Under the pieces are notes generated by a model, which made no database searches, was not told where the DNA came from, and saw only the letters and a program-made list of their open reading frames with translations. Shown piece by piece: positions 1 to 37,475 of a stretch of 37,475 nucleotides of DNA (position 1 is its first letter; each line of letters opens with the position of its first letter). Made by a program: the position numbers and the translations under genes. Location of the stretch: sequence record SRR31156797_6736; one strand, given 5' to 3'.

Positions 1-123
1 TCAAATCAGTGCCTAGCCTAAGAGCGAATAAATTCTCGCTGAACAGGCATCTTGAGGTTACTTGGGTATAAAATTAAGTTACTATTCAGCGCATTGTAAG
101 TATTCATTCACAAGGGGGAAGCC

Positions 124-1479
124 ATGGCCGAGCAAATCGAGTTTGACCAAGCACACAATACCCTCCAAGAAATCACAGAAGCATTAGAAAATGGTCGCTT
201 CGTCCATGTTCGTCGACAGCTACAGGACATGGAACCGGAAGATATTGCCCACCTATTAGAGGCATCACCGCGCAAAGCTCGTAGTGTCTTGTGGCAACTG
301 ACCGATCCTGAAGATTACGGTGAAATTCTTGATGAGCTAAACGAAGACGTCAAAGATGCATTAGTGTCTAAGATGGCTCCGGAAAAATTAGCGGAAGCAA
401 CTGAAGGTATGGATACGGATGACGTCGCTTACGTTCTCCGAAGCTTACCGAATGATCTGTCCCGTGAAGTCTTAGACCAGATGGATGCGGCGGATCGCTT
501 ACGCGTCGAAACCGCTCTTTCCTACCCTGAAGATACCGCTGGTGGACTAATGAACACCGACGTTATCACCATTCGTGGTGACGTTGATGTGGACGTTGTC
601 TTACGTTATCTCAGAATGAAAGGGGAACTGCCAGAAACGACTGATGCACTTTATGTAATCGATGCAGAAAGCCGATTGATTGGTCATTTATCGCTAACCT
701 CTCTCATTACCGCACAGGTAGACGTGCCTATTCATGACATCATGGAAGACGCGGATGAAGCGATTAAAGTGGATGCCAAAGACTCTGATATCGCCAGCCT
801 GTTTGAACGCCGTAACTGGGTATCCGCACCGGTCGTCGATGAGAATCAACACTTAGTTGGCCGTATTACCATCGATGACGTGGTGGATGTTATCCGTGAA
901 GACGCAGAACACTCAATGATGAGTATGGCGGGTATGGATGATGACGAAGATACCTTTGCTCCAGCTTTCAAGTCTGCTCGTAAACGCAGTATCTGGTTGG
1001 GCGCTAACGTATTGGCAGCATTAGCCGCAGCATCAGTTTCTAATATGTTCGAAGCGACTCTAGACCAAATGGCCGCCATCGCTGTGTTAATGACGATTGT
1101 CCCTTCAATGGGCGGCGTTGCCGGCAACCAAACCGTTGCACTGGTTATTCGTGGCTTAGCACTGGGTCATATCGGTGACAGTAACAAGCGCGAACTGTTA
1201 CTCAAAGAAGCCGCCATCGGTTTACTCAATGGGGTTTTATGGGCATTAATCATCGGTGCCATTGTGGTTGCGTGGAAAGGCGAATGGATGCTGGGTGGGA
1301 TAATATCTGCAGCCATGATGACGAACCTGTTTGTTGCCGGTGTCGCAGGGGTAATGATTCCTGTATTGCTCAAGAAAATGAATATAGATCCCGCTCTGGC
1401 TGGTGGTATGGCTCTGACGACCATTACTGATGTGGTAGGTTTATCCGTCTTCTTAGGCTTAGCTACGCTCGTTATCTGA
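124..1479 (+). CDS. mgtE: Magnesium transporter MgtE
   Basis: 451 aa; acidic N-domain, tandem CBS region (YPEDTAGGLM...GRITIDDVVD), 5-TM C-terminus with MGGVAGNQT and DPALAGG..TTITD motifs; AAGGGGG SD upstream. Confidence 0.95.
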   Translation: MAEQIEFDQAHNTLQEITEALENGRFVHVRRQLQDMEPEDIAHLLEASPRKARSVLWQLTDPEDYGEILDELNEDVKDALVSKMAPEKLAEATEGMDTDDVAYVLRSLPNDLSREVLDQMDAADRLRVETALSYPEDTAGGLMNTDVITIRGDVDVDVVLRYLRMKGELPETTDALYVIDAESRLIGHLSLTSLITAQVDVPIHDIMEDADEAIKVDAKDSDIASLFERRNWVSAPVVDENQHLVGRITIDDVVDVIREDAEHSMMSMAGMDDDEDTFAPAFKSARKRSIWLGANVLAALAAASVSNMFEATLDQMAAIAVLMTIVPSMGGVAGNQTVALVIRGLALGHIGDSNKRELLLKEAAIGLLNGVLWALIIGAIVVAWKGEWMLGGIISAAMMTNLFVAGVAGVMIPVLLKKMNIDPALAGGMALTTITDVVGLSVFLGLATLVI

Positions 1480-1495
1480 GTTCACTAAATATCAT

Positions 1496-1526
1496 AAAAA
1501 AAGCGCTGATTCTTCAGCGCTTTTTT
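1496..1526. terminator. Bidirectional intrinsic terminator between convergent mgtE and pmbA
   Basis: AAAAAAAGCGCTGA-TTCT-TCAGCGCTTTTTT: GC stem with A and T tracts on both sides. Confidence 0.9.
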
Positions 1527-1552
1527 GTCACTAAACCCGTAAATTAACGTAT

Positions 1553-2896
1553 CTACTCGCCAGCGATTTTCATTGATTCAAGCAGAATAGAACCGGTTTG
1601 AATCTGTGAGCGAGTCTCAACATCACTGCCGACAGCAACGATTTGATTGAACATATCTTTCAAATTACCAGCAATGGTAATTTCAGATACCGGGTATTGA
1701 ATTTCACCATTTTCAACCCAAAAGCCTGCAGCACCACGCGAGTAATCACCGGTTACGATGTTCACGCCTTGCCCCATCACCTCAGTAACCAATAGACCTG
1801 TTCCCAGCTCTTTTAGCATTTGCTCAAAACTTTGACCCGTCGATTTCACAAACCAATTGTGGATACCACCAGCATGGCCAGTTGGAGTCATATCCAGTTT
1901 GCGTGCAGCGTAACTGGTCAGCAAGTAAGTCGCCAAAACACCATCTGTAATGATTTCAGTATCCAGAGTTCTAACCCCTTCGCTATCAAACGGGCTGGAA
2001 GCTAAACCACGCAATACATGAGGACGCTCAGAGACATTAAACCAGCTTGGCAGAACCTGTTTACCAAGATGATCGAGTAAGAAAGAAGACTTACGATATA
2101 AGTTGCCACCACTGATCGCCATCACTAGATGCCCAAGCAATCCTGTCGCAACATCAGCGGCAAACATCACTGGGAACTTGCCCGTTTTCAGTCTTTGGGC
2201 ATCTAAACGACTGACGGTTTTTTCTGCCGCTAACTGACCCACTTTTTCTGGAGCCCACAAGTCATCACAGTGACGAGCAACGGTATAGCTATAGTCGCGT
2301 TCCATTTCACCATTTTTGCCCTGCCCAATCACACAACAGCTAATGCTGTGGCGACTAGAAGCATAACTTCCAAGCAAACCGTGGCTGTTACCGTACACTT
2401 TCACTCCGTAATGGCTGTCATAGCTTGCACCATCACTTTGCTTAATTCTGTCGCTCGAGTCTAAAGCCACCTGCTCTGAAGCAATAGCAATTTTAGCCGC
2501 ACTATCAGGGTCAATTGCATTTGGGTGGAATAGGTCCAAATCTGGGATATCTTGAACCATTAACTCTTTAGGAGCCGGGCCTGAGAAAGGATCTTCCGAA
2601 GTATATTTAGCAATATCCAGTGCTGCTAGAACGGTCTGTTCTATCGCTTTTTCACTTAAATCAGAGGTTGAAGCACTACCTTTACGTTTACCACGATAAA
2701 CCGTAATACCTAAGGCACCATCACTATTAAACTCTACGTTTTCAACTTCACACATACGAGTTGAAACACTTAACCCCGTACTCTTGGTAATGGCAACTTC
2801 TGCCGCATCTGCACTGGCTGATGCCATATCGAGAGCTTTTGCAACAGCGGCTTCAAGTTCTTTGCGCTGCGCAGCGACTTGCTGTTTTACATCCAT
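1553..2896 (-). CDS. pmbA: Metalloprotease PmbA (TldE)
   Basis: 447 aa; [45 protein letters not shown] motifs typical of PmbA; divergent from yjgA as in enterobacteria. Confidence 0.95.
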
Positions 2897-3004
2897 ATCT
2901 GACCCAATCTTTGAACTTTGATTAACTAGGATAACAAGAATTTCGCTTTCTCCCCAAGATTCTTGCTAAAATAGCTGACATATACACCTCAATAGTTGAA
3001 AAAA

Positions 3005-3532
3005 ATGGCGCGTAAAAATCAAAAAGCTCCTTGGGAAGAAGAAGAGGAGATCATTTGGGTTAGTAAAACCGAAATGAAAAACGACATGAACGACTTGCAA
3101 AAGCTGGGCGAAGAACTGGTTGAACTAAAACCAAGCCAGCTTGAGAAGATTCCGATGCCGGAAGACTTGTTCGATGCAATTAAAGATGCACAACGTTTCA
3201 ACAAAGAAGCGAGACGTCGTCAATTGCAGTTCATTGGAAAGCTAATGCGTACTATCGACCCAGACCCCATCCAAGCGGCGCTGGACAAGATTCGTAACAA
3301 GCATTCGCAAAACACTGCAGTACTGCACAAACTCGAGCAGCTGCGTGATCGAATTGTCGAGCAAGGTGACGATGCAATTAGCGAGGCTTTAGAACTTTAT
3401 CCTGAGATCGATCGTCAGCGTATGCGTACTCTTGCCCGTCAGGCGAAGAAAGAGAAAAGTAGTAACAAGCCACCAAAAGCTTCCCGAGAAATTTTTCAGG
3501 TTCTGAAAGAGCACAACGACGAAGCTTTTTAA
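3005..3532 (+). CDS. yjgA: Ribosome biogenesis factor YjgA (DarP, DUF615)
   Basis: [31 protein letters not shown] and [11 protein letters not shown] motifs; ATG at 3005 preferred over TTG at 2996. Confidence 0.92.
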
Positions 3533-3545
3533 GCCTATGAATTGC

Positions 3546-3572
3546 AAAAGCCTCACTCAGTGAGGCTTTTTT
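3546..3572. terminator. Bidirectional intrinsic terminator between yjgA and thiQ
   Basis: AAAAGCCTCAC-TCA-GTGAGGCTTTTTT. Confidence 0.88.
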
Positions 3573-3573
3573 A

Positions 3574-4278
3574 TTACTCTCCAGCTCTGACAAATTCGCT
3601 CAGCGGTTGATATTCATGTTGCGAAGACAAAGCGCTCACCTCATCAAAAACCTGCACCTTACCTTGCGAAATAAAAGCAAAGTGGGAAGCAATTGCTCGG
3701 GCATCACTCAAGTGGTGCGTCACCATCAATACCGTGATATTGCGCTCTTTCGCTAACCGCTGTACCAGATTTAACATCTCTTCTCGCAGAAGAGGGTCAA
3801 GTGCAGAGAAAGGCTCATCTAACAACCAGATGGAGTGTGGCTGAACGAAACAACGAGCAAGTGCCACACGTTGTCTCTGTCCCCCTGACAATTGGCTGGG
3901 CAAACGGTCAAGAAAAGCGTCAACCCCAACTTGTCGCGCGGCATTTTCTACCTGACGCTTTTGTTCGACGGACAGTTTTAGTCCCGGATTCAGACCTAAC
4001 GAGATATTCTCCCTCACCGTAAGATGAGTAAACAAATTATGCTCTTGGAATAGCATAGAAAAAGGTCTTTCAAACGGCTCTTTACCTACGACTGAACAAT
4101 CGGCGACTCTGATATCGCCCTGTCGTGGCTCGATAAATCCTGCAACCAAACTTAACAGCGTTGATTTTCCCGCACCGCTAGGCCCCATTAGCGAAACGAT
4201 CGCCCCTGCTGGAACATCAAGACAAAACTCGAACCATTCCTGATGATATTCATAACGTACGTTTTCTAATACCAGCAT
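3574..4278 (-). CDS. thiQ: Thiamine ABC transporter ATP-binding protein
   Basis: Walker A GPSGAGKST, LFQEHNLF, LSGGQRQRVALAR, LLDEPFSALDP; last gene of a TPP-riboswitch operon. Confidence 0.93.
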   Translation of the reverse strand: MLVLENVRYEYHQEWFEFCLDVPAGAIVSLMGPSGAGKSTLLSLVAGFIEPRQGDIRVADCSVVGKEPFERPFSMLFQEHNLFTHLTVRENISLGLNPGLKLSVEQKRQVENAARQVGVDAFLDRLPSQLSGGQRQRVALARCFVQPHSIWLLDEPFSALDPLLREEMLNLVQRLAKERNITVLMVTHHLSDARAIASHFAFISQGKVQVFDEVSALSSQHEYQPLSEFVRAGE

Positions 4279-5870
4279 TAAAGACCTCTAGACGAATGCG
4301 CTTTAAACAATTTTTCGATTACAGTAAAACATCCCACACTCAGTATTAACAGAGTGAGGGAGACCACTGCTGCCGACTGCATTTGATAACTGCCTAACAA
4401 CTGAAACAGATACAATGGTAAGGTTCTGAAGTCCTGGCTACCAAACAGTGCAATAGCGCTTAAATCGCCCATCGACAGCAAGAAACTGATCGCGAAAGCA
4501 TGGGCTATCGGTTTGCTCAGAGCTCGCCCTTCAATAATTTTGAAACGCTGCCAGCCACGAACGCCGAGTGATGAACTCAGGTATTGATACTGCTGCTCTA
4601 TTTGCAGTAGTGGCTGGGCGAGAGTTTTCAATACATAGGGTAACGCCATTAAACCATTCACCGTCACCACGACCCAAAAGGCAAAACCAAACGCATCCGT
4701 AACACTGCGAAGGAGCAAAAATAGTCCTGTACTTACCACGAGTCCGGGTGTGACCAAAATAATCATACCGGACAGTTCCAGTGCGTTAGCTGTGTTGTTG
4801 TTATCACGAATGCGCCACCAGCGGGTCGTCAACAAAATAGACACACCAGCAGCCAGAGCAATGGCACTCGCCAACGTTGCCACCTGAAATGACGCCGACA
4901 ACGCATGCCAGAACTTACTATCCGACAACACCGTCACCACGTTGGCGTTCAAACCGCTAATCACGACCATCAACAATGGCGGAACCACCAGTAAGATAAC
5001 AAAGGCAATCCACAACCAGTCCCAGCAGCGCGCTTTTACGCTATCTCGGCTGACGACATAGTCAGCAGTGATATTTCCAGCCGCCACCTCGACAGGCTTG
5101 GCTAAGCGCTGTATTGATAGATATAAAACACTGCAAAGCAGCATTTGCCACAGAGCTAATAACGCTCCGGCTTGAAGATCAAAATCAAACTTGATCGCCT
5201 GATAAATGGCCAGTTCAATCGTTGTTGCTTTGGGCCCGCCGCCCAATGCCATCACCGTGGCAAAGCTGGTAAAGCAGAGCATAAAGACCAAGCCGCAAAC
5301 ATGGGGAAGCTGCTGACGCAGACGCGGCCATTCCACCCATTTAAATTTATCCCAGTGACTCATGCCTAAATGAGCACACAACTTATGTTGCTCTTCAGGA
5401 ATGGATTCCAGTGCTTGTAACAACAACCGACTGGCATAAGGAAGATTGAAAAAGAAATGAGCGAGCAGTATTCCGTTCAAACCATAGATAGAAAAAGGCA
5501 GTTTAGCATCCAGCCAACCTAACATCGTAGCCAATAACCCACTGTTACCATATATCGCCAGCAAGCCAAAAACGCCGACAAGAACCGGCAATACTAACGT
5601 TGTAGCAAATAACTTAATCAGTAGCGTTCGGCCAAAGAAACGTCTTCGATACAAAGCATGCGATACTGGGATAGCAAAGCCAACACTCAGAATCATCGAA
5701 AGGCTCGCCTGATAGAAACTGAACTGAGTGACATGTCGGTAATAAGGATCTTGCCACACCTGAACAAAATTCAGGCTTGGAGCATGCATCAACAAAGCGG
5801 CAAGGGCAGAAACAACAAAGGCCACGACGATTGCCGCGACCCCAATGCCTATTCTTGGAACAGAATTCAA
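4278..5870 (-). CDS. thiP: Thiamine ABC transporter permease
   Basis: 530 aa duplicated permease; FTSFATVMALGGGP.ATTIELAIYQA and FGSQDFRTLP motifs; stop overlaps the thiQ start (TAATG). Confidence 0.93.
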   Translation of the reverse strand: MNSVPRIGIGVAAIVVAFVVSALAALLMHAPSLNFVQVWQDPYYRHVTQFSFYQASLSMILSVGFAIPVSHALYRRRFFGRTLLIKLFATTLVLPVLVGVFGLLAIYGNSGLLATMLGWLDAKLPFSIYGLNGILLAHFFFNLPYASRLLLQALESIPEEQHKLCAHLGMSHWDKFKWVEWPRLRQQLPHVCGLVFMLCFTSFATVMALGGGPKATTIELAIYQAIKFDFDLQAGALLALWQMLLCSVLYLSIQRLAKPVEVAAGNITADYVVSRDSVKARCWDWLWIAFVILLVVPPLLMVVISGLNANVVTVLSDSKFWHALSASFQVATLASAIALAAGVSILLTTRWWRIRDNNNTANALELSGMIILVTPGLVVSTGLFLLLRSVTDAFGFAFWVVVTVNGLMALPYVLKTLAQPLLQIEQQYQYLSSSLGVRGWQRFKIIEGRALSKPIAHAFAISFLLSMGDLSAIALFGSQDFRTLPLYLFQLLGSYQMQSAAVVSLTLLILSVGCFTVIEKLFKAHSSRGL

Positions 5871-5883
5871 CGCTCTCTACACC

Positions 5884-6891
5884 TTAAAATGTCAGTGCGT
5901 TCTGCCACTCACGAATCCAAGCTTTACGCTCGCTTGCGACTTCTTCAGCACTAAAGCTCAAAGCTTTATTCGGCACAGCAAGAGTGCTAAAGCCTTCTGG
6001 CAGTTGAGTATTGGTAACAGGGTACATCCAGTTCCCCGTAGGAATGACCGTCTGGAACTCGTCGCTTAAAATAAAGCTCATAAAGTCATCGGCCAGCTTT
6101 TGGTTGTGACTTGATTTTACTTTCGCAGCCACTTCTACTTGCATGTAATGACCTTCAGCGAAGTTCGCTGTTGCATATTTCGCATCATTTTCAGCGATCA
6201 GGTGGTAAGCAGGAGATGTTGTGTATGAAAGCACTAAATCAGACTCGCCTTTCAGGAACATAGAGTAAGCTTCTGACCAGCCTTTGGTGACCGTGACCGT
6301 CTTCTTCGCCAATTGCTTCCACGCATCACTAGCATCTTCACCGTATACAGACTTCATCCAAAGCAGTAGGCCCTGACCCGGTGTCGAAGTACGAGGATCT
6401 TGGTAGATAACTTTGAGATCGTCACGCTTTTCAACCAGCTCTTTTAGGCTCGCAGGTGGGTTAGCTAAAGTCTCTTTATTGTAAACAAAAGCAAAATAGC
6501 CGTAGTCATAAGGAACGAAAGTATCGTCACTCCAGCCATTCGGTAACGTAACCGCTTTAGTATCAACCGAATGTTCAGCCAACAAACCCGTTTGTTTTGC
6601 CTCTACCATTAGATTGTTATCTAAACCCAAAACGATGTCCGCTTTGGTTTTGTCACCTTCCAGACGAAGACGATTGAGGATAGAAACACCATCATCTAAA
6701 GCAACAAACTTTAAATCGCAGCCACATTGAGCTTCAAACGCTTTTTCAATCGCAGGACCTGGGCCCCATTCAGCAGCAAAAGAGTCGTAAGTGTAAACAG
6801 TAAGAGTGTTGTCCGCAGCGAACGCTACGCTAGATGATGTTGTAATAAAAGAAAAAGTTGCCAAAGCAATGGCAGATAGTTTTAAGTTCAA
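5884..6891 (-). CDS. thiB: Thiamine ABC transporter periplasmic binding protein (ThiB/TbpA)
   Basis: LTVYTYDSFAAEWGPGP, YQDPRTSTPGQG, SYTTSPAYH, IPTGNWMYP motifs; TTG start at 6891 chosen because AGAGGAG SD precedes it and a signal peptide follows. Confidence 0.93.
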   Translation of the reverse strand: MNLKLSAIALATFSFITTSSSVAFAADNTLTVYTYDSFAAEWGPGPAIEKAFEAQCGCDLKFVALDDGVSILNRLRLEGDKTKADIVLGLDNNLMVEAKQTGLLAEHSVDTKAVTLPNGWSDDTFVPYDYGYFAFVYNKETLANPPASLKELVEKRDDLKVIYQDPRTSTPGQGLLLWMKSVYGEDASDAWKQLAKKTVTVTKGWSEAYSMFLKGESDLVLSYTTSPAYHLIAENDAKYATANFAEGHYMQVEVAAKVKSSHNQKLADDFMSFILSDEFQTVIPTGNWMYPVTNTQLPEGFSTLAVPNKALSFSAEEVASERKAWIREWQNALTF

Positions 6892-6964
6892 GGCTCGCTC
6901 TCCTCTGAGCGGCACAGGCTTGAGGGAGGACAGAATAATCCGTGATTCGGCTATAACATTCCCA

Positions 6965-7100
6965 ACTCAATTCCTACGCCAGCATTATCTGGTTCAGGTT
7001 AAATACCAATGCCAGAAATTGACTGACATTGGACTGCGGGTCCCAAGCTTGGCTTGATCTCAGCGCCATTCATGCGATGAATGGGTAGCTCCCCGAGAGT
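6965..7100 (-). ncRNA. TPP riboswitch (THI element) upstream of thiBPQ
   Basis: Minus strand reads ACTCTCGGGGAGC...GCTGAGA...GACCCG...AACCTGAACCAGATAATGCTGGCGTAGGAATTGAGT, with the conserved CUGAGA, CCUGA and AUAAUGC.GGCGUAGG elements; downstream TCCTC can pair with the thiB SD GAGGA. Confidence 0.93.
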
Positions 7101-7136
7101 AGAGCAGATTGTAAAGGTAAATAGCCTAATTAGCTA

Positions 7137-7757
7137 CTATGCCCGTTGGTCATATCCCCAACGCGGCACTAAAGTTTGCTCAATGCCTAAATGATCGAGA
7201 ATGCGCGCAACCATGAAATCAATCAAATCATCAATACATTTCGGTTGATGATAAAAACCCGGAGCTGCTGGCATAATCGTGACACCCATTTGTGATAGCT
7301 TGTGCATGTTTTCCAAATGTAGGGTCGAAAATGGGGTTTCTCGCACCACGAGCAATAACTGACCGCGCTCTTTCATCACCACATCTGCGGCTCGCTCTAT
7401 CAGGTTATCCGACATGCCATGAGCAATTGCCGCAACACTTCCGGTAGAACACGGACAAACAATCATCTGCTTAGGTGCAGCCGATCCTGAAGCAACGGGT
7501 GAAAACCAATCTTCTTTGCCACACACTATCAACTTGTCTGCATCACACTGCAGGTGCTCAACGAGTTTCGCTTTCGCCGCATCAGGCCCACTTGGCAATT
7601 TTAGCTCATGCTCCGTCGCCAAAACCACCCGCGCTGCGGATGAAATAAGCAAATAAACGGTATAGTCCGCAGCCAATAGGCATTGAAGCAAACGCAGACC
7701 ATAAGGCGCACCAGAAGCGCCCGTCCAAGCTAAGGTAATACTTTTCTTCTGACTCAT
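7137..7757 (-). CDS. ubiX: Flavin prenyltransferase UbiX
   Basis: [40 protein letters not shown] motifs; real start at 7757 (MSQKK) overlaps the mpl stop (TAATG). Confidence 0.93.
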
Positions 7758-9118
7758 TATGATTGTTTCGCTTTTAATGCAGTGAGTAGCTTGTCGTGAA
7801 TGCCATAAAATCCACCGTTGCTCATCACAAGGATTTGATCGCCTATTTGCGCTTCTGCACAAATCATAGCAACAAACTGGTCAATGTTATCGTGCGTATA
7901 AGCGGGTTGTGTGCATTGCTCTGCAACATCCTGTACCGACCAAGGAATCGATTCTGGCTGGAACAGGTAAACTGAATCCGCTTGTTGCAAGGATTTTGCT
8001 AACGCTTCTTTATGCACACCAAGTTTCATCGTTGCAGAACGAGGCTCTAACACGGCAATAATTTTATTATCACCGACTTTGTTACGTAAGCCACCTAATG
8101 TCAGTTCGATAGCGGTGGGATGATGAGCGAAATCATCATAAACGGTGATGCCCTGCTCTTCACCCTTGAGCTCAAGACGACGCTTGGTGTTGATAAAACT
8201 GCCTAACGCTTCGCAAGCCAAATCCGGAGTAACGCCGACATGGCGCGCTGCAGCCACTGCCATTAAAGCGTTATTGACGTTATGATCACCGACAAGATCC
8301 CATTTAACCGTTCCAACCTGAGTATTTTGGAACAGCACATGAAATTCAGAGCCATCTTTGGTGGTTTTTTCCGCTTTCCAATCTGCATTTTCACCGCTAA
8401 ATTCGGTTTCACTCCAGCATCCACGCTGTAAAACATCGTTTAATGCGTCATCTTGCAGAGGAGAAAAGATACGACCATTACCTGGTACAGTTCTCACTAA
8501 ATGGTGAAATTGCCGCTTGATCGACTCAAGATCATCGAAGATATCCGCATGATCGAACTCTAGATTGTTCATGACTAAAGTTCTTGGGTGGTAATGAACA
8601 AACTTAGAACGCTTATCGAAAAAAGCACTGTCATATTCATCCGCTTCCACAACAAAAAACATGCTTTCCCCTAAACGGGCTGATATTCCGAAATTACCAA
8701 GCACACCACCGACTAAGAAGCCGGGCTGGTATCCGCAATGTTCCAGTATCCAAGCAAGCATGCTGGAAGTGGTCGTTTTACCGTGAGTTCCCGATACAGC
8801 GAGAACCCAACGATCATGTAATAAAAATTCCTGTAACCATTGTGGTCCTGAGATGTATTTCAGGTTGTGATTAAGCATGTATTCAACACAAGGGTTGCCA
8901 CGACTCATTGCGTTACCAACCACCACCAAGTCAGGCCTTGGCTCAAATTGGGCAGGGTCAAAACCTTCGATAATTTCGATGCCTTGCGACTCAAGCATGG
9001 TGCTCATCGGCGGGTAAACATTGGCATCACTACCGGTAACTTTGTGCCCTAATTGGCGAGCCAGCATTGCGACACCACCCATGAATGTGCCACAAATTCC
9101 CAAGATATGAATATGCAT
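7757..9118 (-). CDS. mpl: Murein peptide ligase Mpl (UDP-MurNAc:L-Ala-gamma-D-Glu-mDAP ligase)
   Basis: [15 protein letters not shown] start, [34 protein letters not shown]; divergent from fbp. Confidence 0.96.
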
Positions 9119-9378
9119 AAAGCTTAATCTCTTCATCACTTTATTGTATGGCTTCCCATTATCCTGATTCGCATCGTAAAAGCGAGCATCGTGAATCAGA
9201 GCAATGTAATTAAGAAAAGTATGACAATAAAAATGAGAGGTTCGTCCGTTACTTCATTACCCGTAAAAAGATAAAAGACCTAAAATTTCAACGGGTACGC
9301 GTGTTTACATAAGTTCCGTTAGAGAACATCCCACGGTCCCACCTAAATCCCCCCAAAAAATAGTGTTAAGGAAATTAC

Positions 9379-10395
9379 ATGTCTGAGATGCGCACCCTTG
9401 GTGAATTCATCGTTGAGAAACAACATGACTTCCCACATGCGAGTGGTGAACTGTCCTCCTTATTAGCTTCAATTCGTCTAGCGGCCAAGATAGTGAACCG
9501 TGAAATCAACAAGGCTGGTCTTGCTGATATTACTGGTGCGTCTGGTCAGGACAACATTCAAGGTGAGGAACAACAAAAACTCGATCTGTATGCGAATGAA
9601 AAATTCAAAGCAGCTTTAGAAGCTCGAGATCAAGTTTGTGGCGTTGCTAGTGAAGAAGAAGATGAAGCGGTTGCTTTTAATAAAGAGCTAAATAGAAATG
9701 CAAAATACGTCGTTCTGATGGATCCGCTGGATGGCTCATCGAACATTGATGTAAACGTATCTGTCGGTACGATTTTCTCAATCTATCGTCGTATTTCTCC
9801 TGTTGGTGGACCACCGACTGCAGAAGACTTCCTTCAACCAGGTAGTCAACAGGTGGCAGCAGGCTATGTAATTTATGGTTCCTCAACCATGCTTGTGTAC
9901 ACCACAGGTAATGGTGTGAATGGCTTTACTTACGACCCATCGATCGGTTCGTTCTGTCTATCACATGAGAGCATGCGTATTCCAGACAACGGTAAAATCT
10001 ACTCAATTAACGAAGGTAACTACATTCGTTTCCCAACTGGTGTGAAAAAATACATTAAATTCTGCCAAGAAAACGTACCTGAAGATAACCGCCCATATAC
10101 ATCGCGTTACATCGGCTCTCTGGTTGCAGATTTCCACCGTAACCTGTTAAAAGGCGGCATCTACATGTACCCAAGTACAGAAAGCCACCCTAACGGTAAA
10201 CTGCGCTTACTTTACGAATGTAACCCTATTGCGTTCTTAATGGAGCAAGCCGGTGGTACAGCCTCTGATGGCAAAAACCGCATCATGGATATTAAGCCAA
10301 CAGAATTACACCAACGTGTCCCTTTCTTTGTTGGGTCATCAAGCATGGTGGAAAAAGTCGAAGGCTTTATCGAGCAGTATCCTGACGAGCAATAA
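9379..10395 (+). CDS. fbp: Fructose-1,6-bisphosphatase class 1
   Basis: [48 protein letters not shown] motifs. Confidence 0.97.
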
Positions 10396-10409
10396 CACTC
10401 TCGTTACTG

Positions 10410-10435
10410 AAGCGCCGTATCGCGGCGCTTTTTTT
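10410..10435 (+). terminator. Intrinsic terminator after fbp
   Basis: AAGCGCCG-TATCG-CGGCGCTT followed by a T run. Confidence 0.85.
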
Positions 10436-10680
10436 ATTGTCGGTTTTCCCTATGATTTGATAGAAACAGACCTCTTCACATTACTTGAGCAAAGTTTCAG
10501 TCACTTAGACGAAATTTGACCTACAATTTCTTCAATTAGACTTAGGTGTGCTTGGGGATCGACTCATTTACGGGTAAACTCTAGCCTTTGTAATGTGGTA
10601 ACAACTGTCTGTTGCCTCATAACACGCATAACAATAAGTCTTGATTCTTTGAAGTCCGGCTAACGAAAAGGAAACCTTTA

Positions 10681-11211
10681 ATGAGCTTAAACAATGTGCC
10701 AGCAGGCAAATCTCTTCCAGACGATATCTACGTTATCATCGAAATCCCAGCTAACGCAGACCCAATCAAATACGAAGTAGACAAAGATTCTGGCGCTGTA
10801 TTCGTAGACCGTTTCATGTCTGCTCCTATGTTCTACCCATGTAACTACGGTTACGTGAACCACACTCTATCTCTAGATGGTGACCCAGTAGACGTACTAG
10901 TACCAACTCCACACCCACTAATGCCTGGCTCTGTAATCCGTTGCCGTCCAGTAGGCGTTCTTAAGATGAGTGACGAGTCTGGTGAAGATGCGAAAGTTAT
11001 CGCGGTACCACACGAGAAACTGTCTAAAGAATACAACCACATTCAAGATGTGAACGACCTTCCAGAGCTTCTTAAAGCGCAAATCACTCACTTCTTCGAG
11101 CGTTACAAAGACCTTGAAGCTGGTAAGTGGGTTAAGGTTGATGGTTGGGAAGATGCTGCAGCAGCTCGTGAAGAGATCAAAACTTCATACGAACGCGCAC
11201 AACAAAAATAA
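10681..11211 (+). CDS. ppa: Inorganic pyrophosphatase (family I)
   Basis: [27 protein letters not shown] motifs; high-expression codon bias. Confidence 0.97.
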
Positions 11212-11228
11212 TTGCTTCTGCAACAGTC

Positions 11229-11256
11229 AAAAAAGCCAGCAAATGCTGGCTTTTTT
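11229..11256. terminator. Bidirectional intrinsic terminator after ppa
   Basis: AAAAAAGCCAGCA-AA-TGCTGGCTTTTTT. Confidence 0.88.
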
Positions 11257-11273
11257 ATTATTTGAATGATGAC

Positions 11274-11609
11274 TTAATCTGATAAGTCATAATCATTCCA
11301 CCATGTCCCATCGACATAAGCAGATCTAAAATCAGGATTTATCTCATCACAAACCCCACGGTAAGGGCGTTGTAATTTTCCTAATTCAAACGCATCTTGC
11401 TCACAATATTCCTGACGACCAAGCTCATACCCCTCCATGTAACTTGCCCCATTTACACCGGTGACAGATGTCAACTGAACATGACCGGCAACCCCTTCTT
11501 CATAACCATAGGTTTGCCAATCCTCAGTATTAAAAGATGTTGTATCAGGTTGGGCACTACACCCCGCAAGAACCGCTATGACTACCGCTATTAACCATTG
11601 ACCTTTCAT
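11274..11609 (-). CDS. Small lipoprotein, DUF2799/YfiL-like
   Basis: Lipobox LAGC; DW..YG..EG..G and Y..GY..GR..YC....F.LG....Y.GVC pattern; AAAGGAG SD. Confidence 0.75.
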   Translation of the reverse strand: MKGQWLIAVVIAVLAGCSAQPDTTSFNTEDWQTYGYEEGVAGHVQLTSVTGVNGASYMEGYELGRQEYCEQDAFELGKLQRPYRGVCDEINPDFRSAYVDGTWWNDYDLSD

Positions 11610-11703
11610 TTGGATATCTCCTTTACCAAGTAAGCATTAATATATTAGTTAAGGCTAATGTATTTTTCTGCTCATGTACGGTAAAGGTAGGTAAAGGCAT
11701 TCT

Positions 11704-12051
11704 TTACACTCGTTGACACCAATCACCTGAATCAATCAGGGCTTCTTGCGCCGTCGCATCTTGATAAATATAAATCCACGCAGTGCCAAATGGCGTTTCA
11801 ATTGTTTCACGACGATATTCAACTGGCACATCTTCCAAAATATCCAATTTCGCCAAAGTCTCTTCGTCAATCAGGTACACTTCACCAGATATCGCGTGAT
11901 TACCTTGTGCAAGTCCAGGGTATGGACCAAGGTCATACAAAGCGTATTCAGGCTTGGTCTCAAAGTGACCTAATAGCTGACTCTCAGCCAAAAAACTATG
12001 GTTGCTCTCTCCCTGACGCAAGGTGCCGTATACAAAAACCAAATGTTGCAC
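11704..12051 (-). CDS. ytfP: Gamma-glutamylcyclotransferase family protein YtfP
   Basis: VFVYGTLRQGESNH, LGPYPG, GEVY, LD.LE motifs; directly downstream of tamB. Confidence 0.9.
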   Translation of the reverse strand: MQHLVFVYGTLRQGESNHSFLAESQLLGHFETKPEYALYDLGPYPGLAQGNHAISGEVYLIDEETLAKLDILEDVPVEYRRETIETPFGTAWIYIYQDATAQEALIDSGDWCQRV

Positions 12052-12077
12052 TTTACTTCTCCTTGGGGTCTATAGAC

Positions 12078-15000
12078 CTACTCCAACTGGAACTGATAAA
12101 GCAGATCAACTGCACTATCTAAACCAGATACCGCTTCCACATAGAGATCCGTCATTAAACGGTAACGGACGGTAAACTCACCAACTGAGTTAAAAATACC
12201 GACACCGTATTTGACTTGCAAGCCGGGCGCAATATAACCACTAACGGTCACTTGCGATTCATCGCCAGAACCCGCGGTGTCGAGTTGCAGATCCTGAACA
12301 CCAAATGCGCTACCGATTTCACCAACCACTTTACCACTTCTGGCCAAGCTTAAGCCGATCAAGGCGGTTGTCATCGCGTTGCCACCACCTGATTCACTAT
12401 CTAAATCCTGACCTCTTAGCAAATAAGACAGGGCATTAGCTTGAGGCATTGCAGGATCAGAGAATATTGAAACAATAGGCTCATCTGCAGGTCCGGTGAC
12501 TTGCACCCCAGCGATAACATCGTCTTCGGTGTTCTCTGGGTTACGAATCGCTTTAATCGACAAGTACGGTTGATCCACTGGACCATTCATTAAGATTTTT
12601 CCTTCTTGAATGATCAGATCCTGGCCAAACGAACGATATTGACCGTCAACAATGTTGATTTCACCATTCACCAGTGGACCTTTATCTTTTTGAGTCACAT
12701 TGACTCTACCGATTAACCCACCTTCCAAGCCAAATGCTAATAGCTTAAAGTCATCACCAATACTAATCGAAACATCAGTTTCAATATTGAATGGCAAACT
12801 GTTTTGCTCATCCGTTGGTGTTAGGTCAGCATTCAGCATGACTTGATCTTTAGACACACTCACAGCACTTGGCGGCAGATCCTCAACGACGATTCGCCCC
12901 CAAGGAAGTGCAATATTCCCTGTAACTTTAGCCAGTTTTGGTTGCATCGCGAGTGTTAAATCTGGGACAACCCTGACCTTCACCATTGGCGGTAAATCCA
13001 CCAGTAATGATTGAGCAAACACTCGTGAGTTCACCCGCCAGTCATCGAGTCGCTGCCAATCTGCATCGCCAGTCATCGACAGATCACCATCTTGCGTTGA
13101 AATGTCTGCATTCATTGTCGCTTGGAAACCATTAAAGTGAATATCAAGTTTTCCAGAGTCGACCTCTACTGGCGAAATGTCACCTTTGACTTCAATATCT
13201 TCTATCGACACCAAACCTTCGACTTGAGGGTGGAGCATTTCACCGTTAAACCGCAGATCTGATTCGATATTAGACTTAACTGAACTGTACTCACCGACTA
13301 AAGGAGAAAGAAAATCTAGATTGAAAGTCGACAGTTTTAGCTCCCCTTCCATCATTTTCTTCTCTTTGGTGACATCCGGAATCATCAGCTTACCCGCGAG
13401 AGCACCGTTATCCGTCACGTCAATGTTCCAATAGGCTTGGAGTCGATTACGTACCAATGACGCTTGCAAGGAGACTTCTTGCCAGCCAATTTTTAAAGCT
13501 TCATCAAGCTGTTGGACAACCGAACCCGGGGTTAAAGTGAGATCAATCTTGGCTTCTGGTGTTTTACCCTCCTGCCACTTTGCCCAAACTTTGGCATTCA
13601 CTTTACCGTTAACTTTGGTATCAGGCGGAACATATCGCTGCACCTGCGCAAAATCGAATTGGTTGACGGATAGCTGAACTTCGCCACTGACACCAACAGT
13701 CGCATTTTTATCTAAACAAACCGATGATTCAGATTGTGACCAGCAATGGCTCGCAATCGTCGCTTGCTGCTGATCAATATCAACACTGATGTCGGTTGCT
13801 TGATTTAGAGACCAAGCCCCTTGCTCGGATTCAATTTGCATACGAGCAAGTTGACCATTCCATATCATTGAAGGTTGATCCTTCAAGCTTCCTTGCAAAG
13901 CTAAATGGGTAGAAATAATGTCGGATTCAACATCCAAACTCACGTCATGCGCTTTCTGATCCCCACTTACCTGTAAAACCACCGATTCAATCAATTGATC
14001 TTGATAACGGGCTTGCTTAACACCCAGCTTTAGATTGGCACTTGGGACAGGCAGTGGCTTCACATTCCCGGTCAAAGTCATATGCTTAACTTTGGCCTGC
14101 TGTTGCCAGTCCAGAGAATCCACATCCAAAGAGAGTTTGATATTTGGTTGTTCCATAGCACCGCGAAGCAAGACATCACCAATCACTTTACCGTTTAAAT
14201 CTGGAATCGTTTTTGCCAAATCAGGTAGCTTTAAAGACAGCGACATACGCCACTCTTTATCTAATGTCCCTTTTGCCTTAACCGTATTAGGGCCATGGGT
14301 AAGGTTAACGCCTTGAGTGCTTACTTCGAAGTTTCCCTTACCTGTCACGTCTGACGCATCGATCTGTCCATGAAGATGCAAAGGATAGTCACGGACAAGC
14401 CCATCTATCGCCAGATTAGGCACACTGACTTTCCAACCACCTTGTTCCGTCAGTTCACCGGATGTTTCAAACTCACCACTAATGATACCCTCGGCTTGTG
14501 GCCACTGAAGATCAGGCTGAATCTGGTTGAGATCGAGTTTGGCGTACCAGTTGATTGGCGAATCCCAGTTGGCTTTAACCTCACCTAAGATTCGTCCACC
14601 TAAGGTATCAAGTTTCATCTTGGTTAAACCGACTTCACTGAGATTACCTTCACCTTCGGTTTCAATCGTCAGGTCCGGTAAATTTTTGCCCTGGAAACTG
14701 GCCGCTAAACCAAATTGATAACGAGCTAAAGATCCATTGACGGATAGGTGCGGGGCATCCACCACGTAGTCACTCTGACCAACTAATGGCCATTGTACAT
14801 GTAGCTGTTTTGCCACTAATTCGAACGGGAGTTGCGGCTCCAATGGTTGCAGCTGCGCTTTGATATTTGCTTTCGCACGTTCAGAAAGATCCAGTTTCAG
14901 GCCGAGTTTAGCCACACTGCCTGTGGCTTGTAACTTGACCACTTGACCTTGAGCCTCAGCTAGCTTGACCTTGCTCGATAGATCTAAGGTTAACGGATAA

Positions 15001-15845
15001 TTGCCCTTCAACTTCACTTTCGCTGTTGCTTGAGCCTCCGCTTGGGGCATATCCAGCTCTAATGTTTGTATTGCCACATCATGTTGAGCCGCTGTTGCTT
15101 TAAGCCCCAAGTGGTTAACTATCACTGGTTGCGCTTGATTGAGTTTAAAATTCTCGACATCAAAGCGAGTCAAATCAATCCGCAGTGGAATCAACACCTC
15201 AGGTAGGATAATCGCTTCATCATTAGATTTTGCTTCACCGGGCTGAGTTGCCGCTTCCGTGCTGGCTTGTGAATCTGCCAAGGTCAAATCGATGTTTTGC
15301 CACAGAGTTTTACCAACGATAAGGTTATTGCCTTGAAAACTGGCCTGAGTTGAGAAGTGTTTCCACCCAATTTTGTTACCCAGCACATCAAGTTGAATGT
15401 CGTTCAGAACCAATCGATTCAGGCGAATAGGTACTGGTGTTGATAGCACGGTTAAAGGCTCTGAAACGTCTTCGCTTTGTGGCTCTGTTGCTTGAGGAAG
15501 TGAAGGCATCGCAAACTTTAAACCAGATAACGTGATGTTGTTGATGCAGACAGAGGGCTCTAAAAAGCAGTTGGCATTAATCGCGATGGTTGCCGATTTT
15601 AACTGAGCGTCGATATTCAAGTTCTGATCGACAAAACCAACATTGTTCAGCGTAAAACGAGGAAAGATTGAGCCCTGGGTGGATTCCACCTGCAACTGGG
15701 GAACAAATTTCTGAGCGGTCCATAAGGCAAAGTTAAGCCCAGTGTTGGTATATAACAGGCCTGCGATAGACAAAACAATCGCTACCAATAACACAATGAT
15801 GCCGACGGACAGCCATTTGCTCCATTTCAACGCCAATTTGATCAT
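12078..15845 (-). CDS. tamB: Translocation and assembly module subunit TamB (YtfN)
   Basis: 1255 aa; N-terminal TM anchor, beta-rich body, DUF490-type C-terminus (PGLQVKYGVGIF...DLLYQF); overlaps the tamA stop by 4 nt. Confidence 0.94.
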   Translation of the reverse strand: MIKLALKWSKWLSVGIIVLLVAIVLSIAGLLYTNTGLNFALWTAQKFVPQLQVESTQGSIFPRFTLNNVGFVDQNLNIDAQLKSATIAINANCFLEPSVCINNITLSGLKFAMPSLPQATEPQSEDVSEPLTVLSTPVPIRLNRLVLNDIQLDVLGNKIGWKHFSTQASFQGNNLIVGKTLWQNIDLTLADSQASTEAATQPGEAKSNDEAIILPEVLIPLRIDLTRFDVENFKLNQAQPVIVNHLGLKATAAQHDVAIQTLELDMPQAEAQATAKVKLKGNYPLTLDLSSKVKLAEAQGQVVKLQATGSVAKLGLKLDLSERAKANIKAQLQPLEPQLPFELVAKQLHVQWPLVGQSDYVVDAPHLSVNGSLARYQFGLAASFQGKNLPDLTIETEGEGNLSEVGLTKMKLDTLGGRILGEVKANWDSPINWYAKLDLNQIQPDLQWPQAEGIISGEFETSGELTEQGGWKVSVPNLAIDGLVRDYPLHLHGQIDASDVTGKGNFEVSTQGVNLTHGPNTVKAKGTLDKEWRMSLSLKLPDLAKTIPDLNGKVIGDVLLRGAMEQPNIKLSLDVDSLDWQQQAKVKHMTLTGNVKPLPVPSANLKLGVKQARYQDQLIESVVLQVSGDQKAHDVSLDVESDIISTHLALQGSLKDQPSMIWNGQLARMQIESEQGAWSLNQATDISVDIDQQQATIASHCWSQSESSVCLDKNATVGVSGEVQLSVNQFDFAQVQRYVPPDTKVNGKVNAKVWAKWQEGKTPEAKIDLTLTPGSVVQQLDEALKIGWQEVSLQASLVRNRLQAYWNIDVTDNGALAGKLMIPDVTKEKKMMEGELKLSTFNLDFLSPLVGEYSSVKSNIESDLRFNGEMLHPQVEGLVSIEDIEVKGDISPVEVDSGKLDIHFNGFQATMNADISTQDGDLSMTGDADWQRLDDWRVNSRVFAQSLLVDLPPMVKVRVVPDLTLAMQPKLAKVTGNIALPWGRIVVEDLPPSAVSVSKDQVMLNADLTPTDEQNSLPFNIETDVSISIGDDFKLLAFGLEGGLIGRVNVTQKDKGPLVNGEINIVDGQYRSFGQDLIIQEGKILMNGPVDQPYLSIKAIRNPENTEDDVIAGVQVTGPADEPIVSIFSDPAMPQANALSYLLRGQDLDSESGGGNAMTTALIGLSLARSGKVVGEIGSAFGVQDLQLDTAGSGDESQVTVSGYIAPGLQVKYGVGIFNSVGEFTVRYRLMTDLYVEAVSGLDSAVDLLYQFQLE

Positions 15846-17566
15846 AGTTCAGGCCCTAAAGAGAAATGGACTCTGAAACGCTCTCCCGGATCGGAATCCA
15901 GTCCCCAGGCGAAATCAAGCCGAATAGGCCCAACAGGAGAAACCCAACGCACACCGAAGCCTGTGCCAGTTTTCCACTCAGGCGTGTAGTCAAACGCATC
16001 GCCTCCATCGACAAACACCGCTCCCCACCAATTCCCGGTTAGTCGATATTGATACTCCAACGAACTCGTTGCCATATATTTAGCACCCGCCAGTGCGCCG
16101 CTTGAGTCTACCGGAGAGATTGACTCATACTCATAACCACGCAAGTTATTGTCGCCACCAGCGAAAAAACGCAAAGAAGGTGATAGTTTGTCGAAGTCTT
16201 CAACAAAGTTGGCTCCGCCGCCCATACGGAACACACCGCGATGGTTTTCTCCCGCACTACGAATCCATGACGTGCTGGCTAACAACCTCACCACATTGGT
16301 TTCCGAAACAAACGATGATGAACCATACTCAATCGTGACAGACTGTTTATCTCCCCACGTAATTAAAGATCCTCTCGCTCGGGTTCGAGTCCGGCTAAAA
16401 GTGAAACCAGGCAAAACAAATTGACCAACATCATCAAGTACACCTTGCTCATAGCTTTCGATTAGATAGCGAATAAACATGGTGCGGTGCCAACCACTGT
16501 CGACTAACCAGTGCCTTTCTAGCGACAAGTTAGACTCTAAGCTTTGGGTATCGCGATTATCGAGTTTTTTAAGACCGTATTGGATCTGATAATACTGATG
16601 CAGCACATCTTCGAGCGGAATTTTATAGCTAGAGGTAATGTACTGCTCCGGTTCTGAAATCGAAAAGCTGCTATCAAAACTGTGACCACGCGAGTTAATC
16701 CAAGGTTTTTTCCATTTAAAAGTGCCTCGCACTCCCACATCCGTCGAATAACCGATACCGGTCTCAAACTGATTACGCGCTTGTGGTGACAATGACACTT
16801 TCATCGGCAACTCTCGCCCACCGTCCAAATTATTTAAATCCGGCTCAACAAATACCGAAGAGAACCAATCTGTATTGGATAAGTTTTGATTGTGTTCACC
16901 GACTTTAGACACTATGTAAGGGTCGCCCTCTTTATAAGGCTGCAATGACGCAACTCGATTCTCATCAATCTGGCTTCCCTCTATGGTCGTTTTACCAAAC
17001 TGGTAGCGAATACCGCTATCGTAATGCAAACGAATAAAGGCTTGATTCAGCTCCGGAGCCACTTCTAAACGATTAACAACATAAGAACCATTAAAGTAGC
17101 CCTTTTGCAGTGCGAGGTTACGCAAAGAAGATTTTAAGCTGTCGTATTTACCGTGATTGAGTGCCTCACCTTGGCGTAGACCGCTTTGAGCAATAACTTT
17201 AAGAAAATCAGGATCATTTTCCGCTTCTCCGGTGATCACAATATCAACCACTTCTAACTGAGTGACATCGCCTAAGGCTATGTGAACCGATAAGACATCA
17301 TCCTCCCCTTCAATCTCTTTCACTTCAAAATTGATCTCGGGATGGTAATAACCCAAAGCGTTTAACGCTTCGACAATCATCTTTTGTAAGCGGGATTGAA
17401 AGCGTAATGTCGTGGCATAATCGGCTTCAGGGATCGAAGAAAGATAAGCATCGACATTATCTTTGACCTCATTTTCTATACCATCAATTTCCAAATTCAC
17501 TTTGGCCAAAGATGAAGCAGAAAAGAGTAAAGCTGCGAATAGCACTGGTAATGATTTTCGTCTCAT
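15842..17566 (-). CDS. tamA: Omp85-family outer-membrane insertase TamA (YtfM)
   Basis: Signal peptide, POTRA region, RFFAGGDNNLRGY, SPVGPIRLDFA and C-terminal LGPEL. Confidence 0.95.
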   Translation of the reverse strand: MRRKSLPVLFAALLFSASSLAKVNLEIDGIENEVKDNVDAYLSSIPEADYATTLRFQSRLQKMIVEALNALGYYHPEINFEVKEIEGEDDVLSVHIALGDVTQLEVVDIVITGEAENDPDFLKVIAQSGLRQGEALNHGKYDSLKSSLRNLALQKGYFNGSYVVNRLEVAPELNQAFIRLHYDSGIRYQFGKTTIEGSQIDENRVASLQPYKEGDPYIVSKVGEHNQNLSNTDWFSSVFVEPDLNNLDGGRELPMKVSLSPQARNQFETGIGYSTDVGVRGTFKWKKPWINSRGHSFDSSFSISEPEQYITSSYKIPLEDVLHQYYQIQYGLKKLDNRDTQSLESNLSLERHWLVDSGWHRTMFIRYLIESYEQGVLDDVGQFVLPGFTFSRTRTRARGSLITWGDKQSVTIEYGSSSFVSETNVVRLLASTSWIRSAGENHRGVFRMGGGANFVEDFDKLSPSLRFFAGGDNNLRGYEYESISPVDSSGALAGAKYMATSSLEYQYRLTGNWWGAVFVDGGDAFDYTPEWKTGTGFGVRWVSPVGPIRLDFAWGLDSDPGERFRVHFSLGPEL

Positions 17567-17739
17567 GCTTAATTAGGGCGCTGATAGAGCGAATAGTCTC
17601 TAAGGTTATTGTTGAGCGATAGTGAAATCATACCGCCAATGCTCATAATAGTCTGTATGAAATCAGTCAATTATCAGGTCTGCAAGTAAATATATATAAT
17701 CAATTAATATTCAGACTGCTTATAGCAAAAGGAAGTTCC

Positions 17740-18378
17740 ATGTCAGATAAACAAACCATGGTTACTGCAGAGACTGCTCTGCCGGGCCGTTCTACACCAA
17801 TGGCCGTTGAGGATACCCATTTTGTAAACCAATCCAGTCTAGGTGCTGAACCAACTGGAAACCAGCAACAAATCTTGATTGGTATGGGCTGTTTTTGGGG
17901 CGCTGAACGCCTGTTTTGGGGCTTAGAAGGCGTCGTTTCGACCTCTGTCGGTTATTCTGGTGGCTTTACACCAAACCCAACCTATGATGAAGTTTGTACC
18001 GGTAATACTGGTCACACTGAGGTAGTTCGCGTGATTTACAATCCGAGCGTGTTACCACTAAAGCAACTACTCAATCATTTCTGGGAACGTCATAACCCAA
18101 CTCAGGGAATGCGTCAGGGTAACGATTTAGGTACTCAATACCGTTCTGCACTTTATGTGTTTAACGATGACCAAAAAGAAATCGCAGAACAAAGCAAAGC
18201 AGAGTATCAAGCGCTTCTATCCCAGCAAGACCAAGCTTCAATTACCACTGAAATTCTTGCTGCAGGCCCCTATTACTTTGCTGAAACTTACCACCAGCAA
18301 TACCTTGCTAAAAACCCAGAAGGATATTGCGGCCTGGGCGGCACTGGCGTTTGTTTTCCGCCAAGCCTAAGTCAGTAA
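17740..18378 (+). CDS. msrA: Peptide-methionine (S)-S-oxide reductase
   Basis: GCFWG active site, [32 protein letters not shown]. Confidence 0.97.
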
Positions 18379-18393
18379 TCACTTAATTTTCAT

Positions 18394-18425
18394 TAAGAAT
18401 TGCAGAATTCACTCTGCAATTCTTA
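18394..18425 (+). terminator. Hairpin/likely terminator after msrA
   Basis: TAAGAATTGCAGA-ATTCAC-TCTGCAATTCTTA, perfect 13-bp inverted repeat with a weak T tract. Confidence 0.6.
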
Positions 18426-18569
18426 TTGCCCCTTCATGATAACTCTATTTCTATGCTATACCTTTGAGTGCTAACCAATTGAAGTGTCAGGCAAACCGCC
18501 TGCTGCATAGTAAAAGCTAATCAGAATCGATATTTCATCTAGGTCAGCGAAATCAAAGGAACTCATAAT

Positions 18570-19121
18570 ATGAAAATAAAAACATTACTAACACTTGTGC
18601 TGGCATGCTCTCCTGCCTTTGTATCAGCACATAACCTACAACTGAACACAAACTTGCCTGCAGTCAACGTTGAAAAATACGGAGAAATTGTCGTTCAAGG
18701 TGAAGATACGGCTTTCCAGAAATGGAGCAGCGAAAACCTAAAAGGCAAAGTAAGAATTATCCAAGCAATCGCCGGACGCAGCAGCGCTAAAGCGATGAAT
18801 GCCGATCTAATGAGTGCCATTACCGCCGCTCAATTTCCCGAACAAAGCTACCAAACCACCACCATCATCAATCAGGATGATGCCATTTGGGGTACTGGCT
18901 CTTTTGTTAAATCATCGGCTGAAGACAGTAAACTAGAATTTCCTTGGTCATCCATCGTGTTGGATGAGTCAGGCGCAGTAGCAAAACGTTGGGATCTCAA
19001 ACCCGAGTCTTCCGTCATAATTGTGCAAGATAAGTCAGGTAATATCCTGTTTGTTAAGGAAGGAGCGCTTAACGAGCAAGAAATCCAACAAGTACTTCAA
19101 CTGGTTAATCAGTCACTTTAA
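18570..19121 (+). CDS. ytfJ: YtfJ family periplasmic protein
   Basis: Signal peptide ending SA-HNL; GKVR..Q.IAGRSSAK, YQTTTIINQDDAIWGTG.FV, FPWS motifs. Confidence 0.88.
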   Translation: MKIKTLLTLVLACSPAFVSAHNLQLNTNLPAVNVEKYGEIVVQGEDTAFQKWSSENLKGKVRIIQAIAGRSSAKAMNADLMSAITAAQFPEQSYQTTTIINQDDAIWGTGSFVKSSAEDSKLEFPWSSIVLDESGAVAKRWDLKPESSVIIVQDKSGNILFVKEGALNEQEIQQVLQLVNQSL

Positions 19122-19137
19122 CTTGTCGCATTAAACA

Positions 19138-19163
19138 TGGTGAGGAGAATTAACTTCTCACCA
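19138..19163 (+). terminator. Hairpin after ytfJ, possible weak terminator
   Basis: TGGTGAG...CTCACCA stem, poor T tract. Confidence 0.35.
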
Positions 19164-19180
19164 CCTCTTGCCTCCTCCTC

Positions 19181-19203
19181 TCATTGTTATATTATAACAT
19201 TCC
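19181..19203. promoter_or_regulatory. Zur box (zinc uptake regulator operator) overlapping the putative promoter
   Basis: Perfect 7-1-7 palindrome TGTTATA-T-TATAACA at 19185-19199 matching the gammaproteobacterial Zur consensus; TTGCCT (19168) and TATTAT (19190) could be -35/-10; His-rich genes follow. Confidence 0.9.
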
Positions 19204-19220
19204 TCAATAAACACCTTGTG

Positions 19221-19535
19221 ATGATCATGACCGACAGCCTGCATTCATTTCGTATCAAAGCTAATGTAGCTGCATTGGCATCTATTTTACTGATGCTATG
19301 GCTAAATTTTGCGGTTATCGAACACCAGCTTGATACATCATCGTCTCATCACAATGAACACCATTGCCAATTGTTTGCAGGCGTTAGCAATGGCTTAGCA
19401 CAACATGTTTCGGTTCTTCCCGTCTGGATTTCGCACAATTACCTAACGCCAAGCTCTGAACTGTTTAGCATTACTCTTCTCTACTTGGCCTATTTAGCCA
19501 GATCGCCGCCTGATCAATACGTTTACCCAGCATAA
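19221..19535 (+). CDS. Small His-containing membrane/exported protein, first gene of the zinc operon (DUF2607-like; candidate RAPP-type leader peptide)
   Basis: Start must lie after the Zur box (ATG 19221 or 19227, not 19137); hydrophobic segment VAALASILLMLWLNFAVI, then EH...HHNEHHCQLF, C-terminal YLARSPP. Confidence 0.7.
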   Translation: MIMTDSLHSFRIKANVAALASILLMLWLNFAVIEHQLDTSSSHHNEHHCQLFAGVSNGLAQHVSVLPVWISHNYLTPSSELFSITLLYLAYLARSPPDQYVYPA

Positions 19536-19585
19536 GCACAACCAACCAAACACAGTATTGATATAAATTTATTTTGGAGTTTTCG

Positions 19586-20293
19586 ATGTTTAACAAACCC
19601 CTATTAGCTCTTAGCATCACGGCAGCAATCACGAGTACAGCATTCGCACAGGAAGAATTTCGTCAACATGAAGCACATGTCCACGGTCATGTAGAGTTAA
19701 ATATTGCTCAAGACGGCCACGAACTATTAATGGAAATCACAGCTCCAGGAGCTGATGTTGTGGGCTTTGAACATGCGCCTGAAAATGATGAGCAGAAAGT
19801 GATTCTTAACAAAGCGCTTGAAACGTTAAACCATGCAGATACGTTATTCACTTTAGCGCCAGCCGCACATTGCCACCTTGAGCAAGCCTTCGTGAAACAC
19901 ACGTTAGGTGGTGAGCATGAAGAACATGAAGAACATGAAGAACATGACCATGATGACCATGCAGGTCACGATCACGACAAACACGATGAGCACGAACATC
20001 ATGACGACCATGACCACGACAAACATGATGAACACGAACATCATGACGACCATGAAGGGCACGATCACGACGAGCATCATGACCATGAACATGAACATGA
20101 AGAAGGCTCTCAACATGGTTCATTTAGCGCCCAATACACTTTCCACTGTGATGACATCACTCAGTTGAACAATATCAGCACTCACTGGTTTACTCAGTTC
20201 CCAGCAACCAAAGAAATCGAAGTGAACTTGCTCACAGATAAAGTTCAAACAGCACTCGAGCTTAACCCAAGCAAAACTCAAATTTCTCTATAA
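19586..20293 (+). CDS. zrgA: Periplasmic zinc-binding protein ZrgA (DUF2796)
   Basis: GGAG SD then ATG at 19586; signal peptide, RQHEAHVHG and VGFEHAP motifs, two Cys, long His/Asp/Glu loop; downstream of a Zur box. Confidence 0.88.
   Translation: MFNKPLLALSITAAITSTAFAQEEFRQHEAHVHGHVELNIAQDGHELLMEITAPGADVVGFEHAPENDEQKVILNKALETLNHADTLFTLAPAAHCHLEQAFVKHTLGGEHEEHEEHEEHDHDDHAGHDHDKHDEHEHHDDHDHDKHDEHEHHDDHEGHDHDEHHDHEHEHEEGSQHGSFSAQYTFHCDDITQLNNISTHWFTQFPATKEIEVNLLTDKVQTALELNPSKTQISL
19913..20104 (+). repeat. His/Asp/Glu-coding low-complexity tandem repeat within zrgA
   Basis: CATGAAGAA x3, then two imperfect 42-nt units (19967-20008, 20009-20050) both encoding HDHDKHDEHEHHDD. Confidence 0.9.
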
Positions 20294-20302
20294 ACATGGA
20301 CT

Positions 20303-20332
20303 CGGGTAAGTACTCACTTACCCGTTTTTTTT
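20303..20332 (+). terminator. Intra-operon intrinsic terminator between zrgA and the ATPase gene
   Basis: CGGGTAAGT-ACTC-ACTTACCCG followed by T8. Confidence 0.8.
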
Positions 20333-20347
20333 CTTGAAGGATCAGTA

Positions 20348-21064
20348 ATGTCCAGCAATGAAAACCAATTCGATGCTCCCGTCATTAAGCTTAGCAACGT
20401 CCTGTTTCAGTGGCCCAATACTGACACAGCGACATTGGATATCGAGCAGCTCACGGTAAAACGAAACGAACACGTTTTTATCAAAGGTCCGAGCGGCTGC
20501 GGCAAATCAACGTTGCTGAGCTTGTTAACCGGAATCAATGCTGCCACACAAGGTCTGGTGGAGTTGTTAGATCAAGACTTAACCCAATTATCATCCAGTC
20601 AAAGAGATCGTTTTCGTGCTGATAACATTGGTTATATTTTTCAGCAATTTAACTTACTGCCTTACCTGTCGGTAGTTGAAAACATCATTTTGCCGTGCCA
20701 GTTTTCCTCCCTACGTAAACAGAATGTTTCTGGCAGCTTAGTTGAGCGAGCGCATGAGTTACTCGACAAGCTTCACCTTCCAGCCGCAGTGAGACAAAAG
20801 CCGGTTATCGATCTGAGTATTGGCCAACAACAGCGTGTTGCAGCGGCAAGAGCCTTAATTGGGGAGCCTAAAATCGTGATTGCAGATGAACCCACTTCGG
20901 CTCTGGATTACGACAATCGCAGCGCATTTATTGAGTTGTTAATGGAAGAAGCCAATCGCGTTGGCTCAACTCTGGTATTTGTCAGTCACGACCCAACGCT
21001 AGAGAGCCTTTTCGAGCGGGTAATCCATCTGCCTGAGATCAATCGTGCGGGAGGCAATTTATGA
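20348..21064 (+). CDS. zrgB: ABC ATP-binding protein (LolD/MacB-like) of the zinc locus
   Basis: GPSGCGKST, GYIFQQFNLLP, LSIGQQQRVAAARAL, ADEPTSALD, VSHD. Confidence 0.82.
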   Translation: MSSNENQFDAPVIKLSNVLFQWPNTDTATLDIEQLTVKRNEHVFIKGPSGCGKSTLLSLLTGINAATQGLVELLDQDLTQLSSSQRDRFRADNIGYIFQQFNLLPYLSVVENIILPCQFSSLRKQNVSGSLVERAHELLDKLHLPAAVRQKPVIDLSIGQQQRVAAARALIGEPKIVIADEPTSALDYDNRSAFIELLMEEANRVGSTLVFVSHDPTLESLFERVIHLPEINRAGGNL

Positions 21065-22320
21065 GCATTATTACTCGATTAGCCTGGAAAAGTTTATTAA
21101 ACCGAAAAACCACCGCCCTACTTACGATCCTGACTGTCGCTATCTCGGTGATATTGCTTATGGGGGTTGAGCGTATTCGAACTCAAGCCAAAAGCAGTTT
21201 CGCCAATACCGTGTCGGGTACTGACTTAATTGTTGGTGGACGTTCAGGACAGGTCAATCTTTTGCTTTATTCCGTTTTTCGTATTGGTAATGCCACCAAT
21301 AACATCGACTGGAAAAGCTATCAGGAATTCAGCAACCACAAATCGGTAAAATGGGCGATCCCAATTTCTCTAGGTGATTCCCACAAAGGCTTCCGCGTAA
21401 TGGGAACCAACCAGAGCTATTTTGACCATTTCCGCTATGGAAGTAAGCAACCACTTACTTTTTCTCAAGGGGAAGCGTTTTCTGACCTTTTTGAAACCGT
21501 CATTGGCTCCGATGTCGCGAAAAAACTCGGATACCAAATTGGCAGTGACATCATTATCGCTCATGGTATCAGTGATGTTGGTTTTAGCCGTCACGACAAT
21601 CTGCCATTCAAAGTCGTTGGAATATTAGCGCCGACAGGCACCCCTGTAGATAAAACGGTTCATGTCTCTTTAGAAGCGATTGAAGCGATACATGTTGGCT
21701 GGGAATCTGGGGCACACTTGGGTAACTCACCAAGTAAAGATCAACTGGAACAGCACAATTTTGAGCCCAAACAAATCACTGCGATGTTAATTGGACTGAA
21801 ATCCCGAATACAGACATTTGCGTTACAAAGACAAATTAACGAATACCGCAAAGAACCACTGAGCGCCATCATGCCTGGTGTGGCTTTGCAAGAGCTGTGG
21901 GGAATGATGTCTGTTGCAGAGCAAGCCTTGATGGCCGTATCGGTATTTGTCGTGATTGCAGGGTTACTGGGAATGTTAAGTAGCCTACTCACCAGCCTGC
22001 AGGAAAGGCGTCGAGAAATGTCTATTTTACGCGCGATGGGGGCGAGGCCAAAACACGTATTCTCACTTCTCGTTAGTGAAGCGAGCGTGTTAACCTTATT
22101 GGGAATTATTGTTGGCCTAACCGGACTCTACGCGCTGTTGCATCTCGCAGCCCCACTGATTGAAAGCCAGTACGGGATTAAAATCCAGCTCGAAGGTATT
22201 TCAAACTACGAGTGGCAACTGTTGGCTTATGTACAATGTGCTGGCATATTAATTGGCTTTATTCCTGCGATTCGAGCTTATCGACAATCTCTCAGCGACG
22301 GAATGACGATTAGGTTATAA
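21061..22320 (+). CDS. zrgC: ABC permease, MacB/FtsX (type VII) architecture
   Basis: TM1, large periplasmic domain (ISLGDSHKGFRVMGT, AHG, RHD), then ERRREMSILRAMGA and three further TMs; ATGA overlap with the ATPase. Confidence 0.82.
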   Translation: MSIITRLAWKSLLNRKTTALLTILTVAISVILLMGVERIRTQAKSSFANTVSGTDLIVGGRSGQVNLLLYSVFRIGNATNNIDWKSYQEFSNHKSVKWAIPISLGDSHKGFRVMGTNQSYFDHFRYGSKQPLTFSQGEAFSDLFETVIGSDVAKKLGYQIGSDIIIAHGISDVGFSRHDNLPFKVVGILAPTGTPVDKTVHVSLEAIEAIHVGWESGAHLGNSPSKDQLEQHNFEPKQITAMLIGLKSRIQTFALQRQINEYRKEPLSAIMPGVALQELWGMMSVAEQALMAVSVFVVIAGLLGMLSSLLTSLQERRREMSILRAMGARPKHVFSLLVSEASVLTLLGIIVGLTGLYALLHLAAPLIESQYGIKIQLEGISNYEWQLLAYVQCAGILIGFIPAIRAYRQSLSDGMTIRL

Positions 22321-22336
22321 ACCTTTAGGAACAAAA

Positions 22337-22837
22337 ATGAAAAAACTGCTTTTATGTATGGTGTTGGTTTTGCTGCCAGCATTTGCATCAACTGTACAGG
22401 CAAATGATGATTTGCTTACTCTGGATTGGATCGACTTAGTACCAGAAAGTGAACGTAATCAGTTTAATCCACAAGGTATGCCTGCAGCTAACCACGACGG
22501 AAATGCTCCAGCACAACAGTCGCCAGTTGGCGCGGTTCGCCCGGAGCTTAACGGGAGTAAAGTTAAAATCCCAGGGTTTGTGATTCCGTTAGAAGGGGAT
22601 GAAAATACCGTCACTGAGTTTTTATTGGTGCCATATTTCGGGGCTTGTATCCACGTGCCACCACCCCCACCAAACCAGATTATCTATGTAAAGTTCCCTG
22701 AAGGCGCTCCTATTCAAGAGCTGTGGGATGTTATCTATGTGATCGGTACTTTAAAAACCGAAACGGTAAGTGTGGATCTTGCAGAAACCGCCTACGTCAT
22801 CGAAGGAACAGAAATTACAGAATACGACGATATGTAG
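22337..22837 (+). CDS. DUF3299 family exported protein, last gene of the zinc operon
   Basis: Signal peptide; W.DL.P, IPGFVIPLE, EFLLVPYFGACIHVPPPPPNQ motif. Confidence 0.85.
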   Translation: MKKLLLCMVLVLLPAFASTVQANDDLLTLDWIDLVPESERNQFNPQGMPAANHDGNAPAQQSPVGAVRPELNGSKVKIPGFVIPLEGDENTVTEFLLVPYFGACIHVPPPPPNQIIYVKFPEGAPIQELWDVIYVIGTLKTETVSVDLAETAYVIEGTEITEYDDM

Positions 22838-22866
22838 TCTGTAACTTAGATTAAATGTTAAAAACT

Positions 22867-22967
22867 AAGTACTGGTAGATTGCTCTGCTCTATCATATGT
22901 AACTGGACAGGTAACCCAACACAGATATATATAGAGCAAAGAGTAGAGCAGTCGACAAGTACTTTTT
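22867..22967 (+). repeat. Long imperfect inverted repeat followed by a T run
   Basis: AAGTACTggtaGATTGCTCTGCTCT ... AGAGTAGAGCAGTCgacaAGTACTT-TTT. Confidence 0.65.
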
Positions 22968-23149
22968 AAATGAGTGATCTTTCCAATACTTCATAAGCAC
23001 CTCACAAACACTGATAACAATTTTAACAAGTTATTATCATTTGTGGTAGCGCAAATTTATGCATTTTATTCAATAGTTTCACTAGCCGACTCATTTAATA
23101 CGGGGTACATTTTAATCCATATCGATAAGCTGCTGCCCTTAGGAATGTT

Positions 23150-24046
23150 ATGGCCGACAAGAAAGAGCCTGTTGTTATAGAGCATGAGCCGACAACAGAG
23201 AGAAGTCAGGAAAAAAAATCAAACTACGTGAAAGACAGTGCAAGTAGGCTCTCATCTATCGCTCAACAGCACGGTATTGATGCCCTATTACACCGAGTTC
23301 CTCCGCAAAAGACACCGCTGGAAAGAGCACTCAAGCGAGAACGCGAACTCAAAGCGCAGCAGCAGAAAAACCTCGAACACATCATCAAACTGTCCCATGC
23401 CTCATGTAAAAACGAAACGGCAGGCGATCCTGATCAGGACTGGTTATTCCGCTTCTTTGAAATGGCTCAAGACATTCATAACTCGTCAATGCAACGCCTT
23501 TGGGCTCAGGTACTAAAACGAGAAGTCACCAACCCCGGTTTTACTTCGATGAAAGCGCTCAACGTCCTGAAAGATATGACCCCGAAAGAGGCGCAAATTC
23601 TTCAACGTGCAGCGGCTTTATCCTGCAGCTTCGGCAGTGATCCCAGCCTTAAACTGTTATTCGGCATGAAAATACCTAGCGGTTTGTTCAGTCTCGGCAA
23701 ACGTGACTCAGTTTCGACGATCAATATTGGCAATCACCAGTTACCTTATTCCAGCTTGCTGGTATTAATCGAGTTGGGGTTAGTGCACGCAACAGAATTA
23801 GAGTCCGGAGAAATTGAGATCGATCCGCCACTATTATTAAGTTATCAGGGAAAAAACCTCTCCTTGCAGGCGTCATCAAAAGGGGTAAAACTGCTGTACT
23901 ACCGCTTTAGCCCAACCGGAAACGAACTCTGTCGTCTGCTCGGTCATAAACCCAATATGCAGTATTACGATCAGGTCGTGGCAATGTTGAGCCAGAAGTT
24001 CACCGTCCATACCGATGTGAAAAGCTCAATCCATCACACAGTATAA
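23150..24046 (+). CDS. Conserved hypothetical protein, TIGR03899/DUF2806-like
   Basis: DPDQDWLFRFFEMA.DI....MQRLWAQVLKREV.NPG..SMKAL and YYRFSPTGNEL motifs; AGGA SD. Confidence 0.75.
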   Translation: MADKKEPVVIEHEPTTERSQEKKSNYVKDSASRLSSIAQQHGIDALLHRVPPQKTPLERALKRERELKAQQQKNLEHIIKLSHASCKNETAGDPDQDWLFRFFEMAQDIHNSSMQRLWAQVLKREVTNPGFTSMKALNVLKDMTPKEAQILQRAAALSCSFGSDPSLKLLFGMKIPSGLFSLGKRDSVSTINIGNHQLPYSSLLVLIELGLVHATELESGEIEIDPPLLLSYQGKNLSLQASSKGVKLLYYRFSPTGNELCRLLGHKPNMQYYDQVVAMLSQKFTVHTDVKSSIHHTV

Positions 24047-24068
24047 ACAAACGAAGCTCAGAAAAAAT

Positions 24069-24094
24069 AAAAGTCAGGCAATGCCTGACTTTTT
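24069..24094. terminator. Bidirectional intrinsic terminator between the TIGR03899-like gene and cysC
   Basis: AAAAGTCAGGCA-A-TGCCTGACTTTTT. Confidence 0.87.
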
Positions 24095-24116
24095 AGTTAT
24101 TGAGATGCTATTACAG

Positions 24117-24737
24117 CTACTGAAACACGATCTTCCGTTTCGCTAATTCAGCAATACATAAATCCACTAATCTATCGATACTCTCATCACCAGCAGGTAG
24201 ATCAATTTCAGGCGTTAACGGCTCTTCATAAGCCGAATCGATACCAGTAAAGTTAGCAATTTCACCAGCACGTGCTTTCTTGTACAAACCTTTAGGATCA
24301 CGTTGTTCGCATACTTCCAGAGTAGTATTCACAAACACTTCAATAAACTCACCTTCAGGCAGCAGATCGCGAACCATCTGACGCTCCGCTCTGTGCGGAG
24401 AGATAAATGCAGTCAATACGATTAAACCTGCATCAGCCATCAGCTTGGCTAACTCACCAATTCGGCGAATATTTTCACGACGATCCTGCTCTGAAAAACC
24501 TAAGTCACTACATAATCCATGGCGAACATTGTCACCATCTAGCAAATAAGTGTGGTACCCAAGCTGAGCCAAACGAGTTTCAACCGCTCCAGCAATCGTA
24601 GACTTACCCGCGCCAGATAAGCCAGTAAACCACAGCACTGCGGGCTTTTGTTGTTTCAACTCAGCACGAAGGTTTTTATCCACCGCGTGTTGATGCCAAA
24701 CCACATTTTCATCTTTAGTGCCTAACGCAGAATCCAT
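24117..24737 (-). CDS. cysC: Adenylyl-sulfate (APS) kinase
   Basis: [44 protein letters not shown]; start 24737 has AAGGA SD (alternative 24755). Confidence 0.95.
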
Positions 24738-24762
24738 TACGTTTTCCTTTTTCATCTGACTA

Positions 24763-26193
24763 TTAAGACTTTAGCAGTTGGCTTAAATCTTTCGCGTCCC
24801 AATGTGGGAAATGTTTACGAATCAATGCATTCAGTTCTACTTCAAACGCTGAAAACTGACCTTGCTCTTGAACAATGCTTTGTAAGCTATCACGAACCAA
24901 ACCGGCACCTACCGTCACGTTAGTTAGGCGATCGATAACAATGAAACCGCCGGTATCAGCACAATCAAGATACTTATCCAGAGCCACTGCTTCATTAAAC
25001 GTCCACTCACACAGACCAATACCGTTTAGCGGTAGTTCTTCTGTTTGGTAAGTAGATAAGTTGTTAATGTCGTACTGATGACGAATTGACTGAATTTGGC
25101 CAACGCTCTTCTTACCCGCGATCTTAATATCGTAATCACGACCAGGTTTAAGAGGCTGCTCGGTCATCCATACCACGTCTGCTAGCAGGTGATTGGTTGA
25201 TTCTATTTGTGCATTGTCTAACACAATCAGATCGCCACGGCTGATATCAATTTCATCTGCTAAAGTGAGAGTGACGGCTAAACCCGCTTGAGCGGTTTCT
25301 AAATCGCCATCAAAAGTCACAATGCGCGCGACTGTCGAAGTTTTTCCTGACGGAAGCGCTTTAATCTTGTCGCCAACACTGATTGAACCTGATGAGATAG
25401 TGCCTGCAAAACCACGGAAATCTAAGTTTGGACGATTCACGTACTGAACAGGGAAACGGAATTCACCGCTGCCTTTCTCTTGGTCAATATCGACATTTTC
25501 CAAAAGCTCTAGTAGTGATGGTCCCTGATGCCAGCTTAGGTTTTCACCTTTATCAACAACGTTATCACCTTCTAAAGCTGAGATAGGGATAATTTGAATA
25601 TCTGTCTCACCTTGCAGGTGCTTAGAAAATTCTAAGTATTCGTCACGAATCTCTTCAAAGCGTGTTTGTGAATACTCCACCAGATCCATCTTATTTACAG
25701 CAACGATAAAGTGCTTAAGCCCCAGCAAGTTGGAAATAAACGAGTGACGACGCGTTTGATCCAATACGCCTTTACGAGCATCAATCAAGATAACCGCAAG
25801 GTCACAGGTTGAAGCACCTGTCGCCATGTTACGTGTATATTGCTCATGTCCCGGAGTATCAGAGATGATGAACTTACGCTTCTGCGTTGAGAAGTAACGA
25901 TAAGCCACATCAATGGTAATTCCCTGTTCTCGTTCTGCTTGTAGACCATCCACCAGCAATGCTAAATCAGGACGTTCACCGGTAGTACCCACACGTTGGC
26001 TGTCTGAGTGAACTGCGGCTAACTGATCTTCATAAATTTGTTTTGAGTCGTGTAGCAGACGACCAATTAAGGTACTTTTACCATCATCTACAGAACCACA
26101 AGTTAGGAATCTAAGTAGAGATTTGTGTTGGTGTTGATTCAGGTAACCTTCGATACCGAGCTCTAATAGCTCTGCTTGAATTGCACTATTCAT
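24763..26193 (-). CDS. cysN: Sulfate adenylyltransferase subunit 1 (GTPase)
   Basis: [52 protein letters not shown]. Confidence 0.97.
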
Positions 26194-26210
26194 TCTGTTC
26201 CCTTAGATCC

Positions 26211-27119
26211 TTAGAAATAACCTTGGCGTTTCTTCATTTCCATCGATCCTGACTGATCGTGGTCGATCGCACGTCCCTGACGTTCGCTGGATGTTGCAAC
26301 CAACATCTCTTCAATAATTTCAGTCAAGGTGCTGGCTTCTGATTCGATCGCTCCGGTTAATGGGTAGCAACCCAAGGTACGGAATCGAACACTCTTATGT
26401 TGAACTTCTTCGTGAGGCTGAATGTCCATGCGATCATCATCAACCATGATCAACATGCCGTCACGCTCAACCACTGGGCGAACCGCTGAAAGATAAAGTG
26501 GGACAATTTCGATATTTTCCAGATAGATGTATTGCCAGATATCCAACTCAGTCCAGTTTGAAAGTGGGAAAACACGAATGCTCTCGCCCTTGTTGATCTG
26601 ACCGTTATAAGTTTTCCATAGCTCTGGACGCTGATTCTTTGGATCCCACGTATGGTTCTTATCTCGGAAAGAGTAAACACGCTCTTTCGCGCGAGATTTC
26701 TCTTCATCACGACGAGCACCGCCAAACGCGGCATCAAAACCATACTTGTTCAAAGCTTGTTTCAAGCCTTGAGTTTTCATGATGTCAGTGTGCTTTGAAG
26801 AACCGTGAACGAATGGGCTAATCCCCATTTCCATACCTTCTGGGTTTTTGTGCACCAATAGCTCAAAACCGTATTTCTTCGCTGTTTCATCACGGAATGA
26901 AATCATGTCGCGAAATTTCCAGTCAGTATCGACATGCAACAGAGGGAAAGGAATTTTTCCTGGGTAGAACGCTTTACGCGCTAAATGAAGCATCACCGAT
27001 GAATCTTTACCGATCGAATACATCATTACAGGGTTTGCAAATTCCGCAGCGACTTCACGAATAATGTGAATGCTTTCTGCCTCAAGCTGTTTTAAATGGG
27101 TTAAACGTTGTTGATCCAT
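26211..27119 (-). CDS. cysD: Sulfate adenylyltransferase subunit 2
   Basis: [41 protein letters not shown]-terminal KKRQGYF. Confidence 0.97.
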
Positions 27120-27201
27120 TTTTTGTGCTTCCTTTTAGCTGCCTTATGGCTTGTCAGGCTTAAGCTTTATAAGATTAAAAAAGCCCGACTAATAAATAGT
27201 T

Positions 27202-28080
27202 TTATGCGTATTGATACTGGTCTTGATGAGTTGAGCTGTCGTTAAACCATTGAAGTTTGTCCGCTAACGTGACCACTTCTCCAATCACAATCAGAGATGG
27301 AGATTGAGCATGAGTCGCAAGCTGTGGCAACTCACTGAGTTGACCGCGAAATACTTTCTGTGACGATTGAGTGCCACGCTCGATAATCGCAATCGGGGTC
27401 GACGCACTGCGTCCATGTTCAATTAGCTGCTGAGCAATCGTGCTGGATTTCATTAAACCCATATAAATCACTAACGTCTGATTGCCTCGAGCGAGCGTTG
27501 ACCAGTCCATATCCGAAGCTTCCGCTTTTAGATGACCCGTCACAAAAAGTGCCGATTGTGCAAAATCACGATGAGTCAAAGGGATACCAGCATAAGCGGT
27601 CGCGCCCGCTGCGGCTGTAATACCAGGGATGACCTGAAACTTGATCCCTGCATCAAACAGCACTTCCAGCTCTTCACCACCTCGGCCAAACATAAATGGA
27701 TCGCCACCTTTAATGCGAACCACTCGGTGACCTTGCTTAGCAAAATCGACTAATAGCTGATTGGTCTTTTCCTGAGGAACACTGTGGTGACCCGCGCGTT
27801 TCCCTACGCAAACCAGAATGCTGTCACTAGGAACTAAAGCCATAATGTCGTCAGAGACCAAGTAGTCATAGAGCACAACATCCGCTTGTTGAAGAAAATT
27901 AAGCGCTTTTATGGTTAGTAGCTCAGGATCGCCAGGACCTGCACCAACCAATGCAACCTCGCCAGGCTGTAACTGACTGCGAGAAATCGTCGTCCATTTA
28001 CTTTCCAATGCTGTTCCATCCACCGCAACTAATCGTGGAGATTGCTTCGATAGCGTTGCAACGTTTTCTGAGCCAGCCAT
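27202..28080 (-). CDS. cobA: Uroporphyrinogen-III C-methyltransferase (SUMT; CysG methyltransferase domain only)
   Basis: [43 protein letters not shown]; start uncertain (28080 has AAGGA SD; 28089 and 28113 possible). Confidence 0.9.
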
Positions 28081-28253
28081 GTTTGTCATCCTTTGAACAA
28101 TTAATAACTGCATTATGGTGGCATCTTCTTATTACCTGAAATTCTAAAATTTCATTTTTTATTCGAAAAACTGATAAGTAGTTGGCATGGTGGGAACAGA
28201 AGGGTAACTAATGATTCTATAATGAAGGGCTAACTGAGTGACAAAGTGGTGCG

Positions 28254-28307
28254 AAATGGTGACAAATAGCACCAAAGTTGCCCAATTAGATGCTCAACTT
28301 CACAATT
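28254..28307. promoter_or_regulatory. Possible CRP sites upstream of cpdB
   Basis: aaatGGTGA-N6-GCACC (28258-28273) and GATGC-N6-TCACAatt (28289-28304) partly match TGTGA-N6-TCACA; cpdB is CRP-controlled in enterobacteria. Confidence 0.4.
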
Positions 28308-28386
28308 CGATCGAATGTGAAATCATTGTTTCATAATAACTTGATACATTAGTCGAGTTATCACACTTTATTAATTGGAGTACACA

Positions 28387-30348
28387 ATGACAGTTGCAGT
28401 CAAACCTCTATCTATTGCCATTTTAGGTGGTTTGTTGACCATGGCCGGTCCTTCTATGGCTGATACCATCAAATTACGTATTATCGAGACAACCGATATT
28501 CATACCAACGTGATGGATTATGACTACTACAAAGACAAACCCTCTGAAAAAATTGGTCTTACTCGCGCAGCGACACTGGTGAAACAAGCGCGTGAAGAAG
28601 CGACTAACAGCATTCTGGTTGATAACGGTGATTTGATTCAAGGCAGCCCGATGGGCGACTACATGGCTGCGAAAGGTATTGAGCCAGGTGAAGTGCACCC
28701 AGTTTATAAAGCAATGAACCAGTTAACTTACGATGTGGGTAATATTGGTAACCATGAATTTAACTACGGCATGGATTTCTTAAAAGAGACCATTAACGAT
28801 GCTAAGTTCCCGTATGTAAACGCCAACGTCTACAACGCAACCACTGGCGAGCATATCTTTAATCCTTACCTAATAAAAACTCATACTTTTAAAGATATTG
28901 ATGGTAACGAACACCAAGTAAAAGTGGGTTACATCGGCTTTGTTCCACCACAAATAATGGTGTGGGATAAGAAAAACCTTGAAGGCAAGGTAATCGCACG
29001 CGATATCAAGAAAACCGCTGAAAAACTGATCCCGGAAATGAAAGCACAAGGTGCTGACGTCATCGTCGCCATCCCTCACTCTGGTATCTCAACAGAAGAG
29101 TACCAAGTGGGTGCTGAAAACTCGGTTTACTACTTATCACAAGTTGAAGGGATTGATGCAATCGCATTTGGTCACTCGCACGCAGTATTCCCAAGTAAAG
29201 AATTTGCCAACGTTGCTGGCGCGGATGTTGAAAAAGGTACACTTAATGGCGTAACCGCAGTGATGCCTGGACGTTGGGGCAGCCACGTTGGTGTCATGGA
29301 TTTAACTCTAGAGCAGAAAGATGGCAAATGGGCTGTGACTAACGGCCAGTCAGAAGCTCGACCAATCTTCGATAAGGCAAGCAAGAAGGCACTAGTTGAA
29401 CCTGATGCTGGTATCGTAAAAGCATTAGAAGCTGACCATAAAGGTACGCGTGACTTTGTGAACCAGCCAATTGGTAAATCAAACGATGTAATGTACAGCT
29501 TCTTGGCGTTAGTGCAGGATGACCCAACCGTTCAGATCGTCAGTCTGGCGCAAAAAGATTATGTTGAGCGTTTCATTCAAGGCGACCCGAACCTAGACGG
29601 CTTGCCTGTGCTTTCAGCCGCAGCTCCATTTAAAGCTGGCGGCCGTAAGAACGATCCATCCAACTTCACTGAAGTAGAGTCTGGTGAACTGACTTTCCGT
29701 AATGCAGCGGACCTTTACCTATACCCGAATACGTTGGTTGCACTCAAAGTCACAGGCAAAGAAGTCAAAGAGTGGCTGGAATGTTCAGCAGGCCAGTTCA
29801 AGCAAATTGACGTGAACTCAACAGCGCCACAATCGTTAATCGACTGGGATGGCTTCCGTACTTATAACTTCGATGTTATCGACGGCGTAAACTACCAAAT
29901 CGATATCACGCAACCTGCGAAATACGATGGCAGCTGTAAAGTGGTTAATGCTGACTCTCAGCGTATTGTTAACCTGACGAACAAAGGCAAGCCAATCGAT
30001 ACAGCGCAAACCTTCCTGATTGCGACCAACAACTACCGTGCATACAGCAACAAGTTCCCGGGCACAGGTTCAGATTTCATCGCCTTTGATTCACCAGATG
30101 AAAACCGTACTGTGGTTGCCGATTACATTGCACGCGTAAGTAAAGAGCAAGGCGAAGTCACACCAAGCGCAGATAACAACTGGTCATTTGCACCAATTAA
30201 GTCAAAAACGAAATTGGATATCCGCTTCGAAACTTCACCAAGTGAAAAAGCAGCGAAGTTCATCAAAGAGAAAGGCCAATACCCAATGGAATTGGTTGGA
30301 ACTGATGAAGTAGGTTTTGGTATTTACCGCATAGATCTACAAAAATAA
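28387..30348 (+). CDS. cpdB: Periplasmic 2',3'-cyclic-nucleotide 2'-phosphodiesterase / 3'-nucleotidase
   Basis: Signal peptide; [27 protein letters not shown] metallophosphoesterase motifs; [18 protein letters not shown] before ATG 28387. Confidence 0.96.
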
Positions 30349-30369
30349 ATCTAGATTCCGTAAAGTATC

Positions 30370-30396
30370 AGCCGCAGCAACCGCTGCGGCTTTTTT
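30370..30396 (+). terminator. Intrinsic terminator after cpdB
   Basis: AGCCGCAGC-AACC-GCTGCGGCT followed by a T run. Confidence 0.88.
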
Positions 30397-30413
30397 ATTT
30401 GGGATAACGGGTA

Positions 30414-31016
30414 ATGACAATACAGGATCAAGCTGTCCACGATAACTTTATACAACAAATGCTGGAATATGGCTTCAGTGACGAAGAAGCGCGTCAGCTA
30501 TTTAAAGTATCTTCTCCGCTTGAGCTTCCGACTCGTCACATTCTGGTCAATCAAGGGCAAATGGCCAGCCATCTGTATTTTGTCAGTCACGGAATATGCC
30601 ACGCCAGTTACCTGACCGAAGAAGGCAAAACCTTCAGCAAAGAATTCTATTGGGAACAGGACTGGATCATTGGGTTTGAAAGCCTAATTAAACAAGCACC
30701 CTACCCTTATCTGCTTGAAACACTGAGCCCAGTCACGTTGCTGTGTTTGCCAATCGAGTATTTGAATCAGTGGAGAGAAACCTCGCATCCCCTTTATATC
30801 AAGTTACTTGAAACCCAATTGATGCATAAGGAAAACAAGGAAAGATTTATGCTTTTGTATCGCCCAGAGCAGAGATACCAAATTATGTGTCAGCAGTTTC
30901 CCGATTTAATGAAACGGCTCAGCGACATTCACGTTGCCGCTTATCTGGGAATTACCCCAATCAGTTTAAGCCGCATTAAAGCGCGACTTAGGGACGCTTT
31001 ATTTCTGAAAATTTAA
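30414..31016 (+). CDS. Crp/Fnr family transcriptional regulator
   Basis: N-terminal cNMP-binding-like fold (LVNQGQ....LYFV..G) and C-terminal HTH VAAYLGITPISLSRIK. Confidence 0.85.
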   Translation: MTIQDQAVHDNFIQQMLEYGFSDEEARQLFKVSSPLELPTRHILVNQGQMASHLYFVSHGICHASYLTEEGKTFSKEFYWEQDWIIGFESLIKQAPYPYLLETLSPVTLLCLPIEYLNQWRETSHPLYIKLLETQLMHKENKERFMLLYRPEQRYQIMCQQFPDLMKRLSDIHVAAYLGITPISLSRIKARLRDALFLKI

Positions 31017-31133
31017 ATCGCAGATTTACAAATGAATATCGAACGCGAACTCGCATAAATCTCCACCGAGCCTTCCATGCCTCGGAGGGTTTGCTTATCG
31101 ATACCCATTTATAAACAAGGTAACGACCTAAAG

Positions 31134-32516
31134 TTATTTTACAAAGCGAGCGCGGAATTGACGCCCTTTCATCTTACCGTTTGAAAGCTTGTTCAACGCC
31201 TTCTTAGCAATACCTTTCTCAACCGCTACGTAAGAGCGCATCGCCGATAAGTTAATTTTACCAATACGGCTACCGGAAATTTCGCCGTCAGACGTTAAAG
31301 CCCCAAGAATATCGCCGGCACGCACTTTCTGCTTCTTACCGCCATCAATTTGAATCGTCACCATCGTGGCCTGATAAGGCGCTACACCTTTTGGCTTTTC
31401 AGGAAGCGTAGCCGCTTCTATGGCAATATCCATGTATTCATCGATTTGCGCTACACGGTACATCTCTTTATCACTAAAGAAGCTAAATGCTAAGCCTTTA
31501 CTGCCTGCGCGCCCGGTACGACCAATACGGTGAACATGAACTTCAGGATCTCTTGAAAGCTCGAAGTTAAATACCGCGTCAAGGTTATCAACATCCAAAC
31601 CACGAGCTGCAACATCCGTTGCAACCAAAATAGAAATACTCTTATTGGCGAACTGAACCAGTGCCTGATCGCGTTCACGTTGCTCCATGTCACCATGTAG
31701 CTCAATGACACTGAAACCACGATGATGAAGTTCATCCGCTACGTGCTGCACTTCGCGCTTAGTGTTGCAGAATACAACCGAAGATTCTGGCTGATGTTTT
31801 AGTAATAGCGCCTCTAACGCTTCATCACGCGCTTCACTGCCTTCTACTTTGTAGAAATACTGCTTAATGCTTGAAGTGTCGTGAGTCGCAGCTACTTTAA
31901 CCATCAATGCATCATGAGTAACACGTTGAGCGATTTGCTGAATAGACGTCGGGTATGTCGCACTGAACAACAGAGTCTGACGTTGATTTGGAGCCTGCTC
32001 AATAATGGCATCCAGTGCATCCTGAAACCCCATGTCCAACATACGGTCTGCCTCATCCAGCACAAGTGTATTTAGTTCACTTAAATCGATGCGATCTTTA
32101 CTCAGGTGATCAAGAATACGTCCCGGCGTTCCAACCAGTATATGTGCTCCGTGTTCTAACGAACCAATCTGAGGCCCCATCGGCATACCACCGCAAAGTG
32201 TTAGCACTTTAATATTGTGAATCGCACGAGCTAATGTACGAATATCTGTCGCCACCTGATCAGCCAATTCACGCGTAGGGCATAATACCAATGCCTGTAC
32301 ACGAAAACGCTTAACGTTTAGGTTTTGCAACACACCTAAACCAAACGCGGCTGTTTTACCTGACCCTGTTTTACCCTGACCAATGACATCCTGTCCTTTA
32401 AGAATCGCTGGCAACGATTGTGCTTGTATCGGCGTCATGTTAGTAAAGCCGATTGTTTCAAGGTTAGAAAGCAATTCTGGCTTAAGGTTTAAAGCCGAAA
32501 ATGAAGTATCACTCAA
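31134..32516 (-). CDS. dbpA: ATP-dependent 23S rRNA helicase DbpA
   Basis: GKTGSGKT, PTRELA, DEAD, SAT, HRIGRTGRAG motifs plus C-terminal RNA-binding domain GGKKQKVRAGDILGAL. Confidence 0.95.
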   Translation of the reverse strand: MSDTSFSALNLKPELLSNLETIGFTNMTPIQAQSLPAILKGQDVIGQGKTGSGKTAAFGLGVLQNLNVKRFRVQALVLCPTRELADQVATDIRTLARAIHNIKVLTLCGGMPMGPQIGSLEHGAHILVGTPGRILDHLSKDRIDLSELNTLVLDEADRMLDMGFQDALDAIIEQAPNQRQTLLFSATYPTSIQQIAQRVTHDALMVKVAATHDTSSIKQYFYKVEGSEARDEALEALLLKHQPESSVVFCNTKREVQHVADELHHRGFSVIELHGDMEQRERDQALVQFANKSISILVATDVAARGLDVDNLDAVFNFELSRDPEVHVHRIGRTGRAGSKGLAFSFFSDKEMYRVAQIDEYMDIAIEAATLPEKPKGVAPYQATMVTIQIDGGKKQKVRAGDILGALTSDGEISGSRIGKINLSAMRSYVAVEKGIAKKALNKLSNGKMKGRQFRARFVK

Positions 32517-32705
32517 AGGATGTCCTTAGGGTCTATGGCCCTAGCTGTGCGAAAAAATAATCGTCTATTATCGTTTTTTTTGTGCGTTACCACCAATGAA
32601 TATTGGATTAATTTTATCAATCACTTTGCAATTAACTTTTGTTAATGCCACAGCCTGATCATCCTGATAGATTGTTGCCAAATTAAACACAAGGAGTTAG
32701 TCGTC

Positions 32706-33158
32706 ATGCTCACATGGCAGTGCCTTTCATTTTCGGAACTTACCACCACACAACTGTATGAAATGCTTAAATTAAGAGTAGACGTTTTTGTTGTAGAGCA
32801 AACCTGCCCTTATCCAGAATTGGACAACAAAGACCGAGTCGATGGTGTTTACCATCTGTTGGGATATCAGGGTGAAGAACTGGTCGCGTGCGCTCGTTTA
32901 TTACCTAAGGGCATCAGCTACTCAACCGTGAGTATTGGCCGTGTAGTGACGAAACAAAGTGCCCGTGGCGATGGTTTAGGTCACAAGTTAATGTCTCAAG
33001 CTCTGGAAGAGTGCCAGCAACGCTGGCCGAATGAAGCGATCACTATCAGCGCTCAACAACATCTGGCTAACTACTACCGACAACACGGCTTCGAACAGAC
33101 TTCTGAGATGTATTTGGAAGATGACATTCCACACATTGAAATGAAGCGAGTCGGTTAA
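32706..33158 (+). CDS. elaA: GNAT acetyltransferase, ElaA family
   Basis: LRVDVFVVEQTCPYPELD, IGRVV, SAQQHL..YY...GF, YLEDDIPHIEM. Confidence 0.88.
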   Translation: MLTWQCLSFSELTTTQLYEMLKLRVDVFVVEQTCPYPELDNKDRVDGVYHLLGYQGEELVACARLLPKGISYSTVSIGRVVTKQSARGDGLGHKLMSQALEECQQRWPNEAITISAQQHLANYYRQHGFEQTSEMYLEDDIPHIEMKRVG

Positions 33159-34063
33159 TGTCTCCTTATTCGATAGCTCTTATAGCGCTTATCATCGGTA
33201 ATCTCGCAGCCTCACTGTCTGACGTTTCAGTGAAGATGCTCAATGGGGAAGTATCCGCGTTTCAATATATGTTTTTGCGCCAGTTGATCTCACTGACGAT
33301 CATACTTCCCCTTTGGCAGAGACAACCAAAACAGCAAAGAGCGCTGTTAAACCTATCGATGACGGCACTACGTGCACACTTGGTGCTTATCGGTAGTGGC
33401 TGTATGTTGGTCGCCATCACTTACTTACCACTGGCCACTGCCAATGCGGTGTTTTACGCCGCCCCTATATTGATGTTGCCATTGTCGATGTGGCTACTTA
33501 AAGAGAAACCGACGCGAACAAAAATCTTCGCGACTCTGTTTGGTTTTTGTGGGGTGCTGGTGGTGCTACGCCCAGAGAACTTTCACTGGGCGGCGGGCTT
33601 TGCTTTGGTGACCGCTTTCACTCTAGCGCTATTCAATATTCTGGCTAAACGGATCCCAAGAGAGCAAACCGTTGTCACTACCCTAATGTGGACAAGCCTG
33701 TTCTCGCTGCCTATCGCCGCTATATTGGCGACTTTTAACTGGCAACCTATGACGATAGCCCAATTGGGCTGGGTAGCACTCAGTGCATTGCTGATACTTT
33801 CGTACAATGGCTTAGCGGTCTACGCCTATCAAAGAGCAGCCGCCAATCAGATCGCGTTAGCCGAATATTCAGGGTTACTATTTGTCGTCATATTCGGGGT
33901 GATGTGGTTCAGTGAAATACCGGATACGCTAACTTGGTTAGGTATTGGGATGATAGTGTTGCCGCTCCTTCCTAAAACTCAAATATTAAAAAAGCGCGGC
34001 AATAAAAAAAAGTTACTTACTTCGGCCAAAGCCACCTTCAGAGAGTCGGAAAAACATCACTGA
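33158..34063 (+). CDS. DMT (EamA) family transporter
   Basis: About 10 hydrophobic helices; LPLATANAVFY.AP, LLKEK, GFCGVLVVLRP; start overlaps the elaA stop (TAATG). Confidence 0.85.
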   Translation: MSPYSIALIALIIGNLAASLSDVSVKMLNGEVSAFQYMFLRQLISLTIILPLWQRQPKQQRALLNLSMTALRAHLVLIGSGCMLVAITYLPLATANAVFYAAPILMLPLSMWLLKEKPTRTKIFATLFGFCGVLVVLRPENFHWAAGFALVTAFTLALFNILAKRIPREQTVVTTLMWTSLFSLPIAAILATFNWQPMTIAQLGWVALSALLILSYNGLAVYAYQRAAANQIALAEYSGLLFVVIFGVMWFSEIPDTLTWLGIGMIVLPLLPKTQILKKRGNKKKLLTSAKATFRESEKHH

Positions 34064-34579
34064 TTGTCCGTTTTTCTCCAACTGTAGGATATCCAATTTA
34101 CCCTCTTCAGCCAGTTTAAAGCGGATAAGCTGACCTTGCTGAATATGACTCAAAGGTTTATCTGAACCTTCAATTTTAACCAAAGCATTTAAATCAGCCA
34201 TTGGCAGATCATTCACTCGAAAAACTTGAGATAGAGTATCGCCCTTCTGAACAATATATTCGCGCCAAGCATTGCGTTCCAGTGCAGAGGATTCTTTCGC
34301 ACTTTTTTGCTCACTTAAACCACGAGTATTAATATCCAGCTCAACGCGCTTGTTTACTGGTTGAGTTGACTCGGATTCAGCCATATTGGGGAAAGGAATG
34401 ACGGTAATTATAAGTACTAAAGGTACCAGAACGATCAACGCTTTCTGGTGAAACTTAGGCAGTTGTTGCCAAAAGGATTTCGTTTGATCAACATATACCT
34501 TCCATTCGACACTACGCAGTTTGGTTTGAATCAATGCGAAATAATCTGTTTGCTGCTTTTTCTTATGTCGACGATTCAT
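34013..34579 (-). CDS. OapA/YtfB-like membrane-anchored LysM-like peptidoglycan-binding protein
   Basis: LPKFHQKAL followed by a TM; WREYIVQKGDTLSQVFR.N.LP..DLNALVKIEG.DKPLS; divergent from fklB like E. coli ytfB. Confidence 0.82.
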   Translation of the reverse strand: MNRRHKKKQQTDYFALIQTKLRSVEWKVYVDQTKSFWQQLPKFHQKALIVLVPLVLIITVIPFPNMAESESTQPVNKRVELDINTRGLSEQKSAKESSALERNAWREYIVQKGDTLSQVFRVNDLPMADLNALVKIEGSDKPLSHIQQGQLIRFKLAEEGKLDILQLEKNGQSVMFFRLSEGGFGRSK

Positions 34580-34845
34580 TTTTATCCGTTCCTTAATGCT
34601 GAAGGCCCAGTATAAAAACTCATGAGCCCAGAGTATAGAGTGTCGCCCTTTTATCTAAGTAAGCTTGACACAATCCTGAAGATTTTTCTTTGGTATTCTG
34701 AGTTCTGTCACACCTTCTCTATGCAAGTTGGCGAAAGGAGTACCTTCAACCTGAGTTTATCCAACGAATTCCGTTCTGCCGTTTCATCACTAGCTTGAAA
34801 CTGGTATCCTGTGAACTTTGTTTTTATCTGAAAAGAGTGACATTT

Positions 34846-35466
34846 ATGTCTGAAGTAAAATTTGAAACTGTAGAGCAGAAAGCGAGCTACGGTATCGGTC
34901 TACAAATGGGTCAGCAACTAGCTGGTTCTGGTCTTGAAGGTCTGAGCGTTGACGCTATCGCTGCAGGTATCGCTACAGCTCTTGTTGGCGATATGCCAGC
35001 AATCGAAGTTGACGAGATCAACCAAGCACTACAAGCTATTCACACTCGTGCAGAAGAAGCTCGCCAAGCGGCTGCGAAAGTTGCAGCAGCAGAAGGTGAA
35101 TCATTCCTAAAAGACAACGCTCTACGTTCAGAAGTGACTGTTCTTGAGTCTGGTCTACAGTACGAAGTCATCACTGAAGGTACTGGCGAAATCCCATCAG
35201 CGGACAAGCAAGTACGTGTTCACTACCACGGTGAACTAGTTGACGGCACAGTATTCGACAGCTCTGTATCACGCGGCCAACCAGCTGAGTTCCCAGTAAC
35301 TGGCGTAATCAAAGGTTGGGTTGAAGCTCTACAACTAATGCCTGTAGGTTCTAAATGGAAACTGTACGTCCCACACGATCTTGCTTACGGCGAGCGTGGT
35401 GCTGGTGCAGCTATCCCTCCATTTGCCGCTCTAGTATTCGAAGTTGAACTACTAGACATTCTATAA
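34846..35466 (+). CDS. fklB: FKBP-type peptidyl-prolyl isomerase (FKBP22)
   Basis: [51 protein letters not shown]; no signal peptide; start MSEVK at 34846. Confidence 0.92.
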
Positions 35467-35492
35467 TTTAGAATTATTTGCTAAGTAATGAC

Positions 35493-35522
35493 AAAGCGAC
35501 GCTCTCAAGCGTCGCTTTTTTT
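35493..35522 (+). terminator. Intrinsic terminator after fklB
   Basis: AAAGCGACGCT-CTCA-AGCGTCGCTTT followed by a T run. Confidence 0.9.
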
Positions 35523-35565
35523 ATCTAGAATGAAGTATTACGCAGAAACAAATAAGAGAATAGTT

Positions 35566-36045
35566 ATGAACAAAATAATGATCCTTACTGCCGTTGTTAG
35601 CTCTGTTATCACTAGTCCTAGCTACGCTTTTCTAAACAAGCTGACTGAAAGTAACGATCTCTCTAGCATGGTAAGCAGTGGCTTAGCTCAGGCTGAATCA
35701 AATTCCGCCTTATTGACTCAAGTAACTAGCCAATTGCCGGTATCAGACAAACAAGCTGCTGGTGGCGTAGGAAGTTTGCTATCTCTAGCTCAAAATCAGT
35801 TATCTGATTCAAACAGTTCCGAATTAGAAAGCTTAATGCCAGGTCTTGATCAACTTACTTCGTTAGCCAGCACGAGTAGCACTTTATCCAAAATCACCGA
35901 CATGGAAGCCGTAAACAAGGTGTTTAATCAATTAGGGCTAGACTCTAGCATGGTCACTCAATACGCACCGATCATACTTCAGTACTTAACCAGTCAGGGT
36001 GCTTCTTCAGACCTTCTGAGTTCATTAACGTCTATCTGGCAATAA
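35566..36045 (+). CDS. Exported DUF2780-like protein
   Basis: Signal peptide from MNKIM; QAAGGVGSLL.LAQ..L, MPG, F..LGLD..MV.QYAP.I..YL..QG pattern; the upstream ORF extension runs through the terminator and is rejected. Confidence 0.75.
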   Translation: MNKIMILTAVVSSVITSPSYAFLNKLTESNDLSSMVSSGLAQAESNSALLTQVTSQLPVSDKQAAGGVGSLLSLAQNQLSDSNSSELESLMPGLDQLTSLASTSSTLSKITDMEAVNKVFNQLGLDSSMVTQYAPIILQYLTSQGASSDLLSSLTSIWQ

Positions 36046-36055
36046 AGTTATGATC

Positions 36056-36117
36056 TTTTATGCATCACAACGGTTTGTGACGCATAAAACAGTAACCTTA
36101 ATTTTATAAAGGTTACT
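36056..36117. promoter_or_regulatory. Two adjacent inverted repeats (hairpin and/or operator) upstream of the sulfhydrylase gene
   Basis: TTTTATGCATCACAA-CGGT-TTGTGACGCATAAAA (14/15) and AGTAACCTT-N9-AAGGTTACT (9/9). Confidence 0.5.
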
Positions 36118-36179
36118 CTGTACGAGAATTGCTCTGTATGAGATTCTTTTGCTTTTCAACAAGGACGAGTAGAAGAATA

Positions 36180-37448
36180 ATGAAAGACGAAACCTTAGCT
36201 ATCCACTTTGGCTACGAGACGGATCCGACGACTAAATCTGTCGCAACACCTATCTATCAAACCGTTGCCTACGAGTTTGATAATGCCCAACATGGGGCTG
36301 ACCTATTCAATCTCGAAGTCCCCGGCAATATTTACACTCGTATCATGAACCCAACCAACGATGTTCTTGAGAAACGTATGGCAGCGTTGGAGGGTGGCAT
36401 AGCGGGGCTTGCTGTAAGCGCAGGTAGCGCAGCTATTCATTATGCCGTGTTGACGCTGGCTCAGGCTGGAGACAATATCGTTTCTACTCCCCAGCTATAT
36501 GGTGGTACCTATACCTTATTTGCCCATATGTTCCCAAACATGGGGATTGAAGTCCGTTTCGCGAAAGACGATAAGCCAGAAAGTCTTGCTGAACTCATTG
36601 ATGACAAAACCAAAGCGGTGTATTGCGAATCGATTGGTAACCCAGCGGGTAACATTGTTGATTTAGAAAAGGTAGCTGAACTGGCACATGCCCAAGGCGT
36701 CCCAGTGATGGTTGATAACACCGTAGCCTCACCTGCGGTTTGCAAGCCAATTGAGTTCGGCGCTGATATTGTTGTGCACTCTCTAACTAAGTACGTCGGC
36801 GGCCATGGTACCAGCCTTGGTGGCATGATTATCGATTCAGGCAAGTTCCCATGGGCAGAGCATAAAGAACGTTTTCCAACCATGAACAAGCCAGAGGCCT
36901 CTTATCATGATGTGGTTTATACCGAGGCGTTTGGCCCAGCCGCATTTATTGGCCGAGCAAGAACGGTTCCTCTACGTAACACCGGTTCAGCGCTGTCACC
37001 AATGAATGCCTTTATGCTAATGCAGGGGCTGGAAACGCTTTCGTTACGTATGGAGCGCCATTGTGAAAACGCACTGAAAGTCGCTCAGTACTTACAAAAT
37101 CACAAGAAAGTCAGTTGGGTCAGCTACGCGGGTTTAGAAGATTCCCAGTTCTACCCGTTAGCGCAGAAATACATGAAAGGAAAACCATCAGCTATTTTGT
37201 CTTTCGGTTTAAAAGAGGGCTATGACGCGGGCGTGCGTTTCTATGATGCACTGCAAATCTTTAAACGCCTTGTGAATATTGGTGATGCAAAATCTTTGGC
37301 GTGTCACCCAGCATCGACCACACACCGTCAGCTTACTGAAGCAGAACAGAAACAAGCAGGGGTCTCTCCGGAAATGATTCGTCTGTCAGTGGGCATCGAG
37401 CATATTGATGATATTCTGGACGATTTGGAACAGGCGTTGAATGCATAA
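36180..37448 (+). CDS. metY: O-acetylhomoserine/O-acetylserine sulfhydrylase (Cys/Met metabolism PLP enzyme, MetY-type)
   Basis: PIYQT.AY.F, GNIYTRIMNPT, LYGGTY, DNT, HSLTKYVGGHG (PLP lysine), NIGDAKSL..HPASTTH, IRLSVGIE; start MKDET at 36180. Confidence 0.88.
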   Translation: MKDETLAIHFGYETDPTTKSVATPIYQTVAYEFDNAQHGADLFNLEVPGNIYTRIMNPTNDVLEKRMAALEGGIAGLAVSAGSAAIHYAVLTLAQAGDNIVSTPQLYGGTYTLFAHMFPNMGIEVRFAKDDKPESLAELIDDKTKAVYCESIGNPAGNIVDLEKVAELAHAQGVPVMVDNTVASPAVCKPIEFGADIVVHSLTKYVGGHGTSLGGMIIDSGKFPWAEHKERFPTMNKPEASYHDVVYTEAFGPAAFIGRARTVPLRNTGSALSPMNAFMLMQGLETLSLRMERHCENALKVAQYLQNHKKVSWVSYAGLEDSQFYPLAQKYMKGKPSAILSFGLKEGYDAGVRFYDALQIFKRLVNIGDAKSLACHPASTTHRQLTEAEQKQAGVSPEMIRLSVGIEHIDDILDDLEQALNA

Positions 37449-37475
37449 TACCAACCTACATAAGTTTCTGTTCAT

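What the first reader, a model, noticed from the sequence alone, without database searches (positions are those of the whole stretch)
19221..19535. Candidate zinc-sensing ribosome-arrest leader peptide (RSPP) heading the Zur-controlled zinc operon
Seen: a ~104-aa ORF lies between the Zur box and zrgA. It has a signal/TM-like segment, a His/Cys cluster (EH at 19320, HHNEHHC at 19347-19367), a ~45-residue spacer, then YLA-RSPP (19500-19511) seven codons before the stop, which is 50 nt ahead of the zrgA ATG. Established: R-A/G-P-P motifs stall ribosomes (ApdA/ApdP class), and the DUF2946 leaders CruR (Bordetella) and CutF (Rhodobacter) combine a signal sequence, a CxxC metal site and a C-terminal RAPP-like motif to control downstream copper genes in cis. 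Inference: this ORF is a His-ligand, zinc-responsive analogue. The spacer would put the metal site outside the ribosome tunnel, at or beyond the translocon, when RSPP is at the peptidyl-transferase centre. Periplasmic zinc could then tune expression of zrgABC independently of cytoplasmic Zur. I know this gene only as an uncharacterised operon member, not as an arrest peptide.
Basis: partly seen in the sequence, partly recalled or inferred. Interest (0 to 1): 0.85.

Follow-up and report, generated by a model that had tools for sequence, protein, structure and literature searches.

The report
Zinc-operon leader peptide with ribosome-arrest motif
The small first gene of a Vibrio zinc-uptake operon (known as ZrgD, function unknown) has the conserved hallmarks of a metal-sensing peptide that stalls its own ribosome to control the next gene, a mechanism so far shown only for copper.

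Summary
ORF 19221-19535 encodes 104 aa with an N-terminal TM helix, an EH...HHNEHHC cluster and RSPP seven codons before the stop. It lies between a perfect Zur palindrome and zrgA.

It belongs to Pfam DUF2607 (ZrgD), a hypothetical single-TM protein in the papers read.

- 80 of 84 family proteins carry R-[S/A/D/G/E]-P-P near the C-terminus; the other four diverge before that point.
- The Cys-to-Arg distance is exactly 44 residues in 75 of those 80, although the spacer sequence is poorly conserved.
- H35, H47, C49, R94, P96 and P97 are invariant in 78 sequences.
- zrgA follows in 52 of 52 Vibrionaceae loci.
- In 29-31 of 47 non-redundant loci, the bases right after the Pro-Pro codons pair with the zrgA Shine-Dalgarno. 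This window is not one of them.

This matches the CruR/CutF (DUF2946) copper leaders (CXXC, 45 residues, RAPP). Homology to DUF2946 was not demonstrable.

Published mutagenesis finds RSPP and RDPP partly arrest-competent.

Stalling, zinc binding and the direction of control are untested.

Verdict: probably a RAPP-class arrest leader, a new zinc/His variant of a known kind. I found no such proposal in print.

The parts
19168..19195 (+). Promoter-like site (-35 TTGCCT, 16 nt spacer, -10 TATTAT); the -10 overlaps the Zur box
   Evidence: Consensus scan, (2 sites found against 1.3 expected in shuffles, so weak on its own). Position relative to the Zur box.
19184..19198 (.). Zur box palindrome TGTTATATTATAACA
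   Evidence: The same palindrome occurs with at most 1 mismatch in 47 of 47 non-redundant loci (0 mismatches in 41), 156-181 nt upstream of the conserved Cys codon.
19221..19535 (+). zrgD-type leader ORF, 104 aa, Pfam DUF2607
   Evidence: PF10795, E 2.8e-21, 76.1 bits against a cut-off of 24.
19260..19319 (+). Hydrophobic segment, residues 14-33, preceded by R11/K13: predicted N-in signal anchor
   Evidence: Sequence. AlphaFold2 helix 6-37. V. cholerae ZrgD is described as a single-TM protein (PMC9820375). No dedicated topology predictor was run.
19323..19367 (+). Candidate metal site: H35, H43, H44, H47, H48, C49
   Evidence: H35, H47 and C49 are invariant and H44 is at least 90% conserved in 78 sequences. 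Metal binding is inferred, not tested.
19368..19499 (+). Spacer, residues 50-93: 44 residues, fixed length, variable sequence
   Evidence: Exactly 44 residues in 75 of the 80 proteins with the motif (P0053 recounted by hand). For residues 53-90 the mean top-residue frequency is 0.27 with gap fraction 0.00. Residues 61-104 have no secondary structure in the AF2 model.
19491..19511 (+). Putative arrest motif Y-L-A-R-S-P-P (RSPP at 19500-19511). Predicted stall with the P96 codon 19506-19508 in the P site and the P97 codon 19509-19511 in the A site
   Evidence: R94, P96 and P97 are invariant; A93 is present in 73 of 78 and Y91 in 45 of 78. The stall position is inferred from the CruR toeprint reported in PMC12992588.
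19512..19535 (+). Variable tail (DQYVYPA) and TAA stop
   Evidence: Tail length is 1-26 residues across the family, most often 2-3, and unconserved.
19513..19562 (+). 8-bp helix ATCAATAC (19513-19520) with GTATTGAT (19555-19562). The 5' arm starts 2 nt after the Pro-Pro codons; the 3' arm lies 24-31 nt before the zrgA ATG
   Evidence: MFE folds. The region as a whole is not more stable than shuffles (z 0.11). The helix does not include the SD, so its role is open.
19576..19588 (+). zrgA Shine-Dalgarno GGAG (19576-19579) and ATG (19586-19588)
   Evidence: The ZrgA N-terminus aligns from this ATG in relatives.
19586..22837 (+). zrgA (19586-20293), ABC ATPase (20348-21064), FtsX/MacB-type permease (21061-22320) and DUF3299 protein (22337-22837)
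   Evidence: Pfam PF10986, PF00005, PF02687+PF12704 and PF11736. ORFs.

Best explanation
The ORF is the Vibrio ZrgD protein (Pfam DUF2607). I propose that it acts mainly in cis, as a RAPP-class ribosome-arrest leader for the zinc-uptake genes zrgA onward. Transcription starts at the Zur-repressed promoter. The nascent chain inserts its N-terminal anchor into the membrane and exposes a His3Cys cluster. When the ribosome reaches R94-S95-P96 with the Pro97 codon in the A site, peptide-bond formation stalls. At that moment the cluster lies 47 residues from the peptidyl-transferase centre, roughly one exit tunnel plus one translocon away. The stalled ribosome covers the mRNA just after the Pro-Pro codons. 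In most relatives that segment would otherwise pair with the zrgA Shine-Dalgarno, so arrest opens zrgA for initiation and release closes it. My preferred direction, at low confidence, is that zinc binding folds the cluster, pulls on the chain and releases the arrest. New transporter synthesis would then be damped as soon as zinc returns, faster than through Zur. Shown: the anatomy, its conservation, the ruler, the synteny and the SD pairing in relatives. Inferred: stalling itself, zinc binding, the compartment of sensing and the direction of control.
For: 1) Motif. 80 of 84 family proteins have RxPP near the C-terminus (RSPP 60, RAPP 12, RDPP 4, RGPP 3, REPP 1). The tail after it is 1-26 residues and unconserved. 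The four without it match the profile only to positions 64-86 and look frameshifted; L030 is an intact relative of P0059/P0060.
2) Arrest competence. Ser, Asp and Gly at position 2 are reported as arrest-permissive in ApdA/ApdP. RSPP came out of random arrest screens in E. coli. RSPP and RDPP are under-represented in proteomes (PMC12992588, passages read).
3) Ruler. Cys to Arg is exactly 44 residues in 75 of 80 proteins, 45 in three, 43 in one and 47 in one. The spacer itself is poorly conserved, with top-residue frequency 0.27 against 0.61 for the His/Cys block and 0.81 for YLARSPP. CruR has 45 intervening residues, conserved within 1-2, and changing the length by five residues impaired regulation (PMC9426467).
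4) Ligands. H35, H47 and C49 are invariant and H44 is at least 90% conserved in 78 sequences.
5) Synteny. zrgA follows in 52 of 52 loci with the motif ORF, with an intergenic region of 20-234 nt. The Zur palindrome is present in 47 of 47.
6) Output. The 24 nt from the first Pro codon pair with the zrgA SD/start better than all 78 control windows of the same ORF in 29 of 47 loci (mean -10.1 against -5.7 kcal/mol). With homology-guided starts this is 31 of 47, and it holds in 12 of 24 clusters at 60% identity. Cognate pairs beat non-cognate ones (-10.13 against -6.14; best of all partners in 19 of 47), and the paired sequences differ between lineages.
7) Structure. The AF2 model has no secondary structure in residues 61-104.
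8) Other contexts. Family members also precede other envelope genes: a family-5 SBP in L084 and a putative beta-barrel in L023/L024. That fits a modular leader better than a dedicated Zrg subunit.
Against: There is no direct evidence of stalling or of zinc binding.
- RSPP is described only as partly permissive in ApdA/ApdP, so the arrest could be weak or relieved by EF-P.
- This window and its closest relative L001 lack the anti-SD pairing (-4.7 kcal/mol, rank 55 of 78). The predicted SD accessibility is 0.48 free and 0.43 with the stall mask. The intergenic fold is no better than shuffles (z 0.11).
- 16-18 of 47 loci show no outstanding pairing.
- Across loci the ensemble effect of masking is modest (0.42 to 0.53; more than 0.2 in only 8 of 47), and the loci are related, so the p-values are inflated.
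- Pro-Pro codons are intrinsically complementary to G-rich SDs.
- Single zrgD knock-outs were reported to have no growth effect with zinc chelators (PMC9820375 citing its ref. 15).
- The spacer has pLDDT 70-79 in the AF2 model, so some packing cannot be excluded.
- No clear SD precedes the ORF's own ATG.
Confidence: 0.62

Rival explanations
1. ZrgD is a stable single-pass membrane subunit or zinc chaperone of the Zrg transporter. Its His cluster handles zinc for ZrgA or the permease, and ARSPP is a structural or protein-contact motif. Any pause at Pro-Pro is incidental.
For: It is annotated and discussed as an operon protein that may facilitate zinc transfer. The zrgABCDE knock-out was reported as very slightly worse than zrgABC (PMC9820375). 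The TM segment and His cluster are conserved. The AF2 model has moderate confidence throughout. This reading could coexist with a leader role.
Against: A folded or contact domain rarely keeps an exact length over 44 poorly conserved residues with a gap fraction of 0.00. RxPP is selected against in proteomes and sits at the very C-terminus before a random tail. The SD pairing right after the Pro-Pro codons is unexplained by this reading. Family members also occur next to unrelated envelope genes. A single knock-out had no growth phenotype.
Confidence: 0.2
2. It is an arrest leader, but it monitors membrane insertion or secretion capacity as SecM, MifM and VemP do, or acts simply as a translational-coupling device. 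It would not sense zinc, and the His/Cys residues would serve another purpose.
For: [quoted passage not shown] An anti-SD inside the end of an upstream ORF also gives ordinary translational coupling.
Against: The downstream genes are zinc-uptake genes under a Zur box in 47 of 47 loci, not Sec or YidC components. An invariant H/H/C cluster at a fixed distance from the arrest point parallels the CXXC that confers copper response in CruR.
Confidence: 0.12
3. The stall acts as in CruR: the arrested ribosome blocks Rho loading in the intergenic region, and release allows premature termination before zrgA. Control is then transcriptional polarity rather than SD unmasking. This may be the route in this window.
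For: CruR works this way (PMC9426467). This window has no anti-SD. Its intergenic region starts with a C/A-rich, G-poor stretch, GCACAACCAACCAAACACAG at 19536-19555.
Against: The intergenic region is only 50 nt here (C 9, G 7), short for a rut site. Most relatives show SD pairing instead. No Rho-dependent terminator can be predicted with these tools.
Confidence: 0.06

Closest known systems
CruR (Bp2923) of Bordetella pertussis, Pfam DUF2946
   Same: A small first ORF of a metal-uptake operon with an N-terminal export signal and a conserved metal-ligand motif. A fixed spacer (45 residues there, 44 here) leads to a C-terminal R-x-P-P, followed by a short tail (3 residues there; 7 here, most often 2-3 in the family). 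The downstream gene is an envelope uptake component (PMC9426467; arrest and toeprint in PMC12992588).
   Different: It responds to copper, not zinc. It has CXXC rather than H..H..HxC with a single Cys, and RAPP rather than RSPP. Its output is Rho-dependent termination across a 162-bp intergenic region, and its signal peptide was dispensable. It belongs to a different Pfam family: the window protein has no PF11162 hit at E up to 1, only 4 of 78 relatives have weak hits, and hhalign gives probability 9%.
CutF of Rhodobacter capsulatus, DUF2946
   Same: A co-translationally exported leader with a periplasmic metal motif. A C-terminal proline stall lets the ribosome melt a stem-loop that shields the downstream SD (preprint 10.1101/2025.02.05.636593, abstract and Discussion read). 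That is the output logic seen in 29-31 of 47 relatives here.
   Different: It has CXXXC and a PPP motif, and the stall is EF-P-sensitive. Copper induces the stall to switch on a detoxifying oxidase. Here the operon is for uptake, and the direction of control is unknown.
RAPP-class arrest peptides (ApdA, ApdP, SecM RAGP)
   Same: A C-terminal R-[A/G/S/D]-P-P core in a small exported or membrane protein, with a variable N-terminal adjacent region and a downstream gene controlled by the arrest (PMC12992588).
   Different: Those monitor Sec/YidC activity and lie upstream of sec or yidC genes. They carry no metal-ligand cluster and no fixed ruler to one.
ZrgD of Vibrio cholerae and V. parahaemolyticus
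   Same: The same family and the same operon position. V. cholerae ZrgD is described as a 101-aa single-TM hypothetical protein (PMC9820375). The V. parahaemolyticus DUF2607 gene VP_RS01475 rises 147-fold under zinc limitation (PMC9817125, Table 1).
   Different: Neither paper assigns a function or mentions an arrest motif in the passages I read. This window's protein is 55-61% identical to the V. fluvialis and V. furnissii forms.

Membership tests
Pfam DUF2607 (PF10795) / ZrgD | Match to the family HMM above the gathering score | tested here: met
   76.1 bits against a cut-off of 24, E 2.8e-21, residues 13-97 on profile positions 13-99 of 100.
Pfam DUF2607 (PF10795) / ZrgD | First gene of the Zur-controlled zrg operon, directly upstream of zrgA | tested here: met
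   The Zur palindrome is at 19184-19198 and zrgA starts 50 nt after the stop. The same order is seen in 52 of 52 loci.
DUF2946 (PF11162; CruR/CutF) | Match to the family HMM | tested here: not met
   The window protein has no PF11162 hit at E up to 1. 4 of 78 relatives hit weakly, best E 0.0044. hhalign against 24 DUF2946 ORFs gives probability 9%, E 0.0036, with only the ARxPP end aligned confidently. Language-model features place DUF2946 clusters nearest (16 of 30 hits, score 0.92, 155-156 shared features), which is a lead only.
DUF2946 (PF11162; CruR/CutF) | Conserved CXXC (or CXXXC) copper-binding motif | tested here: not met
   The window has HHNEHHC with a single Cys. The family consensus is HHxxHxCQLF. 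One outlying DUF2607 member (L023) does carry CQIC.
DUF2946 (PF11162; CruR/CutF) | C-terminal RAPP with a fixed spacing of about 45 residues from the metal motif | tested here: met
   RSPP with a 44-residue spacer, found in 75 of 80 proteins. My 24 DUF2946 ORFs show 43-47. CruR has 45.
RAPP-class ribosome arrest peptides | R-[A/G, partly S/D]-P-P core close to the C-terminus of a small exported or membrane protein | tested here: met
   RSPP sits 7 residues before the stop. R and PP are invariant, and position 2 is S/A/D/G/E. The permissive set is from PMC12992588.
RAPP-class ribosome arrest peptides | Ribosome demonstrably stalls with Pro in the P site and Pro-tRNA in the A site | not testable with these tools
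   This needs toeprinting, peptidyl-tRNA detection or ribosome profiling.
RAPP-class ribosome arrest peptides | Arrest controls the downstream gene in cis, for example by exposing a sequestered SD | tested here: inconclusive
   An anti-SD follows the Pro-Pro codons in 29-31 of 47 relatives, but not in this window (-4.7 kcal/mol, rank 55 of 78).
RAPP-class ribosome arrest peptides | N-terminal export signal or membrane anchor | tested here: inconclusive
   There is a hydrophobic stretch at residues 14-33 after R11/K13 and an AF2 helix at 6-37. No signal-peptide or topology predictor was available.

The most novel reading that the evidence does not exclude
ZrgD is a co-translational, transmembrane zinc sensor. 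While still tethered to the ribosome by a 44-residue ruler, its His3Cys site samples zinc at the periplasmic mouth of the translocon and sets the lifetime of an RSPP arrest. This gates zrgA translation, or read-through, independently of Zur. The operon would then compute 'cytoplasm starved (Zur) AND periplasmic zinc state (ZrgD)'. DUF2607 and DUF2946 would be two arms of one superfamily of ruler-type metal-sensing leaders whose metal specificity is set by swapping Cys for His ligands.
Probability: 0.35. Interest if true: 0.8.

Novelty: new variant of a known kind. Interest (0 to 1): 0.68.

Why it matters
It would give a function to ZrgD, an unexplained gene of a zinc-uptake system reported to matter for growth under zinc limitation in Vibrio (PMC9820375, PMC9817125). 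It would extend nascent-chain metal sensing from copper and Cys (CruR, CutF) to zinc and His, in a separate Pfam family. It would add a post-transcriptional layer beneath Zur.

The exact 44-residue ruler is a natural counterpart of laboratory force-profile experiments, in which zinc-dependent folding of a nascent zinc finger releases a SecM arrest. I recall that work; it comes from no call here. The ruler makes a long-standing question directly testable: where along the exit path a nascent chain can sense a ligand.

It also shows that surveys restricted to RAPP/RGPP miss families built on RSPP.

Tried and rejected
- **Homology to DUF2946.** Profile-profile comparison of DUF2607 (78 sequences) with 24 DUF2946 ORFs that I extracted gave probability 9%. 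Local, low-mact and global modes were tried, and only the ARxPP end aligned. I therefore do not file the ORF under DUF2946.
- **Own-genome searches.** No genome is held for this window.
- **Wider locus scan.** A genome scan with the 78-sequence alignment failed because no 7-10 column stretch was conserved enough. I used Pfam-model genome searches instead.
- **Structured RNA in this window's intergenic region.** The fold of 19470-19620 is no more stable than shuffles (z 0.11). Scanning the whole ORF for an anti-SD found only weak, upstream candidates of -9.7 kcal/mol or weaker.
- **The PVWIS resemblance.** I rejected the similarity of PVWIS (residues 67-71) to the SecM arrest sequence. It is conserved only among the closest relatives and sits about 30 residues from the Pro-Pro.
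- **The longer frame.** I rejected the 132-aa frame from 19137 because it crosses the Zur box.
- **Earlier scan notes.** Two look-ups returned nothing.
- **Literature.** Searches for an arrest role of ZrgD/DUF2607 found none: 'DUF2607', 'zrgA' with 'arrest', 'RAPP' with 'arrest peptide' and 'zinc', 'zrgABCDE' and 'zrgD'/'zrgE'. 'zinc' does not occur in the main text of PMC12992588.
- **Limits of that search.** Supplementary tables are closed, so a listing of zrgA-linked uORFs there cannot be excluded. The original V. cholerae zrg paper (ref. 15 of PMC9820375) was not read.
Full report
**1. Observation**

The ORF at 19221-19535 (+) translates to 104 residues: MIMTDSLHSFRIKANVAALASILLMLWLNFAVIEHQLDTSSSHHNEHHCQLFAGVSNGLAQHVSVLPVWISHNYLTPSSELFSITLLYLAYLARSPPDQYVYPA.
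- E34/H35 at 19320-19325
- HHNEHHC at 19347-19367
- RSPP at 19500-19511
- seven more codons, then TAA at 19533-19535
- the zrgA ATG at 19586, 50 nt after the stop

A perfect Zur palindrome, TGTTATATTATAACA, lies at 19184-19198. It overlaps the -10 of a promoter-like site. The promoter scan alone is not significant (2 sites found against 1.3 expected).

Pfam gives these downstream genes: ZrgA (PF10986, E 9.6e-48), an ABC ATPase, an FtsX/MacB-type permease and a DUF3299 protein. Upstream lies ytfJ.

The closest genome record is a Vibrio sp. MAG, 92% identical over the ORF. No whole genome is held for the window.

**2. What the gene is called**

The ORF matches Pfam DUF2607 (PF10795) at 76.1 bits against a cut-off of 24.

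In V. parahaemolyticus the DUF2607 gene VP_RS01475 is the promoter-proximal gene of the zrg operon. It rises 147-fold under zinc limitation (PMC9817125, Table 1 and passages). [quoted passage not shown] Single zrgD or zrgE knock-outs had no effect on growth with chelators (PMC9820375, Discussion passage citing its ref. 15).

No function has been assigned in the passages I read.

**3. Family anatomy**

A word-indexed search found 13 relatives. A profile search of 1.84 billion representatives found 71 at E up to 0.001.

Motif and spacing in all 84 proteins in hand:

| Feature | Count |
|---|---|
| RxPP near the C-terminus | 80 of 84 |
| RSPP / RAPP / RDPP / RGPP / REPP | 60 / 12 / 4 / 3 / 1 |
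| Tail after the motif | 1-26 residues, most often 2-3 |
| Spacer of 44 residues between the conserved Cys and the Arg | 75 of 80 |
| Spacer of 45 / 43 / 47 residues | 3 / 1 / 1 |

The script counted 74 proteins at 44 residues. It mis-picked an N-terminal Cys in P0053, which I recounted by hand as 44.

The four proteins without the motif match the profile only as far as positions 64-86 and diverge from intact relatives such as L030. I read them as frameshifted or chimeric predictions.

In a 78-sequence alignment the invariant columns are H35, H47, C49, R94, P96 and P97. H44 and A93 are at least 90% conserved.

Mean top-residue frequency by region:

| Region | Top-residue frequency | Gap fraction |
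|---|---|---|
| N-terminus | 0.20 | 0.39 |
| TM segment | 0.42 | 0.06 |
| His/Cys block | 0.61 | 0.00 |
| Spacer 53-90 | 0.27 | 0.00 |
| YLARSPP | 0.81 | 0.00 |
| Tail | 0.12 | 0.39 |

So a poorly conserved stretch keeps an exact length. That is the signature of a ruler rather than of a folded domain.

AlphaFold2 on the alignment gives helices at 6-37 and 49-60 and no secondary structure from 61 to 104 (mean pLDDT 77.8, pTM 0.41). The Arg and Pro codons vary synonymously among loci, so the peptide is what is conserved.

**4. Distribution and context**

The Pfam model found the family in 85 of 201 sampled genomes of the same family (Vibrionaceae). It found it in 3 of 301 genomes sampled across the class, one of which is the Vibrio used as centre.

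In the 53 loci plus the window, my motif pattern found the ORF in 52. The two misses are the non-Vibrionaceae loci L023 and L024. In all 52, a ZrgA homologue starts 20-234 nt after the stop. After removing duplicates, 47 loci remain. All 47 have the Zur palindrome with at most one mismatch (41 with none), 156-181 nt upstream of the Cys codon.

Three outlying members are informative:
- L023 carries EEHDEH..CQIC, 45 residues, then RAPP and a 3-residue tail. It precedes a 396-aa protein without a Pfam hit that ends in Phe.
- L024 carries RAPP with a 47-residue spacer. It precedes a similar protein with a weak beta-barrel porin hit.
- A second copy in one Vibrio genome (L084) keeps HHC, 44 residues and RSPP. 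It lies about 305 nt upstream of a family-5 solute-binding protein.

The leader therefore also occurs beside other envelope genes.

**5. Output side**

In many loci the bases just after the Pro-Pro codons are complementary to the zrgA Shine-Dalgarno region, and the complementary sequences differ between lineages. Examples are AATCCTAAC with GTTAGGATT, CCTAATC with GATTAGG, AACTCCA with TGGAGTT, and GACTTCATC with GATGGAGTC across an 18-codon tail.

Quantitatively:
- The 24-nt window starting at the first Pro codon forms a better duplex with the 25 nt ending at the zrgA ATG than every one of 78 control windows from the same ORF in 29 of 47 loci. The means are -10.1 and -5.7 kcal/mol.
- With homology-guided zrgA starts this is 31 of 47.
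- It holds in 12 of 24 clusters at 60% identity.
- To control for the generic complementarity of CCNCCN to SDs, I compared cognate with non-cognate pairs. The means are -10.13 and -6.14. The cognate pair is best of all partners in 19 of 47 loci and in the best tenth in 32 of 47.
- Masking the footprint of a ribosome stalled with the first Pro codon in the P site raises the predicted unpaired probability of the SD/start from 0.42 to 0.53. The rise exceeds 0.2 in 8 of 47 loci, and none falls by more than 0.2. The loci are related, so the Wilcoxon p-values overstate independence.

This is the arrangement described for CutF-cutO, where the stalled ribosome melts a stem-loop shielding the SD (preprint 10.1101/2025.02.05.636593, Discussion).

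**6. The window is an exception on this point**

- Its post-PP window pairs poorly with the zrgA SD: -4.7 kcal/mol, rank 55 of 78, and 35 of 43 non-cognate partners pair as well or better.
- Masking does not open the SD (0.48 to 0.43).
- The intergenic fold is no better than shuffles (z 0.11).
- It has instead an 8-bp helix, 19513-19520 with 19555-19562. The 5' arm would sit inside a stalled ribosome, and the 3' arm ends 14 nt before the SD.
- A C/A-rich stretch follows the stop (19536-19555).

How arrest would be coupled to zrgA in this particular locus is open. It could be a weaker stand-by-site effect or Rho-type polarity as in CruR.

**7. Comparison with what is known**

CruR (DUF2946) has a signal peptide, CXXC, 45 intervening residues conserved within 1-2 across more than 2000 proteins, and RAPP three residues before the end. 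RAPP mutations abolish downstream expression. CXXC mutations abolish the copper response. Changing the spacer by five residues impairs regulation (PMC9426467, passages). Arrest and a toeprint with the two Pro codons in the P and A sites were later shown in vitro (PMC12992588).

The same paper reports the following:
- Gly at position 2 is fully permissive, and Ser, Asp or Pro partly so, in ApdA/ApdP.
- RSPP arose in random arrest screens.
- RSPP and RDPP are strongly under-represented in proteomes.
- RAPP/RGPP small proteins precede metal-homeostasis genes, mostly copper-related or TonB-dependent receptors.
- 'zinc' does not occur in its main text, and its survey extracted only RAPP and RGPP.

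The residues seen at position 2 in DUF2607 (S, A, D, G, and E once) nearly coincide with that permissive set.

**8. Is it a DUF2946 member?**

Not by the tests run.
- The window protein has no PF11162 hit at E up to 1.
- 4 of 78 relatives hit weakly, best E 0.0044.
- hhalign against 24 DUF2946 ORFs that I extracted from 30 loci gives probability 9% and E 0.0036. Only the ARxPP end aligns confidently.
- Language-model features put DUF2946 clusters nearest once DUF2607 is excluded (16 of 30 hits, score 0.92, 155-156 of 256 shared features). The tool's own guidance rates that as a lead.
- The CXXC-bearing DUF2607 member L023 hints at a bridge.

The ORF works like CruR/CutF on all architectural counts. 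Common descent is possible but not shown.

**9. Mechanism proposed**

- Shown: the anatomy, the conservation, the ruler, the synteny, and the SD pairing in most relatives.
- Established elsewhere: RAPP-like cores arrest with Pro/Pro in the P and A sites, and RSPP is partly competent.
- Inferred: ZrgD stalls at 19506-19511. The His3Cys cluster, 47 residues from the P-site residue, has by then just cleared the tunnel, and the translocon if the chain is inserted N-in. Zinc binding changes the pulling force on the chain and hence the lifetime of the arrest. Arrest favours zrgA expression.

I favour zinc-promoted release, which is CruR logic and suits an uptake operon. The CutF-like opposite, metal-stabilised arrest acting as substrate induction, is not excluded. 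The compartment of sensing is open too: CruR was argued to sense cytoplasmic copper, CutF periplasmic.

**10. Evidence against, in brief**

- No direct test of stalling or of zinc binding.
- RSPP is only partly permissive.
- The window lacks the anti-SD.
- About a third of loci show no outstanding pairing.
- Single zrgD knock-outs gave no growth phenotype.
- No clear SD precedes the ORF's own ATG.
- The AF2 model has moderate confidence in the spacer.

**11. Novelty and verdict**

Five literature searches and the passages read found no proposal that ZrgD/DUF2607 is an arrest peptide. Supplements are closed and the original V. cholerae zrg paper was not read, so prior mention cannot be fully excluded.

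The kind of system is known: metal-sensing RAPP-type leaders. New here would be the zinc operon, the His-based site, the RSPP core and the separate Pfam family. I rate it a new variant of a known kind, with interest 0.68 and confidence 0.62 in the cis-acting arrest-leader reading.

Noticed in passing
L084:2506-2757 (-) and L084:614-2200 (-): One Vibrio genome has a second DUF2607 copy (HHC, 44-residue spacer, RSPP, 2-residue tail). It lies about 305 nt upstream of a family-5 solute-binding protein and ABC permease. An AT-rich palindromic stretch that resembles a Fur or Zur box (resemblance recalled) lies just before the SBP gene.
   Followed up: partly
L023:1489-1767 (-) and L024:1483-1782 (+): Non-Vibrionaceae gammaproteobacterial members of DUF2607 end in RAPP. 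One has CQIC (CXXC) with a 45-residue spacer, as in DUF2946. Both precede a roughly 400-aa protein with no Pfam hit (L023) or only a weak one (BBP2 porin, E 0.0015, L024); the L023 protein ends in Phe. They may be a bridge between the two families and a new regulated outer-membrane channel.
   Followed up: partly
window 19419-19433 (PVWIS, residues 67-71): LPVWIS resembles the PVWIS inside the E. coli SecM arrest sequence FxxxxWIxxxxGIRAGP. It is conserved only among the 14 closest relatives and lies about 30 residues from the Pro-Pro, so it is probably coincidental.
   Followed up: partly
window 19137-19220: An in-frame ATG at 19137 gives a 132-aa frame that crosses a hairpin after ytfJ (about 19139-19162) and the Zur box. 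Public predictions such as P0002 use this longer frame, probably wrongly.
   Followed up: no
window 19536-19555: A C/A-rich, G-poor stretch (GCACAACCAACCAAACACAG) lies directly after the stop. It is shared with the closest relative L001 but not with other loci. It could be a rut-like or enhancer-like element.
   Followed up: no
PMC9817125 Table 1 compared with PMC9820375: Gene letters for the zrg operon are used inconsistently between papers: the ATPase and permease swap the names zrgB and zrgC. Both papers call the DUF2607 gene zrgD.
   Followed up: no
window 23150-24046 (+): A DUF2806 protein (E 3.8e-76, with a weak Abi_alpha hit) follows the zrg operon after a gap of about 300 nt. It appears unrelated to the finding.
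   Followed up: no
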